Shown: piece by piece, positions 1 through 64,000 of the stretch | Numbering within the stretch: the stretch's first letter is position 1 | How the letters are laid out: every line of letters starts with the position of its first letter | DNA from: Clostridium sp. CAG:567 | GTDB taxonomy: Bacteria; Bacillota; Clostridia; TANB77; CAG-508 | Length of the DNA stretch: 64,000 nucleotides | Direction: 5' to 3' | NCBI GenBank assembly: GCA_000437855.1 | Contig: FR902206.1 | Coordinates: 138,608-202,607 of the forward strand | Notes under the pieces: generated by a model | What the model was told of the DNA's origin: nothing | Seen by the model: only the letters and a program-made list of their open reading frames with translations | Databases searched by the model: none | Translations under genes and position numbers: made by a program

Positions 1-183
1 CATTGAAAGTAGTTCCACTAGAGAAGGAAAGAAACCAATAGTTTTTTAACAATACTTACACTTTCAAGTAAATAAGACGCAATGCACTGGAAAGTGTAAG
101 AAAATTTAATTATGTTATTTTGAACGATAATTTAAATCATTTTAATTTTAAATCTTAAAAAATTCCCAAATAAAAAAGAAAAT

Positions 184-218
184 ATTGACAATACGCATTG
201 TACGTGTTATTATTTAGA
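184..218 (+). promoter_or_regulatory. sigma-A-like promoter upstream of hicA (TTGACA-17 nt-TATTAT)
   Basis: ttgaca at 184-189, 17-nt spacer, tattat; lies about 10 nt upstream of the hicA start. Confidence 0.45.
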
Positions 219-228
219 AAGGAAAAAT

Positions 229-421
229 ATGACATTTGTTGAATTAGAAAAAATGCTAAAAAGAGATGGATGGTATTACTATGATTCTGTTGGCTCTCAT
301 ATACAATATAAGCACAGAATAAAACCACGGAAAAGTAACAATACCAAAACATAGAGGAGATGTAAAGAAAGGAACTTTAAATGCAATATTAAAACAAGCT
401 GGTATTAAGGAGGAAGGTTGA
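229..421 (+). pseudogene. hicA: HicA mRNA-interferase toxin, interrupted by a +1 frameshift (extra C at 328 creating CGG at 328-330)
   Basis: Frame A gives MTFVELEKMLKRDGWYYYDSVGSHIQYKHRIKP and then stops after 9 codons. The +1 frame continues GKVTIPKHRGDVKKGTLNAILKQAGIKEEG, the conserved HicA C-terminus. Its stop overlaps the hicB ATG (TGATG). Confidence 0.7.
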
Positions 422-831
422 TGAAAATAGTTTATCCTGCATGTTTTTATAAAGAAGATGATGGTGGATTTAGTGTACAATTTCCAGATTTATTGGGGTG
501 TTGTACACAAGGTGATACAATTGAAGAAGCAATTCAAATGGCAGAAGATGCAGCATTAGGTTGGTTACTGACATCTGTAGAAAATAATGAGGAAATACCT
601 AAGGCAAGTAATATAAAAGATATAAAATTAGAAAATGAAAACGGATTTGTAACATTATTATTACTTGATTTAGGAGCATATAGTCAAAAATATGGAAGTA
701 GAAAATCTGTAAAGAAAAATTTAACAATACCATTTTGGCTAAATGAGAGAGCTGAAAAATTAAATATTAATTTTTCAAAAACTTTACAAGATGCATTAAT
801 GGAAAAAGTATTAAAAAATAATCGATTATAA
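421..831 (+). CDS. hicB: HicB family antitoxin
   Basis: MKIVYPACFYKEDDGGFSVQFPDLLGCCTQGDTIEEAIQMAEDAALGWL is a typical HicB N-terminal domain; translationally coupled to hicA. Confidence 0.85.
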   Translation: MKIVYPACFYKEDDGGFSVQFPDLLGCCTQGDTIEEAIQMAEDAALGWLLTSVENNEEIPKASNIKDIKLENENGFVTLLLLDLGAYSQKYGSRKSVKKNLTIPFWLNERAEKLNINFSKTLQDALMEKVLKNNRL

Positions 832-840
832 TTAAAATAA

Positions 841-869
841 CCCCCGAGTGCTATACAAGCACTCGGGGG
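841..869. terminator. Bidirectional rho-independent terminator between hicB and the convergent GT2 gene
   Basis: cccccgagtgc-tatacaa-gcactcggggg is a perfect 11-bp GC-rich stem, flanked by an A-run on one side and a T-rich stretch on the other. Confidence 0.7.
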
Positions 870-872
870 AGT

Positions 873-1733
873 TTAAATAAACAACTCAGCAAGTTCTTTT
901 TTTAACTCTTCAGACAAAGAGTTATATTTGTCAATGAGACGTCTGTCGAAATCACTGACAAAGAAATCATAGTCCAAAGGCGAAACATTACTGAGTCTGG
1001 CAAAGTTCTGAGTTGCATACTTATATGCTTTTACAAAGTCCTTTGCACGAGATCTTTCAGCCTCCTTGTTTTTGGTATTTGTGATGCTACCCGGGTTATT
1101 ACAGGTATAATTATACCCAATGTAGCTCAGAGTTACAATGCTTTTCGAAGCTGCCACTAAGAGTGGAATCAAGGCGATATCTTCATGGCACTTCAAATCT
1201 GGGAAAAAAAGTACATTGGAAAATACGGTGCGCCTAAAGGCAAAAAGCCAATAAACAGCATATTTTTTGCCAGGAATAGACCATTCCTTAAGTGCGTCAA
1301 GCCCGGAGAGTACTGCCTTGCTATCATCGAAAAAGTTATAACGATCATGGTCTTTGTAATCGCAATCGTTTAACAGTTTTGCCTGATAGCGAATGATATC
1401 AGGGTTATTATGCTCACAAATGACAGTATACAGTTTTTCGAGCAGATTGGGGTTGACAGTGTCATCCGAATCTACCAGAATGATGTATTCACCATTCGAA
1501 AGGTTAATTCCCCGCTGACGAGTAATAGACACGCCAGAATTTTTAAAGCTGTAGACATGCAGCTTCTTTTCCTTTTTTAAATACTCTTTTAAAATTTCTA
1601 AGGTGCTATCCGTAGATCCATCGTTGATTACAACAATTTCGAAGTCACTAAAGGTCTGGACCAGAATGCTATCTAGACAGCTCCGGATGGACCTTTCAGC
1701 ATTATATGCCGGAACAACAAAACTAAACATCAT
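873..1733 (-). CDS. Family 2 glycosyltransferase; GC-richer than its neighbours and uses CGG as Arg twice
   Basis: FSFVVPAYNAERSIRSCLDSILVQTFSDFEIVVINDGSTD (GT2 N-terminal motif, DxD-type). Local GC content is clearly above the flanks. Confidence 0.85.
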   Translation of the reverse strand: MMFSFVVPAYNAERSIRSCLDSILVQTFSDFEIVVINDGSTDSTLEILKEYLKKEKKLHVYSFKNSGVSITRQRGINLSNGEYIILVDSDDTVNPNLLEKLYTVICEHNNPDIIRYQAKLLNDCDYKDHDRYNFFDDSKAVLSGLDALKEWSIPGKKYAVYWLFAFRRTVFSNVLFFPDLKCHEDIALIPLLVAASKSIVTLSYIGYNYTCNNPGSITNTKNKEAERSRAKDFVKAYKYATQNFARLSNVSPLDYDFFVSDFDRRLIDKYNSLSEELKKELAELFI

Positions 1734-1882
1734 GATATAAATCCTCCGTTTATTTAATATAATGTAGTATATAACTAATTTTTTAATATTATATTATGTA
1801 TACTAAAAAAAGTCAACCATAAATTGAAAATTGAATTAATATATTATATAATAATTACAAAATAGAAATATGAGGAATTTAT

Positions 1883-2920
1883 ATGAAAGTAAGTATTATT
1901 GTACCAATTTATAATGTTGAACAATATATTGAAGAATGCTTAAATTCAATATATAATCAAGAATTAGCAGATTTTGAAGTATTATGCATAGATGATAAAG
2001 GAAATGACAAAAGTATAGAAAAAGTAAGAAAGTTTGTAAGCATAAATAATATAACTAATTTAAAAATTATAGAACATAATGAAAATAAAGGAGTAAGTGA
2101 GGCCAGAAATACAGGAATTAAAAATGCTAAAGGAAAATATATATGTTTTTTAGATAGCGATGATATGCTAATAAAAGGTGGACTAAAACAATTAATAGAA
2201 CAAGCAGAAAAAAATGATTTGGACATTATTGAAGGAAGAATAGAAGAAAAGTATGAGACTAAATTTAAAATAGAATTAGATGAAAAATATAAGAATAAAA
2301 AATCAACAGAAGTTTTGAGTGGCGACGAGTATTTTGCAGAACAATGTTATAAAAAAGAGTACTTACCAACTGCTTGGTGTAGAATTTATAATAGAGAATT
2401 AGTATTTAATAACTGTTACTTTACACCAAATATAGAATTTGAAGATGAGGAATTTTCACCAAGAGCAATCATAAATGCTAAAAGAGTACAATATATAGAT
2501 ATTTCTTTATATATGTATAGAAGAAGAAATAATAGTATTACTACGTCTGTGTCAAATAGCAAATGGTATGAAAGCTATTTTATAATTATTAATAACCTTC
2601 AAAAATTTGCAGAGGAAATAAAAGAAAAAAAAAGTTATAAATTTTTAATAAACAGAGTAGAGGAAATAACATTATCAATATTAAAAAATACAATTGAATA
2701 TGGTACTAGTAAAGAAGAAATATCATATATAACAAACGAAATAAAAACAAAAAAATTATATTCTATACTACTAAAAAGTAAAAATATAAAAATGAGAATA
2801 TTAGGCTATCTTATGAAACAGCCTAAAATTTTTATAAAATTATACAAAGCAAAAAAAGGAAAAACTAAAAATCATAATATATTATATAAAAGTCATGAGG
2901 TAAAAAGATATGAAGTATGA
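1883..2920 (+). CDS. Family 2 glycosyltransferase
   Basis: MKVSIIVPIYNVEQYIEECLNSIYNQ...CIDDKGNDKS...FLDSDD. Confidence 0.85.
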   Translation: MKVSIIVPIYNVEQYIEECLNSIYNQELADFEVLCIDDKGNDKSIEKVRKFVSINNITNLKIIEHNENKGVSEARNTGIKNAKGKYICFLDSDDMLIKGGLKQLIEQAEKNDLDIIEGRIEEKYETKFKIELDEKYKNKKSTEVLSGDEYFAEQCYKKEYLPTAWCRIYNRELVFNNCYFTPNIEFEDEEFSPRAIINAKRVQYIDISLYMYRRRNNSITTSVSNSKWYESYFIIINNLQKFAEEIKEKKSYKFLINRVEEITLSILKNTIEYGTSKEEISYITNEIKTKKLYSILLKSKNIKMRILGYLMKQPKIFIKLYKAKKGKTKNHNILYKSHEVKRYEV

Positions 2921-5267
2921 AAATATAATTAATAAAATGACACTAGAAGAAAAAGCTAGTTTATGTGTAGGAAAAGACTATTGGAACAGTGAGAATATAG
3001 AAAGATTAGGTATACCATCTATAAAAATGTCTGATGGACCACATGGACTTAGAGTTCAAAAGGAAAAAGGAGATAACTTAGGTGTAAATAAAAGCGAAGT
3101 TGCAATATGTTTTCCATCATCTGCAACAATAGCAAATAGCTGGGATAAAGATATTGCATATAAACTTGGTAAAACACTTGGTGAGGAAGCTAAAAGTGAA
3201 AATGTAAATATAGTATTAGGACCTGGAGTAAATATAAAAAGATCTCCACTTGGCGGTAGAAATTTTGAGTATTTTTCAGAAGATCCATATTTAACAGGTA
3301 TAATGGCTACACAATATGTAAAAGGCTTACAAAGTAATAATGTAGGAGCATGTGTAAAACACTTTGCTGTAAATAATCAAGAAAATAGAAGAAGAACAGT
3401 AAATGTAGTGGTAGACGAAAGAACACTAAGAGAAATATATTTAAAAGCATTTGAAATGATTGTAAAAGAAGCAAAGCCTTGGTCTGTTATGAGTGCATAT
3501 AACAAGTTAAATGGTAAATATTGTACTGAAAATGAAGTATTATTAAATATTTTAAAAAAAGAATGGAACTTTGAAGGAATAGTTATTACAGATTGGGGAG
3601 CTGAAAACGACAGAGTAAAAGGTTTAATTGCTGGTAATGAATTAGAAATGCCTGGTGGTAGAGGTAATGGAAAAGAAGAAATAGTACAAGCAGTTAAAGA
3701 TGGAAAAGTAAGTGAAGAATATTTAGATGAAATTGTAGATAGAATTTTGAATATTGCATTTAAGTGTGAAAAAGTAGAACATAGCTACAGTAAAGAAGAG
3801 CATCATAAGATTGCAATGGAATTAGCACAGGAATCAATAGTGCTACTAAAAAATGAAAATAACATATTACCAATAAATAAAAGAAAAATAGCACTTATAG
3901 GAGATATGGCTAAAAATCCTAGATATCAAGGAGCTGGTAGTTCAACAATAAATCCATATAAAGTTGAAAATGCTTATGATTGCTTTATACAAAAAGGAAT
4001 AGAAGTTGATTATGCTAAAGGGTATAACAGACTTGAATCAGATGATGATAAAGAGTTAATTAATCAAGCTGTAGAAGTTGCAAAAAACAAAAATGTAGTT
4101 ATATTATTTTTAGGTTTAACAGAAAATTATGAATCTGAAGGAATGGATAGAAATAATTTAGAAATTCCTAAAAATCAAATTAAATTAATTGAAAGTATAT
4201 ATAATGTAAACAAAAATATTATAGTAGTTTTATCAAATGGAGCACCAATAACAATGGAGTGGAAAGATAAAGCAAAAGCTATTATAACAGGATATTTAGG
4301 TGGAGAATCAGGAGCTAAAGCGATGGTTAACTGTATTTTAGGTAAAGTAAATCCAAGTGGAAAGCTTGCAGAAACTTATCCTATAAAGCTAGAAGATACA
4401 CCATGTTTTAACAATTTCCCAGGTACAGAAATAAGTGTAGAGTATAAAGAAGTTATATATGTTGGTTACAGATATTATGATAAGAATAACATTAAAGTGC
4501 TATATCCATTTGGATACGGACTTAGCTATACAACTTTTGAGTATTCAAATTTAAATGTAGAAAATAATATTGTATCATTTAGAATAAAAAATACTGGGAA
4601 AGTAAAAGGAAAAGAAATTGCTCAAGTTTATGTGTCACAATGTAATCCGACTGTTTTTAAACCTTTAAAAGAACTAAAAGGTTTTGAAAAAGTTGAACTA
4701 GAACCAAATGAAGAAAAAAAAGTAAATATTACTTTAGACGATTCTGCTTTTCAGTATTATAATGTACAAAATAAAAAGTGGGAAATAGAGTCAGGAGAAT
4801 ATAAAATATTAGTAGGAAAATCTTGTGAAAGCATTGAATTAGAATGTAAGATAAATATTGATTCAAAAGATAAAAAGCCAGAAGAGGATTTTCCAGATGT
4901 ATATAGAAGCGGAAAAGTTCAAAATGTTTCAGATGAAGATTTTGAAAAATTGCTCGGACAAAAAATTCCTGATAGATATATAAAATTAGAGGATATTTCT
5001 GAAGACAATACTTTAGAACAAATTAAAAATACTAAGGTTGGAAAAATTATATATGAAAATCAAATTCAGAAAATGAATAAACTATTACAGGAACAAAATG
5101 TAAACAAAGCAACAAAGGTTATGATGGATATGCAAAAACCATTAAAGAAATTTTATGAAAAGAAAAGTAGTAAATATACCAAAGAAATGGTAGATGAGCT
5201 AATAAACATAGCAAAGAATGACTTAGATTATAAAGAATGTAAATTTGTAAATGAATATTTAAAATAA
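2910..5267 (+). CDS. Glycoside hydrolase family 3 (beta-glucosidase-like) with a C-terminal Fn3-like domain
   Basis: 785 aa. GH3 N- and C-domains (KHFAVNNQE, ITDWGA), FGYGLSYTTFEYSNL. Overlaps the upstream GT2 gene by 11 nt. Confidence 0.88.
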   Translation: MKYENIINKMTLEEKASLCVGKDYWNSENIERLGIPSIKMSDGPHGLRVQKEKGDNLGVNKSEVAICFPSSATIANSWDKDIAYKLGKTLGEEAKSENVNIVLGPGVNIKRSPLGGRNFEYFSEDPYLTGIMATQYVKGLQSNNVGACVKHFAVNNQENRRRTVNVVVDERTLREIYLKAFEMIVKEAKPWSVMSAYNKLNGKYCTENEVLLNILKKEWNFEGIVITDWGAENDRVKGLIAGNELEMPGGRGNGKEEIVQAVKDGKVSEEYLDEIVDRILNIAFKCEKVEHSYSKEEHHKIAMELAQESIVLLKNENNILPINKRKIALIGDMAKNPRYQGAGSSTINPYKVENAYDCFIQKGIEVDYAKGYNRLESDDDKELINQAVEVAKNKNVVILFLGLTENYESEGMDRNNLEIPKNQIKLIESIYNVNKNIIVVLSNGAPITMEWKDKAKAIITGYLGGESGAKAMVNCILGKVNPSGKLAETYPIKLEDTPCFNNFPGTEISVEYKEVIYVGYRYYDKNNIKVLYPFGYGLSYTTFEYSNLNVENNIVSFRIKNTGKVKGKEIAQVYVSQCNPTVFKPLKELKGFEKVELEPNEEKKVNITLDDSAFQYYNVQNKKWEIESGEYKILVGKSCESIELECKINIDSKDKKPEEDFPDVYRSGKVQNVSDEDFEKLLGQKIPDRYIKLEDISEDNTLEQIKNTKVGKIIYENQIQKMNKLLQEQNVNKATKVMMDMQKPLKKFYEKKSSKYTKEMVDELINIAKNDLDYKECKFVNEYLK

Positions 5268-5280
5268 AGGAGAATTTAAA

Positions 5281-5868
5281 ATGCTTAGAAGTGTAATTGT
5301 ATTTTTAGTACATATATTTTCAGTAATTGTATTTAGAGTAAAATTAGTAGGAAAGGAGAATGTGCCAAAAGAAGGAGCATATATTATGTGTGCTAATCAC
5401 CAATCCAATTGGGATGCACCAATTTTAGTTTCTTCAACTAAAAGAAGAATGCATGTTATGGCAAAAGAAGAACTATTCAAAAATAAGTTTATATATTGGT
5501 TAGGTGAAAAGTGCTTAGTATTTCCTGTTAAAAGAGGAAAAATGGATTTAGATTCTATGAAGCATTCTTTAAAAGTTTTAAAAGATGGTGAGATACTAAT
5601 GCTATTTCCAGAAGGAACAAGAAAAGGAATGGCAAAAAACGGTAGAGCTCAAAATGGAGCAGCATTTATGACGTTGAGAACTGGGGTACCAGTAATACCA
5701 GTAAATATTTCGGGAGAGATGAAACTTTTTCACAAAGTAACTATATATTATGGTAAACCATTAGATTTTAGTGAATATAAAACCAATAAACCAGAAAAAG
5801 AAGTCTTAGAAAAAGTAAGTAAAGAAATAATGGATAATATTATTATGTTGACAAACAAAAATCAATAG
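5281..5868 (+). CDS. plsC: 1-acyl-sn-glycerol-3-phosphate acyltransferase
   Basis: H(X)4D motif ANHQSNWDAPIL, FPEGTR motif, 195 aa. Confidence 0.85.
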   Translation: MLRSVIVFLVHIFSVIVFRVKLVGKENVPKEGAYIMCANHQSNWDAPILVSSTKRRMHVMAKEELFKNKFIYWLGEKCLVFPVKRGKMDLDSMKHSLKVLKDGEILMLFPEGTRKGMAKNGRAQNGAAFMTLRTGVPVIPVNISGEMKLFHKVTIYYGKPLDFSEYKTNKPEKEVLEKVSKEIMDNIIMLTNKNQ

Positions 5869-5926
5869 AGTATAATTGAAATGTTAGACTATTAAATGTA
5901 TAAATTATAGATAGGGGTAATAAAAA

Positions 5927-7750
5927 ATGAATAATCAAAATATTAGAAACATAGCAATTATCGCACACGTAGATCATGGTAAAACTACATTAGTTGATGC
6001 TCTTTTAAGACAAAGCCATGTATTTAGAGAAAATGAACAAGTATCTGAAAGAGTAATGGATTCAGGAGATATTGAAAAAGAAAGAGGAATTACAATTCTT
6101 TCTAAAAATACATCAGTTATGTATAATGGCATAAAAATAAATATTGTTGACACGCCTGGGCATGCTGATTTTGGTGGAGAAGTAGAACGTGTACTTAAAA
6201 TGGTAGACGGTGTACTTTTATTAGTTGATGCTTTTGAAGGACCAATGCCTCAAACTAGAGAAGTTTTAAAGAAATCTTTAGCATTAAATTTAAAACCAAT
6301 AGTTGTTATAAATAAAATAGATAGACCAGGTGCAGATCCATTAAAGGTTGTTGACAAAGTTCTAGAATTATTTATTGAGCTAAATGCAAATGACGAACAA
6401 CTAGATTTCCCAGTTGTATATACATCTGCAAAAAATGGAATTGCTAAAATGAATTTAACAGATGAAAGTGATAATGTAACATGTATTTTTGATACAATTA
6501 TCAAAAACATAAATCCACCAGCATGTGAGCAAGATGGAACAATGCAATTATTAGTTTCTAATATTGATTATGATGATTATTTAGGAAGATTAGCAGTTGG
6601 TAGAGTTGAACGTGGAACAATAAAAGTTGGACAAAGTGTTGCTATTTGCAAAAAAGACGACAAAATAGCACAAGGAAAAATTGCTAAACTATTTACTTAT
6701 CAAGGATTAAAAAGAACTGAAGTAGAGGAAGTTGGTGCTGGAGATATAGTATGTATTTCTGGTATTAGTGATATTAATATTGGAGAAACTGTTTGCGATG
6801 TAAATAATCCAGAAAAAATAGATTTCGTTGATATTGATGAACCAACAGTATCTATGACTTTTAGTGTTAATAATGGACCTTTAGCTGGTAAAGAAGGACA
6901 ATTTGTTACATCAAGACATATTCGTGATAGACTATTTAAAGAACTAGAAAGAAATGTAAGCTTACGTGTAAAAGAAACAGATACACCAGATAGCTTTGAA
7001 GTATGTGGACGTGGAGAGTTACATTTATCAGTATTAATAGAAACAATGAGAAGAGAAGGATTTGAACTTTTAGTATCTCGTCCAAAGGTTATTTTTAAAG
7101 AAATTGATGGTGTAAAATGTGAACCAATGGAAAGATTGGTTGTAAATGTTCCAGATGATTGTATAGGAAATGTTATTGAAAAACTTGGAAGAAGAAAAGC
7201 TGAAATGATAAATATGGAACCAGCAGAAGCAGGACATACAAAAGTAGAATTTAAAATACCTGCAAGAGGTTTAATTGGTTATCGTACAGAGTTCCTAACA
7301 GATACAAAAGGTGAAGGAACAATGAACAGCATATTTGATTGCTATGAACCATATAAAGGAGAAATTCAAGCAAGAACAAGAGGAGTTTTAGTTGCATTTG
7401 AACCAGGAACATCAATTACTTATGGATTATACAATGCCCAAGAAAGAGGAGAACTATTAATTGGAGCAGGTGTTGAAGTATATGAAGGAATGATAGTTGG
7501 TATTAATTCTAGAAATGAAGACATTTCTATAAATGTATGTAAAGAAAAACACTTAACAAATACTAGAGCATCTGGATCAGATGATGCACTTCGTTTAGTA
7601 CCACCAGTACAAATGTCATTAGAAAAAGCTATTGAATTTATTGCTGAAGACGAATTAGTTGAAATAACACCAAAAAATATTCGTCTAAGAAAGAAAATAT
7701 TAAATAACAAAGATAGAGAAAGAATGGCAAGAAGAGCTACAGCAGAGTAG
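5927..7750 (+). CDS. typA: Translational GTPase TypA/BipA
   Basis: IRNIAIIAHVDHGKTTLVDALL, DTPGHADFGGEVER, 607 aa. Confidence 0.95.
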   Translation: MNNQNIRNIAIIAHVDHGKTTLVDALLRQSHVFRENEQVSERVMDSGDIEKERGITILSKNTSVMYNGIKINIVDTPGHADFGGEVERVLKMVDGVLLLVDAFEGPMPQTREVLKKSLALNLKPIVVINKIDRPGADPLKVVDKVLELFIELNANDEQLDFPVVYTSAKNGIAKMNLTDESDNVTCIFDTIIKNINPPACEQDGTMQLLVSNIDYDDYLGRLAVGRVERGTIKVGQSVAICKKDDKIAQGKIAKLFTYQGLKRTEVEEVGAGDIVCISGISDINIGETVCDVNNPEKIDFVDIDEPTVSMTFSVNNGPLAGKEGQFVTSRHIRDRLFKELERNVSLRVKETDTPDSFEVCGRGELHLSVLIETMRREGFELLVSRPKVIFKEIDGVKCEPMERLVVNVPDDCIGNVIEKLGRRKAEMINMEPAEAGHTKVEFKIPARGLIGYRTEFLTDTKGEGTMNSIFDCYEPYKGEIQARTRGVLVAFEPGTSITYGLYNAQERGELLIGAGVEVYEGMIVGINSRNEDISINVCKEKHLTNTRASGSDDALRLVPPVQMSLEKAIEFIAEDELVEITPKNIRLRKKILNNKDRERMARRATAE

Positions 7751-7821
7751 TAAAGGAGTAAAGTTGTTATCTTCAAATCCAAAATATCAAAAATATAAGC
7801 AATATTTTAGAAAATGGATAA

Positions 7822-8463
7822 ATGATCAATATGCTAAAAAAGAAGAGATACAAAAAAGAGGAAAAAGAGAAGATGAACAAGAAAGAGATTAGTATAATTA
7901 AGAAAAAAGCTTTAGAAGACAAAGTGCCAATTATAATGGATGATACTTTAGAAGTTATTGCAAAAATATTAGATGAAATTAAACCTAAGAAAATATTAGA
8001 AATTGGAACAGCAGTTGGCTATTCAGCCATCTGCTTTTCAGAATATTTGCAAGAAAATGGAAAGATAGATACAATTGAAAGAGACACTGAAAGAGTAAAA
8101 GAGGCAAGAGAAAATATTAAAAAAGCTGAAGTTGAAGAAAAAATAAACATATATGAAGGAGATGCAGTAGAAATATTGCCTACTTTAAATGATGAGTATG
8201 ATGTTGTATTTATAGATGCTGCAAAAGGAAAATACCCATTTTTCTTAAATCAGGCTTTGAGGATGATAAAACCGGGAGGGGTAATATTTGCAGACAATAT
8301 ATTATACAAGGGTTATGTTATGAGTGATTATAATAAACACAAACAAAGAACTGCTGTAAGGAACCTAAGAGAATATATTGCTGAAATTACAAATAATGAA
8401 AAATTAGAAACAGAGATATTAGAAGTTGGAGATGGTCTTGCTATATCAAAGACAAAAAGATGA
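7822..8463 (+). CDS. Class I SAM-dependent O-methyltransferase (YrrM/TrmR-like). The true start is probably the internal ATG near 7873.
   Basis: ILEIGTAVGYSAICF, VFIDAAKGKYP (caffeoyl-CoA O-methyltransferase-type fold). Confidence 0.8.
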   Translation: MINMLKKKRYKKEEKEKMNKKEISIIKKKALEDKVPIIMDDTLEVIAKILDEIKPKKILEIGTAVGYSAICFSEYLQENGKIDTIERDTERVKEARENIKKAEVEEKINIYEGDAVEILPTLNDEYDVVFIDAAKGKYPFFLNQALRMIKPGGVIFADNILYKGYVMSDYNKHKQRTAVRNLREYIAEITNNEKLETEILEVGDGLAISKTKR

Positions 8464-8485
8464 CTTTTAAAGTCATCTTTTTCGT
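8456..8485 (+). terminator. Rho-independent terminator after the O-methyltransferase gene
   Basis: aaagatgact-tttaa-agtcatcttt followed by a T-run. Confidence 0.6.
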
Positions 8486-8501
8486 TGTATAAGAAATTTT
8501 A

Positions 8502-9053
8502 TTATATATTTAAATAACGTACACAAGATGCAATAGTGTCAACAATAAATAATAATAAGAAAGTATATAATAAAATTATTTGCATTGCATAAGGAATTTT
8601 TGAAAGTATAATATTCACATGCTTTTTAAAAAAAGGATAAATGTGGTTTATAAATAAAATTGCTATTATACCCCAAGCAAATGAATAAAAAATGCTAATT
8701 CGCCCATTTAAGTTAAAGAATTCATTTGTATAATCCCACCAATGCATTGCAAACATTGCATCTAAAATATAGCTTACTGAATATTCAAATACGGAAAAAA
8801 TAACAGCTGCATAAATAAAAAGTTTAAAATTGTAATTTTTGTATTTATAAAAAAACATTATGAGAATTAAAGCCCCATAGCCATAAATAGGGCAGATAGG
8901 ACCATACAAAAAACCTCTTTTTACAAAATGGCCAAGATTATATATTGCATACAAAGTTTCCATAATCCAACCAATGCAAGCAAATAAAAGAAAATATAAA
9001 ATAAGAATTTGAAACCTATTTAATTTTACTTTTTTCTTTAATGTGTTTTCCAT
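8502..9053 (-). CDS. Polytopic membrane protein (putative ABC-transporter type IV / DUF1113-like)
   Basis: 183 aa, about 5 TM segments, GPICPIYGYGA motif. The family assignment is from memory only. Confidence 0.55.
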   Translation of the reverse strand: MENTLKKKVKLNRFQILILYFLLFACIGWIMETLYAIYNLGHFVKRGFLYGPICPIYGYGALILIMFFYKYKNYNFKLFIYAAVIFSVFEYSVSYILDAMFAMHWWDYTNEFFNLNGRISIFYSFAWGIIAILFINHIYPFFKKHVNIILSKIPYAMQIILLYTFLLLFIVDTIASCVRYLNI

Positions 9054-9174
9054 AATAAAACTCCTCTTAATATAATCTATAATACCAAATTTTAATAAAA
9101 ATGTAAAGTATTAGTTTAGGGACGTTTCTTTAATATGATACTTGACAAGTAGTGTATAATTATATTGAATCTTT

Positions 9175-10431
9175 TTGAAATGGAGAAATAAAATGAATAA
9201 AATAAAACCAGAATTATTAGCACCAGCAGGGTCTTTTGAAAAAGCTAAAACAGCCTTTTTATATGGGGCAGATGCAGTTTACTGTGGTACAGGTGCTCTT
9301 TCATTAAGAAGTAGAGCAGAAGTTGACAATGATGATTTAGCTAAAACAATTAAATATGCGCATAGCATAGGAAAAAAGGTTTATGCTGCCATAAATATTT
9401 ATGCTTGGGATAGTTATTATGAAGAAATAAAAGAACAAGCTAAAATGCTAAATGACTTAAAAGTAGATGCTATTATTGCTTCTGATGGTGGCGTAATGGA
9501 AATATTAAAACAATATGCACCTGATGTTGAAATACATGTAAGCACACAAGCAAATACTGTTAGTTACCATAGTGCAAACTTTTGGTATAAAAACGGAGCT
9601 AAAAGAGTTATTTTAGGTAGAGAGTTAAATAAAGAACAAATAAGAGATATTATAAACAACACTCCAAAAGATTTAACAACAGAAATATTTGTGCATGGAG
9701 CTATTTGTTTTGGATATTCAGGAAGATGTTTCTTAAGTGATTTCTTGGCTAGTAGAAGTGCAAATCTTGGAGATTGTGCTCAAAGTTGTAGATGGGCATA
9801 TAATGTATATGTTGAAGAGCATAATAAGCCTGGAAATTTAATGCCAGTTGAATATGATGAAAATGGTACATATATATTTTCATCTAAAGATTTATGCTTA
9901 ATTAAAGAAGTGCCTGAAATAATTGATATGGGAGTAGATAGCTTAAAAATAGAAGGCAGATTAAAAACAGAATATTATTTGGCATCTGTAGTAAATGCTT
10001 ATAGAAATGCAATTGATGATTATATAAATGATTCAGAACATTACGATTATACAAAATATTTAAGTGAATTAGAAAAGACAAAAACAAGAGGATTAACAAC
10101 ATTCTATTTTAATGATAGAAATAACAAGGATTTCCAAGAATATGATGGCAAACAGTATAATCCAAATTATGAATTTGGAGGAAAAGTGTTAAATGAAAAT
10201 GGAGATAAATACATAATTGAAATTAGAAATAAATTATCTGTTGGAGATACAATGGAAATTTTAATACCTGGAAAAATAGAGCCTGTAAGCTTTAAGATAG
10301 AAAATTTATGGGACTCAGAAACAGAAGAAGAGATACCAACTGTAAATCCGGGAAAAGCAGAACAAACTGTTTTAATGAAATTACCAATTAAAGCAGAGGG
10401 TGGATGGATTTTAAGAAGAAAGAAAGCTTAG
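9175..10431 (+). CDS. Peptidase U32 family (collagenase-like PrtC/YhbU). The likely start is the ATG at 9193.
   Basis: KPELLAPAGSFEKAKTAFLYGADAVYCG, EIFVHGAICFGYSGRCFLS. Confidence 0.85.
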   Translation: MKWRNKMNKIKPELLAPAGSFEKAKTAFLYGADAVYCGTGALSLRSRAEVDNDDLAKTIKYAHSIGKKVYAAINIYAWDSYYEEIKEQAKMLNDLKVDAIIASDGGVMEILKQYAPDVEIHVSTQANTVSYHSANFWYKNGAKRVILGRELNKEQIRDIINNTPKDLTTEIFVHGAICFGYSGRCFLSDFLASRSANLGDCAQSCRWAYNVYVEEHNKPGNLMPVEYDENGTYIFSSKDLCLIKEVPEIIDMGVDSLKIEGRLKTEYYLASVVNAYRNAIDDYINDSEHYDYTKYLSELEKTKTRGLTTFYFNDRNNKDFQEYDGKQYNPNYEFGGKVLNENGDKYIIEIRNKLSVGDTMEILIPGKIEPVSFKIENLWDSETEEEIPTVNPGKAEQTVLMKLPIKAEGGWILRRKKA

Positions 10432-11247
10432 GCGCTTTCTTTCTTTTCTAATTGTAGGCTTAACCAAAAACCAATTGCAAATAAAACTAAGGAAATAAAA
10501 CCTTCTAAATCAAAGGTGAAACCGTGGGTATAAAACTAATACAGAACCTAGTACAAATCCAATTATTCCATAAAAAGTTTGTGCATAATATTTACTAAAC
10601 AAAAATTGTATAAGTTTTAAAAATAAAATACTACCAATAAAAAGTCCAATTCCCATAGGAAATAAAATACTTAAGTCAATATTTGCAACAGCCGAAAGGT
10701 ATGTAGTATAAACACCTAATGTCATCAAAATTACGCTACTACTTACACCAGGAATAACCACTCCTGCAGACATCAAAAGCCCAGCCAATACTAAATAGAA
10801 AAAGTAATTAGAATCAAGATTTAAATTTATAAGTTGAGGTAAAATGTGTTCTAATCTAATTGATAATACTCCTATTAAAAAAGTAAATAAAAAATATAGT
10901 AAATAGTGCAATCTAAAACCAGACTTATTATTGGCTTTTTTTAATAGAATTGGCATGCTTCCAATAATCAAGCCAATAAAGCAAAAGTTAGTAGGCATAG
11001 GATATGTGGCAAATAAAAATTTTAATAATTTACTAACAAGTAATACTCCAATAATTCCACCGAGTGCAATAGGAAATAGAAAAGCAAAATTCTTTTTAAA
11101 ATCTTTAAATATGTTTAATATACTATCAACTAGTTTTTCATAAATACCAAAAATAATACAGAACACACCACTACTAATACCGGGAAGGATAGCACCACTG
11201 CCAATAAAAACACCTTTAATAACATCTAGAATAAATTTCATAAACAA
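10428..11247 (-). CDS. DUF368 family membrane protein (PopT-like putative undecaprenyl-phosphate translocase). Full length only if a +1 shift occurs at the CGG encoded at 10522-10524.
   Basis: ILPGISSGVFCIIFG DUF368 signature. The zero-frame ORF 10510-11247 ends 4 codons after the CGG. The +1 frame continues GFTFDLEGFISLVLFAIGFWLSLQLEKKESA (one more TM helix) to a stop at 10428. Confidence 0.65.
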
Positions 11248-11354
11248 ATCTCCAAATCTATTTATAAAATTTATTCAAAAAAAATAAAAAAATTCATAAA
11301 AGTTCTTGACAAAATATAATATAACATTTATAATAATACTTGTTCATACGAAAT

Positions 11355-11428
<74 letters not shown>

Positions 11429-11437
11429 TTTGAAATC

Positions 11438-11473
11438 AACTTACGGACTTAAAAGTTCGTAAGTTTTTATTTT
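11438..11473 (+). terminator. Rho-independent terminator after tRNA-Gly
   Basis: aacttacggac-ttaaaa-gttcgtaagtt followed by tttatttt. Confidence 0.7.
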
Positions 11474-11689
11474 ATATAAATAATCTTCAAAAAAGAGGAA
11501 AAAATTATCAGAATAATTTAATCCTCTTTTTTATTTTTTGAATATGGGAATAAAATCTATGTCTAGCCAACACTGAATTTGTACTCCCAAACAAATTCTT
11601 ATATGGGGAATACCCCAAACCCCTAAATACAAATCAAGATTTATGTTGGTTTTAGCAATGTATATTATGTAATTATTGGAACAATTCAA

Positions 11690-12730
11690 TTACCTTGATA
11701 CTCCGTAATTTATTTCTCTACTTTTAATGGTACTTTTATAAGTATCATTAACAAATTTATCTGCTAGTTCATTAACACCTATACCGTTTCTATTATTGTG
11801 ACCTCTGCCTAAAATTATTTTATGTTGAACATCAATTCCTAGGCTTTGCAATATTTGAATTGTTTTTTGTGCTCTAGAAAACATTTCTGTTCCTAAAACA
11901 CTTCTTTGATATTTTCCGACTTCTGTTGGCACGCTTCTATCAAAATAACTCATATCATGCATAGGAGCAGGTTGGCCAAAATCATCAAACCTTGAGTTTG
12001 ATTTGTTTTGTGTTTCAAGTTCTCCAACATAATATCTAAACTTAATTTTTGAATAGCTTTCTAAATCAAATCTCTTGCCTGTTAAAGATTCATAATCAGC
12101 TATTCCTAACGGATAAGCCAATTTTTCTGTTGGAATAGGAATACTACCACTTGCACCACCTATACAAGCAGTTTCAACAATGTCCGGATGTAATAAAGCA
12201 AATCGTTGTGCAAAGACTCCCGAACTTGAATATCCATTTAAAAATATTCTATCTTTTACAACTAATCCTCTTTCTTGTTCCAAAATAGATTTTGCTCTAC
12301 AAATAATTTTAACTACTTGCTCATCTATTCTATAATTTCTATCATCCCTTGAAATACTAAAACAATCTTGAGATAATTGTTGTAAATACGGATAATCTCT
12401 ATAGCTTGGTATTAATGGAATAACAATAGGGCTCGGCAAATCTCTTGTTAATTGTGCTAATCTAATTCCTGTTTGAGTTCCTTGTTCTATAATTTCTTGT
12501 AAATTTCCACTTTCTAAATTGTTTGCTTCTACCACAAGTTGGCCATTTGTATTTTCTGATAACGGAATTGCAAAAATACATGGTATATTAATACCTTTAT
12601 TCATATCAGTAGCTAAAAATTTTATTTTATATGGAATTCCATTAATTTGATATTCTAAATCTATATCTCTACCATGCTCCAATTCGCTAGATACATATCT
12701 TATAAATTCATCTTTATTCATACTTATCAC
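11690..12730 (-). CDS. Hypothetical alpha/beta-hydrolase-like protein (GYSSSG nucleophile elbow)
   Basis: 346 aa with an LNGYSSSGVFAQRFALLHPD GxSxG motif. I do not recognise the family. Confidence 0.55.
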   Translation of the reverse strand: MISMNKDEFIRYVSSELEHGRDIDLEYQINGIPYKIKFLATDMNKGINIPCIFAIPLSENTNGQLVVEANNLESGNLQEIIEQGTQTGIRLAQLTRDLPSPIVIPLIPSYRDYPYLQQLSQDCFSISRDDRNYRIDEQVVKIICRAKSILEQERGLVVKDRIFLNGYSSSGVFAQRFALLHPDIVETACIGGASGSIPIPTEKLAYPLGIADYESLTGKRFDLESYSKIKFRYYVGELETQNKSNSRFDDFGQPAPMHDMSYFDRSVPTEVGKYQRSVLGTEMFSRAQKTIQILQSLGIDVQHKIILGRGHNNRNGIGVNELADKFVNDTYKSTIKSREINYGVSR

Positions 12731-12974
12731 CTATACAATATAATATTAAAGTTTTATTTTATCTAAAATAATTATAACATATAAATTAAAATTCTTCTAT
12801 CTTTCGGAGAAAATAAAGTTTTATTACTATTGAAATCATACAGAAATTAATATATAATATTTATAGAAAGAGAGAGTTGTAGTTCGTAAGCTGTAGCTTA
12901 ACCGCTCCACAAAAAAACTTACGAATTTAATTGTTCATAAGTTTTTTTATGTAATTCAGCCATATTAAATTTTT

Positions 12975-13622
12975 TTATTTAAATTTTAATTGCTCATTCA
13001 TATTTTCTAATTTTTTTATACTAGAATTATCCTTTAATAACTTTAGCTGCCTTTGTGCAGTTTTATTCAACTTTACAAGTCTTTCACTTTGCGAAATACC
13101 AGTAGTTATCATTTCTGCGTTTAAGTTTTCAAGATTTGCTAATACAACTAAATGTAGAATATCCGTATAGTCTCTAATATTTCCACTTAAATCAGGGTTG
13201 CTTTCATGCCATTCTTTTGCGGTGATACCAAATAAAGCAACATTTAAAACATCGGCTTCGTTTGCGTATATAAATTGTTTTTGCTTTTCGGTCAGCGTAG
13301 GGACAATAAATTCTTTTATACTATCAGTGTGAATAACATAGTTTGTTTTAGATAATTCTCTTTTTACAGACCATTCGATTTTACTTTGATAGGCTTCGTT
13401 TTTCTTAAGCCTTTCAAACTCAGTTATTAGATATAATTTGAATTCTACATTTAGCCAACTTGCAAATTCAAAAGCAATATCAGGATGAGCAAAGGTTCCT
13501 AAACTATATTTTCCACTACTTGGAATAATTCCAATAGCATTAAAATCCTTTTTCCAACGATTTGGAGTCATAGTAAAACGATTGTATCCAACTTCAGCAA
13601 CTTTAATTCTGTGTGATTCCAC
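12975..13622 (-). CDS. KilA-N domain protein (phage/mobile-element-associated DNA-binding domain) with a C-terminal coiled coil
   Basis: RFTMTPNRWKKDFNAIGII...FAHPDIAFEFASWLNVEFKLYLITEF. Confidence 0.7.
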   Translation of the reverse strand: MESHRIKVAEVGYNRFTMTPNRWKKDFNAIGIIPSSGKYSLGTFAHPDIAFEFASWLNVEFKLYLITEFERLKKNEAYQSKIEWSVKRELSKTNYVIHTDSIKEFIVPTLTEKQKQFIYANEADVLNVALFGITAKEWHESNPDLSGNIRDYTDILHLVVLANLENLNAEMITTGISQSERLVKLNKTAQRQLKLLKDNSSIKKLENMNEQLKFK

Positions 13623-13674
13623 GGAATTAAAATTGTCATTATTTAATTCAAGAGCAAAAATGAAAAAATATTGC

Positions 13675-14754
13675 CTATTTTAAAGAATAACTATTATTTA
13701 TTATTGAAATACTGTATATGAATAACACATCTTTATTATCAAAATTAATATAATTTCCTAATATTGTGGGTGAGATGTATCTAGTATCTACTAGAGTTAT
13801 TTTACTATAAGAACTTAATAACAAAGGTGCTAAACTACTTCCATACGAGTCTCTAAAAATTATCAATTCTTTTCCGCTAGTGTTTTTATCGTTAAAAATA
13901 GTTAAAAGGGGAGTAGCACCAGACAAATATATGTCATACTTGTCTAATGAATTTTTTTTATTTAAATCATATACATTAGTATAAGTATTAGTTGTATAAT
14001 TAAATACTCTGGCATTTTTTAATATGTCGTTAGTCATTATATTTATTTCATCAAAGTCAGTATTTACAGGTACTCGATAAGCATAAGTACCTTTAAACTT
14101 TGCAATATTCTCAACATTATAACTAGAACTTGAATAATTGTTCATACCTTTTAAGAGCTCATCAGCAACCTTTTGGATGTTTTCTTGTTTCCAATGGCTA
14201 TCAGTTTTATAATAGTCAGTTAAATTTAATTTGTCTAATATCTTTATATATGTGGCAAAATCTAAATTTTCTTTCATTTTACTTTCAAGCAAATCATAAT
14301 CAATTTTTAAATTATTATCATTTACAAAATAATTTTTATCTGGAACAATTGAAAAATATATCTTGTTATTGGCTAAATACTTATTTTTTATATCTGTAAT
14401 TTTTTTTGTTAAATTTGTCACAGAAGCATAAGAAAGAGGATAGGTCTGCTCAACTAAATAATCGTTTTTAATATAAATGTTATGATAGTTTCCTTTGAAA
14501 GTTAAGTCTAGCTTAGCTTTGGCAGTTCTAAAATTATCTCTACTAATAAATTGATCATTTACATAGGTATCAAATTTACTAAAAAATGTACCATTAAATA
14601 AATTCTGTAATGTAAAACTTGGAAACTGCTCAAGCTTACGCCTTTCGGCAATAGATATTTCTGTATCTGGTTTTAATATATTTAAAACAAATACTAATAG
14701 TAATATTGTTAAAAATAAAACAGATACAATTATATTTTTAAATTTATTACTCAT
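13675..14754 (-). CDS. DHHW-motif protein (AlgJ/AlgX-like SGNH partner of an MBOAT acyltransferase), N-terminal TM anchor
   Basis: KTDSHWKQEN DHHW motif. N-terminal signal anchor. Immediately downstream of the MBOAT gene. Confidence 0.75.
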   Translation of the reverse strand: MSNKFKNIIVSVLFLTILLLVFVLNILKPDTEISIAERRKLEQFPSFTLQNLFNGTFFSKFDTYVNDQFISRDNFRTAKAKLDLTFKGNYHNIYIKNDYLVEQTYPLSYASVTNLTKKITDIKNKYLANNKIYFSIVPDKNYFVNDNNLKIDYDLLESKMKENLDFATYIKILDKLNLTDYYKTDSHWKQENIQKVADELLKGMNNYSSSSYNVENIAKFKGTYAYRVPVNTDFDEINIMTNDILKNARVFNYTTNTYTNVYDLNKKNSLDKYDIYLSGATPLLTIFNDKNTSGKELIIFRDSYGSSLAPLLLSSYSKITLVDTRYISPTILGNYINFDNKDVLFIYSISIINNSYSLK

Positions 14755-14764
14755 ATTTCACCTT

Positions 14765-16156
14765 CTAAAACCTAAAATATAAAAATGGGTTGAATGAATT
14801 ATCTACTAAAAATATTGTCACAATACCTAATAATAAAATCATGTAAATAGGTTGCAAAATATTTATAATTTTGTTCCATTTTGAGTTACTACTTAATTTA
14901 TTTACCAAATTACGTAATAATGGGGTAGAGCCTATTATTCCTAAAATAATAATTACGGCATAACCTTTTAAGTAGTAAAGTGTAGTATCATTTATTAAAG
15001 CTTCATTATTAAGTCCAAATAATCCTTTAATTATTACTCCAATTTGACTCATATCTGTTGACTGGAATATAACAAAACTAATCATAACAATAAATAAAGT
15101 ATAAATTCTTTTTATAATATTTGGCGACTTTTCAATAAGTTTATTAAATACAAATTTTTCTAAAATTAGTATAACACCAAATAATGAGCCCCACAAAACA
15201 AAATTCCAACTTGAACCATGCCATAGACCAGTTAAAGCCCAAACAATTAAGATATTTCTTATCTGAATTGTTATACCACGTCTATTTCCACCTAGAGGAA
15301 TGTATACATAATCTCTAAACCATGAACTTAAAGTCATATGCCATTTTCTCCAGAATTCAGTTATACTTTTTGCAGTGTATGGGTAATCAAAATTCTCTGG
15401 AAAATGAAAACCGAAAATTCTTCCTAATCCTATTGCTATATCTGAATAGCCAGAAAAGTCAAAATATATTTGTAACATATAACTAATTGCAAAAATCCAA
15501 TAAAATAAAATACTTTTATCAGGTACTGAAGAAAATACATTACACAATTCACCTAGGCTATTTGCTATTATTACTTTTTTAGCAAGTCCTATGGTGAATC
15601 TATTAGCACCATAAGCAAAGTTTTCGAATGTATGCTTTCTGTTGTCTAGTTCATTAGCAATAGAGTTATACCTTACTATTGGACCAGCTATAAGTTGAGG
15701 GAAGAAAAATACATAAGTTGCAAATTTAAAAAAGTTCTTTTGAGCAGATACTTTTTTGTTAAATACATCAACTTCATAACTGATTATTTGAAATGTGTAA
15801 AATGATATTCCTATTGGTAATACTAAATTTAGTAATGAAATATCAATATTAAATATGCTATTTATATTTTCTGTAATAAAAGTTAGATATTTAAATATAC
15901 ACAAAAATAAAATATGTATAAATATTGATAAAGCTAAAATGCCTTTATTTTTATGCTTGTCAATCAACAATGCAGAAAAATAGGCAATAGCTATTTCTAA
16001 AATCATCAATAATATATATTTAGGTTCTCCATAAAAATAAAATAATATAGAAGAAAGGAGAAGAACCATATTTTTAAATTTATTAGGCAATATAAAATAT
16101 ACCGCTAATACTATGGGAAGAAAGTAGTATATAAAGCTAATACTTGTAAAAACCAT
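14765..16156 (-). CDS. MBOAT family membrane-bound O-acyltransferase (AlgI/DltB/PatA-like)
   Basis: 463 aa polytopic protein with conserved His in LWHGSSWNFVLWG. Paired with the DHHW gene. Confidence 0.88.
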   Translation of the reverse strand: MVFTSISFIYYFLPIVLAVYFILPNKFKNMVLLLSSILFYFYGEPKYILLMILEIAIAYFSALLIDKHKNKGILALSIFIHILFLCIFKYLTFITENINSIFNIDISLLNLVLPIGISFYTFQIISYEVDVFNKKVSAQKNFFKFATYVFFFPQLIAGPIVRYNSIANELDNRKHTFENFAYGANRFTIGLAKKVIIANSLGELCNVFSSVPDKSILFYWIFAISYMLQIYFDFSGYSDIAIGLGRIFGFHFPENFDYPYTAKSITEFWRKWHMTLSSWFRDYVYIPLGGNRRGITIQIRNILIVWALTGLWHGSSWNFVLWGSLFGVILILEKFVFNKLIEKSPNIIKRIYTLFIVMISFVIFQSTDMSQIGVIIKGLFGLNNEALINDTTLYYLKGYAVIIILGIIGSTPLLRNLVNKLSSNSKWNKIINILQPIYMILLLGIVTIFLVDNSFNPFLYFRF

Positions 16157-16180
16157 AACTATAATCCTTTCAGAAAGTTA

Positions 16181-16267
16181 AAAAGTGTGCCATTGGGGAC
16201 GGAGAATATTGGCACGTTTTAAAATTCTTAACGTGCCAATATTCTCCGTCCCCAATGGCACACTTTT
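16181..16267. repeat. Palindromic intergenic element, copy 1: 38-bp perfect inverted arms around an 11-nt loop; core TGTGCCATTGGGGACGGAGAATATTGGCAC
   Basis: aaaagtgtgccattggggacggagaatattggcacgtt / ttaaaattctt / aacgtgccaatattctccgtccccaatggcacactttt. About 50% GC in a genome of under 30% GC. The same 30-mer recurs at 42531-42634. Confidence 0.85.
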
Positions 16268-16269
16268 GA

Positions 16270-16887
16270 TTATTGTACTATCATTTCAGGTGGAAGTTCA
16301 TAATCAGAATTTTCTGATTTTTCTAATTCTTTTCCAACTTCGTTATTTACGTATTTTTTAAATGAATCATAAACTGGTTTTGCCCAATCTTCATATGACA
16401 TTACATAGAATATTACATTATTGTGATTTGTAATATAGAACTTTTCAGCAGATACACAAATCCATTTATTCATATCTACATTGTCATAAATTTCTTGTTT
16501 AACTTGTTCGATATTTGCATTATTTTTTAGTTTTATAGCAACTAATGAGTATGCTTGAGAACTCATTACAGGTTCAGACACTACTAATTCTTCAACATTA
16601 TCATTATTGGATAAAAATGTATATGAAGAAACAACATTATTATCAGACAAACCAATTTTTTGAGTTTCTAATGATGGCAATTCAACATTTGAGTTTTTAT
16701 AAATTGTATCAATCATAGTCTTCAAATTAATAGAAGAATTATTAGTAGAATTTTGGTTAGTTATCATATAAATTGCAACACCAGCTATAATAACTAAAAT
16801 GGCAATAATTAAAATAATAATTGAACCCTTTTTCAAAAAAATCCCTCCTTCTGAATACATTTTACCCAAGAAGGAGGTTTTAGTCAA
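16270..16887 (-). CDS. Hypothetical membrane-anchored/secreted protein (DUF4358-like)
   Basis: 205 aa, N-terminal TM segment, last gene of the Zn-ribbon/PrsW operon. Confidence 0.5.
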   Translation of the reverse strand: MTKTSFLGKMYSEGGIFLKKGSIIILIIAILVIIAGVAIYMITNQNSTNNSSINLKTMIDTIYKNSNVELPSLETQKIGLSDNNVVSSYTFLSNNDNVEELVVSEPVMSSQAYSLVAIKLKNNANIEQVKQEIYDNVDMNKWICVSAEKFYITNHNNVIFYVMSYEDWAKPVYDSFKKYVNNEVGKELEKSENSDYELPPEMIVQ

Positions 16888-18048
16888 CTATTTATTTGAT
16901 TCTAATCTTTTAGCATCATCAATTTGTTTTAAGCCTAAGTTTATAAAATAAATTATTACAAGCCAAGCTAAAATAGTCATTGCAATTTGAACTAGGTAAT
17001 AAGGAGCTTGAATAGGCATATCCCATATACCATGTAATACAATAGGAATTAAACAAATCAATAAAAATCTTTTATCATTTAAGTGCTTTTTATCTAATTT
17101 ATCAAATCCTTTGACATACATCAATGCTGCACCTTCTATAGCTGCCCAAGCGACATGGCCACCAGGAGCTAAGAAACCACGTAATTTTATAATTTCTAAC
17201 ATTGTTTGTAAACCATTGTTAAGACCAAATCGTAAAATGTATCCAGCTGTTTCAAATGCGGCAAAACCCGAACCAACAGCGGCACCAACTAATAATCCGT
17301 TTAATATATAATTGCTCTTTTTACTTTTAAATAAGAAAATAGCAACTATAACAGCTTTTGCAACTTCTTCAATTAAGCCAATCAATAAAGCACCTTCATA
17401 AGTTTGAACAGTAGCATTTGTTTCAAAATATGGTAATGAAAAATATAATATAGCTAAAATTAGTGATAATGCTCCGCCAAGTACAAAGTATTTTATTACC
17501 TTATAAAAAGGTATATTTCTAAATAAATTAATTTCAAAGAAAAACATAAGTACAGTTACTGGAACAGCAAAAGCTGCTAACATTATCATAAGTGGTAGGA
17601 AGTTAGCATTTCCATATTCTATAAATCCTATACGAGTGGGGATATATGCAATTATGAAAAATACAAATATTTTAAAATATACCCATGCACCTGCATTCTT
17701 TGGGTTAATATCTTTAACATCTGGAGTAGTTTTATCTGAACCACAAACAAAAACTTCATCCAAATCTTCTTCAGTATGCTTTTTGAAAGTATTTTTAAAT
17801 AAATCTTTAAATTTTACATAGTTTTTAGATTGAGCACCTGTTATCTTATCTAGGTTTTCAGTTATTATATTTGAAGCACTTTTTTTGCCGACAGGGTAGC
17901 CACATTCAGGACAATTAATTTCATCTCCATTTAATTTAGCACTACATTCAGGACAAGTTTGCAAATTTATTTTTATACCACAGTGTGGACAAACCTTAGC
18001 ACTAGAAGATATACTTTCTCCACATTCTTCACATTTTATTAAAGCCAT
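16888..18048 (-). CDS. Zinc-ribbon domain fused to a PrsW-family intramembrane protease
   Basis: N-terminal CEECG...CPHCG and CPEC...CPECG zinc ribbons. PrsW motifs EEVAKA, FAAFET and HVAWAAIEG in a polytopic membrane domain. Confidence 0.8.
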   Translation of the reverse strand: MALIKCEECGESISSSAKVCPHCGIKINLQTCPECSAKLNGDEINCPECGYPVGKKSASNIITENLDKITGAQSKNYVKFKDLFKNTFKKHTEEDLDEVFVCGSDKTTPDVKDINPKNAGAWVYFKIFVFFIIAYIPTRIGFIEYGNANFLPLMIMLAAFAVPVTVLMFFFEINLFRNIPFYKVIKYFVLGGALSLILAILYFSLPYFETNATVQTYEGALLIGLIEEVAKAVIVAIFLFKSKKSNYILNGLLVGAAVGSGFAAFETAGYILRFGLNNGLQTMLEIIKLRGFLAPGGHVAWAAIEGAALMYVKGFDKLDKKHLNDKRFLLICLIPIVLHGIWDMPIQAPYYLVQIAMTILAWLVIIYFINLGLKQIDDAKRLESNK

Positions 18049-18051
18049 ATT

Positions 18052-18795
18052 TTATGCCCCCCTTTCTGTCAAAGTTGATAAAATATGAGTTACTACATTA
18101 TTGATTTCAATTGAATTTGTATTTTCTTCTTTAGAAGCTACCATATATACCTTGCCATTAATTAAAACAGCATATCTATTATCAACTACTAAGTGACCAC
18201 TTGAAGTATAATTATATGCTAATCCATAAACTGTTTTATTTCCAATAGTGCCAGAAAGTAAATCAATAGTAACTTTCAAATCACTATATTGTTTTTTCAT
18301 GTAAGTTGTAAAATCATTTAAAAATTGTACTTCACTAGTATATTTGTCATATCTGCCAATAATTATATATGGAATTAAAGCACCTTGACTATCTATATTT
18401 CTACCTACATAAATATATCCTTCTTTATCTGTAGTTACTTTATAAGTACCAGGCATTTCAAAAGATATTCCAAGATATGGATCATTGTACACCGTATAAC
18501 CATAATCAGTTGATGGAGTGGTAGGCTGCCCAGTACCAGTACCACCAGTTCCAGTGCCACCTGTACCTGTTCCAGTATTGTTATTATTTTGATTAAAAAA
18601 CAAGAAACCAGCTACAATTATAGCTAATATTATTAGTATATATTTAATATTACCTTTATTCATAAAGGAACTGGCCACCTTATTATCAGAGGTGGTAGGA
18701 GTCTCCTTTTTATTTAACTCATAACCACATTTTGGGCAACGCTCAGCTTTATCACTTATCTGGTTGCCACATTCGGGACATTTTATTAATGCCAT
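18052..18795 (-). CDS. Zinc-ribbon / single-TM / extracellular-domain protein with a (GT)n low-complexity linker. The start was taken at MALIKCPECG; the ORF is open to 18816.
   Basis: MALIKCPECGNQISDKAERCPKCG, TM helix, TGTGTGGTGTGGTGTG linker. The first 6 residues are identical to the PrsW fusion protein. Confidence 0.6.
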   Translation of the reverse strand: MALIKCPECGNQISDKAERCPKCGYELNKKETPTTSDNKVASSFMNKGNIKYILIILAIIVAGFLFFNQNNNNTGTGTGGTGTGGTGTGQPTTPSTDYGYTVYNDPYLGISFEMPGTYKVTTDKEGYIYVGRNIDSQGALIPYIIIGRYDKYTSEVQFLNDFTTYMKKQYSDLKVTIDLLSGTIGNKTVYGLAYNYTSSGHLVVDNRYAVLINGKVYMVASKEENTNSIEINNVVTHILSTLTERGA

Positions 18796-19116
18796 AACAT
18801 CACCTTTTCTTTTCATATTATGATAATTCTGTGAAAACTATATACAATTACCACTAAATTAAGTATAATATAATCATTACACAACTTGAAACAAAATTAC
18901 CAAACAGTCAATGACAAATTGGTAAAGAAAAAATATTGTTATTTTCATTTGATTGTCACACAGAATTAACTTACAAGATGTTTAATAATAACAAATTTAT
19001 TAAAACATATGTCACAAGCTTAGAAAATGCTGATACAACTAATAGCAATATAGGCTTTAAATATAGGCTTTAATGGATACAAATTATATGTAAATGGAAC
19101 AGCTATAAATAAAAAA

Positions 19117-19145
19117 ATGCACTGCAAAGGTGCATTTTTTATATT
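19117..19145. terminator. Bidirectional terminator-like hairpin in a 630-bp intergenic region
   Basis: aaaaaaatgcac-tgcaaag-gtgcatttttt. Confidence 0.55.
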
Positions 19146-19195
19146 CTAGGAATTTACTCCTAGTAGGAGTAAATTCTGTAGAAGATAAATATGCG

Positions 19196-19254
19196 AATTA
19201 CAAGAATTTCTAGCAGTTTGCACTGCGTAGAAATTCTTGTAATCCGTTTTTTAC
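19196..19254 (+). terminator. Long hairpin (16-bp perfect stem) plus a T-run
   Basis: attacaagaatttcta-gcagtttgcactgcg-tagaaattcttgtaat then ccgtttttt. Confidence 0.55.
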
Positions 19255-19449
19255 TCTTTTAATTTACAAACATCAACCCATTTAACATATTCAGTAATAT
19301 GTTCTAGTTCCGAAATTGTAAGTTCAATAGCATTGTTAGGTTCACCACATGCAAGAAAATAAGATTATATCATAAAAATAAAACTATTGCTATTTTTTAT
19401 AAAATAAAATATAATCTATAAAGAATGAAATAAGAAAGAAGAATTTGAT

Positions 19450-20025
19450 ATGCCAAGTATTCATATACATTTAGCCATAGCAGAAAGATATGTAGAAAAA
19501 CATAAAATTAACGATAAAAATGAATTTATAGATGGCTCTATAGCTCCTGATTTTATAAAACCAAAAAGTCTGAGTCATTATGCAACCATAAGAAAAGAAA
19601 AGGTAAGTATAATGCAAGAACTAAATGATAGAGCGAGTTTAAAAAATTATTTAAAAGAAAATAATATTAAAAGTGATTTTGATAGAGGGTATGCGTTACA
19701 TTTATTAGCGGATGAATTTTTTTTCAAGGAGTTTTTTGATGAAGAATATTTTAAAAAACATACCAAAGAAGAATTTTCGCCAAATTTGTATAAAAGTTAT
19801 GATATTTTAAACTTATATTTGATTGAAAAATACAATATTGAAATAAGCAAGGATATGGAACAAAGAATAGATAATAACATTAAAGAGGTTATGAGTAAAA
19901 ATGAAGTTAATCAAAATTTAAAATTTGAAAATATTTTGCCATTAAATAAAGTAGAAATGTTTATTGAAAAAATGTCTGATATAGATATAGATTTATATTC
20001 AAAGAATGAATTAAATAAAAACTAG
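19450..20025 (+). CDS. Hypothetical protein (possible metal-dependent hydrolase fold; HIHLA and HLLADEF motifs)
   Basis: 191 aa ORF with an RBS. No confident family assignment. Confidence 0.45.
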   Translation: MPSIHIHLAIAERYVEKHKINDKNEFIDGSIAPDFIKPKSLSHYATIRKEKVSIMQELNDRASLKNYLKENNIKSDFDRGYALHLLADEFFFKEFFDEEYFKKHTKEEFSPNLYKSYDILNLYLIEKYNIEISKDMEQRIDNNIKEVMSKNEVNQNLKFENILPLNKVEMFIEKMSDIDIDLYSKNELNKN

Positions 20026-20045
20026 ATGGTAAAGGAGAATAAATA

Positions 20046-22799
20046 ATGGACAAGCAGTGGTTTAATAAAAGTATTGAAGAAGTTAAAGATGATTTAAGAA
20101 TAGGTAGTCAAGGATTATCTGATGAACAAGTAAAAGAAAAACGAGAAATCTATGGACTAAATGAATTACAGGCCCAAAAGAAAAAGAGCTTAATTGTTAA
20201 ATTCTTAGAACAATTTAAAGATTTTATGATTATTATTTTAATAATTGCGGCTGTGATTTCTGGAGCAGTGGGCTATTATCAAGGAGAAGGTATAACTGAT
20301 TCAATTATTATTTTAATAGTTGTAATTGTAAATGCAATTATTGGTGTGGCACAGGAAAGTAAAGCAGAAAAATCACTAGAAGCTTTACAAAAATTAAGTT
20401 CTCATGTTACTAAAGTAATTCGTAATGGAAAGGTAGATGTGATACCATCAAAAGAATTAGTACCAGGAGATATTGTAATATTAGATACAGGAGATTATGT
20501 ACCAGCAGATTTAAGAATTATAGAAGCTGCTAATTTAAAAGCACAAGAAGCATCTTTAACAGGTGAATCAGTTCCGGTTGATAAAAATACAGATGTAATA
20601 AATGATGAAAAAATAGGCTTAGGTGATAGAACTAATATGCTATTTTCTTCAAGCCTAATTACTTATGGTAGAGGCAGAGGTATTGTTGTTGAAACAGGTA
20701 TGAATACTGAAGTTGGTAAAATAGCTGGAATGATAAATGAAGTTGAAGAAACAGAAACTCCATTACAACAAAAATTAAATAAACTAGGTAAAACACTTGG
20801 AATTGTAGCAATAGTAATTTGTGTAATAATTTTTATAATAGGTTTATTATATGGCAAAGAACCAATAGAAATGTTTATGACTGCAGTAAGTTTAGCTGTT
20901 GCGGCTATACCAGAGGGCTTGGCAGCTGTATCTACAATCGTATTAGCAATTGGTGTACAAAGAATGGTTAAAAAACATGCAATTGTTAAAAAACTTCCAG
21001 CAGTAGAAACATTAGGAAGTACAACAGTTATATGTTCAGATAAAACAGGAACATTAACACAAAATAAAATGACAGTTAAAAAAGTATTTTATAACAATAA
21101 ATTAGTAGACTTAGATGATATAGATACAAACAATTTGGGTGATGAACTAGAAAAACTAACATATATAAGTATGTTTTGTAATGATACAAAAATATCAGAT
21201 GGAAAACTTACTGGAGATCCGACAGAAACAGCATTAATTGATATGGGATTTGAATTAGACTTTCAACCACCAATTTTAGAGAAATATGAAAGAGTAAAAG
21301 AACTTCCATTTGATTCTGACAGAAAGCTCATGACAACAGTACATCTATTTCCTAATAAATATATGGTATATACAAAAGGTGGAGTAGATGAATTACTAAA
21401 CAGATGTAATAGCTATGTTATAAATGGAAATGTAAATACTGACATTGATGAATACAAAAAAGAAATCGCTAAACAAAATGAAGAAATGGCTAAAAATGCA
21501 CTTAGAGTATTAGCAATGGCATATAAAGAATTAGACCATGAACCGACAGATGAAGAAATGAAAACAATTGAAAGCGAGTTAACTTATGTTGGAATGGTTG
21601 GAATGATAGACCCACCAAGAGAAGAAGTAAAAGATGCGGTAGAAAAATGTAAAACAGCAGGCATTAAAACAGTAATGATTACAGGTGACCACAAAATTAC
21701 AGCAATTGCAATTGCTAAAGCTTTAGGAATTTTAGAAAATGAAGATGAAGCAATTACAGGTAGTGAACTTGAAGAAATGTCAGATGAAGATTTGATAAAA
21801 AATGTTAGAAAATATAGTGTATATGCAAGAGTTTCGCCTGAACACAAAGTAAGAATAGTAAAAGCTTGGCAAGCAAATGGAGAAATTGTTGCAATGACTG
21901 GTGACGGAGTAAATGATGCTCCAGCATTAAAAACAGCAGATATAGGCTGTGCAATGGGAATAGTTGGTACTGATGTATCAAAAGAAGCAGCAGATGTTAT
22001 ATTAACAGATGATAATTTTGCTACAATAGTATCTTCAGTAGAAGAAGGAAGACGTATATATGACAATATATTAAAAGCGATTCAATTTTTACTATCAAGC
22101 AATGTTGGAGAAATAATCATATTATTTGTAGCAATTTTAATGACTCCACTTTTAAGCAAATGGTTTAATATAGATGTAAATTTAATTACACCATTATTAC
22201 CAATTCATATATTATGGATAAACTTAGTAACAGACTCACTACCAGCATTAGCACTAGCAGTTGACCCGTCAGAAAAAGACATTATGAATAGAAAACCATT
22301 AAAACCAAAACAAGGTGTATTTACAAAAGGAATGACCTTTAGAGTCGTATACCAAGGAATTATGATTGGTGTAATCACACTTATTGCATTTATAATTGGT
22401 TTAGCAACACCAGAAAATGAGTTACCAGTTGTACAAGTAACAGAAGCAAATGGAATTGTAAGAACATTATCTGCAGAAGAAGTTAAAGTAGAAATAGGAC
22501 AAGCAATGGCATTTACAGTTTTAGCACTTTCAGAATTAGTACATGTATTTAATATTAGAAACAATAAAAAATCTATATTCAAAACAGGAATATTTAATAA
22601 TAGCAAATTAATACTTGCGACAGTTGTGTCTGCAGGATTAATGCTTGTAGTATTATTTATACCAGCATTAAGAAATATATTTAGCATACCAGTATTACCA
22701 GCAATGAATATTTTAGAAACGGTTATATTAGTATTTATGCCAATCGTTGTTATAGAAATATTCAAATTATTTAAAATAAACACTACAAAGGAGGAATAA
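20046..22799 (+). CDS. Calcium-translocating P-type ATPase (PMCA/SERCA type)
   Basis: 917 aa. DKTGTLT phosphorylation motif, TGDGVNDAPALK, 10 TM segments. Confidence 0.9.
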   Translation: MDKQWFNKSIEEVKDDLRIGSQGLSDEQVKEKREIYGLNELQAQKKKSLIVKFLEQFKDFMIIILIIAAVISGAVGYYQGEGITDSIIILIVVIVNAIIGVAQESKAEKSLEALQKLSSHVTKVIRNGKVDVIPSKELVPGDIVILDTGDYVPADLRIIEAANLKAQEASLTGESVPVDKNTDVINDEKIGLGDRTNMLFSSSLITYGRGRGIVVETGMNTEVGKIAGMINEVEETETPLQQKLNKLGKTLGIVAIVICVIIFIIGLLYGKEPIEMFMTAVSLAVAAIPEGLAAVSTIVLAIGVQRMVKKHAIVKKLPAVETLGSTTVICSDKTGTLTQNKMTVKKVFYNNKLVDLDDIDTNNLGDELEKLTYISMFCNDTKISDGKLTGDPTETALIDMGFELDFQPPILEKYERVKELPFDSDRKLMTTVHLFPNKYMVYTKGGVDELLNRCNSYVINGNVNTDIDEYKKEIAKQNEEMAKNALRVLAMAYKELDHEPTDEEMKTIESELTYVGMVGMIDPPREEVKDAVEKCKTAGIKTVMITGDHKITAIAIAKALGILENEDEAITGSELEEMSDEDLIKNVRKYSVYARVSPEHKVRIVKAWQANGEIVAMTGDGVNDAPALKTADIGCAMGIVGTDVSKEAADVILTDDNFATIVSSVEEGRRIYDNILKAIQFLLSSNVGEIIILFVAILMTPLLSKWFNIDVNLITPLLPIHILWINLVTDSLPALALAVDPSEKDIMNRKPLKPKQGVFTKGMTFRVVYQGIMIGVITLIAFIIGLATPENELPVVQVTEANGIVRTLSAEEVKVEIGQAMAFTVLALSELVHVFNIRNNKKSIFKTGIFNNSKLILATVVSAGLMLVVLFIPALRNIFSIPVLPAMNILETVILVFMPIVVIEIFKLFKINTTKEE

Positions 22800-22802
22800 G
22801 TG

Positions 22803-23258
22803 ATGAAAAAAAGAACATCAATTATTGTTGGAATAGTTGCTTTAATATTAGACCAACTGACAAAGATGTTATTTATAAATAAGAATATGGAACTTATTCC
22901 AAATGTTTTGAAAATATACTATTGGCAAAATGAAGGAACAATATTTGAAATTGCAAAGGGAATAAAATTATCATTAATTGCTATGGAAAGTATAATAATT
23001 ATAATTCCTATTTTCATATACTTAATAAAGAAAAATAAAAATATTAAGGATAATATGTTATTGTCCTTAATGCTAATATTAGCTGGCGCAGTAGGAAATT
23101 TGATTGATATTTTATTTAGAGGTTATGTAATAGATTTTATTAATATTGCTAACTCAATAAATTGTAATTTGTCAGATGTATTTTTAATTGGTGGAATCAT
23201 TTTATTGCTTATATTAGCTATAAAACAAGCTATAAACAAAAAGTTTGTTAAAAATTAA
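22803..23258 (+). CDS. lspA: Lipoprotein signal peptidase II
   Basis: LDQLTK, GNLIDILFRGYVIDFI. Four TM segments. Confidence 0.85.
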   Translation: MKKRTSIIVGIVALILDQLTKMLFINKNMELIPNVLKIYYWQNEGTIFEIAKGIKLSLIAMESIIIIIPIFIYLIKKNKNIKDNMLLSLMLILAGAVGNLIDILFRGYVIDFINIANSINCNLSDVFLIGGIILLLILAIKQAINKKFVKN

Positions 23259-23278
23259 CAAATAAAATTGCAAAGCAG

Positions 23279-23313
23279 TTGACAAATGTAAAAAAAATTA
23301 GTATAATTTTATA
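23279..23313 (+). promoter_or_regulatory. Consensus sigma-A promoter for rpmF (TTGACA-17-TATAAT)
   Basis: ttgacaaatgtaaaaaaaattagtataat. Confidence 0.6.
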
Positions 23314-23382
23314 GTATCAATTTTTAGGTAATAAATTAAAATATAGATTACAGAGAAAAAGCAATCAAGGGAGGGAATTAGA

Positions 23383-23565
23383 ATGGCACAACCAAAAAGA
23401 AGATGGTCAAAAGCAAGAACACATTTAAAAAGATCTACATGGAAATTAGAAAATCAAAATTTAGTTGATTGTCCACATTGCCATGAAAAAGTATTACAAC
23501 ATAGAGTATGTCCAAACTGCGGATACTATGATGGAAAAGAAGTAGTTACAAAAACTGAAGAATAA
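23383..23565 (+). CDS. rpmF: 50S ribosomal protein L32
   Basis: MAQPKRRWSKARTHLKRSTWKL...CPHCHE...CPNCGYY. Confidence 0.95.
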   Translation: MAQPKRRWSKARTHLKRSTWKLENQNLVDCPHCHEKVLQHRVCPNCGYYDGKEVVTKTEE

Positions 23566-23573
23566 AAAAGATT

Positions 23574-23604
23574 ATAGCATAGCTTATTGGCTATGCTATT
23601 TTTG
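23574..23604 (+). terminator. Rho-independent terminator after rpmF
   Basis: atagcatagc-ttattg-gctatgctat followed by ttttt. Confidence 0.65.
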
Positions 23605-23688
23605 TGTAAATTGAAAAATATAATAGCATTATTTGACATTGTATGATAAAATATAAATGCAGAAAATTTAAAATAAGGAATAGGAAAA

Positions 23689-24186
23689 ATGGGGAGTAAT
23701 AGAATTGATAAAATAAATTATTATTTAGATATAGCAAAATCTGTTGCAGAGAGAAGTACTTGTTTAAGAAAAAAAGTAGGATGTGTTATAGTAAATAATG
23801 ATGAAATTATAGCTACAGGTTATAATGGAGCACCAAGAGGAAGAAAAAACTGTATTGACATAGGTTTTTGTACCAAAAAGAAACAATTTCCTGATATAAG
23901 ACATGGCGGATATGATGCTTGCAGGAGTGTGCATGCAGAACAAAATGCAATAATTAGTGCAAGTAGAAAGGACATGATGGGAGGAACTTTATATTTGGTA
24001 TTATATAAAGTTGAAACTGAAGAATATGATCCTGTCTCTAATTCGTGTCAAATGTGTAGAAAACTAATAATAAATAGTGGAATTAAAAAAGTAATAGTTA
24101 GAACTAGTGATTCTGAATACATAGAAGTTGATGTTGATGAATGGATTCAAAATGATGATTTATTAGAAGGCAAATATACATATTAA
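23689..24186 (+). CDS. comEB: dCMP deaminase (ComEB-type cytidine/deoxycytidylate deaminase)
   Basis: HAEQNAI zinc-binding motif, CQMCRKLIINSGI. Confidence 0.8.
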   Translation: MGSNRIDKINYYLDIAKSVAERSTCLRKKVGCVIVNNDEIIATGYNGAPRGRKNCIDIGFCTKKKQFPDIRHGGYDACRSVHAEQNAIISASRKDMMGGTLYLVLYKVETEEYDPVSNSCQMCRKLIINSGIKKVIVRTSDSEYIEVDVDEWIQNDDLLEGKYTY

Positions 24187-24394
24187 AGTTTAAAAATAAT
24201 CAGCATCTTGCTTTGTCAAAGCACATTAAAAACGCAGTTGCTACTGCATACTGATGCTGTAACAGGCAAAGCCTTAACAGCCTCAGCAACATACAGGAGT
24301 ATGCGCCTTTGCCTTTTTAATGTACTTTTCCTCGCAATATACTAATTCTTTTTAAACTTAATAATAATAGCAAAATCAAGAAAGGAATGGAGAA

Positions 24395-25720
24395 ATGAGT
24401 AAACCAATAGTTGCAATTATAGGAAAACCAAATGTAGGAAAATCTACATTTTTTAACTATGTTGTAGGAAAGAGAATATCAATAGTTGAAGATACACCTG
24501 GTGTTACAAGAGATAGAGTATATGCTGATGCAAATTGGAGAGGCAGAAATTTTACATTAGTAGATACAGGTGGTATAGAGCCAGAGTCTGATGACATTAT
24601 TCTTTCACAAATGCGTAGACAGGCAGATATGGCAATTGAAATTGCAGATGTAATTTTATTTGTAACAGACATAAAGCAAGGAGTTACAGCAACAGACCAA
24701 GATATAGCATTAATGTTAAAAAAATCTAAGAAACCAATAATTTTAGTATGTAATAAATCTGATACATTTGGAAAAATCCCGGATGAATTATATGAATTTT
24801 ATAATTTGGGAGTTGGAGAGCCTTTTGCAGTATCTTCAGTAAATGCAAAAGGAATAGGAGACGTATTAGATGCTATATATGATAACCTTCCACCTCAAAC
24901 AGATGATGAGAATGATAGTGATGTTATTAAAGTAGCGATTATAGGAAAGCCAAATGTTGGTAAATCTTCATTAGTAAATAAAATACTTGGAGAAAAAAGA
25001 GTAATAGTAAGTGACATTGCAGGAACTACAAGAGATGCAATTGACTCTGAATTTCAAAATGAATTTGGCAAATATGTATTTATTGATACAGCTGGAATTC
25101 GTAGAAAAAGCAAGGTAAATGACAACATAGAAAAATATAGTGTTATGAGAAGTTTATTAGCTGTTGAAAGAGCAGATGTGTGTATTCTAATGTTAGATGC
25201 AAAAGAAGGAGTAACTGCTCAAGATGCAAAAATAGCTGGAGAAGCACATGAAGCTGGTAAAGGTGTAATAATTGTTGTTAACAAATGGGACGAAGTAGAA
25301 AAAGACAATCAAACAATGGAAAATTACAAAAAAGACGTATATAATAAATTATCTTATTTATCTTATGCACCTATCATGTTTATATCAGCTAAAACAGGTC
25401 AAAGAGTAAACAAACTATATGAAATGATAAATATGGTTGCAAGTCAAAATGCGTTAAGAGTATCAACTTCAGTTTTAAATGATGTATTAAGTGAAGCAGT
25501 AACAATTGTACAACCACCAACAGATAAAGGAAAGAGACTAAAGATTTTTTATATGACTCAAGCTACAACAAAACCACCAACATTTGTGGTATTTGTAAAT
25601 GATAAAGAGCTATTTCATTTTTCTTATGAAAGATACCTTATGAATCAAATTAGAAAAGAGTTTGGACTAACAGGAACACCGATTAGAATGATTGTAAGAG
25701 AAAAAGGAGATAAAGAATAG
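24395..25720 (+). CDS. der: Ribosome-biogenesis GTPase Der (EngA), tandem G domains
   Basis: IVAIIGKPNVGKSTFFN and VAIIGKPNVGKSSLVN P-loops, 441 aa. Confidence 0.95.
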   Translation: MSKPIVAIIGKPNVGKSTFFNYVVGKRISIVEDTPGVTRDRVYADANWRGRNFTLVDTGGIEPESDDIILSQMRRQADMAIEIADVILFVTDIKQGVTATDQDIALMLKKSKKPIILVCNKSDTFGKIPDELYEFYNLGVGEPFAVSSVNAKGIGDVLDAIYDNLPPQTDDENDSDVIKVAIIGKPNVGKSSLVNKILGEKRVIVSDIAGTTRDAIDSEFQNEFGKYVFIDTAGIRRKSKVNDNIEKYSVMRSLLAVERADVCILMLDAKEGVTAQDAKIAGEAHEAGKGVIIVVNKWDEVEKDNQTMENYKKDVYNKLSYLSYAPIMFISAKTGQRVNKLYEMINMVASQNALRVSTSVLNDVLSEAVTIVQPPTDKGKRLKIFYMTQATTKPPTFVVFVNDKELFHFSYERYLMNQIRKEFGLTGTPIRMIVREKGDKE

Positions 25721-25731
25721 TACAAAGGAGA

Positions 25732-26379
25732 GTGATTTTTATGGCAACATATATAATAGTTGCAGTAATTGCCTATTTAATAGGCAGTATTAATTTTTCA
25801 ATAATTATTAGTAAAAAAATGGCAGGATTTGATATAAGAGAAAAAGGTAGTGGAAATGCCGGAACAACCAATATGTTAAGAGCAATTGGTAAAAAAGCGG
25901 CAGCTATAACTCTTATTTGTGACATATTAAAAGGGGTTGTATCAATTTTTATAGCCTTTTTAGCAGGAAAAATCATTAAAAATCTAGATAATGCTTTATT
26001 AGTACAAATTGCAGGAATATTTGTACTAATCGGACACACATTTCCAATCTTTTTTGGATTTAAAGGTGGAAAAGGTATAGCAACATCATTAGGGGTTCTA
26101 TTAACTATAAATTGGCAAATTGGATTAATATGTTTAGTATTTGCATTAATCCTAATAGCACTAACTAAAATGGTTTCTGTTGGCTCTATATCTGCTGGTA
26201 TTTTATTTCCAGTATTAGTTGCATTCATTAACCAAAACTATATTGTTCCCACGAGTAACAGTAATTGGAGTTATTTAATATTTAGTATTATTATAGCTTT
26301 ACTAGTTATATTCAATCATAGAGCAAATGTACAAAGAATACTAAATGGAACAGAAAATAGAATAAGTTTTAAAAAGTAA
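25732..26379 (+). CDS. plsY: Glycerol-3-phosphate acyltransferase PlsY
   Basis: GSGNAGTTN motif. Conserved der-plsY-gpsA gene order. Confidence 0.9.
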   Translation: MIFMATYIIVAVIAYLIGSINFSIIISKKMAGFDIREKGSGNAGTTNMLRAIGKKAAAITLICDILKGVVSIFIAFLAGKIIKNLDNALLVQIAGIFVLIGHTFPIFFGFKGGKGIATSLGVLLTINWQIGLICLVFALILIALTKMVSVGSISAGILFPVLVAFINQNYIVPTSNSNWSYLIFSIIIALLVIFNHRANVQRILNGTENRISFKK

Positions 26380-26388
26380 AAAAATAAA

Positions 26389-27393
26389 TTGAAAAAGGAG
26401 AGAATAATAATGAAGAATGTTTGTATAATTGGAAGTGGAAGTTGGGGATGTGCATTAGCCATTCATGCAGCTAAAATTGGTCATAATGTTAAAATATGGT
26501 CATTTGCTCAAAAAGAAGCAGATTTAATAAATAAAGAAAGAAAGTGCATATTTTTGCCAATGGCAACAATGCCTGAAAATATATATTGCACAACAGATAT
26601 AAAAGAAGCAGTAGAAGGCTCTGATATTATATTACATGTAACACCATCAAAATTTTTCAGAGATACATTAAATAAATATAAAGAATATATAACAACTCAA
26701 CCAGTAGTTATATGTTCAAAAGGCTTTGAACTTGCAACATTATCAACATTAAATGATGTTGCAGAGCAAGAAATACCAAATGTTAAAATAGGAGCATTTT
26801 CTGGACCTAGTCATGCTGAAGAAGTATCACTTGAAATACCAACTGCAATAGTTGCTGCATCAAAGGATTATGATGTACAATATTTAATTCAAGATACTTT
26901 CATGAACGAAAATATGAGAGTATATACTAGCAATGACATACAAGGTGTAGAGCTAGGAGGAGCATTAAAAAATATAATTGCATTTTGTGCAGGAATTATA
27001 ACAGAATTAAAATTAGGAGATAATACCTTTGCAGCATTAATTTCTAGAGGTTTAACTGAACTTTCAAGATTAGGAGTTGCAATGGGAGGCGAACATAATA
27101 CATTTTATGGCTTATCTGGATTAGGTGATTTAATAGTAACTTGTATGAGTGAACATAGCAGAAACAGAAAAGCAGGAAGATGTATAGGAAGAGGACTTAC
27201 TTTAGAAGAAACTAAAAAAGAAGTAGGAATGACTATTGAAAGTGTTGACAACATTGAAGCAGCTTATAAATTGGCCCAAAAATATAATATAGAAATGCCA
27301 ATTGTAAATGCTGTATACGATATTTTATATAATAATTTAGATCCAAGAAAAGCTGTAACACAATTAATGACTCGAGAAAAGAAGGCTGAGTAA
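26389..27393 (+). CDS. gpsA: NAD(P)H-dependent glycerol-3-phosphate dehydrogenase
   Basis: NVCIIGSGSWGCALA Rossmann motif. Likely start at 26410. Confidence 0.9.
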   Translation: MKKERIIMKNVCIIGSGSWGCALAIHAAKIGHNVKIWSFAQKEADLINKERKCIFLPMATMPENIYCTTDIKEAVEGSDIILHVTPSKFFRDTLNKYKEYITTQPVVICSKGFELATLSTLNDVAEQEIPNVKIGAFSGPSHAEEVSLEIPTAIVAASKDYDVQYLIQDTFMNENMRVYTSNDIQGVELGGALKNIIAFCAGIITELKLGDNTFAALISRGLTELSRLGVAMGGEHNTFYGLSGLGDLIVTCMSEHSRNRKAGRCIGRGLTLEETKKEVGMTIESVDNIEAAYKLAQKYNIEMPIVNAVYDILYNNLDPRKAVTQLMTREKKAE

Positions 27394-27434
27394 TATTAGT
27401 TTAGAAACACATCTTAAAAAGGAAATACACAAAT

Positions 27435-27878
27435 ATGAGATTAGTAGTACAAAGAGTAAAAAACTCTAATGTAGTTGTAGAAGGACAAACAATTGGAGAA
27501 ATAGGACAAGGATATATGGTGTTGATTGGTGTTGGACCAGAAGATACCAAAGAGATAGCAGATTTTTTAGTACAAAAATTAATTAATTTAAGAGTGTTTG
27601 AAGATGAAAATGAAAAGATGAATTTATCTATAAAAGACATAGATGGAGAGCTTTTATTGATATCTCAATTTACACTTTACGCAGATACAAGTCACGGAAA
27701 TAGACCAAGTTTTATAAATGCGGCTAAACCAGACAAAGCAAATGAACTTTATGAATATTTTGTTGAACAATGTAAAAAGCAAAATATAAAAAAAGTTGCA
27801 ACAGGTAAATTTGCAGCAGATATGCAAGTTACATTACAAAATGATGGACCAGTAACAATTATATTAGAAAAAGAATAA
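27435..27878 (+). CDS. dtd: D-aminoacyl-tRNA deacylase
   Basis: [34 protein letters not shown]...SQFTLYAD. Confidence 0.9.
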
Positions 27879-27903
27879 AATGGCATTATGTGCCATTTTT
27901 TTC
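27877..27903. terminator. Bidirectional terminator between dtd and asd
   Basis: aaaatggca-ttatg-tgccatttttt. Confidence 0.65.
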
Positions 27904-27919
27904 TTTTTTACTATACTAC

Positions 27920-28948
27920 TTAGCAAAATGACTTTCTTATTAATCCTTCTAAAATCTGAATTGCATTACTAGCAGCGCCTTTTCTTAAATTATCAGCTAC
28001 TACCCAAAAATTAATTCCAGAAGGAACACTAAAGTCTCTACGAACTCTACCTATAAAAACATTATCATTATTATTACTATCTAGGGTGGTAGGATAATCA
28101 TCATCTTTTAAAACAACTCCAGGAGATTTTTTTAGTATTTGTTTTAATTCTTCTAATTTAAACTCATTTTCTAATTCAACATTAATAGATTCACAGTGAC
28201 TATTAAGAACTGGAACTCTGACTGTAGTTGCAGTTATTTTTAAATTAGGATTATTTAAAATTTTTCTTGTCTCATTTATCATTTTTTCTTCTTCTTTTGA
28301 GTAGCCATTATCTAATAGCATATCAATATGAGGAATGCAGTTATTAAAAATGGAAACATTGAACTTTTGTAACTCATAACTTGTTTTTTGATTTTCAAAA
28401 ATTGATAATTCTTTATCAAAATTTTCTATTCCGTTTTTTAAATCATTTACTCCTTTATAACCAGCACCTGATACGGCTTGATATGTATTATAAACAATTC
28501 TTTTTATTTTATACTTATCATCTAAAGGTTTTAAAGCTACTACTGCCTGAATAGTAGAACAATTTGGGTTGGCAATAATTCCAGTATTTTTATTTGCATC
28601 ACTAAAATTAACTTCTGGAACAACTAATGGAACATTTGGGTCCATTCTAAAGTAACTACTATTATCAATAACAGTACAACCTTTAGAAACGGCAATAGGA
28701 GCAAATTCTTTAGAAACATTTCCACCTGCAGAAAAAATTGCAAAATTGAAGTTAGAGTCAAAAGAAGAGTATGTTAATTCTTTTACAATATAGGTATTAC
28801 CTAATAGATTTAATTTTTTTCCTGCTGATTTACTAGAAGCAAAAAAAGCATATTCATTAATGGATAACTTTTTTTCTTCTAAAACTTTAATAATTGTTTG
28901 CCCAACTAGTCCTGTTGCACCTACAATTGCTAGTTTAATATTATTCAT
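27920..28948 (-). CDS. asd: Aspartate-semialdehyde dehydrogenase
   Basis: KLAIVGATGLVGQ N-terminal Rossmann motif, active-site Cys region, 342 aa. Confidence 0.9.
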   Translation of the reverse strand: MNNIKLAIVGATGLVGQTIIKVLEEKKLSINEYAFFASSKSAGKKLNLLGNTYIVKELTYSSFDSNFNFAIFSAGGNVSKEFAPIAVSKGCTVIDNSSYFRMDPNVPLVVPEVNFSDANKNTGIIANPNCSTIQAVVALKPLDDKYKIKRIVYNTYQAVSGAGYKGVNDLKNGIENFDKELSIFENQKTSYELQKFNVSIFNNCIPHIDMLLDNGYSKEEEKMINETRKILNNPNLKITATTVRVPVLNSHCESINVELENEFKLEELKQILKKSPGVVLKDDDYPTTLDSNNNDNVFIGRVRRDFSVPSGINFWVVADNLRKGAASNAIQILEGLIRKSFC

Positions 28949-29002
28949 AAAATCAATCCTTCCTAATTAATTTTATGAATAAATAACAGAAAAATGATTA
29001 AT

Positions 29003-29284
29003 TTAATAAGGATATCTTTCAAACATGTATCTTATGATATCATCTAAATTACTTTGAGTTATATTTATAAAGATATCTGAGTCTAAACTAATCCAAATAT
29101 TTATATTATATGTGTCATTATTATCAATTAAAGCTCCAATAATATCACAAATTTCAATAGGGTTTTGATACTCTTTTTGCCAAAACAAATCTGTATCAAT
29201 TTCTGAATATTTTTCAGAAAACTTTTTTAAAAAACTTGAAATTTCACCAGATTTACTGCTGTATAACTTAACAATTGCATTCAT
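29003..29284 (-). CDS. Hypothetical small protein
   Basis: 93 aa ORF with an RBS. No recognised domain. Confidence 0.45.
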   Translation of the reverse strand: MNAIVKLYSSKSGEISSFLKKFSEKYSEIDTDLFWQKEYQNPIEICDIIGALIDNNDTYNINIWISLDSDIFINITQSNLDDIIRYMFERYPY

Positions 29285-29393
29285 AAATTAATCTCCCTTT
29301 ATTTTATTATCTTTATAAAAAAAATAATTATACTTAAGAATAAAAGGCAATTTTTTGTAAATAATAAATAGAAAATAAAAAAGGTGAAGAAAT

Positions 29394-30272
29394 ATGAAAA
29401 AAACAACAATTATAATAATTTCAATTTTAGTTATTATTATTATATTATCTTCAATTATTGTATATTCTAAAAGTCAAGTTGATTCCAATCAATTAGAGGA
29501 CAAAATATCTCAAGAGCTAATATATTTAGATCAATATTTTGTGACAATGTTAGGAGAATTTAATGGATTGAGTATTGGAGATAATAGACTTCAAGAAACA
29601 GAACCAAAAATTCAGACGAACATAAATACAAATTTAAGTGATCAGAGAGATAGTAAAACAGGTAAATCAAATGATAATTTGCAACAGAATGGCAAAGTAG
29701 AAGAAAAAACAGATACAGTTCAAAACGGTATTTTAAAAAATAATGGAAAATATGACGCTAAATGGGAAAAAATACAAACAGAAATAGAACAAACATATCA
29801 GGTATGGAATACGATTAGCATAGACTTATATACATTAAACATTGATAATTCTATAATATTAGCATTTAATGATAATTTAAATAAAGCTACACAAGCAATA
29901 AAAAATAAGAATAAAGCAAGTGCCATGGATGAAGTAACAGAGATGCATGCTAAAATATTAGAATACAGAAAAGCCTATAATATAGATGAAAGACAAAAAG
30001 AAATTCTATCAATTCAACATAATGCTGTAACTGCATATACAAATGTTACAAATGATAGATGGGATGAGGCATATACAAAATTATCAGATGCAGAAAAAAG
30101 GTTTTCTAACTTATTAAATACAGTAACAAGTGACTATACAAATCAAGCTACAATGAGCCAATGCTATGTATTAATAAATGAATTAAAAAAAGCAGTTAAT
30201 CTAAAAGATAAAGAAATATTTTTTATAGAGTATAGAAATTTAATGAGTAAAATGGAAATTATAATATCATGA
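29394..30272 (+). CDS. Hypothetical membrane-anchored protein
   Basis: 292 aa with an N-terminal TM helix and an extracytoplasmic region. No recognised domain. Confidence 0.5.
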   Translation: MKKTTIIIISILVIIIILSSIIVYSKSQVDSNQLEDKISQELIYLDQYFVTMLGEFNGLSIGDNRLQETEPKIQTNINTNLSDQRDSKTGKSNDNLQQNGKVEEKTDTVQNGILKNNGKYDAKWEKIQTEIEQTYQVWNTISIDLYTLNIDNSIILAFNDNLNKATQAIKNKNKASAMDEVTEMHAKILEYRKAYNIDERQKEILSIQHNAVTAYTNVTNDRWDEAYTKLSDAEKRFSNLLNTVTSDYTNQATMSQCYVLINELKKAVNLKDKEIFFIEYRNLMSKMEIIIS

Positions 30273-30331
30273 AAATTGGAAAAAGATGAGTGATTTTCAT
30301 TGAAATTTAAACCAAAATGTAGTATAATAAA

Positions 30332-30692
30332 GAAGTAGTAAGTTGGATAGTCGCGTATAGCAAGGCTGAAAAGCAGCGTACGAGGAAAGTCTGGGCTCCA
30401 TAGAGTAATGATGCTGGATAACGTCCAGTGAGGGCAACCTTAAGGAAAGTGCAACAGAAAATAACCGCTATGATAAAATTTATAGTAAGGGTGAAAAGGC
30501 AGGGTAAGAGCCTACCACTAATATGGTGACATATTAGGCAGTGTAAACCCCATCTGGAGCAACACCGAGCAGGAAGGATAAGACTACTCGTCGTCTTCCA
30601 ATTTGGTGGCATGAGACTTATAGCAATATAAGTAGTAGATAAATGACTATCTTAAATGACAGAACCCGGCTTATAGATTTACTATTTAAAGA
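30332..30692 (+). ncRNA. rnpB: RNase P RNA (bacterial type A)
   Basis: GAGGAAAGTCTGGGCTCCATAG (P4 5' strand) at 30382, AGGGCAACC, AAGTGCAACAGAAA, and ACAGAACCCGGCTTA (P4 3' strand) at 30659-30673. The 5' and 3' ends can pair as P1. Confidence 0.85.
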
Positions 30693-30698
30693 TGAAAA

Positions 30699-30726
30699 AA
30701 CGTAGGTAAGAGCCTACGTTTTTTTT
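30699..30726. terminator. Bidirectional terminator after rnpB; the stop codon of the convergent rluA-family gene sits inside the stem
   Basis: aaaaaacgtagg-taagag-cctacgtttttttt. Confidence 0.7.
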
Positions 30727-31592
30727 AATATATTTTTAAAATCATCTGGAATATCAGCTATATATTTTACTTTTTGTTTTATAATTGGATGAATAAATTC
30801 AACTTCATAAGCATGTAAAGCTTGTCTATTTATTAAAGTTGAAGATACACCATATAGAGTATCACTTAATAGACTGTGACCTAAATATGCAAAATGTACT
30901 CGAATTTGATGAGTTCTACCAGTTTCTAAAATACATTCTATAACATCAAAATTATCATTTCTTTTTAAAACTTTATAATGTGTAATGGCAGTATCACCAG
31001 TTTCACTTACACATCTTTCAATAATACTATTTTCTTTTCTGGCTATAGGAGCATTTATAATTCCTTCGAGATTATCTAAATTACCATTAACAATAGCAAT
31101 ATACTTTTTTATAAATTGCTTATTTTTCATTTGTTTAATCAAACATTCTTGAATATATTCATTTTTTGCAAAAATAACAATACCAGAAGTATCTTTATCT
31201 AATCTGTTAACAGGTCTTATTTTCTTTTTTAAACCAATCTGATTAAAATAAAAAATAACACCATTAGCGAGACTGTCTGTATAATGATCCATGGAAGGAT
31301 GTACAGGAATTCCTGCAGGTTTATTTACAACTAAATAAGCTTCGTCTTCGTATATGATATTGACTGGTATTTTAGTAGGCACAATATTTGAATTATCTTC
31401 GTCATAATCTAGGTGACATTCAATTAAATCGTTTTCAACAATAGGATGATTTACAGATGTAACCTTACCATTCAAATAAATTTTATCTAGTTTTTTCAAT
31501 TTTAATAGTAGTCTATCAGACATTGAAAACTCAGCCTTTAAAACTTCTTTTACATTGAAATATTTATTTAAATTTATATATGATAACTTCAT
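30714..31592 (-). CDS. RluA-family 23S rRNA pseudouridine synthase (RluD-like)
   Basis: LVVNKPAGIPVHP, NRLDKDTSGIVIFAKN catalytic Asp motif, N-terminal S4-like domain. Confidence 0.88.
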   Translation of the reverse strand: MKLSYINLNKYFNVKEVLKAEFSMSDRLLLKLKKLDKIYLNGKVTSVNHPIVENDLIECHLDYDEDNSNIVPTKIPVNIIYEDEAYLVVNKPAGIPVHPSMDHYTDSLANGVIFYFNQIGLKKKIRPVNRLDKDTSGIVIFAKNEYIQECLIKQMKNKQFIKKYIAIVNGNLDNLEGIINAPIARKENSIIERCVSETGDTAITHYKVLKRNDNFDVIECILETGRTHQIRVHFAYLGHSLLSDTLYGVSSTLINRQALHAYEVEFIHPIIKQKVKYIADIPDDFKNILKKT

Positions 31593-31594
31593 AA

Positions 31595-32164
31595 TTATTT
31601 TTTTCTACTTTCAAGGATGTAACTTGCCTCTAAATCAGCTTCATGTAATGCTAAAGCAATAGGATATCTTTCATAAACAGTACTAATAGTATTATATAAT
31701 TCTTTTGGTTCTGTAAATCCCATGTGCCAACGAATACAATACATTTCTTCTAAAGTCAAGTCAATAAATTTAGTAATCATCATTACAGATTTTTCGCCAT
31801 GACCATAAGGAATAGTATCATTAACTGTATAATATGGTTCTTTAACCCAAATACCATCTTCATTTTTCTTATTTCTATAATCAACAGTATAGTAATTTGC
31901 TTTACAAAAGTCATGTAGTAAAGTTATTAATATAATTGTTTCATCAGAAGCTTTAACAATATCGCTATATGGTTTATGTAGTAATTTTTCTTTTAATAAA
32001 TGGTAAACATTTAAACTATGTTCTAATAACCCACCTTCATGATTACCATGAAATCTTGTACTAGCAGGTGCTTTAAAAAAGTCTGTTTTTTCAATGTATG
32101 CAAGTAATTTATCAATACCTTCTCTTTGAACTGACTGTAATAATAATAAAAATTCTTCTTTCAT
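31595..32164 (-). CDS. HD-domain phosphohydrolase. The real start is MKEEF at 32164; the upstream extension in the ORF track is the antisense of tRNA-Leu.
   Basis: HGNHEGGLLEHSLNVYHLL and LLHDFCKA HD motifs. AGGAGG RBS at the internal ATG. Confidence 0.75.
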   Translation of the reverse strand: MKEEFLLLLQSVQREGIDKLLAYIEKTDFFKAPASTRFHGNHEGGLLEHSLNVYHLLKEKLLHKPYSDIVKASDETIILITLLHDFCKANYYTVDYRNKKNEDGIWVKEPYYTVNDTIPYGHGEKSVMMITKFIDLTLEEMYCIRWHMGFTEPKELYNTISTVYERYPIALALHEADLEASYILESRKK

Positions 32165-32185
32165 AATATTCCTCCTAAATAAAAT

Positions 32186-32270
32186 TGGTGCGAATAATGG
32201 GACTTGAACCCATACGCAATATTGCACACGCCCCTCAAACGTGCCTGTCTGCCAATTCCAGCATATTCGC
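32186..32270 (-). tRNA. tRNA-Leu (anticodon GAG), long variable arm
   Basis: Minus strand: GCGAATA-TG-CTG-GAATTGGCAGA-CAG-G-CACGT-TTGAGGG-GCGTG-TGCAATATTGCGTA-TGGG-TTCAAGT-CCCA-TTATTCGC-A-CCA. Confidence 0.8.
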
Positions 32271-32391
32271 ATAAACAACAATAATTATATACTAAATTTT
32301 TATATAATACTAGTCTGTTTTTAAAACTATTGACGAAACTGGAAACTAAAGTTTATAATATATCATATAAAATTTGTCCTAGAAAGGAAGA

Positions 32392-33174
32392 ATGATTCGA
32401 ATGAAAATATTAGCAGTTGGAGATATTGTTGGAGAAAATGGATTAGATAAATTAAAACAAGTATTACCAAAATTAAAAGAAGAAGTAAAAATAGATTTTA
32501 TAGTAGTAAATGCAGAAAATGTTGCAGGAGGAATGGGAATTACTTTTGAAAATTGGAATGAACTATTGAAATTACCAATAGACGCATTTACAATGGGAAA
32601 CCATACATGGGCTAAAAAAGATATTTTTCAATTTATAAATCACCAAAAATTAATTAGACCAGCAAACTATTCTAAAGGAATACCAGGAAAAGGATATGCT
32701 ATATATAAATGCAAAGAGAAGAATATTGCAGTTATAAATTTAATTGGAAGAACAGACATGAATGTACTATCAGAAAATCCTTTTACAGTGGCAGAAAACT
32801 TAGTTGAAAAATTATCAAACGAAGCTGAAATAATAATAGTTGATTTTCATGCTGAAGCAACTGCTGAAAAAATCGCTATGAGACATTTTCTAGATGGAAA
32901 AATCAATGTACTATTTGGAACACACACACATGTTCAAACAGCTGACGAACAAATAACAGAAAAAGGAACGGCATATATAACAGACTTAGGAATGACAGGT
33001 CCAATAAATTCAGTTATTGGTATGGGAGTAGAAGAATCAGTAAAGAGATTTGTGACATCGCTACCAGAAAGATATAAATTAGCAGATGGAAATTGTATGC
33101 TTAATGGATGTATATTTGAAATAAATGACGAAAATTGTAAAACAGAGAAAATAGAGAGAATAATTGTAAAATAA
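32392..33174 (+). CDS. ymdB: YmdB-family metallophosphoesterase (2',3'-cyclic-nucleotide phosphodiesterase)
   Basis: KILAVGDIVGENG, GNHTWAKKD, and GTHTHVQTADE metallophosphatase motifs. Confidence 0.85.
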   Translation: MIRMKILAVGDIVGENGLDKLKQVLPKLKEEVKIDFIVVNAENVAGGMGITFENWNELLKLPIDAFTMGNHTWAKKDIFQFINHQKLIRPANYSKGIPGKGYAIYKCKEKNIAVINLIGRTDMNVLSENPFTVAENLVEKLSNEAEIIIVDFHAEATAEKIAMRHFLDGKINVLFGTHTHVQTADEQITEKGTAYITDLGMTGPINSVIGMGVEESVKRFVTSLPERYKLADGNCMLNGCIFEINDENCKTEKIERIIVK

Positions 33175-33305
33175 ATGACAAAAAATGTAAAAAAATAAAA
33201 TACGAAACTTCCACTTTTTTCCAAAAAATACTAGACAATTTTTTGAAAGTGTAATATAAATATAAATGTTCACGGAACAAAAAATAAAAAAATTAGGAGG
33301 CAAAA

Positions 33306-33569
33306 ATGGAAGTTTTAAAAATCTCATCAAAATCAAATCCAAACTCAGTTGCAGGAGCAATAGCAGGTTTGGTAAAGGAATCAAACAAAGCAGAAATGCA
33401 AGCAATTGGAGCAGGAGCATTAAATCAAGCAGTTAAAGCTGTTGCAATAGCAAGAGGATTTGTAGCACCAGCAGGAGTGGATTTGGTATGTATACCAGCA
33501 TTTGCAGAGGTAGAGGTTGAAGGGGAAGACAGAACAGGTATTAAATTAATTGTTGAATCAAGAAAGTAA
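33306..33569 (+). CDS. spoVS: Stage V sporulation protein S
   Basis: MEVLKISSKSNPNSVAGAIAG...VDLVCIPAF, 87 aa. Conserved ymdB-spoVS adjacency. Confidence 0.95.
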   Translation: MEVLKISSKSNPNSVAGAIAGLVKESNKAEMQAIGAGALNQAVKAVAIARGFVAPAGVDLVCIPAFAEVEVEGEDRTGIKLIVESRK

Positions 33570-33696
33570 AATAACTGTAAAATAGTTTATATAGGGGCAC
33601 AAAAATATATTAATTATATTTTTGTGCTTTTTGTTTTAAATTCTTGAAAAAGCCTAAAATATATTATACAATGAGAAAGCAAAAGGAGAGTGGATA

Positions 33697-35286
33697 ATGA
33701 AGTTAAAGCCGTTTAAAATTATAATTATTATATTTATATTATTAGTAATTGCTGGAGCTGTATATCTACTAACAAGAAAAGAAAATAACAGTAATAATGA
33801 AGAAAGTAAAGAAATATCATATAAAACGATTGATATGGTTACAAATATAAGAATGGGAATTTCTAACTTTGATAGTATTCATCCATATCAAACCAATAAT
33901 CAAGAGGTAATTTATATTGATCAACTTATATTTGAACCATTGCTTAGTATATCAGAAGATTACAGAATATCAATGTGTTTGGCTGAGGAGTGGTCAAGAG
34001 TAAATGAAAAAACTTATATAGTTAAACTTAAAGAAAATGTAAAATGGCATGATGATAATAACTTTACATCAGAAGATGTAAAGTTCTCAATAGATAGATT
34101 GCAAAATCAAACAGAATCAATTTTTTATCAAAATGTAAAAAATATAAAAAACGTGGAAGTAATTGACAAATATACAATTAGAATTGAATTAAAAGAAGAA
34201 GAAGCTTTTTTTGAATATAATTTAATATTTCCAATAGTTTCATCTAAACAATATAAGAACAAAAGCTTTAATTATACATTAACACCAGTTGGAACAGGAA
34301 AATACAAAATTACTAAAACTGAAAATGATAAAATTGAACTTAGTAGAAATGATAATTGGAGAGATATAGATATTGAAAATTCAAACCTTAAAACAATATA
34401 TATAAATATTTATGATAGTAGAGGAAAAGAATATAATTCATTTAAATTAGGAAGTATAGATTTCATTCATACAAGTAGTGAAGAATCGGAAGAATATATT
34501 GGAAGTTTAGGGTATAACAAAAAAACTTATGAAAATAGAGAATATGACTATTTGGCATTAAATTGTAAAAATACAATTTTACAATATCAAGAAATAAGAC
34601 AAGCCATTAGTATGATAATAGATAAAGAAAAGATAGTAGCATCTGTATTAGAAAACAAAGCTACAATAGCTAATTATCCATTATTAAATAATTACTATTT
34701 AACAGTAGGACTTACAAAAGAAAATAAAACTAACAAAACTAAAGCCAAAGAAATATTAGAAAATTCCGGATGGAATTATGAATATGGAATATGGCAAAAA
34801 GAAATAGAAGGAATAACAAAAACAATAAATATTGATTTAGTAGTAAGTAAGGAAAATAAAAAGAGGATAAAAGTTGCAACAGAGTTAAAAGCAGAGTTAG
34901 AAGAATTTGGCATAAAAATTAATATAAAAGAAGTATCAAATCAACAATATAATAAATACTTAAAAAATAAAAATTATGAAATGATTTTAACAGGAATGTA
35001 TATTCCGATTTCTCCAAATTTAGATTATATTATAGGAAAAAGTAATTTAGCAAACTATGAAAATGAGCAAGTTAACACAATTATGAATGAAATAAATACT
35101 ATTACAGATGAAATAGTTCTTAAAGAAAAGTATGCCGAAATTTTTAAAATTTATGATAATGATGTACCATATATAGGATTATACTATAATCATGACACAA
35201 TTGCATATTCTACAGACTTAATGGGTGACGTAAAGCCAAACTGTTACAGTATATTTTATAATTTTTCTAATTGGTACAGACAATAA
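33697..35286 (+). CDS. Extracellular solute-binding protein family 5 (peptide/nickel-binding type), N-terminal TM anchor
   Basis: 529 aa with an SBP_bac_5-like fold (LKENVKWHDDNNFTSEDVKFSIDRL). No adjacent permease genes. Confidence 0.65.
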   Translation: MKLKPFKIIIIIFILLVIAGAVYLLTRKENNSNNEESKEISYKTIDMVTNIRMGISNFDSIHPYQTNNQEVIYIDQLIFEPLLSISEDYRISMCLAEEWSRVNEKTYIVKLKENVKWHDDNNFTSEDVKFSIDRLQNQTESIFYQNVKNIKNVEVIDKYTIRIELKEEEAFFEYNLIFPIVSSKQYKNKSFNYTLTPVGTGKYKITKTENDKIELSRNDNWRDIDIENSNLKTIYINIYDSRGKEYNSFKLGSIDFIHTSSEESEEYIGSLGYNKKTYENREYDYLALNCKNTILQYQEIRQAISMIIDKEKIVASVLENKATIANYPLLNNYYLTVGLTKENKTNKTKAKEILENSGWNYEYGIWQKEIEGITKTINIDLVVSKENKKRIKVATELKAELEEFGIKINIKEVSNQQYNKYLKNKNYEMILTGMYIPISPNLDYIIGKSNLANYENEQVNTIMNEINTITDEIVLKEKYAEIFKIYDNDVPYIGLYYNHDTIAYSTDLMGDVKPNCYSIFYNFSNWYRQ

Positions 35287-35310
35287 GCAATAAAAAATAT
35301 AAAAAATTGC

Positions 35311-35356
35311 TTGACAAATAAAAATAATAATATATAATAAACACAAACAAACGTTT
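35311..35356 (+). promoter_or_regulatory. recA promoter (TTGACA-16-TATAAT) with a downstream LexA/Cheo-like palindrome AACAAACGTTT
   Basis: ttgaca at 35311-35316, tataat at 35333-35338. The palindrome aaacgttt at 35346-35356 resembles GAAC-N4-GTTC. Confidence 0.5.
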
Positions 35357-35380
35357 ACGATATTTTAGGAGGAAAATATA

Positions 35381-36445
35381 ATGGGTAAAGATAATTCAGA
35401 AAAAATGAGAGCATTAGAAGCTGCACTAGGTCAAATTGAAAAACAATTTGGAAAAGGTTCTGTTATGAAATTAGGAGATTATACAGCAATGAATGTTGAG
35501 GCTATACCAACAGGTGCTTTAAGTTTGGATATTGCTTTAGGAATTGGTGGTATTCCAAGAGGAAGAATCATAGAGGTATTTGGACCAGAATCTTCAGGAA
35601 AAACTACTTTGGCATTACATTTAATTGCAGAAGCACAAAAAATGGGCGGAGAAGCAGCTTTTATTGATGCAGAACATGCTTTAGACCCTGTTTATGCAAA
35701 ACATTTAGGTGTTAATATAGATGAACTTATAGTTTCACAACCAGATACTGGAGAACAAGCATTGGAAATAGCCGAAGCTTTAGTTAGAAGTGGAGCATTA
35801 GATATTATAGTTGTAGACTCAGTTGCAGCTTTAGTACCAAAAGCAGAAATTGATGGAGACATGGGAGATGCTCATGTTGGTCTTCAAGCAAGATTAATGT
35901 CTCAAGCATTAAGAAAACTAGCAGGTGTTATAAATAAATCAAAATGTGTAATTGTATTTATAAACCAATTAAGAGAAAAAGTTGGAGTAATGTTTGGAAA
36001 TCCAGAAACAACACCAGGTGGTAGAGCTTTAAAATTTTATGCATCTGTAAGACTTGATATAAGAAGAGTAGAAAGCTTGAAACAAGATGGAGAGGTTATT
36101 GGTAACCGTACAAGAGTAAAAGTTGTAAAAAATAAAGTAGCTCCACCATTTAGAGAAGCTGAATTTGATATAATTTATGGTAAAGGTATATCTAAAGAAG
36201 GAAACATACTTGATGCTGCTGTTAATTTAGACATTGTTGAAAAGAGTGGTTCATGGTTTAGTTATAACGGAGAGAGAATTGGACAGGGAAGAGAAAATGT
36301 TAAAGAATATTTAGCAAAGAATCCAAAGATCGCAGAAGAAATAGAAGGAAAGATTAGAGCAAATTATGAAAAAGCTTTTGAGAAAAGTTTAGGAGAAGAA
36401 GAATTAGACCCTGAACAAGAAACAGAACCATCAAATGAAGAATAA
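35381..36445 (+). CDS. recA: Recombinase RecA
   Basis: [12 protein letters not shown] Walker A, 354 aa, unmistakable RecA. Confidence 0.97.
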
Positions 36446-36457
36446 TAGGAGAAGACA

Positions 36458-36907
36458 TTGTACGACAATATAGAAGAATTTGATAAATTAAAAACAAAAA
36501 TATTAAAATACATAATGTATAAGAAGAGAACAGAAAAAGAAGTAATTCAGAAGTTCTCTTCTTCTGTTGACCAAAACTTATTAGAAGATGTTATTGAACA
36601 TTTAAAAGAAATTGGGTATATAAATGATGAGAGCTATATTGAAAGAGCTGTCAATGAGTTTATGGCAATTAACACATTATCAATAAGAGAAATGAAAAAT
36701 AAATTGTATGCAAAAGGAATTAGTAGTGATATAATTGATTGGTATTTTGAGAAAAATGAAGATGAAATAGTAGAATATGAATTAAGATGTGCCAAAAAAA
36801 TTATATTAAAAAAACAACCTCAGATGGAAAGAGAAGAAATTGAACAGTTTTTATATAGAAAAGGGTATTCTTTAGAGATTACTAAAGAGGCATTTGAAGA
36901 AGTATAG
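36458..36907 (+). CDS. recX: Regulatory protein RecX (TTG start)
   Basis: 149 aa helical-repeat protein immediately after recA. Confidence 0.6.
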   Translation: MYDNIEEFDKLKTKILKYIMYKKRTEKEVIQKFSSSVDQNLLEDVIEHLKEIGYINDESYIERAVNEFMAINTLSIREMKNKLYAKGISSDIIDWYFEKNEDEIVEYELRCAKKIILKKQPQMEREEIEQFLYRKGYSLEITKEAFEEV

Positions 36908-36919
36908 TAAGGGGAAATT

Positions 36920-37672
36920 ATGCAAAACGTATTAACATTAGAAACAAATAAATATAAAGTAAAAGTAGAAAACTTTGAAGGACCATTGGATTTGTTATGT
37001 CATCTGATTGATAAAAATAAAATGGATATTTGTAATATAAAAATTAGTGAAATCACAGATCAATATATAGCATACTTAAATGCTATGGAAGAATTGAATT
37101 TAGAAATTGCAAGTGAATTTCTAATGATGGCTTCTACATTATTATATTTAAAATCAAAAACACTTCTTCCAAATGAAGTTGAAGAAGAAAAAGAATTAAC
37201 AGAAGAAGAACTTTTAAGAAGAATTATTGAATATAAAAAATATAAAGAAATTACTAAAACATTAAGAGAATGTTTAGAAAATAATTCTAAAAAAGTTTTT
37301 AAAAATCCAGAAGTAATTGAATTACCAAAACAGAAACTTGAAGCAACATATACAAAAGAAATGATTTCTGAAATGTATAAAAGCATAATAGAAAAAAATG
37401 CGCAAAAACTAAATCAGAATGCTAAAAATATTGAAAAAATTGCAATTACAGATACATATACGGTTGAAAGTAAAGTAAAAGTAATGTTTAAAGAACTTAT
37501 ACGTAATAAAAAATTTGTTTTTAATAAATTATTTTCAACTAAAAAATGTAATAAACAAGAAGTTATGACAGCTTTTACAGGACTTTTAGAACTTTCACGA
37601 AGAAGTAAGGTAGTTACAGATCAAGAAGAATTGTTTGGAGATATAACAGTACAAAAAGCAAAAAGACAATAA
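36920..37672 (+). CDS. scpA: Segregation and condensation protein A
   Basis: FEGPLDLLCHLIDKNKMDI...EFLMMASTLLYLKSKTLLP. Confidence 0.85.
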   Translation: MQNVLTLETNKYKVKVENFEGPLDLLCHLIDKNKMDICNIKISEITDQYIAYLNAMEELNLEIASEFLMMASTLLYLKSKTLLPNEVEEEKELTEEELLRRIIEYKKYKEITKTLRECLENNSKKVFKNPEVIELPKQKLEATYTKEMISEMYKSIIEKNAQKLNQNAKNIEKIAITDTYTVESKVKVMFKELIRNKKFVFNKLFSTKKCNKQEVMTAFTGLLELSRRSKVVTDQEELFGDITVQKAKRQ

Positions 37673-37732
37673 ATGTTTAAAAATAAAAAAATTGGAAAAA
37701 CTAATATCAAGTAACTTAAAAAGGAGGCTATT

Positions 37733-38368
37733 ATGATATTAGTTTTATTTTTGTTTGGACTAATAATTCTTATAGGAATTACTGCAATTTTGATAATAGC
37801 CTCGACATTGCATATACAAATAAAAAATTTAAGTATATCAAATATGCAGACAAAAAATAACAACAAATATGCAATAATATTCTCAATTTACTTTGCAAAT
37901 AAAATCAAGTATATTTGGTTTAATCTTAATAGTAAAAGAGCTAAAAAGATTTATTCTAAGGTACAACTGGAGAAAATAGATTTAAAAAAATTCAAAAAGG
38001 TATTTAAACTAAGTGATTTAAAGGAATTAACTAAATTACATTTGAAAATTTTAGATTTGAATTTAGACATGAATATAGGTACAAAAAGCCCTTTAGTAAC
38101 ATCGTTTTTGGTAGTCACTATTTCTAATGCTATATCACTACTATTACCACATTTGGTAAATAACTTAAAAGATAATAGGTATTTTTACAATATAAAACCA
38201 CTTTATTATAATAAAGAATTATACAAAATTAATCTTGATTGTATAATCGAGATAAAAATGGTACATATTATCAATGTAATATATTATATTTTTTTAAAGA
38301 AAGGAAGAAGGAAAAATGAACGATCAACAACATCCAATAGAAAATCTTATGCTTACAGCCATGAATAG
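37733..38368 (+). CDS. DUF2953 membrane protein (YtfI-like, sporulation-associated)
   Basis: N-terminal TM helix. Precedes ytfJ as in Bacilli. Overlaps ytfJ by 52 nt. Confidence 0.55.
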   Translation: MILVLFLFGLIILIGITAILIIASTLHIQIKNLSISNMQTKNNNKYAIIFSIYFANKIKYIWFNLNSKRAKKIYSKVQLEKIDLKKFKKVFKLSDLKELTKLHLKILDLNLDMNIGTKSPLVTSFLVVTISNAISLLLPHLVNNLKDNRYFYNIKPLYYNKELYKINLDCIIEIKMVHIINVIYYIFLKKGRRKNERSTTSNRKSYAYSHE

Positions 38369-38927
38369 TATAAAAGATATGGTAGATGTGAATACAATTA
38401 TAGGTGAACCAATAGAGACAAGCAATAATACAATTATAATACCAATATCAAAAGTAGGGTTTGGATTTGCAGCAGGTGGAAGTGAATTTAAAGGAGAAAC
38501 AATAGATGAGTATACTAAAAGAGAAAAAGAAGAAGCAATACAATATAGGCTACCATTTGGAGGTGGAAGTGGAGCAGGAGTTTCGATTGCACCAGTGGCA
38601 TTTTTAGTAGTACAACCAAATAATGTTAAATTACTACCGGTAGAACATTGCTCAGCAATTGATAGACTATTAGACTATGTACCAGATTTAATGGAAAAAG
38701 CCAATATTATATTAAATAAAAATATTCAGAATAAAAAAGAAGAAATGAAGAATCAAGAAAAGATAAAAAATCAAGTAAAGGAAATACTTGAAAAAGATGA
38801 ACTGGAACAGCAAAAAGAAAATAATAATCAAGTAAAAGCAAGACCTAAATACACTAAAGTCCATAGACCAGAGCCAATAGATTATGAATATGAATATGAT
38901 GAGTCAGAAGAAAGTGAAGACAAATAA
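38316..38927 (+). CDS. ytfJ: Sporulation protein YtfJ / GerW family
   Basis: HPIENLMLTAMNSIKDMVDVNTIIGEPIET...IIIPISKVGFGFAAGGSEF. Confidence 0.8.
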   Translation: MNDQQHPIENLMLTAMNSIKDMVDVNTIIGEPIETSNNTIIIPISKVGFGFAAGGSEFKGETIDEYTKREKEEAIQYRLPFGGGSGAGVSIAPVAFLVVQPNNVKLLPVEHCSAIDRLLDYVPDLMEKANIILNKNIQNKKEEMKNQEKIKNQVKEILEKDELEQQKENNNQVKARPKYTKVHRPEPIDYEYEYDESEESEDK

Positions 38928-38943
38928 AAAAAATATATGCTTA

Positions 38944-38979
38944 AAAAATTTCTCAAGTTATTACTTGAGAAATTTTTTA
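38944..38979. terminator. Bidirectional terminator between ytfJ and the convergent M23 peptidase gene
   Basis: aaaaatttctcaagt-tatt-acttgagaaattttt. Confidence 0.65.
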
Positions 38980-40071
38980 GTCTGGTAAACTAGAATCTAT
39001 AAAGTCGATTTTTCTACTATAATCTTTAGTTTTGTCATTACTTCTATATACTTCACTAGAATTTCTTTTTAAAAAATTTACTAAATCGTATAAATCACAC
39101 CAAATTTGATTTGGACCCTCTTTTTGGACTTCATCAAAAATTATTTGAATACCAAAATGTAAATGAGGAACGTTTATATTATTTGTATTTTCTTTTGTAC
39201 TATATCCTGTCATTCCTAAATATCCAATAACATCTCCAGCTTGAACAATTTGCCCTTCTTTAATATCTTGAACATAAGGGTGATTTTTTCTTAAGTGAGC
39301 ATAATAATAGTAACGCTTTTTGTCAAAACTGCGAATACCAATTCTCCAACCTCCATATTGGTTCCATCCAATTGCTTCTACAATTCCAGACTCTACAGCT
39401 ATAATTGGTGTTCCAATACTACCCATCAAATCATTTCCAAAATGAATACGTTTATAGCCGTAAGATCTAGATGCTCCAAAGTCATCATAATGGCTAAAAC
39501 TATAATTCTTAGCAATTGGGCAAAATGCTTTCAATCCATATTTTTCTTTTAAAATTTTTTCTGCGGGATTGGAAGAGGAAACAATTTTGTAGTCACCTAT
39601 AAATTCATGCAAAACAGAATCATATCCTTCAAAATAATAATTATAAAGTTTCATTTTTTGAGTTAGTTCCTCAATACTTTTACCTGATTTTAATTCAGAG
39701 GTTAATTTGTCTAAATCAGCTTGCTTGAATTTTGAAAAATTATTTCCGTACTTGCAGGCTAGATAAGATATGAGTTCAATCCAGTTATATTTTATAGGTT
39801 CATCCTTTTCGTGAGATTTAATATCTAATTTAGATGTTTTATCTAAAATTTCATAATTAGCTTTAAATTCAAACCATTTAATATAATCCTTTTCTTCACT
39901 CTGTAAATCTGGAATTTCATTATTATAAATATATTTTTCTGCACTACTACTAACCTGTAATGTAAATGATTGAATTACATGATAACATACAATTAGAATT
40001 ACTAACAGAGATAGTATACTTAACATAATCAATATGGACTTTTTATATATTTTAAAACTTTTAATTATCAC
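38977..40071 (-). CDS. M23 family metallopeptidase (LytM domain), N-terminal TM anchor
   Basis: HFGNDL...YAHL...GYLGMTGYSTKENTNNINVPHLHFGIQI. Confidence 0.8.
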   Translation of the reverse strand: MIIKSFKIYKKSILIMLSILSLLVILIVCYHVIQSFTLQVSSSAEKYIYNNEIPDLQSEEKDYIKWFEFKANYEILDKTSKLDIKSHEKDEPIKYNWIELISYLACKYGNNFSKFKQADLDKLTSELKSGKSIEELTQKMKLYNYYFEGYDSVLHEFIGDYKIVSSSNPAEKILKEKYGLKAFCPIAKNYSFSHYDDFGASRSYGYKRIHFGNDLMGSIGTPIIAVESGIVEAIGWNQYGGWRIGIRSFDKKRYYYYAHLRKNHPYVQDIKEGQIVQAGDVIGYLGMTGYSTKENTNNINVPHLHFGIQIIFDEVQKEGPNQIWCDLYDLVNFLKRNSSEVYRSNDKTKDYSRKIDFIDSSLPD

Positions 40072-40170
40072 TAAAATTCACCAATATAAATTTATGACTA
40101 AAAAGGAGAAAATATGATTGCAATTATACGGGAAAATGATATAATAGTTATGCCACAAATATATTGATAA

Positions 40171-41292
40171 ATGGAGGAAAAAATGAAAAACTATTATTTT
40201 ACATCTGAAAGTGTAACAGAAGGACATCCAGATAAATTATGTGATTTAATATCAGATAGTATTTTGGATGCATGTCTAGAACAAGACAAAAACTCAAGAG
40301 TGGCAATTGAAACTTTTGCTTCTAAGAATTTAATAACAATAGCAGGTCAAATTACCACAAATGCTAAAATTAATGCTGAGAAAATTGCAAGAGAAACAAT
40401 AAAACAAATTGGGTATGACAATGAAAACACAGACATCAATTATAAGACTTGCAAAATAGAAACAAATATCACAACACAAAGTGGTGATATTGCGATGGGA
40501 GTTGACATTGGAGGGGCAGGAGACCAAGGAATTATGTTTGGATATGCCTGTGATGAAACTGAAAATTATATGCCTTATGCAATTGATATGGCACATAAAT
40601 TAGCTAAACAATTAACAAAGGTTAGAAAAGAAAACATAATACCATATTTAAGACCAGATGGCAAAACTCAAGTGACAGTCGAATATGAAAATGACAAACC
40701 AAAAAGAATAGAAACAATTTTAATTTCAAATCAACATTTAGAAAATGTCGATATGCAAGAAATGAAAAAAGACATAATTGAAAAAGTCATAAAACAAGTT
40801 GTTCCAGAAAAATATATTGACGAAAATACAAAAATATATATAAATCCAACAGGAAGATTTGTTATAGGAGGACCTTTAGGAGATACAGGGCTTACAGGAA
40901 GAAAACTAATAGTAGATACTTATGGAGGTTATAGCAGACATGGTGGTGGAGCATTTTCAGGAAAAGATGCAAGTAAGGTGGACAGAAGTGCAAGCTATAT
41001 GCTTAGACATATTGCCAAAAATGTAGTGGCAAATGGATATGCAAAAAAATGTGAAATTCAAATATCTTATGCAATTGGAATGAAACAACCTTTATCTGTA
41101 TACGTAGATACATTTGGAACAGCAACTATTCCAGAAGAAAAAATTGTAGAACTAATAAGGGAAAAATTTGACTTAACTCCTAATGGAATTATAAATTATT
41201 TAGACTTGAAACAGCCAATTTATAGACAAACAACAAATTATGGACATTTTGGAAAAGAAAATTTACCATGGGAAAAAGTAATTAAAATGTAA
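40171..41292 (+). CDS. metK: S-adenosylmethionine synthetase
   Basis: [28 protein letters not shown]; no S-box leader upstream. Confidence 0.93.
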
Positions 41293-41334
41293 AAACATAA
41301 AAAAGATTTGATAATACATAATACTTCTTCATTT

Positions 41335-50850: not shown

Positions 50851-52215
50851 ATGAGAAAATATTTTGGAACAGATGGTATAAGAAGAATTGCTAATACAGA
50901 GCTTTCACCAGAATTAGTATACCGTGTAGCAAAAGCTGGAGCCTATGCATTAGCAAAACATTCAAATCATGCACCTACAATTTTAATAGGAAGAGATACT
51001 AGAATCTCAGGTACATTAATAGAAAGTGCTATGACAGCTGGATTTTTAAGCTATGGTGCAAATGTAAAAAGCTTAGGAGTTATACCAACTCCAGGTGTTG
51101 CATACCTTACTAAAAAATTAAAAGCTGATGCAAGTGTTGTTATATCAGCATCACACAATACTTATGAATTCAACGGAGTAAAATACTTTAGCAATAAAGG
51201 AATGAAAATTCCAGATGAGATTGAAGAAGAAATTGAAGAAATGATGGATTCTGAAAAATTAGATGACTTTACAGCTGTTAATGATAAAATAGGAACAGCT
51301 GAGGTAAGAACAGATCTTTTAGATGAATATGTATATTTCTTCAGAAAAAACTTTGAAGAAGAATTTGAAAATTATGATACAAATAATTTTGTAGTTGCAA
51401 TTGATACAGCTAATGGAGCCACTTCAGTTGTAGCAGAAAAAGTATTTACAGCATTAGGAATAAAACATTATATTATGAATAATACTCCAAATGGTGTAAA
51501 TATTAATGAAAATTGTGGATCTACACATTTAGATATGTTAAAAAAATATGTTGTAGAAAACAATTGCAACCTAGGAATTGCTTATGATGGAGATGGAGAC
51601 AGATGTTTAACCGTTGATGAAAAAGGTAATGAAATTGATGGAGATAAATTATTAGCCATTATTTCAAATTACATGAAAGAAAAAGGAACATTAAAAAATG
51701 ATACAGTTGTTGCAACAGTTATGAGTAATTTAGGGTTAAAAAAATACGCAGAGAATAATAAATTAAATTTTGTACAAACTAAAGTTGGAGATAGATATGT
51801 ACTAGAAGAAATGTTAAAAAATGGTTATAATATAGGAGGAGAACAATCTGGACATATTATATTCTTGGATTACAATCCAACAGGAGATGGAATTTTAACA
51901 TCTTTAATGTTAATTAGAGTCATGCTTGAAAAACAAAAGAGCGCTTCAGAATTATGCAACATTATAAAAATGTATCCTCAAGTTTTAGTAAATGCAAAAG
52001 TATCAAGTGAAAAGAAAAACTTATACAAAGAAGATAGTGAAATTCAAGGCGAAATAGAAAAACTTGAAAAAGAATTTTCCGGAAATGGAAGAGTTTTAAT
52101 TAGACCTTCTGGTACAGAACCACTAATACGTGTAATGATAGAAGGAGAAGATCAAAACTACATTAAGGAAAAAGCAGAAACACTAGCAAAATTAATAGAG
52201 AAAAAATTAAATTAA
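50851..52215 (+). CDS. glmM: Phosphoglucosamine mutase
   Basis: MRKYFGTDGIRRIAN, active-site SASHNT, GDGDR. Confidence 0.95.
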   Translation: MRKYFGTDGIRRIANTELSPELVYRVAKAGAYALAKHSNHAPTILIGRDTRISGTLIESAMTAGFLSYGANVKSLGVIPTPGVAYLTKKLKADASVVISASHNTYEFNGVKYFSNKGMKIPDEIEEEIEEMMDSEKLDDFTAVNDKIGTAEVRTDLLDEYVYFFRKNFEEEFENYDTNNFVVAIDTANGATSVVAEKVFTALGIKHYIMNNTPNGVNINENCGSTHLDMLKKYVVENNCNLGIAYDGDGDRCLTVDEKGNEIDGDKLLAIISNYMKEKGTLKNDTVVATVMSNLGLKKYAENNKLNFVQTKVGDRYVLEEMLKNGYNIGGEQSGHIIFLDYNPTGDGILTSLMLIRVMLEKQKSASELCNIIKMYPQVLVNAKVSSEKKNLYKEDSEIQGEIEKLEKEFSGNGRVLIRPSGTEPLIRVMIEGEDQNYIKEKAETLAKLIEKKLN

Positions 52216-52244
52216 AATATAAATATACAAAGGAGGAATTTTTA

Positions 52245-52583
52245 ATGCCAATTATTAATTTTACACAACCATTTTCAATTTTTGTAGGAGTAGTATTATT
52301 TGTTCTAATGCTTTTTCTTGCAAAAGAAAATAAGAAAGCTTGGATTATAGGTACAGTATTATTTGCATTTATTGGACTACTAGTAGGACATACAGTAGAA
52401 TTTATATTGATGCCAAATGAAAGCCAAGAAATCTATAATGCAATTACTACATCTGCTACAATAGACTTATTATTTATATTTATATCATTTATTTCATATT
52501 TATGGATAGATGATATAGAAGCAAAAGAAGGTAGAAGAAAAAGCATTGATAATAGCTTAGACTGGTTTTGGAATAAGGTATAG
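52245..52583 (+). CDS. Hypothetical small membrane protein (3 TM segments)
   Basis: 112 aa ORF with an RBS, followed by the hairpin terminator at 52613-52662. Confidence 0.5.
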   Translation: MPIINFTQPFSIFVGVVLFVLMLFLAKENKKAWIIGTVLFAFIGLLVGHTVEFILMPNESQEIYNAITTSATIDLLFIFISFISYLWIDDIEAKEGRRKSIDNSLDWFWNKV

Positions 52584-52687
52584 GGTATTATAAATAAATA
52601 ATCATGAGCAACATATAACTGTTGTAACTAAGTTTAAAATTTAGTCAACAGTTATATTTTCAAATTAATTTTTATACTAAGAAAGGG

Positions 52688-54262
52688 ATGAAAAAAATGC
52701 AAAAATTTTACATAACAACACCCATCTATTATCCAAGTGGAAAATTTCATATAGGAACAGCTTATACAACAGCATTAGCAAGTACTATAAAAAGATATAA
52801 AAAAGCAAGAGGCTTTGATGCATACATGCTTACAGGAATGGATGAACATGGACAAAAAGTTCAAAAAGTTGCAGAAGGTAGAGGGAAAACTCCTCAAGAG
52901 CATGTTGACGAAATGGCTGAAGAAGCAAAAAAAATATGGAGTTTAATGGAAATAGAGTATGATGATTTTATTCGTACAACAGATGAACGACATACAAAAG
53001 TAGTAGAAGAAATTTTTGACAGATTAATGGAACAAGGAGATATATATAAATCAGAATATGAAGGCTGGTATTGTATGCCTTGTGAAACGTATTTTACTGA
53101 AACTCAATTAGTGGATGGAAAATGCCCTGACTGTGGTAGAGAAGTTAAAAAAATGAAAGAAGAATCATATTTTTTCAACATGAAAAAATATGCGGATAGA
53201 CTTATAAAATTCTATAATGATAATCCAGAATTTATTTTACCTGAGTCTAGAAAAAATGAATTATTTAATAACTTTTTAAAACCTGGATTAGAAGATTTAT
53301 GTGTAAGCCGTACAAGTTTTGATTGGGGAGTAAAAGTAAGAAAAGATCCAAAACACGTTGTATATGTTTGGTTAGATGCTTTAACAAATTATATTACAGC
53401 ACTTGGATATTTATCAGACGATGATAGTTTAATGAAAAAATACTGGCCAGCAGATTTACACATTGTTGGTAAAGATATTATTCGTTTTCATGGACTATAT
53501 TGGCCAATATTTTTAATGGCATTAGATTTACCATTACCAAAACAAATTTATGCACATGGATTTATAATGATGAAAGATGGCAAGATGTCTAAATCTAAAG
53601 GAAATGTTATATGTCCTGAACCACTTATTGAAAGATATGGGCTAGATGCCTTCAAATACTTTATTTTAAGAGAAATGTCTTTTGGACAAGATGGAACATT
53701 TACTCCAGAGGGATTTGTTGAAAGATTTAATTTTGATTTATGCAATGATTTAGGAAATCTTTTAAATAGAACTATAGGAATGATAAATAAATATTTTGGA
53801 GGAGAAATAACTTCATATCCAACTAATATATCAGACTTAGACAAAGAATTAGAAGAGTTTTCTAAAAATTCAATAAAACAAGTAGAAGAGCAATTTGATA
53901 CATATCACACAAGCAATGCAATAATTGAAACATGGAATTTAGTTTCTAGAACAAATAAATATATTGATGAAACTGCACCATGGGTATTGTTCAAAGAAGG
54001 TAAAACAGAAGAATTAAAATCTGTAATGTATCATTTAGTAGAAAATTTACGTAGAATTGCTATTTTAATTAATCCATATATGAACCATACTTCTGAAAAA
54101 ATGTTAAACCAACTTAACATTCCAGAAGAATTAAGAATATGGGATAGCTTATACAATTATACTAAATTAGCTAATATTAAAGTTACTGAAAAACCAGAAG
54201 TGCTATTTGCAAGATTAGAAGCTGAAGCTGAAATTGAAGCTATTAAAGATATGATGAAATAA
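52688..54262 (+). CDS. metG: Methionine--tRNA ligase (short form)
   Basis: [24 protein letters not shown] motif, KMSKSKGN, Cys4 zinc knuckle. Confidence 0.9.
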
Positions 54263-54318
54263 AAATTAAAATAGAATCATCATATTATATTGTCAAAGTG
54301 CATTGAAAAGGAGTAATA

Positions 54319-54810
54319 ATGAAAGAGATTGTTGTTATAAATGGAAGTGGAGGAGTTGGAAAAGACACTTTTGTACAGTTTTGCAATGAGTATACTCCAA
54401 TAATGAATATATCTTCTGTAGATAAAGTAAAAGAAGCAGCAAAAGTTCTTGCTGGTTGGAATGGAGAAAAGGACGAAAAATCTAGAAAGTTTTTATCGGA
54501 TTTAAAGGAACTTGGAATTGAATACAATGATGCTCCATTTAAATATATTTCTAATATGGCAGAAGAATTTAAAAATTCAGATAAACAAATAATGTTTGTA
54601 CATATTAGAGAATGTGAAGAAATTGAAAAATGTAAAAAGTGTTTAGGTGCAAAAACATTACTGATTACAAACAAAAATGTTGCAGCAATAAGCACAAACA
54701 TTTCAGATAGAGATGTAGACAAATACGAATATGACTATCATATAACAAATGATGGAACACTAAAAGAATTACAACAAAAAGCAAAAGAATTTGTTGAAAA
54801 ATTAAAATAG
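54319..54810 (+). CDS. Hypothetical P-loop NTPase (kinase-like)
   Basis: VINGSGGVGKDTF Walker A. 163 aa. Confidence 0.55.
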   Translation: MKEIVVINGSGGVGKDTFVQFCNEYTPIMNISSVDKVKEAAKVLAGWNGEKDEKSRKFLSDLKELGIEYNDAPFKYISNMAEEFKNSDKQIMFVHIRECEEIEKCKKCLGAKTLLITNKNVAAISTNISDRDVDKYEYDYHITNDGTLKELQQKAKEFVEKLK

Positions 54811-54868
54811 AACATAAAAACTCCTTTTTTCATAATATATGGAAAAAGGAGTTTTTGTGAGAAACAAA

Positions 54869-55297
54869 ATGGAAAACAAAACAAAAATAAATATTGCCGA
54901 AAAACAATTATATTACAAAGGAGAAGTAATTTTAAAATATACTATAAAATATCCAGAAATAACACAAAGTCAATATGATATTGGAAAACAGAGATTTAAT
55001 CATGAGAATAGACAAGAGGCTTTAAAATTAAAAGAATATGCTGAAGGAGAACTATATAATCAAGCAAAAGAAACTTATGAATATAATAAAAAAAATGGAT
55101 ATCCAATTATGATATATGAACTATATAGAGAAACAAATATCACATATAATGATGATAAATTAATAAGTATGTATTTTGATGATTATACATTCACAGGGGG
55201 AGCACATGGTACAACAGTAAGAAGTTTACAAACATGGGACTTAGAATATATAGCACCATATTCGAGTGATTGGTCAGAATTTGTAATAAAAATCTAA
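54869..55297 (+). CDS. DUF3298/RsiV-like domain protein, possibly truncated
   Basis: TFTGGAHG motif. ATG at 54869 chosen because upstream ATGs lie inside the preceding terminator hairpin. Confidence 0.45.
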   Translation: MENKTKINIAEKQLYYKGEVILKYTIKYPEITQSQYDIGKQRFNHENRQEALKLKEYAEGELYNQAKETYEYNKKNGYPIMIYELYRETNITYNDDKLISMYFDDYTFTGGAHGTTVRSLQTWDLEYIAPYSSDWSEFVIKI

Positions 55298-55645
55298 AAT
55301 TCTATTGAAAAACTCAAATAGTTATATTATTATAATTATAGAAAAATTCAAAAGAAAAATAAAGAAAGAGTGTAGACCATGATGAGGACCGAAACCGTTG
55401 CAAGAGTACACACGTAACTTTATAAAAAAATAAAGGCTTTAAATAGCTTTATTAAGCATATAGTAAACGCAAACTGTGAATAAAAACAGTTTGCGTTTTT
55501 GTGTGTTTTAATTGTAAAACAATTATATGCAATGCAGAGGAAAAATATAGAAAGGGGAAACATAAGAAAATGAAAAAAGTTGTTTTATAGCTTCAAAAAT
55601 GTATTATGAAACAGAAAAAATGATAAACTGATATATGCAAGTGGA

Positions 55646-56017
55646 TTGACAAATGACTATGCGTGGGATACAGCAATAATATTTATACAAACATATTCAA
55701 CAGAAGAAAAGGCAAGCACATATGCAAGTCAAAATAAAAGTACATCATTTGCAAATACAGGAATAAACAATGATAAATATTGTAATATATGGGATATGTC
55801 AGGAAATGTTGAAGAATGGACAACAGAAGACTGTGATAACCCAATACATCAAAATTCTACGTGGTTTAATGTTTCGTATCGTGGAGGAAAGTATGATAGC
55901 AGTAAAAATGATGTTTACGCGTATACTTCAAGAGGTTCATTCGGACCTGACAGTTTTGGCACTCTTAAAGTTAGCTGTGGTTTCAGAATATCACTTATTG
56001 TGGGGACTGCTAAATAA
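55646..56017 (+). pseudogene. C-terminal remnant of a formylglycine-generating-enzyme (FGE-sulfatase / SUMF1) family gene
   Basis: NIWDMSGNVEEWT and SYRGGKYDS motifs typical of the FGE C-terminus. No N-terminal half upstream. A terminator at 55465-55502 lies upstream. Confidence 0.6.
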
Positions 56018-56233
56018 ATAAAAAATATTTAAATTAAAATCAGATGTAGAACTAAAAAAAGCAGACATGTAAGTGTAAGTATAACATGTAGTAAGACTAC
56101 CTATTATATTTTATAAGAAAGATAGTAATAATTATTGACTAATTAAATAAGAATGTATATAATAGTTTCGAAAACTAGATTATATGGTTTGCATAATAGT
56201 AAGTCGAGGTTATAAAAGGAAGGATCTATTAAT

Positions 56234-57913
56234 ATGGGAAAAACAAAAGAATTGAAATATTATAATGTTCAAAAGGTTAACACAATTAAACAGTTACTTG
56301 AAATGGCTGTGGAACAAGCAGGAGATAAAATCGCTTTTAAATATAAAGAAGGAAAAGATAAAGTTAAAGATGTTACATATAAAGAATTTCAAGAAGATAC
56401 ATTTGAACTAGGAACAGCACTAAACTCTATAAATATGGCTGATAAGCATGTTGCAGTAATAGGAGATAACAGTTATAAATATGTTACTGTATACTTAACA
56501 GTATTAAAGAGCAAAGGTGTAATTGTTCCAATTGATAAAGAATTACCAGTATATGATATTATAAATGTATTAAATGACAGTGATAGTGAAGTACTATTTT
56601 ATGCAAAAAAATATGAAAAGGACATTGAAGAAATTGCTTCAAAAACACCAAATGTAAAATATTTTATAGGATTTGAAACAGAAAAGTCAGAAGGAAATAA
56701 ATTGTCATATAATGAATTTAAAGCAGAAGGCAAAAAGCTTTACGAAGGTGGAGATAAAACTTATACTGAAATGGTACCAGATCATAATAGTCTTAAAATG
56801 TTAGTTTATACATCAGGAACAACAGGAATGGCTAAAGGAGTAATGCTATCAGAACATAACTTAATAAGCATAGTGTATTATGGATTAAGAGTTTCAACAG
56901 TATATGATAGATGTTTATCTGTTTTACCATGGCACCATACTTATGAAGCTGTTGCTGGAATTCTAGTATCATTACATCATCATTCGACAATATGTATTAA
57001 TGATAGTTTAAAAGCAGTACTTAAAAACTTACAATTATACAAACCAGATTATATATATCTTGTGCCAGCATTTGTAGAATTGTTTTATAAAAAGATATGG
57101 TCAAATGCTAAAGAAAGTCATAAAGACAAAGCACTAAAAGCAATGATGGTTATAAGTAATGGACTTAGAAAAGTGGGAATAGATCTAAGAATAAAATTCT
57201 TTAAATCAATACATGATGCATTTGGTGGGAATTTAAGAAAAATAGTAACAGGTGGAGCAGCAGTAAGACCTGAATTAGGCGATTTCTTTGATACTATAGG
57301 AATAGACTTAATAAATGGATATGGAATAACAGAATGTTCTCCTTTAGTTAGCGTTAACATGGATTATTGCAATGACTGTTCAACAGTTGGATTCCCACTA
57401 GAATGTGTAGAAATTAAATTAGAAGATGTAACACCAGAAGGAGACGGGGAAATTTGCGTAAAGGGTGACATAGTTATGCTGGGTTATTATAAACAACCTG
57501 AAAAAACAGCAGAAGTTTTACAGGATGGTTGGTTTATAACAGGAGACTATGGAAAAATAAATGACAAAGGTCAATTAATGATAACTGGAAGAAAGAAAAA
57601 CCTAATTGTTCTAGATAATGGTAAAAATGTATTCCCAGAGGAAATTGAAAATTATATAATGAGAATTCCTTATGTTCAAGAGGTAGTTGTATCAGGAGTA
57701 AAAGACAAAAGCGGAAGCGAAATAGCTCTATGTGCTGAAGTGTTTTTAAATGAAGACAAATTAAAAGAGTTAAATATACAAGACAAAGAACAAGAATTAA
57801 AGAAAGATATATCAAAAGAATGTGAAGTGCTACCAGTATACAAAAGAATAGGAAAAATAGTTATTAGAGATAAGGAGTTTGAAAAAACTACAACTAATAA
57901 AATTAAGAGATAA
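56234..57913 (+). CDS. AMP-dependent synthetase/ligase (long-chain-fatty-acid--CoA ligase-like)
   Basis: YTSGTTGMAKGVMLSEHN AMP-binding motif, GYGITEC. Confidence 0.85.
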   Translation: MGKTKELKYYNVQKVNTIKQLLEMAVEQAGDKIAFKYKEGKDKVKDVTYKEFQEDTFELGTALNSINMADKHVAVIGDNSYKYVTVYLTVLKSKGVIVPIDKELPVYDIINVLNDSDSEVLFYAKKYEKDIEEIASKTPNVKYFIGFETEKSEGNKLSYNEFKAEGKKLYEGGDKTYTEMVPDHNSLKMLVYTSGTTGMAKGVMLSEHNLISIVYYGLRVSTVYDRCLSVLPWHHTYEAVAGILVSLHHHSTICINDSLKAVLKNLQLYKPDYIYLVPAFVELFYKKIWSNAKESHKDKALKAMMVISNGLRKVGIDLRIKFFKSIHDAFGGNLRKIVTGGAAVRPELGDFFDTIGIDLINGYGITECSPLVSVNMDYCNDCSTVGFPLECVEIKLEDVTPEGDGEICVKGDIVMLGYYKQPEKTAEVLQDGWFITGDYGKINDKGQLMITGRKKNLIVLDNGKNVFPEEIENYIMRIPYVQEVVVSGVKDKSGSEIALCAEVFLNEDKLKELNIQDKEQELKKDISKECEVLPVYKRIGKIVIRDKEFEKTTTNKIKR

Positions 57914-57942
57914 TTGTAGATATAATAAAGGGGATAAGAAAA

Positions 57943-58452
57943 ATGGAGCAAGAAATTTATAAAGAAAAGGAGATTGCTGACTTTCATATTCCAAGATGGG
58001 AAGAACTACCTAACTTGGATTTGTATGTAGATCAAGTCATTTGCTTTTTAGATGATGCCTTGTCTAATTTTGTTAGTAAAGAAAAAGAAGGTCATGTTAT
58101 AACAAAAAGCATGATAAATAATTATGTAAAACATAACGTTATAAAACCAGCAATTAACAAAAAGTATAATAAAGAACATATTGCAAATTTATTTGTTATA
58201 TGCATTCTTAAACCTTTATATAGTATAAATGATATTGCCACAATGATAAAATCTGCAACTAAATCTATTCCGATTCAAACAGTATACAATAATTTCTGTG
58301 AAAGTTTAGAAAATGCAATTAGCGCAATATTTGCAGGAAAAGAATACACACCTGAAGAACCTATAACATTTGATAAATACGTTTTAAAAAGAGTAGTATA
58401 TTCATTTGCAAATAAACTATATACTGATAAAATATATTTGAATAAATTTTAA
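57943..58452 (+). CDS. DUF1836 family protein
   Basis: 169 aa. IPRWEELPNLDLYVDQVI ... TKSMINNYVKH. Family assignment from memory. Confidence 0.55.
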   Translation: MEQEIYKEKEIADFHIPRWEELPNLDLYVDQVICFLDDALSNFVSKEKEGHVITKSMINNYVKHNVIKPAINKKYNKEHIANLFVICILKPLYSINDIATMIKSATKSIPIQTVYNNFCESLENAISAIFAGKEYTPEEPITFDKYVLKRVVYSFANKLYTDKIYLNKF

Positions 58453-58583
58453 TTAATAAAAAACAAGAATAATGTAAATTTATTCTTGTTTTTTGCTTAA
58501 AAATATATGTGTATATTTATTTAAAAAATATTGCCAATTAAAATAATTAAATATATAATTAACTAAATAAAGGAGGGGGTAGC

Positions 58584-60200
58584 TTGAAAAAAACAAAAGC
58601 AACAGTTTGGATTGCAATAATAATATTTGCACTTATTATGCTTTCTTTGGTAGCTGAAGCACTAGGAGATAATATCTTAGTAAATGAGGCAAAAAATAAC
58701 ATTATGGATATATTTACAAAAAAAACACTTAATATAATTGCAAGCCAAGAAAATGAAGATTTAGAAGAAGTAATACAAAATTATGCCAAAACAAAGAATT
58801 ACGATATAAATATAGAATATGCTGGCACACTAGATGTAATGGAAAAATTAAATAGTGGTGAAAATTATGATGCAGTGTGGGTATCAAATTCTATATGGCT
58901 TTATATGCTAGACGACAATGTAAAAGTTTCGAATTCAAAATACACAAGCATAAACCCAATAGTATTTGGTATAAAAAAATCCAAAGCTAAAGAATTGGGA
59001 TTTACAGATAAAACAATAAAAACAAAAGACATAGTAAATGCAATTTCTAGTGGAAAATTAAAATTTAGTATGTCAAACCCAACAAGTACTAATAGTGGTG
59101 CATCAGCATACTTGGGATTTTTATATACATTGGCAGGAAATCCAGAAGTACTAAAAAAAGAAAATTTACAAAATAAAAAATTAGTTAAAAACTTAACTAC
59201 ATTATTTACGGGACTAGAGAGATCATCTGGAAGTGAAGACTTTTTGGAAGAGATATTTCTTAATGGTAATTATGAAGCAGTGGTTACTTATGAGTCTTCA
59301 ATTATAAATATAAATAAAAAATTACAACAACAAGGAAAAGAAACATTATATGCAATATATCCTGTGGACGGAGTTTCAATATCAGATTCACCATTTGCAT
59401 ATATTGACAATAAAGATGAAAAATCTAAAGAGATTTTCTTAGATTTACAATCTTATATATTAAGTAATGAGGGTCAAAAATTACTACAAGCAAAAGGAAG
59501 AAGAACATGGTATGGAGGCGTGAACTCTAATGTAGATAAAAGTATATTTAACCCAGAGTGGGGAATTGATACTACTAAATACATTTCACCTGTCAAATAT
59601 CCAAGTACAGAAGTAATAAAATTAGCTCTTAACTTATATCAATCTGAGTTAAGAAAACCAGTACATGTTGCATTCTGCTTAGATTATTCTGGAAGTATGA
59701 CTGGTACAGGATATGCAGAATTAATGAATGCAATGAACTATATTTTGTCTGATGAAGCTGCAAATGACTTTTTGCAATTTTCAGCAAAAGACAAAATAGA
59801 TATAATACCTTTTAACAGAACTGTATTGCAGTCATATAGCACTGATAATGGAACAAAAACAGAACAGCTATTAACAAATATAAGAAAAATTAAACCTAAT
59901 GATACAACAGCTCTTTACCCAGCAGTAATAGAAGCTTTAATGAAATTAAGCCAAGAAGACATGGAAAAATATAATGTTTCAATAATTGCAATGACTGATG
60001 GAAAAGCAAATGTGGGAACATTTTCAAAATTAAAAACAATATATAATAGAAATGGAAAATCAATACCAATATATTCTATAATGTTTGGAAGTGCTGCAAA
60101 ACAACAATTGCAAGATATGGCAACATTAAGTAATGGAAAGGTTTTTGATGGAAAACAAGATTTGAAAAAGGCTTTTAAAGAAGTAAGAGGATATAATTAA
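58584..60200 (+). CDS. Membrane-anchored protein with an N-terminal solute-binding-like domain and a C-terminal von Willebrand factor A (VWA) domain
   Basis: VHVAFCLDYSGSMTG MIDAS (DxSxS) motif. N-terminal part is paralogous to the 60841 gene (NPTSTNSGASAYLGFLYTL vs TSSPGATYYGLLLSI). Confidence 0.75.
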   Translation: MKKTKATVWIAIIIFALIMLSLVAEALGDNILVNEAKNNIMDIFTKKTLNIIASQENEDLEEVIQNYAKTKNYDINIEYAGTLDVMEKLNSGENYDAVWVSNSIWLYMLDDNVKVSNSKYTSINPIVFGIKKSKAKELGFTDKTIKTKDIVNAISSGKLKFSMSNPTSTNSGASAYLGFLYTLAGNPEVLKKENLQNKKLVKNLTTLFTGLERSSGSEDFLEEIFLNGNYEAVVTYESSIININKKLQQQGKETLYAIYPVDGVSISDSPFAYIDNKDEKSKEIFLDLQSYILSNEGQKLLQAKGRRTWYGGVNSNVDKSIFNPEWGIDTTKYISPVKYPSTEVIKLALNLYQSELRKPVHVAFCLDYSGSMTGTGYAELMNAMNYILSDEAANDFLQFSAKDKIDIIPFNRTVLQSYSTDNGTKTEQLLTNIRKIKPNDTTALYPAVIEALMKLSQEDMEKYNVSIIAMTDGKANVGTFSKLKTIYNRNGKSIPIYSIMFGSAAKQQLQDMATLSNGKVFDGKQDLKKAFKEVRGYN

Positions 60201-60216
60201 AAAAGAGGTATAAAAC

Positions 60217-60823
60217 GTGAAAAATTCAACAATTGTATCTGCAATAGTGCGGTGGAGCATTTTTTGCAATTCCATATTTAGGATTATCAATAGGAATAAT
60301 TCCTTCACTTGCAATAGGAGCAAGTGCATTTGGAGCAGGAGAACTTATATTAAGTAAAACTGAAAAAACAAAACAAGAAAAATTAAATGTATATGAGGCT
60401 CTAAATGAAGCTAAAAATACAAATACAAAAATTCAAAAAATGGTTTCTCAAGTTGAGGATCCGGAATTATCTAATAATATATCAGAAATTCACACAACAG
60501 TATCTAAAATAATTGAAACTGTTGAGAAGAAACCAGATAAATACAAAAAAATGAATAATTTTTTTGGTTATTATTTACCTGTAACAATAAACATATTAAC
60601 TAAATATGACGAAATTGAAAATCAAAAATTGAATACTGAAGACAGCAAAAAATTTATGGAATCAACACAGAAAATGGTAAAGAAAATAAATGAAGCTTTT
60701 AAAAAACAACTATCAAATTTATACCAATCTGATATGATTGATACTGATGCAGAAATGAAGGTATTTGATACAATGTTAAAATCAGATGGTTATGATGTAG
60801 ACGATAATGATTTTAAAATTTAA
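60217..60823 (+). pseudogene. xpaC: XpaC-family protein (5-bromo-4-chloroindolyl phosphate hydrolysis protein), interrupted by an extra C at 60250 (CGG at 60250-60252)
   Basis: GTG start with an AAAAGAGG RBS gives VKNSTIVSAIV-RWSIFC.... The +1 frame gives GGAFFAIPYLGLSIGIIPSLAIGASAFGAGELIL (two TM helices), continuous with the C-terminal FFGYYLPVTINILTKYDEIE domain. About 201 aa when joined. Confidence 0.7.
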
Positions 60824-60840
60824 TAAAGGAGGAGAAAATA

Positions 60841-61965
60841 GTGAGTAAAAAACAAATTATAGGGCTCATAATATTTTTAGTTCTGATATTAATTATAATT
60901 GGAATTAAATTTATAGGAGATAAAAAGGACTCATTATCAGGAAAAAACCTAACAACAGTATATGTAGCAACAGGAGGTGGAAAAGAAGGATTTATTGCAA
61001 ATGAAAATGTAATAAATATTATGGAAAATAAATATGGACTAAATGTTGTTTATGATTCGTGGAGCAATGGAAAATTAATTAAGAGTTCATTAGTAAGAGA
61101 AGATGGAATAACTAAATATGATGCAATGTTTTGCTCTGATCAAAGATTTTATGATTACTATAAGTTATCTCCAAATAAATCAGAAGGAGAAGCAGACAGA
61201 TATAGAGTTTTAAATGGAGGACTAACTTTAAATACTCCAATAGTAATATATAGTTGGGGAGAAGTTGTTGATGCTTTAGAAAAGGAAAAAATAGTAACTC
61301 AAAAAGATGGAGTATACTATATAACAGATATGCCAAAACTTCTAAACTATATATTAACAGGAAAAAAATGGTCTGATATCGGATTAAGTCAATTATATGG
61401 TAATATAAATGTTGCTTCTACAGACCCAGTTACATCATCACCAGGTGCAACATATTATGGATTATTATTATCAATAATGTGTGAAAGCTCAATAAATGAC
61501 AAGAATTTACAAACCAATTTACCAAAATTAAAAGAATTTTATGAGAAATCTGGATACATGAATAATACACCTGCAGACTTGTTTGAAAAATATTTAAAAA
61601 CAGGTATGGGTGGGGAACCTATGATTGTTGACTATGAAAAGAGTATAATTGAATTTGCAAATTCAAATCCTGAAGGCTTTGAACAAGTTAAAAAAGATAT
61701 ACGTATATTATACCCAACTCCAACAATATGGAATTCACATTGTATAGCAACTTTTGATGAAAGTGGAAATAAATTCTACCAAGCATTTGAAGATAAAGAA
61801 ATTCAACAAATTGCATGGTCTGAATATGGATTTAGAACTGGCATTACAGGTGGAAACTATGATGTTTCAGGGTTAGAAATAGGAATTCCACAAAACATAA
61901 CAAGTACTGTAACAAGCTTAAAGATGGATGTTTATAATCAGTTGATTGAATATTTAAAAAAATAA
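60841..61965 (+). CDS. Membrane-anchored solute-binding-like protein, paralogous to the N-terminal domain of the 58584 VWA protein
   Basis: 374 aa with an N-terminal TM helix. Shared TSSPGATYYG motif. Confidence 0.6.
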   Translation: MSKKQIIGLIIFLVLILIIIGIKFIGDKKDSLSGKNLTTVYVATGGGKEGFIANENVINIMENKYGLNVVYDSWSNGKLIKSSLVREDGITKYDAMFCSDQRFYDYYKLSPNKSEGEADRYRVLNGGLTLNTPIVIYSWGEVVDALEKEKIVTQKDGVYYITDMPKLLNYILTGKKWSDIGLSQLYGNINVASTDPVTSSPGATYYGLLLSIMCESSINDKNLQTNLPKLKEFYEKSGYMNNTPADLFEKYLKTGMGGEPMIVDYEKSIIEFANSNPEGFEQVKKDIRILYPTPTIWNSHCIATFDESGNKFYQAFEDKEIQQIAWSEYGFRTGITGGNYDVSGLEIGIPQNITSTVTSLKMDVYNQLIEYLKK

Positions 61966-61985
61966 TATAAAAGGAGAAAAAACAA

Positions 61986-64000: not shown

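Follow-up and report, generated by a model that had tools for sequence, protein, structure and literature searches.

The 87-bp perfect palindrome that lies between the gene for a 205-aa protein and an MBOAT gene in Clostridium sp. CAG:567 is probably a REPIN/MITE-like palindromic repeat, a member of a clade-restricted family, which now serves as a predicted terminator or processing hairpin. The class of selfish repeats concerned is already known; the family is new and Clostridial, and no new mechanism is indicated. All positions given below are those of the window, i.e., the whole stretch of 64,000 nucleotides that was analyzed.

The palindrome (element A, positions 16181 to 16267) is made up of a 38-nt arm (16181 to 16218), an 11-nt loop and a second 38-nt arm (16230 to 16267), and the complementarity of the arms is 100%, exactly as the preliminary description of this DNA had it. 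Inside the arms lies a 30-mer, TGTGCCATTGGGGACGGAGAATATTGGCAC, present on the left in the + orientation (16186 to 16215) and on the right as an inverted copy (16233 to 16262, - strand). The earlier claim that this core is identical in four arm copies holds: the window contains exactly four (16186+, 16233-, 42531+ and 42605-), against a mean of 0.00 matches in 100 dinucleotide shuffles with up to 3 mismatches allowed. The element is also GC-rich relative to its surroundings, as had been stated, with a G+C content of 53% in the 30-mer versus 25 to 31% in the window. Between the 30-bp arms there is an AT-rich 17-nt spacer, GTTTTAAAATTCTTAAC (16216 to 16232), of which the outer 3 nt on each side are paired and which is found in both orientations among lineages. 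The half-sites GTGCCA and TGGCAC described for each arm are present, but they are 17 nt apart, not 18.

Folded as RNA, a check that had been suggested from the outset, element A reaches -71 to -73 kcal/mol with z about -17 (-71.3 kcal/mol, z -17.5 on the - strand; -72.6 kcal/mol, z -16.5 on the + strand), while a single arm gives a weak hairpin of -7 to -8 kcal/mol (-7.3 computed for the left arm), consisting of a 6-bp GTGCCA/TGGCAC stem and a 17-nt G-rich loop. The palindrome is flanked by A/T tracts, AAAAAG on one side and CTTTT on the other. Read on the coding (-) strand, CUUUUUAACUUU comes after the hairpin; an AAAAG tract directly before the hairpin (16263 to 16267) supplies the outermost 5 bp of the 38-bp stem, and the CUUUUU directly after it (16180 to 16185) is a terminator-like T tract matching the one that follows the stem in relatives. 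The initial impression that the element has no T-run is thus contradicted. Since element A was seen in many independent assemblies, an assembly artefact is excluded.

The upstream open reading frame stops at 16270 and the MBOAT gene starts at 16156, both genes being on the - strand, and element A takes up 87 of the 113 nt that separate them. The upstream gene (16270 to 16887) encodes a membrane-anchored protein of 205 aa with no Pfam match, and 2 nt separate its stop codon from the element; the downstream gene (14765 to 16156) encodes an MBOAT protein (PF03062), with its ATG 24 nt past the element. The other two 30-mer copies in the window form element B (42531 to 42634), in which a + arm (42531 to 42560) and a - arm (42605 to 42634) enclose a 44-nt spacer (42561 to 42604), with a folding energy of -62 to -67 kcal/mol over the strands and z about -12 (best, -66.7 kcal/mol, z -11.6). 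It is located between the yebC terminator, 15 nt upstream, and the ribosome-binding site of spoIIIAA, 2 nt downstream. The former is an AT-rich terminator-like hairpin with a T7 run (42472 to 42515, + strand; -19.3 kcal/mol, z -6.7), which is also kept in relatives without element B; the latter gene encodes 297 aa (42651 to 43544, + strand), and gene callers often extend its start upstream through the element. The rest of the window holds housekeeping and sporulation genes. There are no transposase or recombinase genes in the gene list of the window, and no transposase was found in the sequence beyond it on one side. A search of Rfam, which had been proposed as a further check, yielded no real match to the element: at gathering and permissive thresholds, over the window and related loci, all that came up were matches below threshold to models of eukaryotic miRNA precursors, noise of a kind generic to long hairpins, and away from the elements the window gave only RNase P RNA and tRNA.

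The family was found only in closely related uncultured gut Clostridia. A 20-mer from the arm core occurs in 3 of 185,579 species-representative genomes, all three being metagenome-assembled genomes (MAGs) of uncultured Clostridia from Hadza gut samples, with 91 to 97% identity to the window over the regions in common. A 19-mer core was found in 55 metagenome stretches, of which about 48, mostly human-gut assemblies, hold a real arm and the remainder are chance matches without one. Viral contigs, plasmids and phages gave no matches to the arm core, and the records that bear the element name their source just as "Clostridia bacterium". All of these loci were retrieved through an exact 19- to 20-mer inside the arm, so that only exact-core matches are retrievable; a profile search for diverged arms in more than 500 kb of related sequence revealed no further copies. 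The copy number is low, at about 5 to 8 loci per genome, with exact-core matches at 2 to 6 loci per sample.

By their flanks, which are mutually nonhomologous, the copies fall into five locus types: (A) an arm pair between the 205-aa gene and the MBOAT gene; (B) an arm pair between yebC and spoIIIAA; (C) a 102-bp element between the convergent ftsH and a gene of the RluA family (rluA); (D) an arm pair, with single-arm variants, between the convergent rpsI and yunB; and (E) single arms beside paralogous genes for large LPXTG surface proteins. A simple local duplication, with two loci only and homologous flanks, is accordingly not what was found, the family being present at five kinds of loci with unrelated flanks. 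The suggestion of a REP/MITE-like dispersed element is borne out by the same observation of at least five unrelated kinds of intergenic loci with nonhomologous flanks, together with sites that are empty, hold a single arm or are decayed. Most copies occupy the same orthologous sites across species, so that any recent movement is hypothetical. The preliminary description had also proposed a search for nuclease or transposase genes near other copies, and no transposase was found in the neighborhoods inspected: none stands beside the arms at roughly 57 real matches with classified or inspected surroundings, no transposase or recombinase is present in the Pfam-annotated or ORF-inspected neighborhoods of family loci, and no larger element bearing these arms as its ends was seen among the matches inspected. 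Related sequence amounting to 533 kb was likewise searched by tblastn for a Y1 transposase, with IS200 TnpA as the query, and gave no match; this is a weak test.

A full family member consists of a + arm, an AT-rich spacer of 17, 42 or 44 nt and a - arm, with an overall length of 77 to 104 bp. The arms start with TGTGCC, CGTGCC or CATGCC, depending on the locus, and end with GGCAC(A/G), and their asymmetric core, GGGACGGAGAATATTGGCA, is nearly invariant over loci and species; pairs have 0 to 3 changes per arm. Where the arms differ between loci, they do so at four positions, each time with a complementary change in the partner arm: 91.9% of cells are paired, and none of 500 shuffles reach the observed pairing or covariation. 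Variants affecting the single-arm hairpin are mixed (one compensated, two wobble and two mismatched) and were left out of the evidence. About 80% similarity is found between the spacers of loci C and D, whose first part is also similar to the 17-nt spacer of locus A, indicating that whole units, and not the arms alone, were copied. The identity between two MAGs compared at locus C is 57/60 in the arms, 36/42 in the spacer and 265/300 in the flanks, which suggests that arms may diverge less than spacers and flanks; such conservation is suggestive at most, because the loci were found via an exact word inside the arm and it is in part a matter of ascertainment. Inverted spacers between collinear flanks were observed at loci A (L007 and L048), B (L059) and C (L009), in all cases between lineages and never inside one sample.

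Close relatives show presence/absence polymorphism at orthologous sites, as compared for loci A, B and C. The full range is seen at locus B: (i) an arm pair in the window and four assemblies; (ii) a pair with a flipped spacer, in a slightly shifted register, in L059; (iii) a nearly intact single arm (2 changes) in L079, with flanks as at the pair of the window; (iv) AT-decayed single arms in either orientation in L067 and L080; and (v) an empty site in L065 and L066, where the yebC hairpin, the T7 run, attcta and TAAAGGGG lead directly to the ATG. Single-arm versions with both flanks intact also occur at loci C (L039) and D (L012 and L024). In relatives at 76 to 92% protein identity the site is absent or holds only a decayed arm. 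Doublets are better conserved than singlets, in a small sample of the latter (L067, L080 and L079). Comparison of filled with empty sites at loci A, B and C revealed no target-site duplication, and the insertions are flanked there by complementary A/T tracts or by unrelated sequence, with no direct repeat. Since the arms start with GTGCCA and end with TGGCAC, those of one pair themselves supply short direct repeats, and we infer that the single arms observed, + or -, are just what deletion between these repeats would leave.

Comparison with relatives shows that at two loci, A and ftsH/rluA, the element takes the exact place of a predicted terminator stem-loop. In relatives at locus C (RluA identity, 92% and 86%) the gap is 23 nt long and reads AAAAAAA-TAACTGTGTGA-loop-TCACACAGTTA-TTTTTT, a bidirectional terminator of -22.3 kcal/mol (z -9.2), whereas the filled site reads AAAAA-(102-bp element)-TTTTT: the previous stem is lost and the tracts are retained, with T5 on both strands between the convergent genes. 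The rluA frame of the filled site enters the arm, giving 292 aa versus 284 aa and the end ..VPMGTENIGTF. At locus A, a pair of relatives with 81% and 71% MBOAT identity carries, after the orthologous upstream gene, either AAACTTCCAAT-ttgact-ATTGGAAGTTTTTT or AAATAGGCAT..ATGCCTATTTTT, and at the equivalent place in the clade of the window there is AAAAG-(element)-CTTTTT. Arms also lie directly against the T run of a pre-existing terminator in the variants of locus D, at the E loci and in L067 and L079, and what comes after the element in L059 is the same T run and downstream sequence as lie behind the terminator stem in the empty site.

Of the judgment that element A is not a plain terminator, one part therefore stands, the stem being far longer than needed, and the other does not, the element replacing the ordinary terminator of relatives at loci A and C. 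A hairpin followed by a T run (CUUUUU) stands at the end of a transcription unit at element A, with the stop codon 2 nt before the element; a T tract after the hairpin is absent at loci B (in the window) and D. The dimensions of element A, a 38-bp stem and an 11-nt loop, are beyond those of an ordinary terminator (about 5 to 14 bp and 3 to 8 nt), and the element was not called in a terminator scan, whose limits they exceed. A scan for promoter consensus sequences gave matches at chance level. The 24 nt between element A and the MBOAT ATG contain no promoter-like sequence and leave no room for a separate promoter, a point that speaks against a strong terminator there.

The family has several counterparts among known repeats, of which the REPINs of Pseudomonas and Enterobacteria are the closest match in architecture and behavior. 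Common to both are two inverted imperfect palindromes, a variable and less conserved spacer, the potential to form one long hairpin and an intergenic location. Some REPIN doublets with A and T runs at their flanks are thought to have been co-opted for attenuation, REPIN singlets are decaying remnants that excision can leave behind (PMC3337134), and the inheritance of REPINs is largely vertical (PMC3337134; PMC3116915). The present family differs in that (i) the transposases that mobilize REPINs are RAYTs, of the tyrosine (HUH/Y1) type, and neither the window nor the neighborhoods inspected yielded one; (ii) the GTAG (or CGTC) end tag that defines REP/RAYT systems is absent from its arms, CCGTC occurring only inside the loop; (iii) the REP palindrome is tight, whereas the arms here are of 30 bp with a 17-nt loop; (iv) REPINs number tens to hundreds per genome, compared with the handful of loci described above; and (v) the hosts are an uncultured clade of Clostridia. 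Group 1 RAYTs do occur in Clostridia, with a flanking 16-mer at about 12 copies (PMC5581495). At the E loci of the present family, short arrays of another hairpin, GTAGCGGAGCACAGTGTGCTCC, which carries the GTAG tag, come after the single arms, so this clade does contain RAYT-type REP-like sequences; the hairpin is a circumstantial indication that these genomes encode a Y1 enzyme.

A second likeness is to TIR families associated with TIRYT tyrosine transposases ("TIRtrons"), which share with our family low or moderate abundance and long, partly self-complementary inverted repeats unrelated to REPs of the GTAG kind. Their copies stand alone, as dimers or in clusters, and in some of the families they have the motif GGGGWSAS (Di Nocera et al. 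2013, PMC3733652), which the present arm matches at 7 of 8 positions (GGGGACGG), an imperfect match that we regard as a lead. In contrast to TIRtrons, no TIRYT gene flanked by the present arms was seen, and the main text describing the TIR families (PMC3733652) mentions neither Clostridia nor Firmicutes. As for a classical MITE derived from an insertion sequence (IS), the terminal inverted repeats and small size agree (30-bp arms, 77 to 104 bp), but target-site duplication is absent and no parent IS was seen among the exact-core matches inspected. The Correia/NEMIS elements of Neisseria are short nonautonomous MITEs with long terminal inverted repeats, present in hundreds of copies and with a duplicated TA target; they are cotranscribed and form long RNA hairpins, which can act as terminators or as substrates for cleavage by RNase III. 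The family described here, unlike these, is without target duplication and very small. Finally, its members share with bidirectional intrinsic terminators the succession of A tract, G+C-richer hairpin and T tract at gene ends, but their stems are longer (38 bp with an 11-nt loop, or 30 to 32 bp with a 40- to 44-nt interior), their sequence is shared over unrelated loci, and copies B and D lack the T tract.

The history that we favor is as follows. The family would have spread as DNA among intergenic "safe" sites at terminators in an ancestor of the clade, with some later turnover, and its inheritance would now be mostly vertical. Mobilization could have proceeded by either of two routes: (i) in trans, by an enzyme recognizing the arm hairpin, for which a Y1/HUH type is a candidate, or (ii) by template switching that copies the element between terminators via the A/T tracts. 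Recombination between the arms would flip the spacer, and deletion at the short direct repeats made by the dyad of the arms themselves would produce single arms, which would then decay towards AT. Spacer flips, arm covariation and the collapse to singlets are explained by intrastrand pairing and template switching, and a dedicated enzyme is unnecessary for them. In the RNA of element A, the 38-bp helix followed by CUUUUU would act as a terminator or attenuator between the 205-aa gene and the MBOAT gene, and the helix is probably also a site of processing by a double-strand RNase or a stabilizing site. Expression of the MBOAT gene would depend on read-through past the element, given that only 24 nt, with no promoter-like sequence, precede its ATG. 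Termination, processing and read-through at element A are all predictions made from sequence.

The best placed of the alternatives, which we nevertheless consider unlikely, dispenses with a transposase altogether: the hairpin would pass from one terminator to another, copied either through template switching in replication or through ectopic conversion, with the A/T tracts as microhomology, and would be kept because it still terminates. The exact swap of one stem-loop for another between a retained A tract and a retained T tract at loci A and C is what such copying would produce, and the lack of target duplication, the failure to find a transposase, the low copy number and the spacer homology that points to copying of whole units all agree with it. 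On the other hand, loci B (in the window) and D are without complementary flanking A/T tracts, and a microhomology of 5 to 7 nt is very short for repeated precise conversion. We know of no documented precedent for transposase-free copying between terminators.

Somewhat more doubtful is the idea that the arm is the recognition hairpin of a dedicated protein, inherited vertically in the clade, for example a domesticated Y1/HUH transposase (of RAYT or TIRYT type) or an RNA-binding termination factor. The two would form an untagged (non-GTAG) REPIN-RAYT-like partnership, which would be of a type that we have not seen described for Clostridia. If this were true, copies of the element would have been recruited as sequence-identical "designer" terminators, and the spacer flips and the single arms near surface-protein genes would reflect activity of the protein, not passive instability.

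Two further readings, each of which we hold to be improbable, give the arm itself a regulatory role. The first, already raised in the preliminary description, is that the arm is a high-affinity operator of a dimeric regulator and the elements constitute a regulon. The dyad-symmetric ends of the arm (GTGCCA-N17-TGGCAC), the almost invariant core across loci and species, and the position of element B just upstream of the spoIIIAA ribosome-binding site can be cited in its favor. However, at loci C and D the element stands between the ends of two converging genes, where no promoter is present, the neighboring genes (MBOAT, spoIIIA, ftsH/rluA, rpsI/yunB and surface proteins) have no function in common, the invariance of the core is partly due to the way the loci were found, and the relatives with an absent or decayed site, mentioned above, also speak against an operator; on the strength of the promoterless loci, the unrelated neighbors and these relatives, we regard that suggestion as unsupported. 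By inspection, the arms also did not fit a sigma-54 promoter (TGGCAC-N5-TTGC) or the known operator, parS and dif consensus sequences considered.

The second of these readings sees the arms as RNA elements of regulated termination, with a protein or a single-arm small RNA controlling read-through at all copies. Single arms at the E loci always precede a T run and follow a conserved TTGTCA..N19..TATAAT-like module, the second-transcribed arm of each element is complementary to the E-locus single arm, and the 17-nt loop is invariant while the stem varies (with wobble and compensatory changes). Yet the promoter is a guess at the level of consensus, in recently duplicated paralogous DNA; the intramolecular stem of 30 to 38 bp would outcompete pairing in trans; and the lack of any Rfam match counts against this reading as well.

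The least probable of the readings to which we assigned a likelihood treats the arms as sites of a site-specific invertase (inverton or shufflon), the orientation of the spacer being a programmed switch. It would account for the occurrence of both spacer orientations between collinear flanks at loci A, B and C, for a single arm that appears flipped between the ends of paralogous surface-protein genes (L004 versus L008) and for the many contigs that end inside the element. Against it, the segments of 17 to 44 bp are far below the known size of invertible segments and contain no convincing promoter, the neighborhoods inspected hold no recombinase gene, and the restriction of flips to differences between lineages does not fit a switch. 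In addition, loop inversion is a property of perfect palindromes in general, and short-read assemblies break at perfect inverted repeats regardless. An active shufflon at the surface-protein genes was rejected, because what seemed to be alternative junctions in one MAG are, as read from the sequences by eye, paralogues, about 3% different (5 of about 150 nt). A CRISPR-like array was ruled out, the repeats being inverted and only two per site, and an integron attC site or gene cassette, an idea taken from a Fic gene between two direct arms in L004, was rejected because other arm-bounded segments hold housekeeping genes (pcrA and a ZIP transporter in L008).

In practical terms, the element misleads gene callers, which extend SpoIIIAA to 327 or 347 aa and give RluA an arm-encoded tail, and it breaks the short-read assemblies of these abundant uncultured gut bacteria. 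To conclude, the REP/REPIN/MITE class, on which most work has been done in Proteobacteria, gains with this finding a clear case from a Gram-positive gut commensal. Two of the loci provide clean before/after pairs, in which the ordinary stem-loop of one species has given way, in a sister species, to the repeat palindrome with the A/T tracts kept, and these constitute comparative evidence of selfish palindromes becoming what would be functional parts of transcription units.

The inverted-arm elements alter gene calls at two of the loci where they lie (window 42501-42650, and also L018 10057-10095 and L076 10843-10879). At element B, between yebC and spoIIIAA, an ORF crosses the element and, because this frame continues through it, SpoIIIAA is recorded as 327 or 347 aa rather than 297. 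At the ftsH/rluA locus, the RluA-family gene ends within an arm, giving the protein the tail ..VPMGTENIGTF and a length of 292 aa, versus 284 aa in element-free relatives.

Promoter-like sequences also occur in element B and at a site without the element. Each arm has TTGGCA, resembling a -35 box, at its inner end (window 42555-42590), and in element B arm and spacer together form TTGGCA-19 nt-TGgTGTAAT, a weak promoter-like signal directed at spoIIIAA; the promoter scan marked the mirror-image site on the minus strand, and no such signal was found at the other element loci. In L070, a relative that has an ordinary terminator in place of the element upstream of MBOAT, TTGACT lies in the terminator loop and TATAAT follows the T run (636-660), so that in this relative terminator and MBOAT promoter may overlap; no counterpart of such a promoter is visible in the window's clade.

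A stretch of 4.75 kb (window 11426-16180), which holds the KilA-N, DHHW and MBOAT genes as well as a 1.48-kb islet adjoining a tRNA, is absent from some genomes (compare L044 1-130 and L064 3100-3260). In these, the tRNA terminator hairpin is fused directly to element A, the element upstream of MBOAT, at a junction 2 nt inward of the arm's outer end. The 1.48-kb insert (window 11426-12912) holds a single 346-aa ORF without a Pfam match, is bounded by a repeated GCTCCA, and has the 3' end of the tRNA on one side and, on the other, the tRNA terminator hairpin repeated in inverted orientation (copies at window 11433-11468 and 12913-12948); it resembles a small integrated islet lacking an integrase. 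The tRNA gene itself (window 11355-11425) and the class A RNase P RNA (window 30335-30689; 274 bits) are ordinary features, unrelated to the palindrome.

In L047 (1-87), a spacer of the yebC/spoIIIAA type is joined, through an arm carrying the variant of the rpsI/yunB locus, to the right flank of that locus. On so short a contig, this junction may be either an assembly chimera or the product of recombination between elements at different loci.

Single arms occur beside LPXTG surface-protein genes. Two of them, in direct orientation, enclose a Fic/DOC plus winged-helix gene (274-1332) in L004 (150-1535), with an LPXTG gene upstream and the 5' region of another surface-protein gene downstream. 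Short direct arrays of a separate, GTAG-tagged hairpin repeat, GTAGCGGAGCACAGTGTGCTCC, unrelated to the arm family and with a period of ~50-60 nt, directly follow single arms next to these genes (L003 309-428; L008 1947-2078; L016 240-360; L052 219-340; L004 1458; L030 1128); the window contains no copies. Paralogues conserve a module of TTGTCA..N19..(C/T)ATAAT, GGGAAGCACA, a single arm and a T run, in that order (L003 190-300; L005 20-150; L008 1800-1930; L016, L052, L004 (reverse strand)); it points away from the surface-protein genes, at ~225 nt upstream of them, and in some copies the arm's 5' half is tandemly duplicated (22 nt). The module could be a small transcription unit.

Follow-up and report, generated by a model that had tools for sequence, protein, structure and literature searches.

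The window analysed here is the whole 64,000-nucleotide stretch of a contig from Clostridium sp. CAG:567. ORF calling finds three co-directional genes, called A, B and C, on its minus strand at 16270-18816 (Table 1). Gene A encodes a single-pass membrane protein with a zinc ribbon, B encodes a PrsW-family protein with two such ribbons, and C encodes a distant relative of the DUF4358 proteins. Genes for an MBOAT acyltransferase and a DHHW-family protein follow C.

Table 1. Features of the locus, with positions in the window (aa, residues of the encoded protein).
Feature	Position	Strand	Evidence
Gene A, 247 aa: predicted cytoplasmic Cys4 zinc ribbon, single TM helix, disordered Thr/Gly/Asn-rich linker, PsbP/DcrB-like ectodomain	18052..18795	-	ORF, Pfam, AlphaFold, Foldseek
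Zinc ribbon of A, aa 1-26, MALIKCPECGNQISDKAERCPKCGYE	18718..18795	-	C6, C9, C20, C23 invariant in 39 homologs
TM helix of A, aa 50-67	18595..18648	-	Helix in model; hydrophobic segment conserved in alignment
Low-complexity external linker of A, aa 68-95, with Thr-Gly repeat	18511..18594	-	pLDDT <50 over aa 68-90
PsbP/DcrB/LpqN-like ectodomain of A, aa 96-247	18055..18510	-	AlphaFold and Foldseek
Gene B, 386 aa: two predicted cytoplasmic zinc ribbons, juxtamembrane motif, 8-helix PrsW-family glutamic-type core	16888..18048	-	Pfam
The two ribbons of B: first, aa 1-26; second, aa 30-53	17890..18048	-	Pfam DZR, aa 6-50
Subfamily-specific cytoplasmic motif of B, aa 77-125	17674..17820	-	Conserved in 25 homologs, 34-84% identity
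PrsW catalytic core of B, aa 153-369	16942..17592	-	Invariant alignment columns
Sigma-70-like promoter match before C, TTGACT-17-TAAAAT	16859..16887	-	10/12 consensus positions
Gene C, 188 aa: extracytoplasmic protein with an N-terminal anchor, remotely related to DUF4358	16270..16836	-	Homologs, Pfam, synteny
Long perfect palindrome separating C from the MBOAT gene; repeated element	16185..16263		Sequence
MBOAT (DltB/AlgI-like) membrane O-acyltransferase	14765..16156	-	PF03062, 107 bits
DHHW-family protein, extracytoplasmic partner of MBOAT	13675..14754	-	PF14286, 61.5 bits

The start of A most likely lies at 18795, at the MALIKC sequence, instead of at 18816, because this position has an SD-like AAGGTG 5 nt before it and is also the start in 38 of the 39 A homologs that were aligned. 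The stop of A is 3 nt from the start of B, and the SD of B sits within the conserved C-terminal codons of A, which suggests that the two genes are translationally coupled and would constitute a self-contained two-gene membrane module. The longest-ORF call had begun C at TTG 16887. This start was corrected to TTG 16836, which is preceded by GGAGGG (SD) and matches the MKK... start of the C homologs, making the real spacer between B and C 51 nt. The initial annotation had described three genes in a row with 1-4 bp gaps; this holds for the minus-strand ORFs and for the gap between A and B, but not for that between B and C. The promoter-like site before C, a consensus match only and of a kind frequent in AT-rich DNA, suggests that C may open a separate transcription unit.

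Gene B is matched above cut-off by the Pfam models for a double zinc ribbon (PF12773, 36.7 bits against 27.3, aa 4-50) and for PrsW (PF13367, 95.1 bits against 23.5, E = 5e-27, aa 181-364), in agreement with the architecture of two zinc ribbons and PrsW originally assigned to it. PF13248 also matches a ribbon (39.6 bits, cut-off 27). The ribbon cysteines (C6, C9, C20, C23, C32, C35, C46 and C49), arranged as CxxC-x10-CxxC like those of A, are invariant among close homologs. The core carries the motifs E227-E228-x-x-K231, F262xxxE266, H298 and H339xxxD343, and E227, E228, K231, H298, H339 and D343 are invariant in 25 homologs with 34-84% identity. PrsW proteins are defined by an EExxK motif in a TM helix and an HxxxD with a His in the preceding TM helix (PMC4602095), and B has the EExxK, the HxxxD and a further conserved His. 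From these motifs, B is predicted to be a catalytically active intramembrane protease of the PrsW family, which is of the glutamic type and related to CPBP/Rce1.

With PrsW (YpdC) of Bacillus subtilis, B shares PF13367 and the EExxK, His and HxxxD in TM helices, but it has around 150 extra N-terminal residues that comprise the two ribbons, the cytoplasmic motif and an additional TM helix. The cytoplasmic motif (aa 77-125), with the consensus DLFxxVFKKHTxEExExIFICGTxxTTP...WPKPWLY, matches no Pfam family. Confidence in the structural model of B is low (pLDDT 64), and neither the cytoplasmic motif nor the linker from the ribbons to the core is reliably modelled. Searched against the PDB, the model gave no significant match, only a faint likeness to APH-1/TMEM147-type chains, and a sequence search for a solved PrsW structure found none.

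PrsW is known almost solely for its role as site-1 protease of a single anti-sigma factor. Most PrsW-family proteins in the databases are longer forms that carry a ribbon, GYF, FHA or kinase head in the cytoplasm. The ribbon is present in 106 of the 150 cluster representatives (50% identity) of the PrsW subfamily to which B belongs. The other N-terminal modules in this subfamily are GYF_2, FHA, DUF805 and kinase, the last also as kinase+GYF_2, and the swappable ribbon, GYF_2, FHA and kinase+GYF_2 heads can be regarded as cytoplasmic protein-interaction or signalling modules. The architecture of B is common to more than 1000 close homologs, and the ribbon-PrsW fusion was matched in at least 593 species genomes. 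Within the uncharacterised “zinc-ribbon / PrsW” subfamily of the databases, B is a typical member, with the FKKHTxEE...TTP...WPKPWLY motif that is common to all. The initial annotation did not recognise the fusion as a described system and allowed that it might be a common housekeeping architecture with an established function. The fusion is indeed common and already bears the generic name “PrsW family glutamic-type intramembrane protease”, but no published function was found for it in the literature.

Gene A is a type-II single-pass membrane protein, with the ribbon inside the cell and a binding-type domain on the cell surface. The ribbon is matched by PF13240 (33.3 bits, cut-off 25) and also by PF13248, and is followed by one hydrophobic helix, a repeat-containing linker and a C-terminal domain of about 150 aa, which bears out the ribbon, TM and extracellular-domain layout with a repeat linker that was first proposed for this gene. 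The Thr/Gly repeat, TGTGTGGTGTGGTGTG (aa 73-88), reflects a tandem repeat in the DNA (18530-18567) with a period of 15, and the length of the linker differs among close homologs, that of homolog P0391 being 5 aa longer. The AlphaFold model has a pLDDT of 78 overall and above 90 over aa 100-241. No Pfam family, including the PsbP, DcrB and DUF1795 models, matches the ectodomain at E≤10. However, Foldseek against the PDB relates it to PsbP, LpqN and DcrB with E-values from 7e-7 to 1e-4 and probability 1.0, at target TM-scores of 0.53-0.65. It thus has the same fold as the PsbP/DcrB/LpqN/DUF1795 proteins and is extracytoplasmic like DcrB and LpqN, but it lacks detectable sequence-family membership, sits on a ribbon-TM anchor and is encoded by a protease-linked gene. 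Invariant residues of the ectodomain among 39 homologs include H201, D205, N206, R207, Y208, E223, E224 and N225. The A family is small, with 359 proteins, all of which start with MALIKC.

In gross architecture, A is reminiscent of TcaA from Staphylococcus aureus, a protein that crosses the membrane once, with a zinc finger inside the cell and a large domain outside it (PMC10328498). NCBIfam matches the ribbon and TM helix weakly (E = 3e-6), but A scores 26.2 bits against the TcaA model NF053815, which has a cut-off of 550, with only aa 12-68 aligned, and A is therefore not a TcaA ortholog. The 150-aa PsbP-like ectodomain of A is unrelated to that of TcaA, which has no reported PrsW partner. 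TcaA is a medically relevant example of the N-terminal zinc ribbons on single-pass membrane proteins that are very common in Bacillota and Bacteroidota.

The topology of A also resembles that of RsiW, the known substrate of PrsW, whose Zn-binding N-terminus lies in the cytoplasm and is joined through one TM helix to an external domain (PMC4602095). A likewise has a predicted Zn-binding N-terminus inside the cell and crosses the membrane once, and its external domain is flexibly tethered. Together with the membership of B in the PrsW Pfam family, this topology is what the RsiW analogy of the initial annotation has in its favour. If the analogy were complete, A would be an anti-sigma factor whose cleavage frees an ECF sigma factor, in a regulated intramembrane proteolysis (RIP) switch of the PrsW-RsiW type. 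We consider such a switch highly improbable. Pfam and NCBIfam give no anti-sigma (zf-HC2/RsiW) match in A, the cytoplasmic part of which (about 45 aa) consists only of the 26-aa Cys4 ribbon and a linker of about 20 aa. The 10 kb on either side of the locus contain no sigma factor gene, nor do the related loci listed have one next to the pair. B scores only 53.4 bits against the NCBIfam PrsW equivalog NF033739, far below the cut-off of 225. In both the partner and the score, then, the pair departs from the B. subtilis system.

As initially pointed out, the protease and its upstream neighbour open with the same MALIKC-x-ECG ribbon, the two ribbons being identical at 19 of 36 positions (pairwise E = 7e-11). 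The A ribbon and ribbon 1 of B are 53-62% identical, with 60% identity within and 59% between genomes. Each has its own signature, D15 and E/D18 in A and S15 and K18 in B. The signatures persist from genome to genome, which indicates that the two ribbons are constrained separately. A recent duplication of the ribbon, or gene conversion between the two copies, was rejected on these grounds. Nor is the shared ribbon a signature specific to this locus, since in metagenomes the MALIKCxECG head is found on many unrelated single-pass membrane proteins. Its wide distribution means that ribbon identity alone proves little. Genes with this head often occur in tandem pairs without PrsW or any other protease (loci L093-L100), so that sharing of the ribbon and adjacency are possible without a protease-substrate relation.

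These observations favour a reading in which A and B are envelope proteins that are merely co-expressed, their genes belonging to a tandem array that encodes ribbon-anchored membrane proteins, and B has other proteins as substrates. The ribbon would then be a generic cytoplasmic module, for instance one that determines topology or insertion or serves as a general tag for oligomerisation, and A would act independently at the surface by means of its PsbP-like domain. The lack of within-genome co-variation between the A and B ribbons is in line with this reading, which we nevertheless regard as rather unlikely in view of how the two genes are distributed. An A homolog lies directly upstream of the B homolog in 33 of 36 related loci from gut MAGs, in which B is 62-95% identical, with gaps of -28 to +15 nt. 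A reciprocal search found A homologs of 47% and 53% identity in other contexts with a ribbon-PrsW gene 0-1 nt downstream, and B adjoins A in every locus examined that has A. The linkage is thus tight, reciprocal and near-overlapping over a divergence of A of roughly 33-80%, while the flanking genes change from one locus to another. Operon partners that are so strictly kept are usually functional partners. In B. subtilis, prsW is unlinked to sigW-rsiW, whereas here the partner gene is in an operon with that of the protease.

The pairing does not extend to the whole subfamily. A is reduced to a remnant in locus L026 and absent from L030, with B intact in both, and a neighbouring ribbon-TM gene is missing from 32 of 44 distant ribbon-PrsW loci, all of which speaks for mere co-expression. 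Against it, an adjacent ribbon-TM gene recurs independently in Bacteroidales, where eight ribbon-PrsW loci have, directly downstream, a gene for a ribbon-TM-BACON protein of a family different from A; the background frequency of ribbon-TM ORFs in these loci is 4/760. The gut Bacillota clade pairs strictly with a ribbon-TM-PsbP-like protein, while the Bacteroidales members have the BACON-type partner instead and most other members are unpaired. A metagenome scan with the distant two-ribbon PrsW protein P0252 as query returned ribbon-only matches, not PrsW loci.

The explanation that we put forward, and to which we give an even chance, is that A and B are a dedicated protease-partner module, with A acting as the substrate or the gate of B. 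The proposal that the neighbouring protein is a substrate or partner of the protease was originally based on the identity of the ribbons, which is weak evidence; the reciprocal linkage of A and B fits such a module. Further points in its favour are the coupling of the two genes, the intact catalytic motifs of B, the separate ribbon signatures, the swappable heads of the subfamily, the recurrence of a ribbon-TM neighbour in Bacteroidales, the small size of the A family and the RsiW-like topology of A. In this scheme, the ribbons would serve as cytoplasmic protein-protein docking modules that hold A beside B. B would then cut A, either in the outer part of the TM helix or in the external linker, a candidate cleavage region, and the cut would shed or inactivate the PsbP-like domain. 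Cleavage might be triggered by an envelope cue sensed by the ectodomain, or it might be constitutive during maturation. The variable length and sequence of the linker argue against a sequence-specific cleavage site. Alternatively, A may gate the activity of B towards other ribbon-anchored proteins. The loss of A in L026 and L030, the unpaired distant loci, the generic nature of the ribbon and the low confidence of the B model count against the protease-partner module, as does the cytoplasmic part of A, in which no output domain for a signal is apparent.

A further possibility is that A is a regulator or sensor of B and not its substrate, and that B cleaves other, unlinked ribbon-anchored membrane proteins. 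The PsbP-like ectodomain would bind an envelope ligand, and contacts through the TM helix or the ribbon would open or block the active site of B, in parallel to the control of SpoIVFB by BofA and SpoIVFA. The fold matches lend this some credence, as PsbP/DcrB/LpqN/EagT6-type folds are modules that bind ligands, lipids or helices. The persistence of B without A in two lineages would be expected if A were an accessory modulator, and the variable external linker has no conserved cleavage motif. Inhibitory partner proteins of intramembrane proteases also provide a precedent (PMC9042235). However, nothing separates this reading from the substrate model and no candidate unlinked substrates were identified; we judge it to be unlikely.

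The protease-partner module may also have a more general counterpart. In this bolder and doubtful proposal, the ribbon is a cytoplasmic “address tag”, and the large PrsW subfamily of Bacillota and Bacteroidota recognises its clients by ribbon-ribbon docking. If this were true, the great many single-pass membrane proteins that combine a ribbon anchor with variable ectodomains would be these clients, and the A-B operon would be the minimal, hard-wired case of a general quality-control or shedding system. In any case, A and B offer a simple two-protein system for studying the substrates of this PrsW subfamily and the role of the ribbons.

The initial annotation had included C in a single operon with A and B and suggested that the three genes would be found together in other genomes. 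A neighbourhood survey found otherwise: only A and B co-occur elsewhere, and C is found without PrsW. C homologs always precede MBOAT and DHHW genes and never follow a PrsW gene, except in the window's own species, the only one in which the A-B unit was seen to adjoin that of C. The three genes are thus two units rather than one operon, with A and B forming the first and C opening the second. C lies directly upstream of MBOAT and DHHW in loci L004-L008 and L089-L092, and the contexts in which the C-MBOAT-DHHW cassette occurs without a PrsW gene include at least four that are unrelated. C heads this cassette and has no relation to the PrsW module.

C was first taken to be a secreted DUF4358-like protein, which is only partly right. 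Its N-terminus is a hydrophobic anchor that looks uncleaved, and C has no Pfam match even at E≤10, including DUF4358 (PF14270). DUF4358 matches are found in 20 of 27 members of the C family, all sub-threshold (best E = 1.6e-4), so that “DUF4358-like” holds just as a remote relationship. The MBOAT protein scores 158 bits against the DltB equivalog TIGR04091 (cut-off 375) and is therefore not DltB proper. As in DltB-DltD, PatA-PatB and AlgI-AlgJ, an MBOAT acyltransferase is followed by an extracytoplasmic partner, here DHHW, in a conserved cassette, which differs from these systems in having a third conserved gene, that for the DUF4358-like C. From what is known of the families, the cassette presumably serves the O-acylation of an envelope glycopolymer. 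The corrected gene model thereby sets apart a conserved three-gene cassette for envelope O-acylation and provides a functional context for DUF4358-like proteins.

Two other roles were considered for the locus. PADLOC defence-system protein models gave no meaningful match for A, B or C, and an anti-phage defence role was set aside. Rfam returned only spurious miRNA-hairpin matches for the region upstream of A and for the palindrome between C and the MBOAT gene, and both a riboswitch or other leader in front of A and a palindrome that encodes a known RNA were likewise dismissed. A second copy of the palindrome is present in the window at 42532-42633, and the palindrome is also found in locus L009.

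Five ORFs, all on the minus strand, span 13675-18816 of the window (G+C about 28%). The first three encode a protein with an N-terminal Cys4 zinc ribbon, a transmembrane (TM) helix and an ectodomain (gene A), a protein with two ribbons and a PrsW core (gene B) and an anchored protein (gene C), which the initial annotation joined into a three-gene operon with gaps of 1-4 bp. The real start of A is almost certainly the ATG at 18795; it is preceded by AAGGTG at a spacing of 5 nt, and MALIKC is the N-terminus in 38 of the 39 aligned A homologs. The Shine-Dalgarno sequence of B, GAAAGGGGGG, falls within the last codons of A. All C homologs begin with MKK..., which corresponds to the TTG at 16836, with GGAGGG upstream. 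With C starting there, the B-C spacer is 51 nt, and the short gaps therefore hold for A and B alone.

Features of the A-B region and its surroundings, in window coordinates
Feature	Position	Strand	Remarks
Stem-loops	19105-19270	-	three in a row, upstream of the A promoter region, after a short ORF fragment; terminator-like hairpin at 19140-19112
Gene A ORF	18052..18816	-	probable true start ATG 18795
Gene B	16888..18048	-	begins 3 nt past the A stop codon
Gene C	from TTG 16887	-	listed start adjoins the B stop; homolog-based start TTG 16836
Promoter-like match	16887..16859	-	TTGACT-17-TAAAAT, ahead of the C start
Palindrome	16185-16263		perfect, long; between C and the MBOAT gene; arms ~34-38 bp
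MBOAT gene	14765..16156	-	downstream of C
DHHW gene	13675..14754	-	downstream of the MBOAT gene
KilA-N domain gene	12975-13622	-	directly downstream of the DHHW gene
Second palindrome copy	42532-42633		other loop; ~26 kb off, just upstream of another ATG

The B protein combines a double zinc ribbon (PF12773, aa 4-50) with a PrsW domain (PF13367, 95 bits), as originally proposed. On the NCBIfam PrsW equivalog it scores 53 bits against a cut-off of 225; B belongs to the PrsW family of Pfam but is not the canonical PrsW equivalog. Residues E227-E228-x-x-K231, E266, H298 and H339-x-x-x-D343 are invariant among 25 aligned homologs (34-84% identity) and match the PrsW motifs set out in PMC4602095, so that B is very probably an active protease. 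The core is preceded by a cytoplasmic motif, DLFxxVFKKHTxEExExIFICGTxxTTP...WPKPWLY, that corresponds to no Pfam family and is kept throughout this PrsW subfamily. The model of B has eight helices at low confidence (pLDDT 64). By the positive-inside rule, the ribbons and Lys-rich loops would be cytoplasmic and the HxxxD would lie at the outer end of a helix, a position that would suit a cut made in the outer leaflet or juxtamembrane region.

The fusion of ribbon and PrsW is a common architecture. A protein search of 1.84 billion cluster representatives returned 441 at E<1e-30, and an N-terminal CxxC...CxxC ribbon is present in 106 of the best 150 of these. A genome scan yielded at least 593 confirmed relatives, spread over Bacillota, Bacteroidota and a handful of further phyla. 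Such proteins are already abundant and generically annotated, one close homolog being named “PrsW family glutamic-type intramembrane protease”. Ribbon-less members of the subfamily carry an N-terminal GYF_2, FHA, DUF805 or Ser/Thr kinase plus GYF_2, or a C-terminal RDD domain (representatives P0361, P0343, P0295 and P0328), a broad array of uncharacterised fusions. The head is thus interchangeable, and in most cases it is a domain for interaction or signalling in the cytoplasm. Fusions of PrsW to toxin domains are a topic of PMC3239186, but their architecture is different.

Zinc-ribbon models PF13240 and PF13248 match the A protein, which has a single TM helix (aa 50-67) and a disordered Asn/Thr/Gly linker. 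The linker contains TGTGTGGTGTGGTGTG, a repeat encoded by a DNA tandem repeat and differing in length among close homologs. No Pfam family matches the C-terminal domain. In an AlphaFold model built from 39 homologs, pLDDT exceeds 90 across aa 100-241, and the domain resembles the structures of PsbP, LpqN, DcrB, Apa, Tsi3 and EagT6/SciW (Foldseek E 7e-7 to 1e-3, probability 1.0). The domain thus has a PsbP-like extracytoplasmic binding fold. TcaA (PMC10328498) is similar to A in gross architecture only, and A scores 26 bits on the TcaA model, for which the cut-off is 550.

The strong evidence that A and B belong together is synteny. An A homolog (33-80% identity) lies immediately upstream of B (62-95% identical) in 33 of 36 genome loci, the distance between the two genes ranging from -28 to +15 nt; the loci come from Clostridium sp. 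CAG:762 and from gut MAGs whose labels read uncultured Bacilli, Clostridia, Ruminococcaceae or Tenericutes. The three loci lacking an intact upstream A are L019, L026 and L030. L019 lies at a contig edge. In L026 (4494-4999), A is reduced to a 127-aa ORF comprising only the C-terminal ectodomain, with ribbon and TM helix gone, while the PrsW gene downstream is intact. In L030 (Clostridium sp. CAG:762, 5001-6158), the PrsW homolog has no A upstream, and in its ribbon 1 the signature is of the A type (CPEC..ISDKxE). The gene has the appearance of a natural chimera of the A ribbon and B, presumably left by a deletion through recombination between the two homologous ribbon-coding segments. The reciprocal search, starting from A, agrees: in yet other contexts, a ribbon-PrsW gene lies 0-1 nt past A homologs of 47% and 53% identity. 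The co-occurrence expected of the three genes is thus found for A and B, reciprocally, but does not extend to C. Since the flanking genes differ everywhere, A-B is a self-contained module. Within 10 kb on either side of A-B in the window are housekeeping genes and neither a sigma factor gene nor a site-2 protease gene, and a sigma/anti-sigma switch is highly improbable.

The shared ribbon, which had been offered as a sign of partnership, is real but on its own weak evidence. The A ribbon is 53-62% identical to B ribbon 1, and identity is 60% within and 59% between genomes. Each keeps its own signature (CPEC..ISD[QK]A[ED] in A, C[KS]EC..ISS[ST]AK in B), so that the duplication is an old one, with constraint on both copies. 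The MALIKCxECG head is not specific to this locus; in metagenomes, numerous single-pass membrane proteins unrelated to one another begin with it, and their genes are often adjacent pairs without a protease. Contigs L093-L100 have tandem gene pairs, each encoding a MALIKCxECGHEVSDKA-type ribbon, one TM helix and an unrelated ectodomain, with no protease gene nearby. Membrane proteins anchored in this way apparently occur as arrays of paralogs. A and B could likewise be merely co-expressed ribbon-anchored envelope proteins, a reading that is rather unlikely. A hint of independent support for pairing comes from eight mutually related Bacteroidales loci (L046, L047, L048, L051, L055, L065, L072 and L087), where a ribbon/TM helix/BACON (PF13004)/CxxCxGxG protein is encoded immediately downstream of the ribbon-PrsW gene; of the other ORFs in those loci, 4 of 760 are of the ribbon-TM kind. 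Among 44 distant ribbon-PrsW loci, 32 have no adjacent ribbon-TM gene. The Bacteroidales partner is of another family than A; its CxxCxGxG repeats are C-terminal and DnaJ-like, and in two cases there is a very long Pro/Glu-rich cytoplasmic spacer.

The reading with the most support, at about an even chance, is that A and B form a dedicated protease-partner module. Both carry a ribbon that is cytoplasmic in the predicted topology, and A has in common with the known class of PrsW substrates an N-in orientation and a flexibly tethered external domain. In the most economical model, ribbon-mediated docking would bring A to B, which would cut A in its outer TM region or external linker and so release or inactivate the PsbP-like domain. 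Alternatively, A might gate B; that A is only a regulator of B is unlikely, and this reading overlaps with the protease-partner one. No paper on ribbon-PrsW proteins or the A-B pairing emerged from full-text literature searches, and the conserved operon that joins a ribbon-PrsW protease to a ribbon-anchored PsbP-like partner is undescribed. The pair would be no surprise to a specialist, but it offers a tractable way into a large uncharacterised PrsW subfamily.

Gene C does not belong to an operon with A and B. C homologs (55-62% identity) lie directly upstream of MBOAT and DHHW genes in four further unrelated contexts (L004-L008, L089-L092) with no PrsW gene nearby, and in a relative whose B is 84% identical, pyruvate formate-lyase genes come after A-B and a C-like ORF is absent. 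Among 80 genome loci, the order A-B-C-MBOAT-DHHW recurs only in L009, whose B is 95% identical and which is evidently from the same species. In the window, too, MBOAT and DHHW genes come after C, which therefore opens a C-MBOAT-DHHW cassette and adjoins A-B here merely by position. The C protein has an N-terminal hydrophobic anchor; the label “DUF4358-like” finds no Pfam match in C itself but is backed by weak matches in 20 of 27 family members (best E 1.6e-4).

Cassettes of the DltB/DltD, PatA/PatB and AlgI/AlgJ kind O-acylate envelope glycopolymers, and by analogy this one may do the same. Its MBOAT protein scores 158 bits against the DltB cut-off of 375 and is not DltB proper. The genes der (EngA) and plsY adjoin the cassette in L091/L092, and the window has both as well, at 24395-26379. 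The KilA-N gene may be a mobile-element or prophage remnant.

The palindrome between C and the MBOAT gene, as an RNA hairpin, has a dG of -76 kcal/mol (z -14); its Rfam matches are spurious miRNA precursors only. It is also found in L009 (6788-6862) and has the appearance of an intergenic palindromic repeat of the REP/MITE kind. The stem-loops upstream of A have no match in Rfam and probably lie where a degraded upstream gene ends.
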